A stretch of DNA of 64,000 bases from Antechinus flavipes (lineage: Eukaryota): the NCBI RefSeq assembly GCF_016432865.1, contig NC_067401.1, forward strand, positions 185,752,001 to 185,816,000, read 5' to 3'. Position 1 is the first letter of the stretch, and each line of letters opens with the position of its first letter. The notes below the pieces were generated by a model that was given only the letters and a program-made list of their open reading frames with translations, had not been told where the DNA came from and searched no databases. Position numbers and translations under genes: made by a program. Shown piece after piece: positions 1-64,000 of this stretch.

Positions 1-611
1 GGGCCAGTGGCCTCTTGGTGAGGGTTCCTGGCTCCTTGTCTCCCCTCCCCAAACCTGTTCTGCATCTCCTGTTCCACCTCCCCCACTTTTCTCCCTCCTT
101 TGGTAAGGAAGAAGGAAGGAGGTAGAGTGGAATTTTCCAACCACTTTGAAAGGGGGAGGAGGAACTACTTCACCCAGAACCACCCAGTTCTTGAGTTGCC
201 CCTGAGGGTAGAAGGTGGGGCAGAAGCAAGCAGAGAGCTGTCCCATTTCTTGGGCACCTTGGCAGGTTCAAGGTGCCTTTGCCTGTTTGCCACAAGCCTG
301 GTTTTCCCATCTGAGGTTTAGATTGGTGTCCTTCCTCTCTCTGGCCACACCTTGACTTGACTTTACCTCTCCCCACCTGGAGCCCCTGTCAGCTGCTGAT
401 ACTCTTATAATGACTGCAGAGATCACACCTTCCAAGGTGGTTTCTTCCAAACTTAAAAAAAAAAAAAAATACACCACCAACCCCTTTGAGAAGCACTGGT
501 TAATAAAATAACAACTAATTGGTCAGAAAGAGGAAAGTCAAATTGGGAATATGCCCTCAAAGCCTCAAACATCACTTCAGTCCCCTAATGATGACCCTTC
601 CCATTTCACAG

Positions 612-3600
612 GAATGACACCAAGGAGGATGTCTTTGTCCACCAGGTAAGAGTCAGGCTTCTCAGGTAGGATCAGAAGATTCAAGGATTGTTTTTTTTTT
701 TTTCTGAATGTTATTTAATGAACCTCTCTACTTGCTTAGTCTTAACTGGGAATCTGCTATGGCAACTTTAAAAAAACTATTACTATTGCCTCCAATCCCA
801 TTATGCCCCATCTGTGACAAGTACCTGAAATAACTATCATTAGTCATTTTTAAAGCATTAAAAGTGCTAACTTAAATAACTTACTAGAAATAATTGGTGG
901 TATCTATTAATAGAGATAGGAACTGGGCCTGTGATTGAATTAGAATAGGGAACTCCCTCAATCCTTTTGGGTCAGTACCTTCTCCTACCTATCAGATTTG
1001 CTTAGAGTACCGAGAGATTAAGGGATTTACTTGCCCAGAATTAGAGAGGCTGGACTTGAGCTTTGGTCATCTTAATGTTTGAGTTCAACTTTTTACTATT
1101 CCATACTGCCTCGAATTAATATACATTAATAACATTAATATAGTATGAATTAGTTTATCAGGTTAGCTGCCATTTATCCAGAATATAATATTTTAATTGG
1201 GGAGAAAAATGATCTAAATAGGGTTGATAAATTTAGGGAATAGAAAGGACTCTTAAACTTTGTCTAAATGAATCTTGCCTAGGTTCTGTTGGCTGTGTCT
1301 TTTCCTCTTTTACTATCACATTTCCCTAATGGGAAATCTCTAAGTATGTCTGGGTGGGAAATACATTTGGACAGCAGGACACCAAAATCCCTAGTCATAA
1401 TCTAAATCTTTGGCCTACTTTTTGCAAATCTTCCTTCTACCCATAGTTATATAGCTTATTGAGCATTAAGGCAATGGATATTTGATATTAATGGGTAAAA
1501 GGTGTGTCTTCCTGTCTTGTCCCAGCTCTTCTCACTGCTTTTTCCCCAACCAGACAGCCATTAAAAGAAACAACCCTCGGAAGTTTCTGCGCAGTGTTGG
1601 GGATGGGGAAACAGTGGAGTTTGATGTCGTGGAAGGAGAGAAGGTTTGGGGGATTCATGGAGGGGCAGGAGGACCTAGAAACCAGGAAGAATAAGGATTA
1701 AGGGAAGGGTAATCCTGGGCTTCAAAACCTCATGAGGTTATCATCTACCCTACTTTTTTGGCCCTTCTTCCCAGCTAGAAGGTATGGGGGCCTCAATCTT
1801 ACTATTTCCAATCAAGAGTTGGGATGTTAAGAGAAATTCTAAATTAATTTTAGTCACCTCTGATACTAGCCCTAAGATAAGTCAGTGATGTGTTCTGAGT
1901 GGATCATGTAGGGTGGGCAGGGGGGAGTTGGAGTTGGGAAAGAGTTCTGATTTTTTCCATCCCAGGGTGCAGAAGCTGCTAATGTGACTGGTCCAGGGGG
2001 GGTACCAGTGAAGGGCAGTCGCTATGCTCCCAACCGACGCCGTTTTCGTAGATTTATTCCCCGGCCACGCCCTGCTGCACCCCCACCCCTGGTGGCAGAG
2101 GCCCCTACAGGGGTAGCAGAGCCAGGTAGTGAAGGGGAACGTGCTGAGGATCCTAGTCAGCGACCTCGACGACGACGCCCACCCCCCTTCTTTTACCGAC
2201 GACGTTTTGTCAGGGGCCCTAGGCCCTCCAACCAGCAGCAGCCTATGGAGGTGAGAGAAGGTTTAGATTGCTAGGTATCCTAAATCACAAAAGCCTAGGA
2301 AGAGATAATTAAGTTTCGATGGCCCCAAGAGAAAAGTAAGATATTGAATCATAGTTTTGAACTAGAAGAGAACAAGTTCTATTCCCAATGATTTTCCTAG
2401 GGTCACACAGCTAGTATCTCAGGCAAAATTTGAGCTCAGGATTTCTGACCTGAGTCCAGCTTATTATCTAGTAAGCTACTTAGACACCTAGAAAGAAGAG
2501 TGTGATGAGCAGAGGTGGATAGAAGTTGATGGTTAGGTCTTTGTGGAAATTTGCGTCAAATCAGGCCAAGCCAAGTACATTCTAGGAAGTGGAACCTTTA
2601 TACATTTTGAACATTCACAAACTCCAGTTTTACATATCTTCAGGGAACAGATGGGGTAGAGCCCAAAGACCCAGCCCCCTTAGAAGGGGATCAGCAGCAG
2701 GGAGATGAACGGGCACCTCCACCCAGATTCCGACCCAGATATCGAAGGTAAGCATATCTTCCCTCTCCTAGCTATTATCTAAAGATTGATTTGCACATAT
2801 CAGTGTGTTTTCTTTTCTACAATTACTATTAGTTTTCTTGAGAATAGACATTGAGCTCTAAGAAAAGCAATAGAGCTTAGGGGGAGGAAATTAAAGGGCA
2901 GCATGCCTAGCTTCTAAGAGTACAGGATTTTTAGGCACTAGAAACCTAGCTCTGAAGAGATTGGAGAGGAAGGAGCCAAAATTGTAGACCTGGGCTTATA
3001 TAAGGCTTGTGATTTATTAGCAGTTGTAGTTTTTTGCAGAGAGCTAAAGTAGAGTGAGGCAAGTAGGAAGGATATCTAATCTTGACCCAATTGTTTATCT
3101 CCCCAACACCCAGGCCTTTCCGTCCTCGGCCTCCACAGCAGCCCACCACAGAAGGTGGTGATGGAGAGACCAAACCCAGCCAGGGTCCCACAGATGGCTC
3201 CAGGCCTGAGCCCCAGCGCCCAAGAAATCGGCCTTACTTTCAACGTAGGAGGCAACAGCCTCCGGGTCCCCGGCAGACTGCAGCCCCTGAGGTAAGAGCT
3301 AAGGAAAATTAATCTATGTGTGGGGATAGTGATTATGAAGATGAGAAAGCTGAAACCAGTCTTTTCTGTGTCCTTTTCCATGCAGGCTGATAACAAAGAG
3401 CCAGTACCCCCGGGCCCACCCCCAGCAGGTGCCCCTACCCATCAGGAGACCCCAGTGGAGGCAGTCAAGCCCATCCCACCTCCTGCGGACACACCTTCCC
3501 AGCCCCGCTTGGAGCCACAGCACCAGCTTGTGGATGTGAATTCCAAGGGGTGGTAGGGGGGAGGATTGGGAGAGATAGGTAAACTTGGACAAGGGGGAAT

Positions 3601-3729
3601 AGAGAACAGGTAAGAATTGATTGTGGTTAGGTATTTTAGTTATATATAGACTTCTCACTTCTAACCTTTTATCTTCAGACCTCAACCCCTATAACCAGTG
3701 GGGACTCCCCTACCACCTTACTGGAGTGA
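612..3729 (+). CDS. YBX2: Y-box binding protein 2 (MSY2/contrin), 5'-partial; exons 1-2 lie upstream of the window
   Basis: GT-AG exons 612-645, 1554-1643, 1966-2250, 2644-2747, 3114-3291, 3679-3729 (TGA). Cold-shock domain end [41 protein letters not shown], Arg-rich islands, C-terminus [17 protein letters not shown] 3' UTR exon appears to start at 3889. Confidence 0.96.
3386..3535 (+). CDS. YBX2: Candidate additional YBX2 coding exon (Pro-rich/acidic, 50 aa)
   Basis: Polypyrimidine tract plus CAG at 3383-3385; open in phase 0 ([15 protein letters not shown]...QHQLVD); weak donor GTGAAT at 3536 keeps frame with exon 3679. Confidence 0.45.
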
Positions 3730-4198
3730 TTCCAACTAGGGGGACAACTAGAGCAGCTATCTGGTTGAGTATCCCTATGGCTTGAAGCCATATTGAAAAA
3801 CAAGGGTTCGGGGTAGGGAAGTAGCAAATAGTATTTTCAAATATTTTTTAACTCCTTCCTTTTTCTCTTCATTTTTTTTTTTCTTTAGGTATCTGCCGAC
3901 TTTTTCCAACTGCTCCTTCCCTGTCTCCCTCCCCCCCTCCAAAAAAATCCATGACATTGAAACAGCGGCCTTCACCCTGTCCCCTCCTTCCCAGGACCCA
4001 GGAGGGTAGAACAACTTTTTAATTTGGTTCAAACCCCCCACCCCCACCCCCAAGGGTGGAAGGAAGGGAGTACATCCTTTGTCCACTGGAGCCAGATCTC
4101 CCTTCCCCCCCACCCCAGTTTATTTTTTGGGTCTTCTCCCTCCCCCTCCCCAAACTCTGAAGCCATTTGGTGAAATGTCATGTGCCACCTGAGCCTCC

Positions 4199-4204
4199 AG
4201 TAAA
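4199..4204 (+). terminator. Variant polyadenylation signal AGTAAA, probable YBX2 3' end
   Basis: Only PAS-like hexamer near the end of the C-rich YBX2 3' UTR exon; followed by an A run. Confidence 0.45.
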
Positions 4205-4555
4205 AAAAAAAAAATTTGCACAGCTGTCCATGTTTCTGCCTCTACTCTGTTCTCATGACCAGAAGCTAAGGTGTTATGAGTTAGTATGCGTGATCAAAGA
4301 ATTTAGGAATATTGGTCCAGGTGGTGATCTTGGTGGATATGCAAGCTATTGCTTTGGATGCTAGAGCATACCCCAGGACCAAAGGAAGTCTTGTGAGAGT
4401 AGGAAATAGGCTGAGTTAGGTATTAAAGGAACAGACAGGAAAAGAGGATGGGGCAGATGCTAACAGATGTCTGACATTTGTCTCAGAACTGAGAAGCCAG
4501 CTCCAATTCTGCATCCCTTGAAAAAAGTAGCACACTTGCCTTTTATATAGTGACC

Positions 4556-4600
4556 TTTATATATATAAATATATATACGTATATATATATATATATTTAT

Positions 4601-4631
<31 letters not shown>

Positions 4632-4632
4632 A
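4556..4632. repeat. (TA)n/(CA)n compound microsatellite
   Basis: Visible dinucleotide runs. Confidence 0.9.
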
Positions 4633-4870
4633 TCTTTTTTTTTCTTTCTACACAAACATATAAAAATGTTCTAAGGCTCCAATCAGCCTTATTACACCAA
4701 CAGAAGCCTCCATGCTGGTTTTTTTTTTTGGTTTTTTTTTTTATCAGGAGCTCAAAGGGCTACCTTGTACAAAATTCATTTCAGGGTGAGAATGAGTTTG
4801 GTGGGAGACAATGCCCCACCTTAAGGCTCTTTAAGTGGGAATCCATAAAAGAAAGACTTACTGGCATATT

Positions 4871-5190
4871 TGTGATAATACTACCCAAAAGCCAGAATGA
4901 AGAGTTTTCCCTAGAATGTTGACTACCACGTGCAGTCTCCCCAAAAGATAACAAAAGGAGGTATACTAGAGCAATCCCCTACTATGTGCGCAATTTAACC
5001 AAAGGTCAGGAGTAAGGGAAGGAAAATAATTTTCCTAATGTCCTCCCAGTCATGTGCAGTCTTCCCAAGGGAGAGAATGATGTGAAGGGGGAGGTATCAT
5101 CCTTAGAGCTTCCCTTAACAGGTAGTGCACAGTCTTAACAAAAGAAAGAATGAAAAAGTAAAAGTACCTTCCCATGAGCTTTCTCAACAT
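4871..5190. repeat. Diverged minisatellite, about five 56-71 bp units
   Basis: Units start near 4872, 4930, 4986, 5054 and 5125; they share GTGCA(C)AGTCT..AA..GAATGA..GGTA..CC..GAGC-like motifs. Confidence 0.6.
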
Positions 5191-5723
5191 GAATACTTAT
5201 GTATTTCCCCATTCAATGGGCTTACCACCCATATCTTTGACTTTGTCAGGTTGGATGTGAGGGGTAACCTCATAGGAAATCAAGATGCTAACTTAGGGAG
5301 CTAGGCCTTAGGCTTTTTCCTCTTTAGAAAGACAGGCTAATTATTTCCCACTTGGAAAAATTCTAGGGGATTTCTGGTACTCCCTCTTTTGTAGCAGAGG
5401 GAATAGAAATCTCAGGTTAGAAATAAGGGGAGAGAGGGATCAGGGAACCCTTGGGGGTAAGGAGGTTGGGGACATAGCCCTGCCTATATTTATACCCCAA
5501 GCCTTACCCATATAAATAATCCAAGAGTCACACTAAAGAGAATGGGTTTGGGGATGGTGGTGGTGGAGGAATTCAAGCCATATATATTAGCCCCCAGTAC
5601 CACCAGACCTAAGATATTCCTTCCTGTCCTTGTGGGGATTCGAAAGGGGAACTTAAAGTGCTGCAGAGAAGAGGAGAGTTCAATTAAGGGAGAAGGGGGA
5701 AAGGTGTACTTCCACCTTTCCTC

Positions 5724-8700
5724 TCAGTCATTCTCATCTGGTCCCAGGTATTCAAGTTCTGTGCTGGGCTTCACTTCCTGTTCCAGCAATGATGGGGTCC
5801 GTCGGAAGGCTGCAGATATCTGGTCAAATGTTCGGCCCCGTGTTTCTGGCACCTTCAAGTAGGTGAATAAAAAGAAGCCAAGCAGGAGGACAGCAAAGAG
5901 GAGGAAGACATAAGGGCCACTGGCATCCTAGAGCAAAGGTAAGAAGTAGCTAGCTTAGGAGAATAGTGGTCACAATCCACAGGACTACAAGGATCAGATA
6001 GGGTGGTGGTCCTAACAGTTTGTAAGGTTTGGGAAGGAGGGTTGATATGGACTGTTAAACAATAAAATAGTAGGGAGGAGAGTAGGACTGAATTAAGAGC
6101 AAAGATACATTGTTTATTTAAATACATTTAATTCAAAGAATAATTACTCATAAAAATTGCATTTCTTCTTGACTTGGCTTTTTCTGAGCACTGCCCTAGT
6201 CTGGGAATTTCTCTCCGCTATGCCACTAGGCTGAAAAAATCCTTGAACAACATTGGAAGCATTCAGGTAAAAACTGGTTGACTAGTTATTATGTAGGTTG
6301 TAGAGAGGATTCTTGTTGAGGTATTAGTTGGACAGATAGTCTATAAGGCTTTTCTCAACTCTGATATTCTACAAATAGGAAGCCGAGAAAGGAAAACACA
6401 CACTCACACAACACATATCCACACACCTACACCCACACACAGAGCTATATATATATATATATATACACAGAGCTATATATATATATATTACTCTGTGTGT
6501 GTCTTTCCCATCAGTTAGGCCTTGAATTTTTATGTATATGGTGGTAGCAGGGAAGTGAAGAGAACAGAAATGGAAAGTAAGAGGTTAGAGTATCTCTTCC
6601 TATACTACAGTTAATGATCTGATGGGAAAATTTCTACCTGAAATTCACCTGTGGGGTATGGTATGTATGTAAGTTGGGGAAAGAAAAAAAGACTTACCGC
6701 AATGTATTGGAAGCTCATACCCACAATGAAATTGCACGTCCAATTGGAGAAGCCAGCCAAAGCCATGGCAGCTGGTCGAGGTCCCTGACTAAAGAGTTCA
6801 GCCACAATGAACCATGGGATAGGACCTGGACCAATCTCAAAGAAAGCCACAAAGCCAAAGATGGCTATCATACTGGCATAGCTCATGGCAGGAACCCGTT
6901 CCTGAATAACAAGGGTAACAGAGATAGTCAGTTTACATTTCATGCTTTTCTAAAAAGTCAGAAGTTCCTTGGATCCTCTAGGGAATTATAATTCCAAATG
7001 CTATCCCAATGAGGACTGAGGGGAATACAAGTTATAGCAACATCTGGGGCAGCCAGTTCCCTCAATACCTAGCAAGTCTCCTAAGGGCATCTGAAGATCA
7101 TAATTTGGCTCCTGGGGGGTGCACAAGGACTCTGCACCCAAATAGTTCCTGGAAGACTCTGGTGTCTAGGAAGTATGAAAGCTTCAGAAGTTCTAAGAAC
7201 TGTAATTCAGACTTTCCTCAAAACTCCTAATCCCAGGTAAAAATGATAAATGCAAATAACCAAGAAATATAACTGTCTTGGAGAGGCTAAGGAAAGCACT
7301 GGAATTGAGGGAATGATGACATCCTGTTTCTGGGACCATGGAGATTGTTTTAGAAATAGCATTGCTATCCACCCTCTCCCCCTCCTTTGGGATCAAAGCT
7401 TCATGGGCATTTCTTAAGTATGGTGACTCTCCCCAGAAGTGGACATTGGCTTTTCTCCACCCCTCCCCCAACCTAACCCAAGGTCATCACCAGCAAGAGA
7501 AGAGCCACAGTCATCAAAATAGCACATCCACACATTCCAGCCAGGCCCAAGAGATGTAATGTCCGACGTCCAGCCCGTTCCACTAGAAATACCTGGGGAG
7601 GGAAAAGCAAGAGGCCTTAAGATTAGGTCCCTGAGTAGAAGCAAAATGGGGGAAGAGCTGAAAGATAAAGGAAAGAAGATCCAGGTGAGAAAATGGAAAA
7701 AGAGGGAGCTCCTCTCAAATTCTACACTGGTATACCCTAGAGAGGTGGGCTCAAGGTCAAAAGATAACCTCTACCTGGATCCCACATCAGTGCAATTACC
7801 GAGACCAAAGTGAAAGCTGTGTTGACCACGCCTGCTCCAATGGTAGCATATGCTGGCTGTCCTACTCCTGCTGATTCGAAAATGCTAGTTGAATAGTAGA
7901 AAACCTGGGTAAGAAGGAAATGAAAAATGAGAAAGCTCTCCTGACCAGCTTATATTGTCCTAGTTTTCTGATCCCTCTATGTAATGTATGTCTGCAATTC
8001 CTTTAATAATTTTTTCCCTTAATACAGATACACAAATACATAACCCTCCTTATTCCCACTCCTAAAGTCTTTCTATCCAAAAATGTTAGCTACTCTAACC
8101 ATCCCTATTCCTCTTTCAAATCTTAAGTATTTTTTTAAACCTAATCCCAAATGCCTCCAACTCTAATACTGATCCTAAATGCCTCCTACTCTAATCCCAA
8201 ATGAAATTCCAATCCTAATCCTAAATTCCAACTCTAACCCTAGTCTACTAGCATGATCTGCTACTCCCTCTCAAATCCTGTTCCTCCACATCTTTATTCC
8301 TTCACCTTTCTGTCCCCAGCCCAATCCTTACAGCATTGATCCCTGACAGCTGCTGGCTGAGTTGCAGCACAATGGCAATGACCAAAGGCTGTCGATGGGT
8401 TCGGCTGTGGAGAAGCTGGAGCAAGGAAAGGGGCTGCTCCCGTTCCAGCTGGCGTTTCTCCTCCTTCAGCTCTGCTAGTGCTCCAGATACATCTGCCCAT
8501 CCAGTCAGTTGCTTCAGACCTAGGCAGGGGAAAGAGGAGTCAGGATTAGAGGAGAAATGCATGGGTCCTTAGCAAAAGCAGGGATCTAGAAAAAAGAGAA
8601 GACTGGTGTAGAGAAACTTGAATAAGATCCTGAGGGAAAACAGTCTGGCTGGGTAGGGTTTAGATATTTGGTTCCCTTTGTCACTGGAAAGAGGAAGTGT

Positions 8701-11610
8701 CTTACTTTTTCTGGCAGGGCCTTCAAGGTTACGAATGATATAAAGGTATCGGGGACTCTCTGGGCAGAAGGGCAATAATATAAGTTGAAGGAGGGCAGGA
8801 AGTACAGTCACGCTCATCAGCAGTGGCCACAGCTTCTCTGTTCCCAGCATGGAATCCAAACCTAGTACCTGGCAGAGGAGGGGGAAAAAAAAAAGAGAGA
8901 ATGTGAGATAAAACTTATTGTTCCTTCCCCTTTCCTATACCCTTAAAAGCACTTCTTTTTTCCTGGTTCTGTCCTTCCATCTCCCTGGGACCTTCCTTTT
9001 TTTCTATATTTCAATCCCCCAGTAAGTACAAAGAACAAAAATTGCATACCTGGGCAACCAGGATGCCAATGACTATGGCTAGCTGATTGAGGGTTCCTAA
9101 AGCACCCCGAAGGTGAGTGGGCGCAATCTCCCCCACATACATAGGGACCAGTCCTGATGTCAGCCCTAATGAGGCAGGAGAAAGGTCATAAGAGATCGAA
9201 AATTCCATATTCACCATGCCCATACCTCTAACTTCGGTTGGGAGGGCAGGCAGAATATGTTATTCAAATTCCCCTAAATGAAGGGAGGTTTTTGGCGGAT
9301 ACCTGAATAGGCGCCAATGAGAAATCGTCCAAGGATGAGCATCTCATAAGAAGCAGCTGCCTTGGCCAAGCCCATGAGTGCTCCTCCCAGAAGAGCCACA
9401 CTGTTATTGACTATCATAGCACGCTTCCTATAGGTGCCAGACATAGAAACACCAAAGAGATTTGAGATGGGAAAAGTAAAGGAGTGGTGGAAATTGCCCA
9501 TGCTGTGATCTCCTCCCCATTCTCACACTCCCTTTAGCCTCTGGTACCTGCCCAACCACTGGGAGATGATGCCAAGAAGGAAGGAAGAGATCATGCCACC
9601 CACAGAGAAGATGGCAACTGAGAGAGCCCAGAGGGTAGTGAGAGTGCCCGGAGGGATGGATCTGGGGGCTTCCGGACCTTGACGGGACAGCCATGTTTCA
9701 TTGTAACTCTGTTCAATCACCTGAAGGGAAGACAGTAAGCACTGGTAAATTCCCTTCAGAATCTCCACTCTTACCCCTGTCCTTTAAGAGAGAATCTAAT
9801 TTCTTTTAGCTTCAGGAAATTCTCTTCTCTGAATGAATGGTCCTCTGTTCTAATTCGTCTCCAAAAGGGATCTTTTTTCCTTCCAAACCTTTCAGGATAG
9901 TATTCAGCCATCTAAAACCTCCTACTCTTCCCTATGGGATCCAGGTAGATCTCTTCAACCCCCTGTCAGTGCCATAATATTCAGTCCCCTCACCTTCTGT
10001 GGAGCATTGATAACCCCAATATTGTAGCCAAACTGGAGGGAGCCAAGCACAGCAGAGAATACGGCAAGAATCAGGGTTCCTGTGACCCGCTGTCTCGGAG
10101 GATCCCCCTCCTAGATAGTGAACAGGAAAGGAAACATCAAGGATCCAAAATTCTGAGCTAACCATTTTTAAGCTTTTACTCTTCCATCCCCAGATCCATC
10201 ACTGGGGCAGTGAATGAAGTCAAAAATTAGGAATCTAATATTAGGACCATATTAGGAATCTAATTCAGATCCCAGTGTAAACAGGAGGAACAAATGGAAT
10301 CTACCCACCCCCACACATATGGGAACACAGAAATTCACTCTAGCCTTGAAGAAAGCCTCTCCCCACTCCCATTCCCACACCCAAGAAAAAGGCTAGGCAA
10401 ATGAATTCTTGGCCAGGATAAATTCCTTTTCCAAATCTTGGTGCCTTGTGCCCTCTCATTTCTTTGCTACCCTCTCAGTAATTTATCCAAGTATAACTTA
10501 CAGATCTTTTCTATTGAAGAGGACAGTTCTAATATGGTCATCTAGATCATTAAAATAAGACTTAAAAGATTTTCAGCTAAGTCCTCTTGGAGTCCTCCCC
10601 CCACCCCCATTCAATGTCAGAGATTTATTTGCTGGGGGTGGGGAGAGAGGGTACCCAGAGGAGTCAGGAGGAAAAGTGGTGGTGAGGGCGAGGGTGGAGG
10701 TTGGCAGGATAGATGCTGGCAGCACAGATTGTCTCTCCAGTAGAAACCTGAGCTGGAGGCTGGGGGGAGGGGGGCGCCTTATGACACTCCTCCTTCTCCC
10801 TCCCCCTCCCTAACTGTGGAGCCAAAGGGAAAGTTCAGAGACCTGGAGAGAAGCCAGGTTGTGGTATGTGTATGTGTGCTGGGGGTGGGGGCGAAGAGGG
10901 ATAGGGACTCATATGGAGCAACTAGCCAAGAGGAACAGGACAGGGCAATCAAAACTCAGATACCCTAAGAGCCTAGATGTCTAGGTCTCCCATACTCAAA
11001 CGACTCAGAATATGCAATGCCAGGCAGTGACCCTGCATATTCTTCTCTAATTCCCCTTCCCCCAACATCTGATGGGGACATGAGTTCAGACAGTGGTATC
11101 AATCACACCAAGGAAGTTGACTTAGAGACACAAAGAAACGCACTGATGATTCAGTTATTTCTTTTTCTAACAAGTTATTCTTGTTACTATACCTTATATG
11201 TTCTATACCCCAAGAGGAGTCCTATATCCCAACATTTGAGACTTGAGGACTTCCTATAAGATACCTTCCCCTATCCTGCCTCCTACATTTGGTTTTTGAC
11301 AAATGCCGACTCAACCTCTCCCTTCGAATCTCTATTCACAGCGGTAAAGACCTAAAGTCTCATGATTACTCAGCCATAGTATAAATAACTAGAAGCCCCT
11401 AATCGCGCTTTCCTCCCTTCTCCCCGCCCCCAATCCAGTATCACCCCCTACTCACCACAGTCTCAGAACCTGTAGAGCCTGCGCAGGAGTTTCACCGCAC
11501 TCCAACCCCGTTAGGAAAAGGGGGAACCTAGAGAGAATCCCTTACAGCCCAATTCCCAGAAAACCAGTTTTCCCTACCTCGGACCAGATCTGCTGAAACC
11601 CCGACGGCAT
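5724..11610 (-). CDS. SLC2A4: Insulin-responsive glucose transporter GLUT4, 509 aa, 11 exons
   Basis: Exons (minus) 11578-11610, 9994-10110, 9548-9720, 9303-9427, 9050-9165, 8706-8868, 8332-8519, 7800-7904, 7491-7592, 6698-6901, 5724-5927; total 1530 nt. N-terminal FQQI motif, QQLSGINA, C-terminal RRTPSLL and [12 protein letters not shown]. Confidence 0.98.
6395..6490. repeat. (CA)n-like and duplicated ACAGAGC(TA)n microsatellite in SLC2A4 intron 10
   Basis: Visible repeats. Confidence 0.8.
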
Positions 11611-12023
11611 CTCTGTGACGAAGAGGGGAAAAACTTGGAGGTGGGGTGAGGGTCTACGAATACCAAAAAAGAATTGGAAACAGAACAGAGTCCGGGGAAG
11701 AAGTTGGTTGAACTTGAGAATCGGGAGCCAAAGGATGACTGGAGATAGACTGACTGGTGGGAAATAGGAAAAAGGAATTGGCGAAAATTGAAAGAAGGGA
11801 ATTGGGGAAATGAGAAAAGGAAAGGTGAATGGGAGTACTGGGAGGAGAACCCAAAGTAGAGGAGCTGGAAAGGAGCAGAAGGAACGCGTATCCTACCCAG
11901 ACACGGGAGAGACCCGGCGAATCCCCTCCCACCCACACACACCCCACACCTAATCCGAGAGTCCCCATCCCCTCCAACAAACCACACCCCTATACACATG
12001 AGCCACACCTTCTCGCAATACCC

Positions 12024-12028
12024 ATTGG
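12024..12028 (-). promoter_or_regulatory. CCAAT box in the SLC2A4 proximal promoter
   Basis: AGCCAATGGG on the minus strand about 415 nt upstream of the ATG, with a GC-box-like CCCCGCC nearby. Confidence 0.5.
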
Positions 12029-12524
12029 CTAAGATCCCATACTCCCCCCAAAGTCACGCTCTTCCCTGGAGGCCCAAAGAAACCCCGCCTTCCTCAAGAA
12101 TGCCCAAGGGGAGGAGCTTGGGGAAAGTCAAGAGCCACTAAAGTGAAGGGCGCTCAATGCTATGTCTCTTAGGTACGGGCCTTGCGGTCAGTTCAGGGAG
12201 ACACACCCCCTCAGCTTCAGTCTTCCCCTTCTCACAGAAAGACCCAAAGTAATTGGGAGAAAACAGTCCCAGAGAAGGAAGAATCATGGGACTCGTCTTC
12301 TACCTCCACTCCTCCAAGTCCCCGCCACCCCCTGCTAGTGTGCTGGCTGGGGAAATGTACAAAGGGTGGAGAGTAGCACCCTCGTATGGGTTTTTGAAGG
12401 GAAAGGGCATAAGTAGATGAAGTCCTCCCCTACAACTGTGTCCTGGGTTGGATGGCCAGAACGGGGCGGGACAGAAAATGACGCGTGCTGGGGCGGGATC
12501 CTGGGTGCAGGGGTGGAGTGGCAA

Positions 12525-12584
12525 TGGCCTGAAGTAACCCACACGGGATATATTTTTAGCTCCTGTCTTTGGAGCAGTCAAATG
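12525..12584 (-). promoter_or_regulatory. Conserved GLUT4 enhancer: E-box, MEF2 site and DR4 (TR/LXR) element
   Basis: Minus strand: CATTTG (12579-12584), CTAAAAATAT (12550-12559), GGGTTActtcAGGCCA (12525-12540). Same order as the known rodent/human MyoD-MEF2-TR module. Confidence 0.8.
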
Positions 12585-15029
12585 TCAGGTCCCGAGTGTA
12601 ACCCCTCGTCCCAAGTCTTGGAGGTGGCCAGGGTAGCGGGAATTTAAAGAGCCGTCACTGCTGCATGCTTCTCAAAGGAAGGAGGGGTTGAAGGGATATT
12701 AGCTCTTTCTCCGTTAATACAAGAGTTAGTCAGCCAGCCAATATTTAGTAAGAACCCAAATCTTTTGTATCTCCCTACTTGTATAGGGGGAAGTTCTGGT
12801 CCTGGAGTCAGTGGCCCTGAGATGCAGTTCTGCTTACTGCCTGAGTGATCTGGGCGAAAAAACAACCCTACTGGACCTTAGTTTCCTCAGCTGTAAAATG
12901 GCGGTGGCGAAATGTAGGTGGGGATAGGATGTTAGCAAGAGCCTCGGATATCCCTTTATAGCTCTAAGAAATATAATTTTATGATTCTTTCCATTTATGT
13001 TCCTCTTTGGATGTTACTTAGACCTCTCCCCTTCGGTTCCTTTCTTTCCGTGTTTGTCAGTTCTGTTGCTCCCTCTCCTTGTGTCGGTCACTCTCTAGGG
13101 CCCTTCCCCCAGGGGCAGCTGCTCGGAGGTGGTGGCCAGGGTAGGGCGGGCTGAAGAGTGAGAGGAGCAGGAGAGACAGGTGGCTGTGGTCAGCCATCAG
13201 GTCACCATCCCTTGGGAGACATCAGAGCTGCCCTACACGTGTCATGCAGACACTAAGGCCTGGAAAAGTAGAGACACTCGCGTTGACAGAAATAGGCACA
13301 AAAAGGGGGACAGTGACAGGGAGAAAAGATATTCAAACTGACTCAACTGATTGGTTCCTGCCTTTCCCTTCTGTTCTTCAAAAGTCACTGAACATTTAGT
13401 TTGGTAGTGGCTTCTCGGTGTGTGGATGAAGGAAAAGAGATATATCCCACTTGGGTCATCATAATCATGTCACAGGAGTATATCTAGCTGACTCCCTACA
13501 CTGATGGGGAGAGAGACAAGAGTTGGGAGAAGAGGAGTATGAGGTGGAGAATTTATCTCTAAAGATGGGGGGCAGGGGGAAAGAGAAGGAAATAATGGGG
13601 ACAGACGCAGCACTAGTGACATCTGGAGGGAAGATGAGGAACTGAATAAGGAATAAAGTCAGAAAGATTAGGGATTTTATTCCACATAGATTGGCCCCTT
13701 GAATTTTCTGTGTTTTCAGTTTTCTCATCTGTAAAATGTAAAAGGGAAACTAGATTGTCTGAAAGGTTTCTTCTAGTTTCGATATCCTTTGGGTCTAGAT
13801 TCATAATTCTGGTTATTCTACAATCTTGATATCTTTTGGGTTTAGATCTATAATTCTGGTTGTTCTACAACTGGTGGAGCAGTAGTAGCCTGTAAACCCT
13901 ATTCACTTGTTTTGGATCTTGTGGACTTTCTTGGATTATTGTGTGGAGCTTCTACCATCTGATTTTGTCTGTATAAAATGGCCTCTCCAGAGACACTCTC
14001 CCAACAGGGCCCAAAGTCCCCAGAGGGTTGAAATACTCCTGCTTGATTGACTGTTTTTTCCTAGAGATAGGAAATAGCAGATAGCTTTTACTGAAATGTA
14101 TTCAGTAAAGTAGGTGAGGACCATTGGAAAGAGAGAGAGGAAAGGAATGTTTATAGGGTTTCTAAGGAGTGGCCTTACTCCTCCTAAACATCCTCTTTCA
14201 TTCTCACTATCACCTCTAGTTCCTCTAGTCCATCACCTGTTTTCACATTCTTGACCTGCTAATTGTCCAGTTCAAATATCTTTCCTTCAATCCTTTTTCC
14301 ATTGTCCTGTCAACTTTTTGTTTCAAGCCCAATCCTGTGTTTACCCAATCATCATTCCTATTCCAGGGTTGCAGAATATTTCAGGAAGAAATAACATAAC
14401 TATGTTGATGGGAAGCTTTACAAATTTATATTATCTAGCTTCAGATGGGTACCCTTTTATCCTTCCTGAATTATTTCCCATCACACAGTGATGACAGTGA
14501 TTATACCTTCCATAGTCTTCTTAAACCCTATAAATATATAATAGGAGGAGTAAGGCCACTCCTCTTTTTTGGCTGAGAAAGAAGATGGAAATTGGGTTGA
14601 ATAATTTGGCTGTTCAGGGTGTTGCAGGATGTTATATGAAGAATGAAGCTGTAAATCAAGTACTGAATTTTTTGAAAAAGGGAAAGGTAACTTGGAAGCA
14701 GATAGTTGACTGCAGCTTGAATCTGGAGAGAGTGACATAGTGAACCCCAAAAAATAAAAAAAAAAGGGAGGTTAGTGATGGTGACTGAGGGAAGAGTTTA
14801 GACATGACATTTGCAAAGGTGGGTTGTAAAGTTGTACAAGGTGGCCAGGAATTCAGGGTCTTCTGGAAGAAGCCAGATTTCACTAGTGACAGGAAATGCA
14901 AAGAATGTAAGAAGATATTGAGGACAAATGGAAGCATATTAATGATAGGACAGGCAATACAAAGACTGCAGTGGAATAGGGAAGAAAAGGAAGATAAAGG
15001 CTGGAGTAGAGGCATGTGCAAAAATATTT

Positions 15030-16570
15030 GTAGCAGCTTTTTTTGGGGTAGCAAAGAATTGGAAAAAGAGTAGATGCCCAACTGAGGAATGGTTGAACAA
15101 ATCGTGGTATATGAAGGTAATGGAATATTGTTGTTTTTTTTTTTTTTTTTTTTTTCAGATATCAGGGAAATTTTATTAAAGGAGAATCTTAAAGAAACAC
15201 CCAATGGTTCTGGCCACAAGCAGGATATTCCCTTCTTCAAGAAAAGGGAACCCTGAGCATAGAAGTAAGAAGTAATGTAAAATAAGCCTTACATTTGTAA
15301 TTTGGCACAGTCCTCCCGTCAGAGAACAGATTGGTTCTTCCTTTCTAGGCTACAATACTTTTGATATACCCATTATATGTTTTCCCCTAAATATATATAA
15401 GCACGTCCCCCATCCCTTATCTTACATCCCATGTTCAAAAATGATGGAAAATTCCTCCTATGAGGTAGATTATTTTTTTAAATAACTTTTTATTGACAGA
15501 AGCCATGCCAGGGTAATTTTTTACAGCATTATCCCCTGCATTCATTTCTGTTCCGATTCCCCCCCTCCCTCCCTCTACCCCCTCCCCCAGATGGCAAGCA
15601 GTCCTTTACATGTTGAATAGGTTACAGTATATCCTAGATGCAATATATGTGTGCAGAACCGAACAGTTTTCTTATTGCACAGGGAGAATTGGATTCAGAA
15701 GGTATAAATAACCCGGGAAGAAAAACAAAAATGCAAGCAGTTTATATTCATTTCCCAGTGTTCTTTCTTTGGGTGTAGCTGCTTCTGTCCATCCTTGATC
15801 AGTTGGAACTGAATTAGCTCTCTTTATCGAAGCGATCTACTTCCATCAGAATACATCCTCAAACAGTATCGTTGTTGAGGTATATAATGATCTCCTGGTT
15901 CTGCTCATTTCACTTAGCATCAGTTCATGTAAGTCTCGCTAGTCCTCTCTGTATTCATCCTGCAGGTCATTCCTTACAGAACAATAATATTCCATAATGT
16001 TCATATATCACAATTTACTCAACCATTCTCCAATTGATGGGCATCCATTCATTTTCCAGCTTCTAGCCACTACAAACAGGGCTGCCACAAACATTTTGGC
16101 ACATACAGGTCCTTTTCTCTTCCTTAGTATCTCTTTGGGGTATAAGCCCAGTAGAAACACTGCTGGATCAAAGGGTATGCACAGTTTGATAACTTTCTGA
16201 GCATAGTTCCAAATTGCTCTCCAGAATGGCTGGATGTGTTCACTGGAATATTATTTTCTATAAAAAATGATGAACTTATGTTTGAGTGAAACAAGCAGAA
16301 CCAGGAATATACTGTACACAATAACACAAGAATATGGGATGATCAACTATGAAAGACTTGGTTCTTCTCAGTGGTTCAGTGATCTAAGGCAATTCCAATA
16401 GATTTTCCATAGAAAATGCCATCTGTATCCAGAAAAAGAACCATGGAGATTGAATGCAAATCAACACATTGCTATGTTCACTTCTTTTTTTCTGAGTTTT
16501 TTTTCCTCTCCCATGGTTTTTTCTCTTTGTTCTGATTTTTCTTTCCCAACATGTATATTAAAATTAATTA
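15030..16570 (+). mobile_element. Old L1 3' end fragment, split by a younger insertion (15030-15129 and 16244-16570)
   Basis: L1 ORF2 3'-end-like sequence (...AAATCGTGGTATATGAAGGTAATGGAATATT...) resumes after 16244. Confidence 0.75.
15134..16243 (-). mobile_element. 5'-truncated marsupial L1 (about 15473-16243) with a 3'-transduced segment and poly(A) tail
   Basis: 22-nt T run at 15134-15155; AATAAA (minus) at 15172-15177; L1 3' UTR/ORF2 end; flanking direct repeat TGGAATATT at 15121-15129 and 16244-16252. Confidence 0.8.
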
Positions 16571-17308
16571 CTTAAGTAAAAGAAGAATTAATTAAAAATT
16601 AATTATAATGTTTTATATTAATTAATATACAAATAAATATACAAGTCCTAGTTTAAAAGGACTAGGGTGCTGGATAGCTGAGTTATATGCTGATAAGAAA
16701 TGAAAAAGAGGTTTTATCTTATCATATGTGGACTCTGAATCACAGACATATGGGGGGGGGAGGGGAGAGGAATGATAATTAGCGCCTAACCTCTAGAGTT
16801 CTGTGATGATAAAGAGCAGCATCACTGTGTTCTTTCACTGTCAAACCAGGGAACAGGGTGGAGATGGTAAGAAGTATTGGAGTGAGTTCATAAATACCTG
16901 GTAATCAGTTGCCTCAAGGGCCTGAATATACAAAATACCAGTTGTTTGAAACTATATCCTGGATGAAATCTTAACAATGAGAGGCCTGGTATTGGAGCAC
17001 TTAATTCAATTCATCTGAGATGCTATTTTTCTCAACATATTTGATGGAATAGGATTGATTGTGTGATGCTTCTCCTTGTGGCAACAGGTCTAATGGCCAA
17101 AAGGCCTCCAAATTCAGTTTCTCAGAGGAGTTGTGTTGGAGTTCCCCTTGCTGTTAAAAGGAAAAGGTGCTGAGTCGTGGGCCCTGGTGTCCTTGGTAGC
17201 TTCCCCTAGTCAGGACATTCAGGGGTTACAAAGGGCTGAGATATTTTCTGAAATAGTCCTGGCTAGCGTATGGTCACTGTGAGACAACTATCAATCTGGT
17301 TTTTAGTG

Positions 17309-17462
17309 TTTTTTGTTTGTTTGTCTTGCTGAGGCAATTGGAGTTAAGGGACTTGCTCAGGGACACAGCTAGAAAGTGTTAAGTATCTGATGTCACATTT
17401 GAACTCGAGTCCTCCTGATTTTAAGGCTGGTGCTTTTCCCACTGTGCCACCTAGTTGCCTCC
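17309..17462 (-). mobile_element. WSINE1-like tRNA-derived marsupial SINE
   Basis: GAGGCAATTGGAGTTAAG...ACTGTGCCACCTAGTTGCC with a T-rich tail on the left. Confidence 0.85.
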
Positions 17463-17929
17463 TTTAGTAGTTATTGAAGAACAGAAAGTAAAAGACTCAG
17501 GGCTTCAGGGAAAGAAGAGACTCCTGTGGCAAATTTATGAGAAGAGTCACACTAGATGGGCAGACTTAGATGGATTGCAATTTACCTTTTTGGTTATGAT
17601 AAGGTCACAAATTTATTTGAATTTTTAATGTATATGGATGAGAAAAATGTATATGTATGGTTCCTGTATAGTGACTGGCAATAAAACAGAAAAATAAAGA
17701 GTAAAATATTCTATAGATCCCCTGAGAGGGAAAAAAAAGGGGAAGGGGAATCAAGACTAGAAGTTGGGTCAATCAGCTCCTAACAACAATCACCAGAGTG
17801 GTAACACAGGTCAAAGATAGTTTGATTATTCTGTGATAGTGATGGAGGTGGGAAACTTCTGTATGCAAAAAAAATTTTAAGATGTAGGCATCCACAATTA
17901 TAGGACAGGGATTTTGCATGTGGCATAGT

Positions 17930-18280
17930 GAGACATAAAGAAAAAGATCAGAAGACAAAAAACATAAAAAGTTAAGATTCAAAGGAATGGGAGAAAGTGA
18001 AGGATAAAGATCAGAATAGGAAGTGAGAAGAATAAATGAAGAGGGAAATGAATAATAAAGATGGAAGAGAAAATAAGAAGTTAAATAGAGTAAGAGAAGG
18101 AAAGATAGAGAAAGGAGGAAGAGATGATTTAGAGACAGGAAAAGAACAGAAATGGAAAAGGGAAATCATTAAGTTAAGAGATATCAAAAGAGATGGAAAA
18201 AGAAATAGAAGATGGAGGAGAGAGAAGAAAATTTAAAATAGTGAGATAGAAATGGAAAGAGTGATGGAAAATCATCTAGG
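17930..18280. repeat. GA-rich low-complexity purine tract
   Basis: Almost exclusively A/G on the plus strand. Confidence 0.8.
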
Positions 18281-18499
18281 GACTAGTAATATTGGAGTAA
18301 CTTTTGATGTGTTCTTTTTCCATATGTCATATATCCATTCAGTTGACAGGTTCTCTTGATTCTATCTTTAAAATCTCTTTACTTTTCTATCTGTCCTTTC
18401 CTCTCTGTACCAGACTCTATCTGTTTTTGCTTAGACTGTTATAATATTATAGCCTTATAATAATAAATCTCTATTTGATGTACCACTACAATCAGATCA

Positions 18500-19010
18500 T
18501 TCATTTTAAAAATAGCTTTTTATTTCCAAAATACATGCAAAGATAGTTTTAAACATTCACTCTTGCAAAACCTTGTGTTCCAAAATTTTTCCCCTCCATT
18601 CCTCACAACCCTCTCCCCTAGACAGCAAGTAATCCAATATATGTTAAACATGTGCAATTCTTCTATACATATTTCCACATTAATCATGCTGCATCAAGAA
18701 AAATCAGATCAAAAAGGAAAAATGAGAAAGAAAACACAAATAATAAAAAAGTGAAAATATTATGCTGTGATCCACATTTAGTCCCCAGTCTCCTTATTTT
18801 TATTTTTATTTTTTTAGTGTTTTTCTTTATTTTTTTTTTTTGTTAAAACTTTTTATTTACAGAACATATGCATGGGTAATTTTTCCAACATTGACCCTTG
18901 CAAAACCTTTTGTTCCAAATTTTCCCTTCCTTCCCCCAACCCCTCCCCTAGCTGGCAGGTAGTCCAATACATGTTAAATATGTTAAAATACATGTTAAAT
19001 CCAATATATT

Positions 19011-19076
<66 letters not shown>

Positions 19077-20225
19077 TCTTGCTGCACAAGAAAAATCAGA
19101 TCAAGAAGGGAGAAAAAGAAAAACTGAGGAAGAAAACAAAATGCAAGCAAATAACAGAGAGAGTGAGAATGCTATGTTGTGTTCCACATTCTGTTCCCAT
19201 GATTCTCTCTCTGAGTGTAGAAAGCTCTCTTCATCACTGAACAAATAGGACTTATTTGAATCATCTCATTGTTGAAGAGAGCCACATCTATCAGAATTGA
19301 TAATTGGATAGTCTTGTCGCTTTGTATAATGATCTCCTGGTTCTGCTCATTTCACTTCCCATCAGTTCAGATAAGTCTCTCCAGGCTTCTCTGAAATCAT
19401 CCTGCTGGTCGTTTCTTACAGAACAATAATATTCCATAGCATTCATATACCATAATTTATTCAGCAATTTCTGAATGATGGGCAATTGAATAATTTCCAG
19501 TTTCTTGCCACTAACACTGCCACAAACATTTTTGCACATGTTTCCCTCCTTTAAGATCTCTTTGGGATATAATCCCAGTAGAAACACTGCTGGATCAAAG
19601 GATATGCACAGTTTGATAATTTTTTGAGCATAGTTCCAAATTGCTCTCCAGAAGGGTTGGATCCAGTCACAGTTCCACCAACAATGTATTAGTGTCCCAG
19701 TTTTCCCATATCTCCTCCAATATTCATCATTATCTTTTCCTGTCATCTTAACCAATCTGACAAGTGTGTAGTAGTATCTCAGAGTTGTTTTAATTTGCAT
19801 TTCTCTGATCAATAGTGATTGGTATAGTCCCCTTTCTGGATTTAGATGGCTCTTTTTATCACAAATTTATTGCAATTGGTCTGAACCACCTCAGTGTTGA
19901 AAAGAGCCATCATCAGAGGTGAACATCATATAATCTTCTTGTTGCCAAGAATGTTCTCTTGGTTCAGCATGTATCTCCAGGCCTTTCTGAAATCATCTTG
20001 CTGATCATTTCTTATAGAACAATAATATTCCATAACATCCATACACCATAACTTATTCAGCCATTTCCCAATTGATGGGCATTTCCTGTTTCCAGTTCCT
20101 ACTACAAAAAGGGCTACTATACACATTTTTGCACATGTGGGATACAGACTCAATAGAGATACTGCTAGATCAAAGAGTATGCACAGTTTGCAGATCATTC
20201 TTTCATACCCCAAAGTTAGATGATT
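18500..20225 (-). mobile_element. Nested L1 3' ends: inner element about 18795-19824 inside an older one (18500-18790 and 19825-20225)
   Basis: ORF track shows L1 ORF2 C-terminal motifs (IREMQIKTTLRYY, GTLIHCWWNC, LNKLWYMNAMEYYCSVRND); direct repeat TAGTCCCC at 18779-18786 and 19825-19832. Confidence 0.85.
19015..19077. repeat. (TA)n microsatellite within L1
   Basis: About 30 TA units. Confidence 0.95.
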
Positions 20226-20619
20226 CTTCACTGAACAAGGAATAAAACAAACTCATTTTGACTTTGAAGTTTCTCAACAACAATCTTTACACTCTTCTCT
20301 TTACAGTTGATGTCCCTTATAGTGTATTTTCCCCATCGCCTAAATGGACTTTCATCATAAAGGAGTTGTTCAATTTGAAGAGATGTTTCTTTATGGCACA
20401 GCTCAGAAGTCATACCTCTAATGAAGTCTTTTTAGTTAAAAATTCCTCAAATTTCTCAGAAGATTTTATCTAGACCTTTCACTCATTTATTGTATTTTCC
20501 TTCTTATCATAATTATGTTGATGTCCCTCTATTTAATTATATTATACTTTCCTTGAGAGCACGTCTGTTTCATATTTATTTTTTTTATCTCCAGCAATGT
20601 GCTTAGGCACTTAATAGGT

Positions 20620-21140
20620 ACACGTTGAATTGAAAAGGAAATGAGAAGAGCGTAATGAGGAAGACAGGTATAAAAGGAAAGGAGACAGATGAGAGAGAAG
20701 GGAAGACAAAGGAAAAGAGTGAGATTTTTAGAAAGTGAGGATAGGAAGAAATCTGGAGAGATAAAAGATATGTAGATTAAGGAAACAATAGAAACAAGAA
20801 AAATAAACAATATAAAGGAGATTGAGATGGAGAAAGAATAAGCATTGGCATGATAATGGGGAAAGAGAAGGAGAGAGTTTGAGGGGAAAAACTAAATAGA
20901 GAATATAAAAGGAGAGTGATGGAATGAGATAAGGAATGAAGAGGAAAGAAGTGGAGGAAAACATGAAGATATAGAGAATTGAAGAGAGCTGCAGGACAAT
21001 GAACAAGAGATTTGGAAAGATGAGAAGGAAAAGATGGAGAGAAGGGGAGAAATATGAAATGGGGTAGAAATGCATATAGGGAAAGAAGTCAGGAAAAGAT
21101 GAGGGACACAGAAAGAAGTGGATGCAAGGGAGCACAACCA
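20620..21140. repeat. GA-rich low-complexity purine tract
   Basis: Strong purine bias on the plus strand; source of spurious S/F/L-rich minus-strand ORFs. Confidence 0.8.
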
Positions 21141-21189
21141 TAATTTGTTAAGCTATATTGTGCTTAATTGTGAGCAAAGGACTGTTACA

Positions 21190-21320
21190 AGGTACTAAGA
21201 GCTCTAAAAGGTAGAAAGAAACTCAAGAGACCATGTAGTCATGGATTGTCATGTGATTTACCCAAAGTCACACAAGTAGTAATGAGCAGAGATAGGATTT
21301 GAACCCCAGCCAGAGGCCAT
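21190..21320 (-). mobile_element. MIR-family (CORE) SINE fragment
   Basis: GTGATTTACCCAAAGTCACACAAGTAGTAA...GGATTTGAACCC core. Confidence 0.7.
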
Positions 21321-21739
21321 GCCTGTTTTTGCCACCAAGACACCAAGCCTTCCCCTTCCAAGCAAATTTGAGGTAAAACATGGTCTCTTCATATAATACA
21401 GAGCTTACACTAGGTAAGGGATAAAATGTGAGCATACTTATATTGTATAAGCATACTACACTTAAGAGCTTTTATATAATCAGTTATCATATATCTGCTG
21501 TTATAAAAAAGTCTGAGAGACAAGAGACAAAAATGCAGGGCTTTAGAACAGATTTACTTGCACTAGGAAGAGCTGGTTCATCTAAACCCATCTGTGTCTC
21601 CACAGGGTGGCACTAGGGACACCTATCTGTATCCAGGGACAATTTGCTTGGGTGCGGCTGAATTAAGAGCCAAATGACTGGGAGGAGGGAGATGAGGAAA
21701 GGGAAAAGAAAGAAGTCTAAACGGTGTGTAGAGGGACCT

Positions 21740-22085
21740 CAGGTGACTCAGAGAGAAAGTGGAAAGGAAAACCTTAGGTGACAAAAAGTCTTAGACCTCC
21801 CTTCCCTGAGGAACCTCAGAGACCTTCAGATCGTCCCCCCTTTCAGAAGCAAGTTCCCTTCAGAACTTCCAAGTCAGAGGTAGCAGATCCCAGGGTTCCA
21901 GACTCTGTACTCCACTGTCTTACCTGTGCAGGTGTGTGTATGGGGGACTTCCGGTCTAGATGACTGTCCCTTTCTGTGACGTCAAGTCACCTTCTCCAGT
22001 CCCTCCTGGCCACGCCCCTGTCCCTCGCCCCTTCCACTCCACCCCACCCCCAGGGTCGTATAAACAGGTGCTCAAGCTACACCTG
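21740..22085 (+). promoter_or_regulatory. Probable CLDN7 promoter: TATA box, CRE, KLF/Sp site, AP-1 site and an E-box cluster of the ZEB/Snail type
   Basis: CAGGTG at 21740, 21929 and 22065; CACCTG 22080; TACCTG 21921; TGACTCA 21744-21750; TGACGTCA 21977-21984; CCACGCCC 22010-22017; TATAAA 22059-22064. Confidence 0.65.
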
Positions 22086-22719
22086 TCCCCATCCCCGGGA
22101 GAGTTTAGCTGCCATTCTGGACTGGATTGTAGTCTGGCAGCATTTGGAACTGACCGAAGGCTGGGGCAGCTGTGAGAACAGCGCTTTTGGGGGCTTTCTT
22201 ACTGGCAGGGTGACCTGAACTAGCTACTCCAGTCGGAAGCTTTTAGAGACCCAGGGAGCACCCCTGCGTGTTGGCCCGATAGGTTTGCACACCTTTTGTT
22301 TGGGTAGGGTTAGTTGCAGCTCTAGAGAGCCCCAGAGGTCCCTAAAAACCAGGCATGGGCTTTGGGGCGTTTTGTCTTCTATCTTAGAGTACCTTCCCTT
22401 TTGTCTGACTCTGGGGTGGGGTGGGGGAGGTAGAGGAGCGGCAATCTCCTTTCTTTGTCTGCAGGTTCCTTCTCTCTAACTTCCCTGCTCACCTAGAGCA
22501 GAGCCCTCAGAGAGAAGCTCCTTCTGTTTACTGTAGGGTGTTCAAAAGAAGAAAATAATTAGAAAATTGTAAAGGCTGACCATAGAAGTAGTTTTTCAGG
22601 ATTTTCTCAGAAAACACCGCCAACTGGGGGGTGAATTGTATTTTTTGTAGAGTTGCTCCAAAGATTTTTTTTGTTGTTTATTTGTAGGCTCGGTTGTTTT
22701 TATTTTTGTTTTTGGGAGG

Positions 22720-25343
22720 ATGGCAAACTCAGGTCTTCAGCTGTTGGGGTTCACCATGGCAGCTCTGGGGTGGGTGGGATTGATAGCCTGCACCGCGATC
22801 CCTCAGTGGCAGATCAGCTCCTATGCAGGGGACAACATCATTACTGCCCAGGCGGTGTACAAGGGGCTATGGATGGAATGCATCAGCCAGAGTACGGGCC
22901 TCATCAGCTGCAAGATGTACGACTCAGTCCTCGCTCTACCTGGTGAGGCTGGGGAGCACTGGTTGCTTGGGTCCTGAGGGTGGGAGGGAAGGGTGGGAAG
23001 TGAAGGAGCTGGGGGTTACAATGGAGGTGATCTAAACTCCCGGAGGGAAAGCCACTGTGGGAGAAGTTTACAAGTTTAGAGACTAACGACTCAAATTGAA
23101 GTGTCTGGTTGAGGGAGGAGTTGGAGGGAAGCTAGGATAAATATGGAGGCAAATGGCTGAAGTGAGGAGGGAAGCAAGCTGAGGTGGTGGGGATTGGGGA
23201 CATCTGAGGTGAGTGGGCCTGGGGAGGAAAGGGCTGAAAGATCTCATATTGAAGGAGGGACGAAATTACGCTTGTTTACCAAAGCAGAAGTGGAATATTC
23301 TCTACAGAGCTCTCACTTCCGATTTCTCTCTTTCCCTATCTTCATCCTGCCCCACTTGCTATAAAACTCAAGTTTGATGTCCTTCTAGCTCCTCACCCAC
23401 CTACTTCTAGTCCCTTTAATTTCTACCCTTTTCTCTTGCACTAAGTGAGGGCCTTAGAGGCCACCTAGAAGAGAGGGATCAGAAAGTAAAAGGATGAGGG
23501 TGGTTTAAAGTATGGAAGTTTGGGCCCTGTTCCTTTGCTCATGAGCCTGGGTGGGAGCTGAACAACCCAGGGTAAGGAACCTGATGTCTCAGCTAGTAAG
23601 GACATCCAAGAACTAGAAAGCAACGGGAATATTGAGGGCCGAATGCCCGAGTCTTTGAGAGTCAGAGCCTGCTGCCTGTGGCCTCTAATCTTATCTCACC
23701 GATTAGTTATAGTAACAAGAACCCGAGGTTACAGATAGTGGGGCCAGAGGGAGGTCAAAAGGGTGGGGCTCAATACATGGAGTCCCGGCCAGACTGGGCT
23801 TCGGGGTCTTTGGAGGGGCTTGCTCTGCTTCCCTGGTCAGTTTCACCGAAACTTGGGCGCCCCGGGCGTAGTCCAGGAGAGGAGGTGAGGCTTCTCGGGC
23901 GGGGCTGGGACTAAACAGGAAGGCTCAGGTGCGGGAGGAGGGGGCAGGAATTGCAGAGGAAGTAACAGGTTACTACTGGCTGGGGACCAGGAAAAGAGTT
24001 GTGAAGAGGTTCCAGGACTGAATACGTGAACAAAATTGGAATCTGGGATTGGATGGGGAGGATCCAGAAGTTAGGGATGTTAGGTCTGTGGGAGAGCTGA
24101 AAGATATTCTAAAGGTACATAGATCAATGAGAGGAGGATTTAGAAGGCTGTTCCCTATGGAGAAAACTGGAATATTTCGATTCGGCCAGGAAATGGGTGC
24201 CTTTGGCCTAAGCTAATTTTTCTACTCAGTAAAACCCCTTACTTGGGTGTAATAAGGTCTAATATCGAATCCAAGACATAGAATGACACGTATAACAGAT
24301 CTTGCCCTTGAAGTAATTTACACTTAGATAGCTACTTTGAGGAAAATTGTAAGCACTATGTAAACTAAAAATGTGAACTATTAATTATAGCCCAACATGG
24401 AGAAGGCATGAACACAGTTTAAGTTACACAATGGAGAATGTTTGCCAATAAGCAGCTGCGGAAAAGGCATGGTATAGCCTTGCTAGATGTAATTTCCTCA
24501 CCTCCAGGAATTCCCTCTATAAATAAAATCACAGGTCTTGGTCCCTTCCCCTAAGCAAGCCAATGACAATAAGCCTTCCTTTTGTTAGCTTCAATGCAGG
24601 CCACCCGGGCCTTAATGGTTGTCTCCCTGGTTTTGGGCTTTCTGGCCATGATGGTAGCTGCCATGGGCATGAAGTGTACACGATGTGGAGGTGATGACAA
24701 GGTGAAGAAAGCTCGAATTGCTATGACAGGCGGTATTGTCTTCATTGTGGCTGGTGAGCAGTTTTTGTCTCCTTCCCCATACTCATAGTTTCCCCTCCCT
24801 GAAGCCCCATCTCCTCTTTCCTAAGCCTGCTAACAGGCTAGTAGTATTGCTCTAGCGTGGAACTTATAACCTCTAAAGATTGTAGTGAGGTAGTGGGTCA
24901 AGGGATTCATAGGACCTCTGAATCCATTATTCCTTTCCTAATTAGGTCTTGCTGCCCTCATTGCTTGTTCCTGGTATGGACACCAGATTGTAACAGATTT
25001 TTATAATCCATTGGTCCCTATGAATACTAAGTAAGTATTGGACTCCATCTGGGTACCTAGGGTGACAAATGGAAATAGGAATTCATGGGAGTGTTGCAGA
25101 AAGACTGATGGAGTGGTTAGGGCTTATAGGCCAAATAACTGGGTACTTTTGATCATAATCCTTTCTGCCTCTCTCCACAGGTTTGAATTTGGCTCTGCCA
25201 TTTTTATTGGCTGGGCTGGCTCTGCCCTAGTTTTCTTGGGGGGTGCCCTCCTCTCTTGCTCGTGTCCAGGTAGTGAAGGCAAAGCAGGGTACCGGCCCCC
25301 ACGGTCTTATCCCAAGCCCAGTTCCGCTAAGGAGTATGTCTGA
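22720..25343 (+). CDS. CLDN7: Claudin-7, 211 aa, 4 coding exons
   Basis: Exons 22720-22942, 24589-24753, 24946-25030, 25181-25343; total 636 nt. [11 protein letters not shown] start, W-GLW-C-C claudin signature, CSC palmitoylation cysteines, PDZ-binding end EYV. Confidence 0.98.
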
Positions 25344-25582
25344 AAGAGCTGGGTTTCCTATATATGTCCCCTCACTCCAGCCCACCAAGGTCAGGGCTCT
25401 GAAATATAATTCAAGACAGGAATGAATGAGGAGGAAACCAGAAGAGAAATCTGAGCCAGTGGGGAAGGAGGGCAGAGTTCTCCAAGCCCTTCCATCTACA
25501 AATGATTTAATCTACCAAAAGCCAGGGGAATGGGGAAGGGAATATGGGAAGTAAAGGGTAAGAACTGTTCTTTTTGTATAAT

Positions 25583-25588
25583 AATAAA
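25583..25588 (+). terminator. CLDN7 polyadenylation signal
   Basis: AATAAA 240 nt after the stop, followed by a T-rich element. Confidence 0.75.
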
Positions 25589-27432
25589 GAAGTTTGTTTT
25601 GGATCTTGCCTATTTTCCACTGGGGCTGGCCAGCTAATATCTGCCCTTGCTCATTCACCTCTATTCAGCCTTTGCTATTCTTTCCCCAAAGTATTCAGCC
25701 TCTATTTCAACCTGAAGTTCCATACCTATTTGCTTGCTTAATTCTTATATTGATTCTTTCCTAAGTTTTCCTGAATTAATTTGGACTCATTTCCAAAACC
25801 ATTCCCCGACCCATGGCTCTCGTATCTCATTCTTTGCAAAGATTTAAAAGGTTTAGCTCTCTCCAGTATATAGTCTCATTGTCTAGCTTTCTGTAAAAAA
25901 AGCTTTTTTTTTTTTTTTTTTTTTGGGGGGGGGGGAGAATATGAAATGTCTCACTACTTGCATGAAGCCCATCATACTTCTCTCTCTAGGAAGGAATTGC
26001 CCTACTGAAAAAGGTCGGTGATATCTGAGGAAAAAAAAAAAGATGTAGACAGTAAAAAGATTAAAGTAAAAAGGTATCAGAAAGGACATCTTCTAGTCCT
26101 AACAAATCCTATGCAAATATCAGGCAGATGCTAACATAAGTCTCATCATATACAATCTGTCTTCATTCAGTTGGACCTACTGGGCCCCAAAAGGAGAAAA
26201 ACAATCTAATTGGTATGAATAGAATCTGTCATTCCACTCTGAGTACAAGTGATGGAATGAGAGAGATTCCAGTCATTATACCCACAATCTCTTCTCTTAA
26301 ACCTAGTATTTTAGTTATGTTTCCTAGAGTTTCTGGTTAGAATTCCCTTGGACTTCCTTGAGGTAGGAATGAAGAAAAGTCCTACCTTAAACAGAGTAAC
26401 ACTTGTGTATAAAGCCCTTACAAGAGTATGCTTTCCTCTAGTCATTGGTTATCACTGCTAGTTAAGAATGCCTCTCTTCTTTTTTTTCTAAATTGAGAAA
26501 AGTTACTCTTTTGATTAATAGTGAAATTGAGTGAAAAATAAAATTTATTTTTAATTATTTATGGTAACAACTTCAGCTACATCATTCTCTAATATAGAAT
26601 GCCTTACTTCAAAGAGACCCCAGTTCCTTTCCAGCCACAACTGCTTAAAAATACTATATAATGTATGTGGTGAGTCATTTCAAGGGCAATTTTAACTAAA
26701 TCACTTTGATTTACACACTGATTTTAGAACCTAATCTACAAGTTGAAGTATGACTATACTATATAGCTGCAGCTCATAGTCAAGGTTAGTCAGGATTCAG
26801 TCATTCATCAGCATCATCAGATGTCCAGGTCACTGACTGATTCTTCCTGGTAGTCATCAGAATTAAGACCCATAAAATATATGTAATAAGATCAGTGGAA
26901 GAGACAAAGATAGTTGCCTAAGGAGAAAAAAGAAAAAACAAGTGTTAGAATGAAGAGATATTTAAGGCTTTACACAGTATACGGCTCCAGGGCTATTCTT
27001 TTGAGTCCCTTCATCTGGGATACTTGTAATATTGTTATGGGTAGGTCTTATTTCTGCAACACGAAGGGAGGAATGGTGGTTTTGATAAAGCTTTTTTCTC
27101 CTAGTGGCCACAAAATGAAACAAGTATTTAATAATAGTCATCAAATGCCACTCTACCTGGAGCTTTCTAAAAAGATGATATTAAGTGTTTTGTTGTTTAC
27201 TGTGTTTCTTCCTTCCCCCTCCCCCCCCCCCCCCCCCCAAGTATCTAGCCCAGGTTGTGTTCCAAAACTTTATGGTGGTAAGAGTGGGAGTGGGAGCTTA
27301 CAACTTCCTTTTCCTCAGTTCTTGCTTACCCATCCCTGGGCACTTGAGGAGCCACTCCCCAAACATGTCTTTAGCTAGGGAAGGACTTTAGTCTCTATAG
27401 AGGCTGAGAGGTTAATCAGTAACTTTTACTTT

Positions 27433-27660
27433 AGGCAACTAGATGATTTCAGTGGAGAGTGCTGGACTTGGAATCAGGAAGATCTGAGTTCAAAGTCAGC
27501 CTCAGATACTTATTAGTGGTGAGATCCTGAAAAAGTCTCTCAACCTCAGTTTGCTTTTTTGTAAAATGGAGATAATATTACCTACCTTATATTGTGAAGA
27601 CCAAATTAGCTAATATATGTAAAAAATTCTGCAAAACCTCTAAGTATTATAAATGCTAGC
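27433..27660 (+). mobile_element. MIR/MAR1-family SINE in pseudogene intron 7
   Basis: GAGTGCTGGACTTGGAATCAGGAAGATCTGAGTTCAAA...CTCAGTTT..TGTAAAATGG core. Confidence 0.8.
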
Positions 27661-28696
27661 AGTTTTACTCTACCACCTGAGACACAGATATCTATTCCTA
27701 ATATCCTCAGTATTATTTCCTAGTTCCAATATCTTAAGGAACATTACTTTTCCAAACTGAATTGGAAGGGCAGAGCCAAGATGTCCCAGGCTTTCCTTTT
27801 CTTCTGGGATAGGCAGAGATTAAAGGTCAAATCTCATGGATTCCACACCTATGGGAACAGAGTATGATGAGAATTTGCCTCATCCTTTAATCTTCCCACC
27901 CTCAAATTCTTTTAATTCTCCTAGGATATTACCCCTTACCTCTTCAATCATCAGACAATGCTTTTTAAAGCTCTCCTTCATCAATTACATGAACTTGCAG
28001 AAACTGGATACATCCTATAGTCCTGGGGGTGAGAAGCTTTTTCAGTAGGACTGGGAATTCCTATACTGAAATTGGGCAGGATGGCTAACTAATGAATCTA
28101 AATGAAAATTATCAGAAAGCAAAGGATTAGAAGGGAAGAGAAGCATTTAGAACAAAAATATGGCTACCAGAACGGTTCCACCTCTGCCCCCATGCTCTCT
28201 CAAATTCACTATATGATTTTACCACTTCTTCCTCATTCTTTATTCCTAATCCTAACAATGGATTGCTCTTTATCCCCATCTCCCAAATACCACCTGCTTT
28301 ATTCTCTTCCTTTTTCTTGTATTATCCTAAATATATATAGTCCTTCTGCAGACTTGTCCTCCAATTCTCTTTTTGGTAAAGATCTGACCAGTAAAGTATT
28401 GCTCTCCTAATTTGTCCAAAGGCCCACCTTTATCTTGCCATTTCAACCTAGGCCAAAATATTCAAGGAACCCAAGAGATGTAACTCATGCATGTCCTCAT
28501 AGAGCAGTTGTACCACAAAAACTTAGCATATTCTGGAGAAAGATGGGGAAAAGGCAAACAGAATATGAGTGAACTGAGGATATTATTAAGAGTAGGTTAG
28601 GGTAGCACAGAAAAACAGGATGCACAGAAACAAAGAAGCAACAAAGGAATGTGAAAGGCCTGTTGCAGGCCAGGAAGAGGGATCCTTTTCAAGCAT

Positions 28697-28860
28697 ATTT
28701 TTATTTATTTCATTAAACAATTACATTTAAATTTTTACTTAATGTTTTAAAAAATGTTAAGTTTCAAATTTTCTTCCTCCTTCCTATTCTTTATCCACAG
28801 TCTGAGAAGGCAAGCAATACGATATCAATTACATGGGTGAAGTGATGCAAAACATAAAGA
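28697..28860 (-). mobile_element. Old marsupial L1-type 3' end fragment
   Basis: T-rich tail on the left; GAAGGCAAGCAATACGATATCAATTAC...ATGCAAAACAT motif. Confidence 0.55.
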
Positions 28861-29199
28861 GGGAACTTGTTCCTGGCAGGCTGATCTGGGATGAAGTATG
28901 AACAGATTTCTTGCCAAAACGAGTATGAGGTTCCCATGGCCCACTACAGAATCTGAAAGAGAAAAGAAGCTTTAGGGAGCAAGAAACAACATCTGGTTAA
29001 TCAAGTCCAAAGCAACGATGGTCAGACTCCAGACTCAAAAAAATTTTCTCAAAATTTCAAGGTCTCACTTCCTGCCCATCACAAATGGGTCTCTGAAAAC
29101 ATTGCAAAGAAAAGGAAAAATAGAAAAGAACAAAACCCCTTAAATTCTGAACTTAAACACTCAAAAGCATATAAAAGAACACAACAGAAACCCCAAATT

Positions 29200-29665
29200 C
29201 TATACATTATTTAAATTTTGTACTTTACTTTCAAAATTCTGTGCTTTTTCCCCCCTAAACTTTTTTCTGTACTTTTCTGTATATTTTTAAAGTTGCCCTC
29301 TTTTGCAACTATTGCTAACTTCCACTGCCTTCCAACTTAAAAAGCCAATAAGCAAAAGTAAGCAAAATGAACATCAACACAATGGCCATGTCAAAAAACA
29401 CATGTCTGTACCTTGTGCCTGTCACCTCTGTCAGGAACTGGGCAAAATATGCCTTAGTTTTTCTAGGTATGGTGGATCACTGCTTTAATCAGAATTCTTA
29501 AGGATTTCAAAGTTTTCTTTATAATCCTGCTGTTTTTGTAATGCTCATTCTGTATTAGTTGATAATACCCAAGATTAAATGATAGCATCTCTTTCATAAT
29601 TTCTTACAATGAACCAACATTCTCTTTCATTTTATACATCACAATTTGATCAGTCAATCCTAAGT
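29200..29665 (-). mobile_element. Old marsupial L1 3' end fragment
   Basis: Degenerate TTTCTTACAATGAACCAACATTC...ATACATCACAATTTGATCAGTCAATCC, similar to the L1 ends at 16 kb and 19 kb. Confidence 0.55.
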
Positions 29666-30169
29666 AATAATCTAAAATATTCTCTTAAAGTCTAATTCTT
29701 CTAGTTATCCCTTTTATTCTTTTATTTCCCCTTTAAGGCTCAAAAAATTACTTTTGCCCTTGACTATCCCCACCTCACCCTCTACAGCCTACATTTTAAT
29801 CAATTCTAAGGTCTTCCCCAATTCTAAGCTGGGTCTGCAACGTCTAAAACCATTAGGGAGCTCCCCTATGTGCTTTAGCCTTTCATATTTTTGTTAACCA
29901 ATCAACCAAATCAAATTTAATGAGTACCTATTAATGTTAATCATGAGAGGTATGGGAGATACAATAAAGAAACTGAGAAAATCAAGCTTTTTAAACATAA
30001 CTTGAATACAGTAATGAAAATTATATGTGGTATTATTAATTCAATAGGAAGAAAAAAGAGATCAGGCAACTTCATGAAACCGGTAGCATGCAAAGATGGG
30101 ATTTGAACAGGAATTCCAGCATGATCAAAGGAAGAGAAATAGGAAAAAAGGGTCAGAGAAGGGAAAGTG

Positions 30170-30300
30170 CATTTAGTAAACATCTACTATATATCAGGCC
30201 CTGGGCTAAGTACTTTACAAACATCTCATTTGATTTTCACAACAATTTATTAAGTGCTATTATTGTCCCCATTTTACATTTGGGGAAACAGAAGCATTTA
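30170..30300 (-). mobile_element. MIR fragment
   Basis: ATCTCATTTGATTTTCACAACAA...CCCCATTTTACATTTGGGGAAACAGAAGCA. Confidence 0.7.
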
Positions 30301-31119
30301 AATGAGAACACTGTGAAATGAAAAGAATACTAAGATGAATGAAATGGAGGGTACATGCCAGGAAGCTGTATATAAAAAGTGAAGCCAATTATGCGGGTCA
30401 AGAGATGGGTATAGGAAGCTTGAACTTGTTTCAAGAAGTGCAAATCTACAGTTTGGAAGAATTTGGCTTTGGTGAACAGCTTTTTTTTTCTCCTCCATTT
30501 ATTTGTCTTGGGGTACCAGTTAGATAGATTCTACCTGTTATTACTGCCTTTCTACTTATATGAATTTGATTTTTTTCCAAATCCTCTTTCAATGAAAGGA
30601 GCGGCACTACTCCAAGTTACGTATTGCTTTTTCTCCCAGGCTGTTGGTGTTCGAATCCAAACAGTCTTTAAATGCCTCTTCTTACCTTACTCAGCCCAGA
30701 AACTGAATCTACTTTCCTCTTCAAAAAGGTGGGATTTCAAGAGAGTTCCTTAAAGAAGACGGGTAAAAGACCCAAGGCGCTTAAGTGCTCAGAGTTACGT
30801 AGAAGGGATACTTTGATTCTCACTAAGGATTACTTCTAAAGCAGGTAGTGGCCCTCCCATGCAAACTCTAATAACAAGATGGAGAAGATTTGGAGACAGG
30901 AAGTATTTTGCTATAGGGTCAGCTCCAGTCAAACTTCATATACCAATACAAGAGCTCTCCTAACGCTCCAATACCAAAGCCTGTTTCTAAACTGTGCCTC
31001 TCAAACCGAGTTCAGTGCTGGAAACCATGCAGAGAGCCAGAAGTCCCGTATTTGGGGCCCACTTTACCACACCTCCTACCTCGCTTCCTCATTGCTCTTT
31101 CATCTGCACCATGACCTCT

Positions 31120-32900
31120 GAGAAAGCCCAAAGCGTCGTTGGCCCGGAGCAACTGTAGCATCTTTGTCCATTACTTGGCTTCCTTCCAGCTACAAGTCGC
31201 AGGTTGATGGCGTCAGGGAACTCGATCTTGACATGGGCCGACTAATTCTTCCTTCCTCGGTTCCAAGGCCCCTCTGAACATCATTGTGACGTCACCGGTC
31301 AGCTTCGGTAACGCAGGCGGTGCCCAGGCAAGACTGGGGTCCTGATCTTTGATTCTTTTCTAGAAATCTGAAATGGGATTTGGCGTGGGGAGGGACTCAA
31401 GAATTAAAATTCAAGGGTGCGGGGAAATACTTGGAAGGATCCTCGAACCTACCCCTAGGTGCCCACGAAAGGAAGTTATTACTGGAAGGAGTACAAGCAA
31501 ACGTAAAGATACAAGAGAGAAGTTGCCTGACTTTTGAACACCCAGCTTTTCTTTGAGCGGGGGAGGGGTGCATCTCAGTAGGTCACGCGGAAGAGCGTGA
31601 AAAACCGTTGGGGGCAGTTGAGGTTAGAGGGTGGGAGGAGGGGCGGCGCGTGCGCATCGCACTACTATATGCTAAAAAGCAAAGATCTAGGCCACAGCCT
31701 GAGAATACGTCACTCTTCTAGTCCCGCGCGCTTCTCTGATTTCCGGCTCAGAAGAAGTCGGGGGTGGAGGTAGAAGAGAAACCAATCCCCTTCCACCGAG
31801 ATCCAACCTGACAGTTCCTTTCCGGGGAGTGATTTAGTAGCTTCATTCTGGAGCTTGCGCAGTATAACCGGATGGGAGGCGATAAGTCCGAATGTAGCCT
31901 CTACCACCATTGCTGAATGTGGGTGGGTCGCCGGAAGTGATGTCAGAAGAGGAGGAGGCAAGGGGGAGAGGGAGGACTCTAGGCGGTAAAATGGCGCCTG
32001 TCAGGCCGGGGGATGTGGCGGCAGAGGCAGCGGCCCTGCTTCCGAGCGGTTAAGGCATCCCCCGAGTTTGGGGGGGGGGAGACCAGCTTTAGGCTTGCGC
32101 CTCATATTTCGTGGCTCCCCCTCCCCTCTTTCCGCACTCTCTCTCCTCATTCCCAGCTTCGCGCGCCCCGCTCTCCCAGCCCTTCCCTTCCTCCCGCCGG
32201 CTTTCCTGCACTCAGCCACCTAGTGCGCCTGCGCCGCGGGCTTCCCTCTTCCCTTCCCCCTCCCCCCCAATCTGCCCCCTTCCCTCGGTCCAAGGACCCT
32301 ACTCTAAAATATCTGCTCTTCATTTAGCACGTATCTTCCCTCCTTCTTTCAGAGTGCGCCTCCCGCGAGTCCTTAAGGACTTGCCACATCTTTCCTCTTA
32401 CTTCCTTGGAGACATTTCTCCCCTTTGGGGAGGACTTCTTTGAGCTGCATACCCACCGTGTTCTAGTTGTAGCTTGTTAGTGCTTAAACCCTATACCTTT
32501 CCCCTCCCAACTGCGGGAGGGGGAAGGGGAGGCACTGCCCCCTGGGGGCCTGGCTGAGCCGGGCCCCGGGGCCCCCAGGGCCGTCAGGGCCAGGGGCGTC
32601 GGGATGATGAGGACTCAATGTCTCCTGGGTCTGCGCACCTTCGTGGCCTTTGCTGCCAAGCTCTGGAGCTTCTGCCTGTATCTTCTGCGGAGACAGGTCC
32701 GAACGGTGAGACTGGGGTGTCAGGAAGCCGGCTGGAGCTCTTCCCCCCTTCCTTCTTCCCCCTCTTCTCCCCCCCCCTCCCCGCTGGATTTTGGGAGGAA
32801 CGAGAGAAGCAATCCGGAGTAATTGGTGGGCTATTTTCGTTGGGTCTAGGACAGGAGTTGGGTAAGCATGTATATTGTAAGATGGCCTGCTGGGGGAAAC
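31120..32900. promoter_or_regulatory. CpG-rich bidirectional promoter region shared by pseudo-ELP5 (-) and CTDNEP1 (+)
   Basis: Dense CpG; CRE TGACGTCA 31287-31294; NRF1-like GCGCGTGCGCAT about 31647; ETS CCGGAAGT 31931; YY1 AAAATGGCG 31988-31996. Confidence 0.75.
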
Positions 32901-35900
32901 TTCCACCCTTGAACTGGTTGAGACTTCTTTAGTAGGGCAGAGATTTTGAAGGAAGGAGACTTTATAGGGAACCTTGTTGACAAGGCCCTGAAATTTAAGG
33001 GGTGGACTTGTTGGTATGAGATATTTTACAAACTGTTTTTGAAGAATTTTTACCTAGTGATCTGGGTTGGTGGAGGGACTCTTCTGGGGAAATTTTTTGT
33101 AAACGAAGGACTCCTACAGTTTTGACTAACCTTTTGTAACAAGAATTGAGTCACGTTTGCAAAGGGGAGGAGCCGTTGAGTTAAAATTGAAGGAGACAAA
33201 ATAAGAGGCTAAATAATAGAGGCAAAATATAAGAGGGTAAAGAGAATGTACAGTAGTAGTTTTTGTCAGAGACTTCAACGTTTGGGAAAAGTTTGAGGTA
33301 TGGAGGCATGTGTAGTATGACATTTTGGTGATTCTGAGTAGTAGTTTTCCCCATCTATAAATCTTAGTTGGATTGAATGATACTTTGAATTGGATGTCCA
33401 CTTGGTGAGACATGAGAGGGAGAGAGACAGAGGGGAAGAGGGAGGGAGGAAGGGGGTGGGAAGAGAGTGAGAGAGACAAGACAGATACAGAGAGAGAGAG
33501 AGAGTGTGTGTATGTGTGTGTGTAGGTGAAGAGTTAAGTTTTTTACTCCAATTTGTTTTCCTCCATAGGACAAATATCCTTTTGTAAGGGAGAATTTAGG
33601 AGTACTCAAGCTTCTGGTGTACAAGAGTCTATAAATTGTCCCCACAACTTTTTAGTGAAATTCCAAATAAAACAGATTTTGCCCCATCTATGAGAGAAAG
33701 ATCTCCTGGATTTTAGGCAGTATTGACCCCTTCAGTTAGAGGCCATGGGCTTCATTTTTGACTTATTCTTTTTTCTCTACCACTATATTTAAGGAAAGTG
33801 AGAACCTGAGCCTTTGAACGTAGGGAGAGCTAGGATATGGGAGAGAAAAGTAAGGGATAAGGAAGAATTTGAGGCTGGGAGAATTCATAGCTCTGACATT
33901 TAATAGCTTTATAACTCCCAAACAAATAAGTTTCTCCATTCTGAAAATAGGGCGTATACTATAGTGAAGAAAGTTATTTTCAAACAGATGCCATATAAAT
34001 GTGAACTATTACTTTCACTACTGACACCACACTAGATTTGTCTTTCTGCTTGACCTTGCCTTACATCCTCTTCTTTCCAAACTCATGCTTCATTATATCC
34101 TAAGTATAGAAGGAGAGAATCTGGTCTTGGTACTGGGATTAGGGACCTCCAAAATGATCATCTCTATTGGTCTAAATCCCAGAGCTATGCTAGACTCTTA
34201 AAGTCCTCCTATTTCCAGGTAGCTCCCATTCTCTTTCTCTTGGCTACAGCTTGGAACATTTCCCTACATATGCATAAATGCATACTTTACATAGCATAAG
34301 CCGTTTTCTGTTCTCCAAATCAGGCCCTAAATTGAGGTGGAGAAAACAGAATGGAGAGATTTCATGGAAGTGGGAAGACAAGACATTTGGATTTCTAGAA
34401 AACAGCTTTGTGTCAAGAAGTCTAGGTTTCGATAAGTAGTAAGATCTTGGGTTCTGTAAATGAGGATATCAATCCAAAGGGACTTTGGGTTTAAGTAGAG
34501 TGGAATATCCAACCTTCTCCAGTAGAAGCCTCCAGAGGTGGGTTCAAATTCCACCTCAAGATACAAGTTTTATATTAGTTATGTGAGGCAAATAATTTAA
34601 TCCCTCTGAGCCTTAGTTTCCTTATGTGTAAAGTGAGGGGACTAATTGTTTTAGTTCTACATCTGGTACATGAGGGCTGGGAATTAGAATTATTCTGAGC
34701 CAGGGGGAGGGAGAAAGAAATTAATGCTTTGGGCTTTCTGATAACCAGTCAAATCTGCCTAAAAAGTTGGGGCTTTTGAGTAATTAGACTGAGCACCTAG
34801 AGAGACTTGCCTTGGGGGCCAAGGTCCTATGTAACCCATGACTGCTAGTGATGATGGAAGTGGACAGGTGGCTGGTTAAAATAGGCTTCATGGCCCTTGG
34901 CCTGAAGAACTTAACTGACCTGACAATCTCTGAATATACTTAGGCCCAGGTGAGATTGACCCTTCAGTTCCCAATCAGATCCCAGACCCCCATTCCCCTT
35001 CAGAGACCCAGGAGTTCCTCTCAGTCTTCAGTTCTTTTCCTCAGAAGAATAGTCATTCCAATTGACACTATTCAGGAATCAGAGACCCAGATATCTAAAG
35101 CTCATTTCAGTTTTTGATGTCAATATTAAGAATTGCTATAAAATATCTTTGGGATAGTGAGGGCTAGGATAGAACTTTGTGGGTGCCTTTTATAGGAAAA
35201 AAGTTTCCTCTAGTAAAAAGTCCTAATACTTCCTTCTTGCTTCTAGATAATTCAGTATCAGACTGTTCGATATGACATCCTTCCTCTATCCCCTGTGTCC
35301 CGAAACCGGCTTGGTGAGTACCTGGACCTTGGGAAACAATCGAAGGCTAAAAGTGAGAGTAGGATGGATGGAGCCTGAAGATCAGTTACTAGTAAATGTC
35401 TTGGAGAAGCTAAAAGGCCCTGGAACAAGGGTTTTATCTTTTTTCTCTCCCTCTGCTTCTAGGCCAAGTAAAGCGAAAGATACTAGTGCTGGATTTGGAT
35501 GAAACTCTTATTCACTCCCACCATGATGGAGTTCTGAGGCCTACAGTTCGACCAGGAACACCTCCTGACTTCATTCTCAAGGTCTGAGGGTGAATGGGAT
35601 GAATGTATATGCCACTACTTTGCCCTCTTCTCTCTGTGTCCCCATTACCTTTTACTCTTCATCTCCTTTGGGGTTTTCTGTTCCCTGCACCTTGGGACTG
35701 GGATAAGCCTGGTTGGGCAAAAGTCTCTCCAGGGAGGGGATGATAGTAGGGCTTCCCCCCAGCCCCTCCTTGTCCCCCCCACAGGTCGTAATAGACAAAC
35801 ATCCTGTCCGTTTTTTTGTACATAAGAGGCCCCATGTGGACTTCTTCTTAGAAGTGGTAAGTTTGGGGTAGGGGGTTGGGGGGATGGGTATTTAGAAAAA

Positions 35901-38445
35901 AATTTTCAGAATCTAAATATAGAGGCTATAAATGATTGGGATTATTCAGTGTTGAGATTGGGGGAGGGGGAGGGAGAGAGGGAGGATAGAGGTTAATTGT
36001 ATTAGGAGGAGACTTGGAAGAAGAGCAATATAGTAGTGATGGGAATTGGAATTAGCAGGGTGGTATTATTGTGGTCTTATTCAACTTTAGCTGTTGCCAT
36101 GGGCTTCTATTTTTGAGCCTTCTGTCCTTACCCTTTGAATCTGGGAGCAGTATATATTGACCCAGAGATATAATCAGGATTATGAGTTTGGTATCTGGTT
36201 CATAAAGATGTGAGCCTCTCAGTCTGGGATAGCTTTCCATTTCCTTCCCCTTCAGGTGAGCCAGTGGTATGAGCTGGTTGTATTTACAGCAAGCATGGAG
36301 ATTTACGGTTCAGCTGTGGCTGACAAGTTGGACAATAGTCGGAGCATACTTAAGAGACGATACTACAGACAGGTGAGGGACCTGAGTTTTCTAGTTTTTG
36401 AAGAAAATAGGGCTTGGGAACCTAGATGTTAATGTCCTGAGTAAGCGGGTAGGTGGAGCAAAATCATCAGGCTAGGAGGTAACATCGATAACAGAACCCC
36501 TTTCTCTAGGTATATGGGCTAGGGAGGTGGCTTCCATTCCCTTTTCCCCTTTACTCTTTCCCTTCCCCTCTCCCCATTCCTTGCCAGGTTCTCAATTAAT
36601 GTGAGAACAATAAGAAATCTGGACAGGTTGGGATTTGAGGAACCAGCCCCGAAGGGGGTCTATCTCTTCTTAGCTAATGCCCTTGTCTATACCACCTCCC
36701 AGCACTGCACTTTGGAGTTGGGCAGCTACATCAAGGACCTCTCTGTGGTCCACAGTGACCTTTCCAGCATTGTGATCCTGGATAACTCCCCAGGAGCATA
36801 TAGGAGCCATCCAGGTAGGAGGGTTGAGGAAAGCCTAGAAAAATGGCCAGGGGAGGTGTGGTGGGTTCTTTATTCAGTCACTGATTGACTTGGGTGTGTG
36901 ACCTCTATAAAATGGGGAGACTCATCCCTTCGAACTCTTCTTCAGACTACTGTTCTTCAGACCTCTGTTGTAGGAATAAATCAATCATGTAAAATTACTT
37001 TGGGAGAGAGGCTTTTGTTTTTAAACTTTATCTCCCAGAAGTCCTAATTTATTGATAGCTTTTGCTTTTAAATACAGTATATAGTCTTAAAAAGTTTTTA
37101 AGTCAAATTGTTCTAAATGCAATTTGGGGGGGCACTTAAAAAATACTGTGACAGATTCTTTTGTAAACTAAATTATCTTTTCCAAATTTCTTTTACAAAA
37201 CTTGATTTTTTTTATCCTTTTTTTTTTTTTTTTTAAACCGAGGCAATTGGGGTTAAGTGACTTGCCCAGGGTCACACAGTTAGGAAGTGTTAAGTGTCTG
37301 AGATCAAATTTGAACTCAGGTCCTCCTGACTTCAGGGCTGGTGCTCTATCCACTGAACTACCTAGCTGCCCACAAAGCTTGATTTTCAAATGTTGCAATT
37401 AAATTTTAATAGATAATTTTTCTGTAGCTTTCTATGCTCACATCAAACAACTATAAAATATAGCTAATTTTTGTATAGGGGGAATAAAGGATATTCAAGA
37501 AAGAGGTATTTTGAAGGACCACTTGAGTTGGTTGTTGTTCAAGTAACAAATATGGGCATTAAAAGGAGTGCACACACTTAACCTATATCAGATTATTTGC
37601 TGTCTCAGGAAGGGGAGATTTAAGGGAGAAAAATTTAGAATACAAAAGTTTTACAAAAATGTTGAAAACTATCTTTACATGTATTTGGAAAATTACAATA
37701 CTATTAAAAAAACCCCAAAAACTTAAATATGTACTTGTCTAACCTTGAATAGATTACTTAAACTTTCTGAGCCCCTTTCCTCATTTATAAAATAAAGGTA
37801 ATAATAATGCATTGCATTACATAATACAGGATTGTTGTAAGGCAGGTAAAACTTGATAAGTTATCTCTAGAAACTTGCTCATTTCTATTTTCTTGATTCC
37901 TACCTTCCAGACAATGCCATCCCAATCAAGTCCTGGTTTAGTGACCCCAGTGACACAGCACTCCTCAACCTGCTCCCTATGCTGGATGCTCTCAGGTGAG
38001 AAAGCTAGGGTTGGATACTTGGGTCTGGGTACTGGAGAGGTATAGTAGAATGAATGCTAGACCTAGAGTAAGGAAGACCTGGTTTTCAGGCCCACTTCTG
38101 ACACTTCTAGCTGTGTGACTATCCCTTAACCTGCCATCTATAAAATGGGATTAATATCTGTAGTATTACTTCCATCACAGGATTGTTCTGTCATGATCAA
38201 ATGAGATAATTTATGTAAAGTGCTTTGTAGATCTTAACACTGTATAAAATATCTTTTGTTAATTTTGTTGTTATATTCTTGAGGAAATTAGGGGCTGGAG
38301 GAAAAGGAGACCTAGGGATCCTGAATCCTTTTGTCAAGTGGGTGAATGTTTATCCCCTACTATTCCCTTCTTCCCCTACCCCAGGTTTACTGCCGACGTC
38401 CGCTCTGTGCTGAGCCGAAACCTTCACCAACATCGGCTCTGGTGA
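32604..38445 (+). CDS. CTDNEP1: CTD nuclear envelope phosphatase 1 (Dullard), 244 aa, 8 exons
   Basis: Exons 32604-32705, 35247-35313, 35463-35581, 35785-35856, 36256-36372, 36703-36814, 37911-37995, 38385-38445; total 735 nt. HAD catalytic motif DLDET; ends [14 protein letters not shown] at 38987-38992. Confidence 0.98.
33467..33523. repeat. (GA)n(GT)n microsatellite
   Basis: Visible repeats. Confidence 0.85.
37218..37371 (-). mobile_element. Young WSINE1-like SINE in CTDNEP1 intron 6
   Basis: 17-nt T tail, then GAGGCAATTGGGGTTAAGTGACTTGCCCAGGGTCACACAG...CCACTGAACTACCTAGCTGCCC. Confidence 0.9.
38030..38250 (+). mobile_element. MIR-family SINE in CTDNEP1 intron 7
   Basis: CTAGACCTAGAGTAAGGAAGACCTGG...CTAGCTGTGTGACT...ATCTATAAAATGGGA...ATGAGATAAT..ATGTAAAGTGCTTTG. 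Confidence 0.75.
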
Positions 38446-39279
38446 CAGCTACTCCCCCACCCCCATCCCCCCACGCACACAAATGGAGCGGGGGAAGGGA
38501 GGGAGAGCCCTTGGGCTGCTTGCTCCATCCCTAGCCCATTTCTGAGGACTGCCTGGCCTGGGCCATCTACACTCCACTTGGAGGCCAGATGGACATACAA
38601 GCCCAGATACTGAAACAGCCTCACCATGTTCACACACTCCCTGGAAACTCCAGGTTGGGATACAGACTGTGGCCTGGGAGGGCCAAAACAGCCCCCATGT
38701 CAGGGGTGAAAGACTGGTCAGAGGTAGGGAGAGACTGACCTGGGAGGGTCAGACAGATGCTAAATCAGCTCTGTTGTGATTTGATTTTTTTTTAAAAACT
38801 TGTAAAAAACAGATCTAATTCTTCACTGCTACTCTTGAGGGGTGGGTTTGGCAGGGGAACAGGGCTTCGTCCAGCCCACTGATTGCTGCCCTCCTCAACA
38901 TCTTACCAACTCTTCCTCTCTTCCCCTTTCCATTTCCCACTTCTACCTCTTCTCAACCAAGGTCTCCTATCACCATTGAACCCTGTATTAAAGTGCCCAG
39001 ATTTTGAGAATTGGGGAAAGAGGATGGGTGGGCCACTGGGAAGGGGTATTTATTGCCTCATCCTCCCCTGCTTTAGGGAGAGGAAATAAGAGTTTTGGTG
39101 AAGGCTAGTGGACAGGAGCCACGAAAGGGACGTTTTGCCTAGTGGTAGAGGATTGTCTGAGGGAGTCCTGTGCTGCCTCTGCATGGGAAGAGAGGCTGGT
39201 CAGAAGTGGTAGAGAATAGAGTGGTTGTTTACAAATGCCCCGTTTGGGCCTGAGGGAAGGGGTCAGCACACAGATTCCG

Positions 39280-41891
<2,612 letters not shown>

Positions 41892-42669
41892 AGCTGCCTG
41901 CTGCCCCTGGGTGGGGGGGCCCTTCTCTAAGAAGAGTGAGGGTTCCCCTCTCTCTTCCTCTCCTTCTCCCTTACCTACCCCATTCTCCTCAGTTTCTTCC
42001 CCCTGCTGGAAGAAAAACACCATCACCTCTTGTCAGGACCTGCAATTTGCAATGTTTAATACTCTCTTTCCTTCAGCCCATTCTGGCCGGGTTTGGGGAG
42101 GGCAAGGGTAGGGGAGACCCCTCAATGTCTCTATTTTCTTTTTTTCTCCCTTGGACCTAAACCTTTTTCTGCCCCTTCCTATCCCCCCTCTCCCTCTCCT
42201 CCAATCTTTTCTTGGTTGTCAATTCCCTTTTTCTCTTTGTCTCACTGATTGTTTCGGTTTCTGTTCCTTCCCAGACTTCCCAAGGGACGTCGGTTCCTAC
42301 AATTCCTCCTCTCTCCTCCACTTCCATCATCTTCCCTCCCACGGGATCGGGGTGGAGGGGTGGGAATGGGCAGGGGGTGGAGAAGATCAATAAAGAAACC
42401 ACCAACTTAACTGCCTTGTTTCCTGCCCTTTTTCTGCTCTTCGTCGTGGGGCCCATGAAGGTTGAAATAGGACTGTCTTTACCTGCTCCCTTCCCTTAGG
42501 CTCGTCACAGTGGGAAGGATCGATTCCTCTCCCATGGAATTAGTTCGGAGACAACATTGTCACATCTACATTTAACACAAATAGTGTTAAGAATATCCCA
42601 GTGTACACGGAAGGGACTCTTGCCTGACTAAAGGGGAAAATCACTTTAACCCAAGCTAAGACAGTGATC

Positions 42670-43560
42670 ATGTCTCCCTGCAGTCCCGGCTTCCGCCTGA
42701 TTGGAAGCGCCCTTGAGAAGTGGAGAAGTAGCAGAGAGGCGGTAAGGTGGCCGGAAGCTACGATTCTCCCTTCCTTTCTTTTTTACGATCCCGCCCAGCC
42801 TACAGTTCCCGGCAGCCCGTGCGGTCATTCACCACCACCCACCGCCACCCCTTAGCTCCTTTCCCCGCCAGTGGAGGAGACGAGAAAGCTGTGCGCCTGC
42901 GCATAGACTAGGACTGCTGGGAATTGTAGTAACGCTGGTCTTCGCTGTCCACGTATATCTACATAAACCAGGACTACGTACCCCGTGGTGCATTGCGCGT
43001 TGGAGGCGGAGGGTGGAGAGGAAGGGGGGAGGGGAGGAGTAGGGAGCAGGCGGCAGGCGACGCGGGGGGGTGGGGGGGGGGTCCGGTCCGGGAGTGCGGG
43101 AGGCGGCAGGAGCCAGGCGGTTCAACCACAAGGGACAGAGGAGCTCGGGAGAAGACAGGGTAGCAGGACGGAACCCGAACTTGAGCTGGGGTTAGGGTTG
43201 AGACAGTCTCAGGAGGGTGGAAGACTATAGAGGCACCGGAGACAGCACCGGGAGTCTGGGGGTGGGGGGTGGGGGGAGGGGCGGTGCGGTGGCGATGCTG
43301 GAAGCCATGGCGGAGCCCAGCCCCGAAGGTGAGCCTGGGGACCCGGAGTTGGTGACTGGGAAACTTGGGGGGCGGGGAGCTCCGTAGAGCCCCGGGGGAG
43401 GGGGTGATGAGTTGGGATACCAGGACCGGGAAGCGGAGGCTGAAGGAACTGGAGGGAGAGGTCGGACGTTCGGAAGGGGTGAGGGAGGGCCCTTGGACTG
43501 GGCCGGAAGGGGGGAGCTGGGCAGCCTGTGGGGAACGGCCTTTTGGTGCTGCTTTTCGGG
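42670..43560 (+). promoter_or_regulatory. PHF23 CpG-island promoter with ZNF143/ACTACA motifs
   Basis: CTGCTGGGAATTGTAGT at 42914-42930 (reverse ACTACAATTCCCAGCAG); related CTACAGTTCCCGGCAGCC about 42800; CCGGAAG ETS-like core; G-run clusters at 43060-43285. Confidence 0.7.
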
Positions 43561-46500
43561 CAGGGAGGGGATCTGCTGTGGATCTGGGTGCAGTTAGGGG
43601 GTTCAAGAATAGGAAGTGAATGTGAAATAGGATAAAATTGGAGGTGCCGAGCTAGGTAATTTTTGGGGGCTTGTGGATCCAGGTTAGTTGAGGAACAGCC
43701 CGGAGGAGAAAGGATGGGGAACTGCTGCGGGGGAGGGGTGCTGTGGAACTGGGTAACTGCTGGGAGGGGGAGGTGACTGGAGTCTGGGAGCTGCTGGGGG
43801 AGGGGAAGGGTGGCTAAGGAACTGGAGCCGGGGAGTTGATTGGTAGGGGCTGGAAGAGCCATGAGGACCAGAAACTAGAGACTTGTCCAGGACTTAATAG
43901 AGGGGATTGTAACTGGGAGAAAATGGGCTGGAGGGAGAAGCTGAAAACAAGAGGAGCCTAAGAGTGGGCCTCCTTCACCTTCTAAACACACCCCCAAGCT
44001 GAGAAGCCGGGAAATGGGAGAAGGTTGGAGGGAGTAGAGAGTTTTGAGGTATGAAATATTGAGTCTGAGAATAGTGATAGAGTATGGACAGAATACTAAG
44101 CAGAATGTCTACAAGTTAAAGAATACGACCTAGGGAATCTTCTAATTGAGTTGGGGGAGGTAAGCTTCATGTCCAGGCTTGAGAATAAGGTCTTGAGATG
44201 TGATGAGGAGGAGGGATATTTTGAAACTAGACTAAACCCTCAGACCTTTGAACTGGTCTGAAAAGAGAACAGAGAATAGAATAGTTGGACCCAGGGCATG
44301 ATGATGTGGGAGTGTCCCAACCAAAGGATGGGGAGTGGGAGCTTCATATAAAGGGCAACAGAAAAGCCAGGATTCTTGGGGCCTGGAAGAGTAACAATGG
44401 AAAAAGTAGAGTAGAACCCGTAGAAACATCAATATGGGAGGACAAATGCAAGCCAGTCTTAGAAGACTGGGCAATGAGCTAGGGAAGATTACTTGGAAAG
44501 AAAATAGAAGCAGAATCTCTCAGGCCTCACTGCTGTAGGAAGGAAAGGAGAAAAGAGAAATGGGGTCCTTAAAGAAGAATAATGTTGAGGGAAAGAAACA
44601 TATGTATGATTTTGCAGTCCCTTGACATAGCTCTTTTATTTTTTTTCCCAGATCTTCCTCCGAACTTGAAGCCAGAGGCCCAGGTGAGATTTCCCTCTTC
44701 CTACTCCAACTTAAGCTCCCATTAAGGAACAAGACATAAATCCCCCCCCCCCCCCCTCTTTCCCCTGCTACCCCAGGTCTACTTTTCTTCAAGGGACTTC
44801 TGGATCACTGTACCCTTTGGGGGGATCCAAGTTTCTGCTTCCTTGATCCACCCCAATCCTTATATTCTTTTTCTATAGCCCCCTGAAAAACGAAGGCGAA
44901 CAATTGAAGACTTCAACAAATTTTGCAGTTTTGTCTTGGCATATGCTGGCTACATTCCCTCCAGCAAAGAGGTAGGGCAATGGTCTTAGGGACGGGACAT
45001 GAAGGATTTGGATAAAAGGGAAGGGGGAGGGTAAGCTAAACTAAAATTTAAGAAGACTGGAGGGGATAAAGCAGAATTCAGGGGTAGTTTCAGAAGTCTA
45101 GAAGGTTATGAAGAATGAAATGGATAGGTGAATCTGGTGTTGGGAGATGTGATAGGATGGAGAATTGAAGGATATTGAAAATGGAGAAATTATGGGGATT
45201 CAAGAGGATTAGAATTAGTGGTAGAATTAGAATTAATGCAGCTAGTTGGGGTAGGGCAGAATTAGGGAAATAGGACAATTGGGTTATAATAGTTTTGTTT
45301 GGGATTTTGAGTATCCTGGAAAAGTTTTTGAGGTTCTTGGGGACACTCATGGGATCTTGTGGGGGAGTAGAGGTAAGAAGATTGAAGGTATCCAGTGTTT
45401 CATTTAGTGTCATGAATCCTTGGCTCAAATCTTGTCCAAGATAATCATTAGCAATGATCACAGGCATCTATAAAATTGGGGTGATACTTAAACTGTCTAT
45501 TTAAAGAATTCCATTTGCAAACCTTAATAGCTCTGTGTACTGTGGATGGTTATTTATATTAATATGATTAAGATTAAAATAATAGATCATGGGGGGGGGG
45601 GGGAATAGCAAAAGGGGTTCTGGAAGCAAAAGGGGTGTTTGGGGATTGTTGGCCTTTGCAGAGAATTGGTTGAACTTGGAGAATTTTAACTGTGCAAGAG
45701 TCTTAGATTTTAGACAACTAGTCTAGTATCTGCTTGTGGTTTAGTCTGATGTACCTGAAGGTGTGGGGAATGGAGTTGGAACTTTGTTGAAATAGAGCAC
45801 CAATACTTACCCTCCCTTCCCACCCACCCCTAGGAAAGTGACTGGCCAGCCTCTGGCTCTAGTTCACCATTTCGGGGAGAGAGTGCTGCAGATAGTGATG
45901 GCTGGGATTCAGCCCCTTCAGACCTTCGAACCATCCAGACTTTTGTCAAAAAGGCTAAATCTTCCAAGAGGAGGGCTGCCCAAACAGGCCCCCCTCCACC
46001 AGGGCCCACCTTTCCTCGACTGCAGGCCTCTGACAATGCTACACTGCTTGAGAAGATGAAGCTTAAGGACTCTCTCTTTGATCTGGATGGACCCAAAGTG
46101 GCACCCCCTCTGGTCCCTGCACCCCCAACACATGCTCCTCGGCCCCCTACTACCCTTACCCCTGTCATTGCTTCCCAGGAGGATCTCCCTCAACCTTCCC
46201 GAAAAAAGGACCGAAAGAACCGAAAATTGGGGCCAGGTGGGGGAGGAAACTTTGGAGTGCTTCGGAGGCCCAGGTCAGCTCCTGCAGATGGTGAGAAGAG
46301 ATCAAGAATAAAGAAGAGTAAGAAGCGAAAGTTGAAAAAGCCGGAGAGGGGGGATCGACCCCCCCCTTCTGGGCCCCCTCGGGCCCTTCCCAGTGACACA
46401 GACTCTGAAGAAGAGGAAGAGGAAGAGGAGGAGGAAGAAGATGAAATAGTAGCAGTGACAACAGCAGTAGCAGGCAGTTGTGGGGGTGAAGCCCCAGCTT

Positions 46501-47060
46501 CTTTGCTCCCTCCACCCCCTGAGGCCCCTCGGCCCCTCACCTCAACCCCACCAGGAGGTATCCCTACAGAGAGTGAAGCCAAGGAAGTGGGGAGCACAGA
46601 GACGAGCCAGGATGGGGATGGGAGCTCCAGTGAGGGTGAAATGCGGGTAATGGATGAGGACATCATGGTAGAATCAGGTAAGAAGGGTGTTTGAGGGAAA
46701 TACTGGGGAGAAGGGAGTGGGAATAGAGAAGGACATATACTTTTGTCCCTGAAGGGAGTAGTGGGTTCTTTGGGATGGGGGAGTGCTTGAATTTCTGTAG
46801 ACTGACTCCTCAGCAGAAACTGATCACAAACATCCCTTCTCCCAGGCGATGACTCATGGGACTTGATCACCTGTTATTGCCAGAAGCCTTTTGCAGGGAG
46901 GCCCATGATTGAGTGCAGTTTATGTGGAACATGGATCCATCTTTCATGTGCTAAGATTAAGAAGACCAACGTCCCTGATATATTTTACTGCCAGAAGTGC
47001 AAGGAGTTGCGACCAGAGGCCCGTCGGTCCAGTGGTCTCTCTAAGCCTGGAGAGCCCTAA
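43295..47060 (+). CDS. PHF23: PHD finger protein 23, 405 aa, 5 exons
   Basis: Exons 43295-43328, 44652-44683, 44879-44971, 45834-46677, 46846-47060; total 1218 nt. [11 protein letters not shown] start, poly-Glu tract, C-terminal [29 protein letters not shown]...CQKC. AATAAA at 47646-47651. Confidence 0.97.
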
Positions 47061-48059
47061 GATCCGACCCCCCCCCAAACCTCTTCTACTTCAAGTTGGA
47101 ACTCTTCCTAGAGACATCACCACCAAGATGGGGTCCCTATGTTGTCACTGATCCATTGGGATTTGAACACTGTCCTATTATGAGGTGGGGATTCTCAAGA
47201 AAGGCTTGCTTGGGAATGAATGGGTCTTTCCCCTCAAGCCTTTAGGACTTGAATTTTGATCCATTGAACAGGAAGGTGTCCCTCTTCCTAAGATTCCCTA
47301 CTTCATCCCTTCACTGTTCTGCCAGTTGATCCTGCTTACTCCCATATCCACCAGCCCAAACTAGGGTTGGAATCAGGGTGGGGTGAGGCAGTTGACTATA
47401 CCTCTAGTGTAACATAGCATTGCCTACCCCTTTCTTCCATCATTTGTTTGGATTCTTACCTTTTATTTTCTTGAACCCTTTCTCCTGTTTCTTTCCTTTT
47501 GAAAACCTTTTGGCTCAGGTGGCCAAAGGAAGGTTAACACATGGGTCTCTTGTCTTTTGTGTGGGACAGGTGATATTTCTATCATCTACCTACTTCTTTG
47601 TTTTAATAATATTGGCCAGCTGCTTGTACATACAGCGTGTTTGTAAATAAAACAAAGTGGGCTCTTTTGTGTTTATAGCCCTGTGACCCTTCACTTTCCT
47701 TCTTCGAAGGTATGTGTCTGATGTAGAAGAGAAGGGAAAGCAGTGCTAGATTATCATGTTCCCCCTGCTCCTCCCTTCCCGTCCCCCCCAATACTGAGAA
47801 CTAAACTGTTTGTTACTCTGTACAATGAAAGGACCCAGATCCTAAGGTTTCCTGGTTTACATATTCAAATATAGTTCTTTGGACCGTAAGTGGGGAAGTC
47901 TCTAATAGCTGGCTTTCAGCGAGGGTCTCTTCTCGGCAGAGAGAAGGGGAAACAGGACGATGAGCATATATGAGGACAGAAGTACAAGAGGGTTGGTGGT
48001 CTGTAAAGAAATGTGCGTTGTCTTACTCCTTGGATTGTAGTGGGAGTTGAGGATAATTT

Positions 48060-48770
48060 TAGGGGCGGGACTTTTGACTGGGGATTGGGAGATCGAAGGT
48101 GAGGGAAGAAACGGCAGCACCGTGGGTAGGCAGAGTCTGGGGAGTCCTCACGTGATTAGGGAGCCGAGAAGCCGGAAGTGAGGTGCACCACGTCACGTGA
48201 GGAGGCGGCAGTGGGAAGTGTGTGGCGTGAGGCTGGGTTGGAGGGCGAAGAGCTGGGAGGGCGTTCACTTTGAAGGTGTAAGTACTGCTGGTGTGGGGTG
48301 TGGAGAAGAGCGAGCCTGGGCTCCGCCTCCTCCCTTCACCTAGTCTGCTTGGGTTCGGTTGGCTAGGCCAGGCGCTTGTATGCGCAAGCGCGGCGGAATA
48401 GGCTCCTGGGCTCGGTCTGGTGGGAGAGGGGAGCATCAAGGCGGGGAGGGCGACGCGGTCGGACCATGGCGGGCAGCAGCGCCACTGGACTTAGCGGGGC
48501 CGGTGAGACGAAGGTGATTTACCATCTGGACGAAGAGGAAACTCCGTACCTGGTCAAGATCCCGGTCCCGGCCGAGCGCATCACCTTGGGAGACTTTAAG
48601 AGCGTCCTGCAGCGCCCCGCCGGGGCCAAATACTACTTCAAGTCAATGGACCAGGATTTCGGGTGAGCGCGGGGCCCAGGGCCCGCCCGAGCGGCCGGGA
48701 GGCGTGGCGGCGGTGGTGGCGCGGGGTCCGAGGGGCCACTGCCTTAGCCTGGCGGGACGATCCAAGTCTT
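48060..48770 (+). promoter_or_regulatory. DVL2 CpG-island promoter with two CACGTG E-boxes and an ETS site
   Basis: TCACGTGA 48148-48155, GTCACGTGA 48192-48200, CCGGAAGTG 48172-48180. Confidence 0.7.
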
Positions 48771-51700
48771 TGAGCTCATCTCAGTTTTCCGCTTTGTTAT
48801 AGCTGGAGATAGATGGCACTTGGGCTCCAAGAACTTTGGGAGGGTAGGTCGAGAAATACAGCGTGTCCCAAAAGTCTTAGTATCTTTTTGAACGATCTTA
48901 AAATTAAACCTGATTTTGCTGATGAGTAAACTGAGGCACTGAGAGATTGATTTTGCCCAGTTACACAATTATTAAATGTCAGAGCCAGAAATAGAATCCA
49001 GATCTCTAGACTTGATCTAGTTTTCTCTCCACACTTTCTGTGTGATGTTTGAACTACTTTTCTTACACCTATTGTCAAGATCCAACGTGGTAAACTATTA
49101 CTCTGATGAGGATTGCCTGGACTGTACTAGGGTTGATGCTAGGGAATGTCTTTTATCTTAATAAGAATCTAGACTTTGATAAAGCAAACCCCAGAGAAAG
49201 AATAGTCAAAAGTGAATTAGTTTGGGCTGTATGTGGGCCTCCTTAAACATACTAAAATGAAAGGCAAGTTATGGAGGATATACAGTTAGGGGCCAATGTC
49301 AGTTTGATCACTGAGGAGTTATGGTCATAAAGGCCTGGATCAAAGTCGAAGGAAGGAAGAAGAAATTTAAACGTTGTAGGATTAATGGGTCTTCCTAGTA
49401 CCTTGTGCTGGGGAAAACAAAAAGAGGGAGAGTTGTCATTCCTTTGGAGTTTGGGATCTAGTGTGGTGTGGTCTCCTATACTGATGGGAGAGACACAGTC
49501 CCACCTTTGACTGTTAGGATGGGGTACTCATCTAGACACAGGCAGAAACCCAAGTTTAGATGGCATTTATTTGAAAGGATTTCTAGACATAGGGAGGAGG
49601 GGGAGAAAGGAAAATATTCACTGCCTGGACAGAGCTTCAGACACAAATGCCTATTAAGATAATGGTGGAATGAAAGATGGGGATAACTGAGATCCATCAG
49701 AATTTCCATTGGAATAGATTAGGAAATTAAGGAGAGTCATGGATTTGGAAAATAAGAGGGACATATATCAGCAAAGGTTTGGTGTCTGCCAGGAAGGGCA
49801 AAAGAAAGGATCAATATTTACCTAACTGGGATGGATAGATCAAGTCTTGGTATAGGGCAAATATAGTTTAATGAGATTGAGTGAGCTTGGGTGGATGACT
49901 CTTGAAGGTTAAACTAAAGAGTTTCAAGTAGACACAAACATTTAGAATTACCAAGTTACTAACTTTGGTGGAGAAGAAAAGTAAAAGGACGGAGATCGCA
50001 AGAATTACTGGGGGAGGGAAAGAGAGAGGATTCCTACCTAGTAATAGGAAGCTGGATTGTTGTCAAATTGAGGGATTGGAGAAGAGAAATGATAACCTCT
50101 TTAAAAGGCCCCATCTCCCCACCCAGTTAGGAGAGTTTCAGAAAGAAGACTGACATGTTCAAAAACAGAACCTTTGAAATGGTAATGTTTTATATCTAGT
50201 CCTGTTAACTCTATTCCCATTTCCTTGCAGAGTGGTGAAGGAAGAGATTTCAGATGACAATGCCAGATTGCCCTGTTTCAATGGGAGAGTGGTCTCTTGG
50301 GTATGGTAGCTTAGGCTGTGGGGGAACCCTTCAACATTACTAACCCTACCAGTTTCCTTAAAAGGATTTACCTGCCTTTACCCCTGCCTAGGGGCTTTCA
50401 CTTTTCCTAGTCCCCTTCTTCAAAATAATTTTTTAGTCTCATAAAGCCTAATTTAATCATTCTCTGTGTGTCTTGAGATTCTCTTGTTAGGGTTTCCAGA
50501 TTTTATTTTTCCATCTTGGATTCCTTTCCAGGTTTTCCTTGGCCTCATCCCCCTCTTTCTCCCTTTTATTTCCCCACCAGAACTTTTACTCTGTTCTTAC
50601 CTTTCCTAATAAAATTTTTTGATCCTTGTTCCCCATATCTGTAGCTTGTGTCCTCAGATAGCTCACAGCCAGAGAATAACTCCCCACCCTCTGAACCTCG
50701 ACCAGAACCCTCATCTCCACCCCCGCCACTGCCTCCTCTGCCTCCTGAGAGGACTAGTGGCATAGGAGATTCAAGGCCCCCATCATTCCAGTGAGTCCTG
50801 GGGAGTCTTGTTGGTGATGGGAGTGGGAGGGAAAGAGAGAACAGGTTTGGTTCTAATCAGATTCTGGGGCTTGTTGATAAGCATTGCTTTTAAGAACAAT
50901 CCTATCACCATTACGTCTTTCCCCAATCCCATTCCTTTTCTAGCCCTAATGTATCTAGTAGCCGAGAGAACCTGGAGCCTGAGACAGAAACAGAGTCAGT
51001 GATATCACTGAGACGGGAGCGGTCCAGGAGGAGAGAGAGCATGGATCACATTGGTGAGGACAATCATACTCCTAAATTCTGAAAAAAAAGTGACATGGTT
51101 TATGTAGTCTGCACATCTGAATCCCTAAAGGGATAGGAGCAATGAAAGGCAGAGAAGAACGAACCAGGGACATAGGAAACAAGATTTGGATCTCCCTGGA
51201 ACACAAATCCAGCCCTCTAAAACCCTTTATCTGACTAGGTGGGAGCCATCGACCTACCGGTTCTTCCCGCCTGGAGCGGCACCTGGCTGGTTATGAGAGC
51301 TCCTCTACTCTTCTAACTAGTGAACTAGAGAATACCAGCCTGGGAGATTCAGATGAGGATGATACTATGAGCAGGTATGGCTTATATCTTTTCCCAATCT
51401 GACTTCACACTTCTTGATTTCCTCCTCAGCTTACTGTTTCCATTAGACCCCTGATCTTTTTTCCCACATTATCCTTATTAGGTTCAGTAGCTCCACAGAG
51501 CAGAGCAGTGCTTCCCGGCTCCTAAAGAGACACCGACGGAGGAGAAAACAGCGACCACCTCGACTGGAGAGGGTGATGTGGCCAGGCACCTCTGAGGGAG
51601 TCTCTGAGGGAAACTAATGGGTAGAACTGGGAAACGGAAAAACTGGGTCTGCATGTGTCTTGATTGAAATGTAGATGACAGGGCTAAGGATTATAGAGAT

Positions 51701-54663
51701 GGTTAGTTAGAAAAGGGAATAAAAAATTTCATTGTCCTTTCTCTCTACCACAGACTTCATCCTTCAGCAGTGTAACAGATTCCACCATGTCTCTCAACAT
51801 CATCACAGTTACTCTTAACATGGGTATGGGGGCAATTGGAAGTCTGGGATTCTAGAATGGGAGGAGATTGTATATGGGAGGTAGACTTTTGGGATTTTAG
51901 TAGCTATTTATTGGGACTTGTTCATCTGAGTCTCTAGGGGATGGGGAATCAAACTGCCAAACAAAATGCCTCCACAGAGAAGTACAATTTCCTGGGCATC
52001 TCCATTGTGGGCCAAAGCAATGAACGTGGCGATGGCGGCATCTACATTGGCTCTATCATGAAGGGTGGTGCTGTGGCTGCAGATGGGCGAATTGAACCAG
52101 GGGACATGCTACTGCAGGTGTGCATAGTAGCACAGGTTTTCCCCCCTTCCTTGGGGTCCTTAGCTGCCTCCTCACCTTTATTCTCTAACACTCCCCCCCA
52201 GGTGAATGACATGAACTTTGAGAACATGAGTAATGATGATGCTGTACGGGTGCTGAGAGAGATTGTACACAAGCCTGGGTGAGGCTAAAAACCAGATCTC
52301 TCACTTTTTGTAGTCTTCTCAGCTTTTCCTGTGGTTTTTCTTTTTCACTTCCCCACTATCTCTGCTCCCTCCTTCCATATCTTATTCCCTTGAAACCTTC
52401 CTTTCCATAGCCTTTTGTCCTAATTTCCCATCCTAGCATGTCTCTCAACTATCCTTATATTGTCCTTCCATGAGACTGACCAGCCCTCTTCTCTTACAGC
52501 CCCATTGTGTTAACAGTGGCCAAGTGTTGGGATCCCTCGCCTCAGGCTTACTTCACACTTCCTAGAAGTGAGTGATCTCTTTTTTGGAAGGAAGGGCATA
52601 AAATCCAGTGGTTTAGGGAAACAGGGAGAATCTTGGGTCTTTAAAGAAAAAGGAAGTGGAGTTGTAGTAGGGAGTATATATACCCTTATATTCTTTCTCC
52701 CCTTTCTCTAAGATGAGCCAATCCAGCCTATTGATCCTGCTGCCTGGGTCTCTCATTCAGCAGCACTCACTGGTGCCTTCCCTACCTACCCAGGCTCTTC
52801 TTCCATGAGCACCATAACTTCAGGCTCCTCCCTGCCTGACGGTAAGGCCTTATTTGGTGGTATTGTCTTTCCCCACAAAGGAAGCCCAAGTCCTGACTCC
52901 AGAAACCCCTGGAAGGATGGAATGGCCATTGGCTTAGCAAAGCCATGTCATGTCCTCCTGATTCATTTGTTCAGGTTATTTTCTTCCCCTTCCCGGGACA
53001 CATAAGTACAGTCCCTTGTCCTTAGCATGCATGTTTTTCCCCCCTCAGGCTGTGAAGCACGCAGCCTCTCTATACACACAGACATGGCATCTGTGACCAA
53101 GGCCATGGCAGCCCCTGACTCCGGGTTGGAGGTCCGGGACCGAATGTGGCTCAAGATAACTATCCCTAATGCTTTTCTGGGTAAGAAGAACTAGTACAAG
53201 AAGGGAGGGCTGAAGCTGGTTGGAGGAGTTGGGTGGGGTCCATGTTGCCCTTTATGATAATCTTTCTGCATTCTTATCTATAACAGGCTCAGATGTAGTG
53301 GACTGGCTTTACCACCACGTAGAGGGGTTCCCTGAGCGGCGGGAGGCAAGGAAATATGCCAGTGGGTTGCTCAAGGCAGGCCTCATCAGGCATACTGTCA
53401 ACAAGATCACCTTTTCTGAACAGTGTTACTATGTCTTCGGGGACCTCAGTGGGGGATGTGAAAGCTGTAAGACATTTAAACTCATCAACCTGAAATGTTC
53501 AATCCTCCGATTGAGAATCCCTGCCTCACTTGTCCCTCACATTCATAAGCCTCACTTGGGTTTGGAGACATATACAATCCAAGGGCAAATAGAATGTTGG
53601 ACACAGATAGAGGCTTAGGTTAGAATCCCAGCTCTGCTATCCCAAATCTGTGTGACCATCATTAGGCCAGTTTCCTTGTTTCTAGAAGTAAGATCCTTTC
53701 TAGTTCTCTTGATTCTTTTCCTGTTGGAGGGAAAGTCCTTAAGAAAGTTGGATTTCCCCAACAGTCTTCCTCCCTTGGTCCCAACCACCCCAGTTCTAAC
53801 AGGCCCTTAAAAAACAGCTCTCATAGCACAGAGGCTGAAGATCTTAGATTCCTGAACCCCAGAGTGTTCTCTCCCCTTTTTCAGACCTTGTGAATTTGTC
53901 TCTGAATGATAATGATGGATCAAGTGGAGCTTCAGACCAGGACACATTGGCTCCCCTGCCTGGGGCCACACCTTGGCCCCTGCTGCCTACTTTCTCCTAC
54001 CAGTACCCAGCCCCACATCCCTACAGCCCCCAGCCTCCTCCTTACCATGAGCTCTCATCCTACAGCTATGGAGGGGGCAGTGCCGGAAGCCAGCATAGTG
54101 AAGGTGAGTTGCATATCAAGTGGGCTTGGAGTGACTGGAGAGAGCTGGTTATTACAAGTGTAAATGGGACTAGAAGGGAAGCATCACACTGCTTCTGTGG
54201 CTGTTCTAAATCTTTCTACCTCCTCTTCTCAGGAAGCCGGAGCAGTGGGTCTACGAGAAGTGATGGGGGAATAGGACGGACAGGGAGACCAGAAGATCGG
54301 GGTCCAGAGTCCAAGTCAGGCAGTGGGAGTGAATCTGAACCATCAAGCCGTGGTGGCAGCCTCCACTGGGGTGGGGATTCCAGTGATGCCACTCTTCCTC
54401 CACCCAGGGGACTAGGTGGGGGTAGCAGCAGCCTTCGTTCCCATCCTACTCTCCATCCTTATGGACCACCCTCTGGTGTGACCCTACCATACAATCCCAT
54501 GATGGTGGTTATGATGCCTCCCCCACCACCTCCAGCAGTTCAACCTCCTGGGGCACCTCCTGTGCGTGACTTGGGCTCTGTGCCACCTGAGCTAACTGCC
54601 AGCCGCCAGAGCTTCCATTTAGCCATGGGCAACCCTAGTGAGTTTTTTGTGGATGTCATGTAG
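48466..54663 (+). CDS. DVL2: Dishevelled-2, 731 aa, 15 exons
   Basis: Exons 48466-48662, 50231-50300, 50645-50790, 50944-51053, 51239-51374, 51482-51572, 51754-51823, 51978-52117, 52202-52278, 52500-52567, 52713-52841, 53049-53180, 53287-53466, 53885-54103, 54233-54663; total 2196 nt. DIX, PDZ and DEP domains, PPPY motif, ends [10 protein letters not shown]. Confidence 0.98.
48905..49030 (-). mobile_element. MIR fragment in DVL2 intron 1
   Basis: GATGAGTAAACTGAGGCACTGAGAG...TTGCCCAGTTACACAATTA. Confidence 0.65.
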
Positions 54664-55143
54664 AATTTTTTCTATGACTTGGAGTTTTTTATACTATCTC
54701 TGTCTTGATTTTAATTCTTACCTTGTGAGTAAGACTTTCTCACATTCTGTAGCCAAGACTCACTTTTGCCACTGGACACCATCGAATCCAATTATTTTTT
54801 TGGTGACAGCCCAGCCAAGGAGTTACCACCATCAATAGTGCCTGATCTGACCCTCTTTATAGGGTTACAGGAAATTTTATATAATAAACTTTGGGGGGGG
54901 GGGAAGAGATACATTTTTCTTATACTTTTTGATACTTTAAAAGGATGTTTTTCTCAAATGAAGTAGCCCTGTAACAATCCTTCCTTGTCCTTGTCCAAAT
55001 GGTTGGGGAATAAGAAAGGATTGGGAATGTTGTGGGGACCCTATTCCCACCTGCCTTTAGAATTCAAGAGCCCCCAAAGCAAGGGTTCTGTAGCTTCCTA
55101 TATTGATTGCTATTTATTTTAGACTTTTGTGTATAAAACCCTA

Positions 55144-55149
55144 AATAAA
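55144..55149 (+). terminator. Probable main DVL2 polyadenylation signal
   Basis: AATAAA preceded by TGTA; alternative hexamers at 54883 and 55305. Confidence 0.55.
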
Positions 55150-55487
55150 GCAATAGAGGGAATTTCCTATTGACTGGCTATTTTCTTGGCAAGAATAGAT
55201 CTCTAGCTCCAAGAAAGGATATTTGGAGAGACATCTCCCACAAGATTTTTCAGGTTCAAAATATTTACTTTTTTTGTGGAGGAAAAATCCATTATCAAGG
55301 CAGAAATAAAGATTTTTAAGTCCCTCCCCAGTAAGAGAAGATAAACAGGCCTGACTGCTTCAGGTTCCTCAAAGACATCTCCCCTCTCTCTTAAGGGCCT
55401 GGCTAGTGTGAGGAAAGGATGAAATGAGAACCTTAGCTTTGGCTAAAGAAAAGGCACATATGGGGTAGTGTTAGAGGTTAAGAATGC

Positions 55488-62926
<7,439 letters not shown>

Positions 62927-63116
62927 CTTAAACTCCAGCTCGGTGCCTCCTGCCCGGCCAGTTCCTCCCAAACGCACCTCCTCTCTTGACTCTGACCTTC
63001 CACTTCTCCTCCCCCACTCCCGCTAGATGGATTTGCCCAGCCCCTGCCCGGCCCTACCCCTGACTCATCACCCATAATACAACTAGGGGAGGTAGGTGGA
63101 GCTTATTGCACTTATG

Positions 63117-63135
63117 GCATGCTGGGAGATGTGGT
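63117..63135 (-). promoter_or_regulatory. ZNF143/ACTACA-like motif upstream of ACADVL
   Basis: GCATGCTGGGAGATGTGGT, reverse complement ACCACATCTCCCAGCATGC, about 190 nt upstream of the ATG. Confidence 0.55.
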
Positions 63136-64000
63136 TCTTAGGTCCTTTTCCCCATTTCCCCGGGGTTTTCTTACATTAACAATGGATTCAAGTGTAACCC
63201 TTGGTCTCCTTCTTTTAGTTTTCCATTAAGGGCCAGATCTATGTCTTATAAGAACAGGAGAAAATGAGATGTAATGGGGAGAGATGGACACTGCAAAGAA
63301 GGTAAAAAAGCTAAAATTAGAGAGATGTAGTTGAAATTGGAGAAAAGACATCCTAGATGTCCTAAAGTAAATCGAGGCTTAGCTTGTCTGAGAGGTTTGG
63401 TCAGATGTATTCGGTCTCTTGTCTTGACACAATCCCATTCACATCCAAGACTGACATACACACAAAAATACAAATATGATGGGAATCAGTGGAATTTTAA
63501 GTGTGCACTTGTGCCTGCTCCATGTATCTCCTTTTCACACACATACCCCTTTAGACATAAGAAGTTTCTATGACTTTGATTTGAAATTTAAAACTCTGGG
63601 CTGAAAGAAACTTACGGTGTCATTTTAGCACTGCTACTACAAACGCTCTGGACACATCATCTTTGGGACTACTAAGGTCTTCTTAGGATAAGGACCCCTC
63701 TCTTCCCATGGTTGGGAATGAGAGATGAAAATGAGAAGCCCATCAATAAGTAGCAATATCTATCTCACTGAGCAACCCATTTTTTTCCAGCCCTAAAGTA
63801 ATGTCTTTCCTGAGTCTAATTTGAATCCTTTTTGCTGTAGTTTCTATATGGTGTCTAACAAGTCATTCCTTGTTCTTTCTTTGACTGCCTCTTCCAGTAC
63901 TCTGTCCAGTAAAGGATCCTTGTTCTTTACCTTACTTTTCCCCACTAAGTGGGACATACATAATGTTACAAATATATCTGATTGGGGGTTAGGTAGACTG

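Follow-up and report, generated by a model that had tools for sequence, protein, structure and literature searches.

A decayed ELP5 gene at its ancestral locus in Antechinus was very probably replaced by an intronless retrocopy early in marsupial history

Elongator, a modifier of the wobble uridine of tRNAs, contains a ring built from ELP4, ELP5 and ELP6 (the ELP4/5/6 ring). How, then, can a marsupial carry a dead ELP5 gene? In the window, the whole stretch of 64,000 nucleotides of Antechinus flavipes DNA analysed here, an earlier note described ELP5 exon remnants on the minus strand between CLDN7 and CTDNEP1, ordered and separated by introns. It took them for a long-dead pseudogene at the ancestral locus, and proposed that either a functional ELP5 had moved elsewhere as a retrogene or the lineage runs Elongator without ELP5. 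Our data point very firmly to the former: the parent gene decayed at its ancestral place and an intronless retrocopy that arose in early marsupials (hereafter the retrogene) took its place.

Frameshift-aware alignment to ELP5 recovered the described layout in full, with order kept: remnants of all eight coding exons lie collinear on the minus strand, from 31161 to 26818, in the CLDN7-CTDNEP1 interval (gene order in the window: CLDN7, ELP5 remnants, CTDNEP1, GABARAP, PHF23, DVL2). They are interrupted by introns, and the boundaries coincide with the seven introns of echidna ELP5. The collinear matches of the remnant chain to Antechinus ELP5 reached 152.5 bits, versus 49.9 ± 17.2 (maximum 86.9) for 111 other 4.5 kb segments of the window. 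The similarity to ELP5 exceeds chance, and the resemblance on which the note relied is significant. In the echidna, the eight coding exons of ELP5 span 7.2 kb and are flanked by CTDNEP1 and CLDN7, and in a bat the gene, the sequence of which is partial, is head-to-head with CTDNEP1; the exon 3 piece from this bat locus was the route to the ELP5 protein sequences. Finch, lizard and fish sequence around GABARAP, too short or off-synteny, did not extend to ELP5. Judged by gene order, the remnants occupy the place of the working gene in outgroups. The layout and lesions in the window, together with the echidna gene at the matching place, bear out the description as a long-dead pseudogene at its ancestral locus. 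The parts of the former gene are as follows.

31162..31340, minus strand: former ELP5 5′ leader and promoter, shared with the head-to-head gene CTDNEP1, containing TGACGTCA and GTGACGCCATCA
31116..31161, minus strand: exon 1 remnant (MLQLLRANDALGFLR), ATG and GT donor retained (donor GTCATG)
30813..30867, minus strand: exon 2 remnant, aligning with residues 12-35 including the WEG..LL motif; about 2 codons deleted
30638..30718, minus strand: exon 3 remnant, 81 nt and free of indels; stops in frame at three codons, donor changed from GT to GG
28914..29116, minus strand: exon 4 remnant, both ends placed approximately; stops in frame at three codons and several frameshifts
28360..28527, minus strand: exon 5 remnant, 3′ end placed approximately; stops in frame at three codons
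27988..28097, minus strand: exon 6 remnant, 3′ end placed approximately; a single stop in frame
27748..27848, minus strand: exon 7 remnant of 101 nt, the echidna length; acceptor AG and donor GT retained
26818..26917, minus strand: exon 8 remnant, original stop codon retained; in-frame stop TAA at 26865-26863
26507..26817, minus strand: former ELP5 3′ UTR to the poly(A) signal region, homologous to the retrogene 3′ flank

The exon 1 remnant has the 46 nt expected from the retrogene and matches residues 1-15 of Antechinus ELP5 at 8 of 15 positions, the marsupial-type MLQLL start included. Exon 2 carries in-frame stops at 30838-30836 (TAG) and 30832-30830 (TAA). Exon 3, equal in length to its echidna counterpart, is stopped at 30709 (TAG), 30691 (TGA) and 30682 (TAA); its translation RGK*IQFLG*VR*EEAFKDCLDSNTNS pairs with KGEQVHVLGCEVSEEAFREGFDSNTN, and its donor is GG at 30637-30636 (GGGAGA). 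In exon 4, NVFRDP pairs with DVFRDP and ALDLINQMLFLAP*SFFSLS with AVDSLSWLLLHAPCSALCQAL; the stops are at 29065 (TGA), 29035 (TGA) and 28972 (TAA), and AG is absent at the expected acceptor as is GT at the expected donor. In exon 5, stopped at 28523 (TAA), 28448 (TAG) and 28430 (TAA), VFVVQLLYEDMHELHLLGSLNILA*VEM pairs with VRVLGLLHEDVHGPGPLGALGSLAQVEV at 50% identity, and 65 nt of its DNA match the retrogene at 69% identity. Exon 6 had been recognised by position only, which we correct: IH*LAILPNFSI pairs with THWFSILPDFSL of Antechinus and TYWFSILPNFSL of the opossum, the DNA matches the retrogene at 73.5% over 34 nt, and a further stop, TAG at 28091-28089, replaces a Trp of the intact proteins. 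The best preserved matches were found in exon 7, which has an in-frame TGA at 27836-27834. Its protein piece is 63-67% identical to marsupial ELP5 (tblastn within the window, E = 9e-7 to 7e-6), and its DNA matches 83 nt of the retrogene at 73.5% identity (E = 6e-9). Exon 8 reads HIFYGS, changes frame and continues as NSDDYQEESVSDLDI, which pairs with QIFYEPDAEDYLDQEDPDDDLDV; the frameshift reported there is seen as a 1-nt insertion and a 6-nt deletion versus marsupial retrogene DNA (E = 3e-6). A Pfam search with ten stop-free remnant pieces gave a match for exon 7 alone (Elong_Iki1, profile positions 255-275 of 292, 17.8 bits versus a cutoff of 22.5, E = 0.0026), and the same piece matched nothing in a search of solved structures.

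All 13 in-frame stops listed earlier are stop codons on the minus strand where they had been placed, and the reported splice damage in exons 3 and 4 was found again. With exon 6 added, the disabling load amounts to 14 in-frame stops, frameshifts and the loss of the exon 3 donor and exon 4 acceptor. Splice dinucleotides are in place at 9 of 14 sites; the exon 2 donor and exon 5 acceptor are represented by a displaced GT or AG. The window copy of ELP5 is unable to encode the protein. With the echidna as outgroup, the parent branch has 61 changes, spread as 26/16/19 over the three codon positions, and the retrogene branch 17, spread as 5/1/11. Furthermore, the parent is altered at 33 of the 88 residues conserved across all ELP5 proteins compared, and the exon remnants have a G+C content of 42% versus 62-69% in the intact genes. 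This pattern is the one predicted for a gene drifting neutrally, without coding constraint. The neighbouring genes had been called intact, and those we examined agree: PHF23 is intact and identical to the annotated Antechinus protein at 282/282 residues (280/282 for the same exon in the Tasmanian devil and 279/282 in Sminthopsis), and open frames were seen for GABARAP exon 1, CLDN7 and CTDNEP1 exon 1. Compared with devil DNA, the window is 93.7-95.2% identical across 22 kb.

An intact intronless ELP5, the very object the earlier note proposed to look for, exists elsewhere in the Antechinus flavipes genome. It lies at CM028221.1:177,178,521-177,179,390, on another chromosome than the dead locus, spans 870 bp and translates without interruption into 289 residues. 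The devil copy, equally uninterrupted, is on LR735558.1 and the dead devil locus on LR735557.1. In each of the five marsupials looked up (Antechinus, devil, bilby, opossum and wombat) the gene is exactly as long as its coding sequence, and there is no further gene call in the surrounding 10 kb. Annotated ELP5 proteins of 274-289 residues were found in 11 marsupial species of American and Australasian lineages, and no multi-exon ELP5 occurs among the marsupial proteins listed. The proteins of the intronless genes can be aligned over their full length with echidna and placental ELP5, at 60-65% identity, and score 57-59 bits on Pfam Elong_Iki1 (PF10483), so they pass the family threshold of 22.5 bits below which the exon 7 piece falls. 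Between Antechinus and devil the copy gave a dN/dS of 0.136 (p = 1.7e-12), which indicates that it evolves under purifying selection. Its flanks are collinear between the two species across 20 kb, and identity is 90.7% at the retrogene locus and 89.3% in the introns of the dead locus. In the protein tree, marsupial ELP5 forms one group with a support of 96/100 and short terminal branches. The proposal that a functional ELP5 had moved elsewhere as a retrogene is thus upheld by an intact, constrained copy away from the locus.

The flanks of this copy carry further traces of retroposition. It is without all seven parental introns, and its DNA shows homology to parent exons 5, 7 and 8 that continues through the 3′ UTR until the poly(A) region is reached. 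The parental 3′ UTR and the retrogene 3′ flank are 70% identical over 151 nt (E = 9e-13), and this homology ends about 37 nt past AATAAA. On the 5′ side, for which a four-way alignment of the leader region 31162..31340 was made, a 175-nt stretch of the parental leader shares 65.7% identity with the sequence directly upstream of the Antechinus retrogene ATG. The score of this end-to-end alignment was reached by none of 500 dinucleotide shuffles and by none of 436 GC-matched segments of the window; taken alone, a strict local alignment of these flanks fell short of significance (score 27 versus a control maximum of 30). The UTR homology appears bounded by the transcript ends, as for an origin from a processed transcript. 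Beyond the 3′ end of homology the copy continues with an A/G-rich stretch; neither a poly(A) tail nor target-site duplications are recognisable there, so that these hallmarks of retroposition are missing, as would be likely at an age of tens of millions of years.

These data suggest the following history. Retroposition of a spliced ELP5 mRNA early in marsupial evolution would have placed a copy, reaching from some 175 nt ahead of the start codon through the poly(A) site, at a gene-poor site of a different chromosome. The copy would have remained intact and assumed the parental job, presumably being expressed and acting within Elongator. The parent could thereafter have decayed, and probably drifted neutrally for some 70 to 110 million years. 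A single retroposition event in the marsupial stem is the probable starting point; insertion-site orthology was shown for the Antechinus-devil pair, so that a single origin rests on parsimony.

The locus could also be read as a true loss of ELP5, in a lineage whose Elongator lacks this subunit or has been dispensed with. The ancestral copy is indeed dead beyond doubt, given its stops, frameshifts and lost splice sites. However, annotations of an intact ELP5 exist for three dasyurids and a further eight marsupials, its products exceed the Pfam threshold, and the low dN/dS speaks for constraint. Antechinus flavipes, which shares an identical PHF23 exon with the window and which the window represents, itself carries such a copy. 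This refutes the idea that the lineage runs Elongator without ELP5 and leaves true loss exceedingly improbable; loss is refuted for Antechinus, Sarcophilus and Sminthopsis, all of which have intact copies annotated. Even less credence is due to the view that the multi-exon gene works and that its stops are errors of sequencing or assembly. Nothing was found in favour of such errors, and the exon 2 and exon 3 stops recur in an independent assembly of the Tasmanian devil, the locus sequence of which covers exons 1-3; the stops are therefore not assembly noise, as the earlier note had maintained. Errors are also at odds with the clean adjoining exons, the even spread of parent-branch changes over codon positions, the low G+C of the remnants and a devil locus that has no protein-coding gene call upstream of CTDNEP1.

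It is improbable that the remnants have been retained as a non-coding transcript or as a regulatory element of CTDNEP1. In support of this, exon remnants 1-3 are 93.9% identical to the devil sequence while the intervening introns are at 89.3%, many splice dinucleotides persist, and the 5′ leader is conserved, though it also serves as CTDNEP1 promoter and first exon. The gap between exons and introns, however, rests on 165 nt, and exon 3 has a 23-column gap versus the devil; at about 0.17 changes per site, some 70% of the dinucleotides would survive by chance, consistent with the 9 of 14 observed. An independent, multiple origin of the intronless copies among marsupial lineages, rather than one stem event, would agree with an insertion-site orthology demonstrated only within dasyurids. 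The protein tree is blind to the number of events, because parent genes also track the species tree. Yet all five loci, from four orders (Dasyuromorphia twice, Peramelemorphia, Didelphimorphia and Diprotodontia), are intronless and share the absence of another gene within 10 kb, and the listed marsupial proteins include no multi-exon ELP5. In addition, the neutral decay branch of the parent is about 3.6 times the per-lineage Antechinus-devil distance. We consider several origins unlikely and retain the replacement of the parent by one early-marsupial retrocopy.

Retrocopies that replaced a lost parent are known as orphan retrogenes, with RNF113A, MARS2 and TRMT12 among the examples (Ciomborowska et al. 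2013, PMC3548309; Carelli et al. 2016, PMC4772013); ELP5 is absent from the main text of both papers. Like these, marsupial ELP5 is an intact, intronless housekeeping copy at a new site, under purifying selection, with a non-functional parent. CpG-island promoters were found in 9 of 10 orphan retrogene families (Carelli et al. 2016, PMC4772013), and the ELP5 copy likewise has a CpG-rich upstream region (observed/expected 0.89). Unlike them, the carcass of its parent is still legible exon by exon at the ancestral locus, and the copy seemingly brought a parental leader of about 175 nt and not just a foreign promoter. The remnant resembles unitary pseudogenes in its conserved synteny, exon-intron layout and many disabling mutations. 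It differs from those that have no replacement in that a working ELP5 paralogue exists: the gene was relocated and the function was not lost. A literature search on marsupial ELP5 loss, pseudogene or retrogene, and on Elongator retrocopies, returned nothing relevant, and the swap is apparently an unreported case of the orphan-retrogene kind. It removes a false alarm, since marsupials retain this core Elongator subunit and nothing here suggests altered tRNA wobble modification. For genome scans, finding a gene dead in its ancestral place does not amount to evidence of loss until a search for retrocopies has been made. The live copy and the legible remains of the parent, both at hand, allow the swap to be dated, and the remnant offers a gauge of roughly 100 million years of neutral decay inside a conserved gene block.

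The pair is moreover a test case for whether promoter elements borne by a transcript can aid the takeover by a copy. Tentatively, the retrocopy may owe its success to an inherited parental core promoter and leader, although we hold this to be doubtful. If true, housekeeping-like expression of the copy would have been possible from the outset and the parent instantly redundant, and marsupial ELP5 would be a clean natural case of an essential gene whose relocation was driven by promoter inheritance. The CRE-like TGACGTCA and a GTGACGCCATCA motif are still common to the dead locus and the live copy.

The genes of the window follow the order YBX2, SLC2A4, CLDN7, the ELP5 remnants, CTDNEP1, GABARAP, PHF23, DVL2 and ACADVL, and the minus strand between CLDN7 and CTDNEP1 carries ELP5-like pieces riddled with stops. 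The large PHF23 exon of the window is identical to the annotated proteins at 282 of 282 positions in Antechinus flavipes, 280 of 282 in the Tasmanian devil and 279 of 282 in Sminthopsis. The features referred to in this region are:

31161-26818, minus strand: decayed ELP5 gene, eight exons
28091-28089, minus strand: in-frame stop of exon 6
about 27440-27600: MIR-like SINE core (TATTATCTCCATTTTACA...ACTGAGG) in intron 7 of the dead gene
about 27217-27240, minus strand: unbroken run of around 22 G in intron 7 of the dead gene

The lesions reported in the earlier note were checked against the sequence. All 13 stops are stop codons at their coordinates, and the exon 3 donor indeed reads GG. The damage claimed for the splice sites of exon 4 was borne out for the acceptor, where the AG is absent. 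Exon 6, placed by position only in that note, also matches by sequence: IH*LAILPNFSI aligns with THWFSILPDFSL. Frameshift-aware alignment recovered all eight exons in order. The collinear chain of ELP5 matches over the remnants scored 152.5 bits, as compared with 49.9 ± 17.2 (maximum 86.9) for 111 other 4.5-kb segments of the window and 16.5 ± 13.4 for the shuffled remnant region. The exon 7 piece alone matched the Pfam family Elong_Iki1 at the correct profile position (E = 0.0026) and marsupial ELP5 with 63-67% identity (E of about 1e-6, the window being the search space).

The ancestral structure was obtained from the echidna, whose ELP5 was reconstructed exactly from its locus as eight coding exons of 43, 61, 81, 203, 170, 126, 101 and 103 nt. 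This gene spans 7.2 kb with its introns between CTDNEP1 and CLDN7, in contrast to the intronless marsupial copies described below. The breaks between the remnants coincide with the echidna exon boundaries, exon 3 (81 nt) and exon 7 (101 nt) having the same length in both. A bat locus, reached via GABARAP, carries the start of a working ELP5. The stops, the lost splice sites, the ordered exons and the echidna synteny thus uphold the view that ELP5 is dead at its ancestral locus.

The remnants are not an artefact. A 22-kb devil locus is 93.7-95.2% identical to the window and shares the exon 2 and exon 3 stops, and no protein-coding gene is called upstream of CTDNEP1 at this locus. The introns of the dead locus are 89.3% identical between window and devil, versus 90.7% for Antechinus and devil elsewhere; together with the PHF23 exon, this identifies the window as dasyurid DNA, most probably from A. 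flavipes. Exon remnants 1 to 3 (window 30638-31161 against the devil dead locus, L001) are 93.9% identical, versus 89.3% for the intervening introns; this excess is marginal, concerns only 165 nt and is unexplained.

Death of the ancestral gene left two readings, loss of ELP5 or its relocation. An exon 3 piece of bat ELP5 was used as query, and bilby ELP5, found among its matches, served as the next one. The matches listed for the bilby protein included ELP5 of wallaby, wombat, brushtail possum, Antechinus, opossum and monito del monte, with cluster mates from devil, Sminthopsis, Gracilinanus and Petaurus. The Antechinus gene spans exactly 870 bp of uninterrupted translation, and the annotation shows no further gene in the 10 kb around it. 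The same span-and-isolation pattern was found in devil (855 bp), bilby (825 bp), opossum (870 bp) and wombat (870 bp). In the devil, the live copy lies on chromosome record LR735558.1 and the dead locus on LR735557.1. The marsupial intronless proteins score 57-59 bits on the Pfam profile, above its threshold of 22.5, and the Antechinus and devil copies differ by a dS of 0.23 and a dN of 0.031 (dN/dS 0.136, p = 1.7e-12). The reading that ELP5 was lost therefore falls, intact intronless genes being present in Antechinus, devil and other marsupials.

The relationship of the live copy to the dead parent is visible well beyond the complete lack of the seven introns. At the DNA level, the copy still shares 69-79% identity with what is left of exons 5, 7 and 8. 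Its 3′ flank is 70% identical to the parent 3′ UTR (E = 9e-13), and this homology ends around 37 nt past the parent AATAAA, with no poly(A) tract surviving at that end. The 220 nt leading up to the copy ATG and the 179 nt leading up to the dead one are 65.7% identical, an alignment score not equalled by any of 500 dinucleotide shuffles or 436 GC-matched controls; within this leader, TGACGTCA and GTGACGCCATCA are invariant at both loci in both Antechinus and devil. The 1 kb upstream of the copy is CpG-rich (observed/expected 0.89), within an AT-rich, CpG-poor desert. The MIR-like SINE core also occurs in the Antechinus retrogene locus (L006, 8790-8827 and 9287-9310), and its presence in both loci accounts for small spurious DNA matches between them. 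The absent introns, the UTR homology, purifying selection and the dead parent together support replacement of the parent by a retrogene. Marsupial ELP5 is thus an orphan retrogene whose parent survives as recognisable remnants, an already-known kind (PMC3548309, PMC4772013). The main text of neither paper names ELP5, and the literature searches found no other paper that describes it as such.

With echidna as outgroup, the parent branch carries 61 changes (26/16/19 over the codon positions) and the copy branch 17 (5/1/11). Such evenly spread changes, compared with the 17 on the copy, indicate that, through most of its history after the duplication, the parent drifted free of coding constraint. 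At the seven residues separating marsupial ELP5 from echidna and placentals, the parent has the marsupial state at four and the outgroup state at none, which argues that the copying postdates the divergence from placentals. The parent branch amounts to around 0.2 changes per site, about 3.6 times the per-lineage Antechinus-devil intron distance. The dasyurid split dates to approximately 20-30 million years ago; given this date, the sequence divergence would place the copy at roughly 70-110 million years, an age that fits the intronless ELP5 of both American and Australasian marsupials. In the protein tree, the marsupial ELP5 sequences group together (support 96/100), and their terminal branches are short in all but the bilby. 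Around the retrogene, 20 kb of flanking sequence is collinear between Antechinus and devil. Parsimony favours a single origin, the flank comparison covering dasyurids alone.

Several copies show peculiarities. The devil copy (L008, 10001-10855) is five codons shorter than those of Antechinus and Sminthopsis through an in-frame deletion (284 versus 289 residues). Bilby ELP5 (274 residues) is an outlier, with 62.6% identity to Antechinus versus 80-95% for other marsupials, a terminal branch of 0.81 (median 0.083) and a deviant composition (p < 0.001) enriched in Ala, Arg, Gly and Pro; this may reflect drift biased towards GC or a relaxation of constraint. In the sugar glider (Petaurus breviceps papuanus), one ELP5-like protein appears under two accessions on two contigs, which may reflect either a duplicate gene or another haplotype. 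At the dead locus, the devil CTDNEP1 has an annotated length of 254 residues, which exceeds by ten the 244 given for lizard and echidna. The annotated gene begins exactly where, on the other strand, the dead ELP5 has its start codon (L001 position 1139, window position about 31165), implying that the first exons of the two genes overlapped head-to-head.
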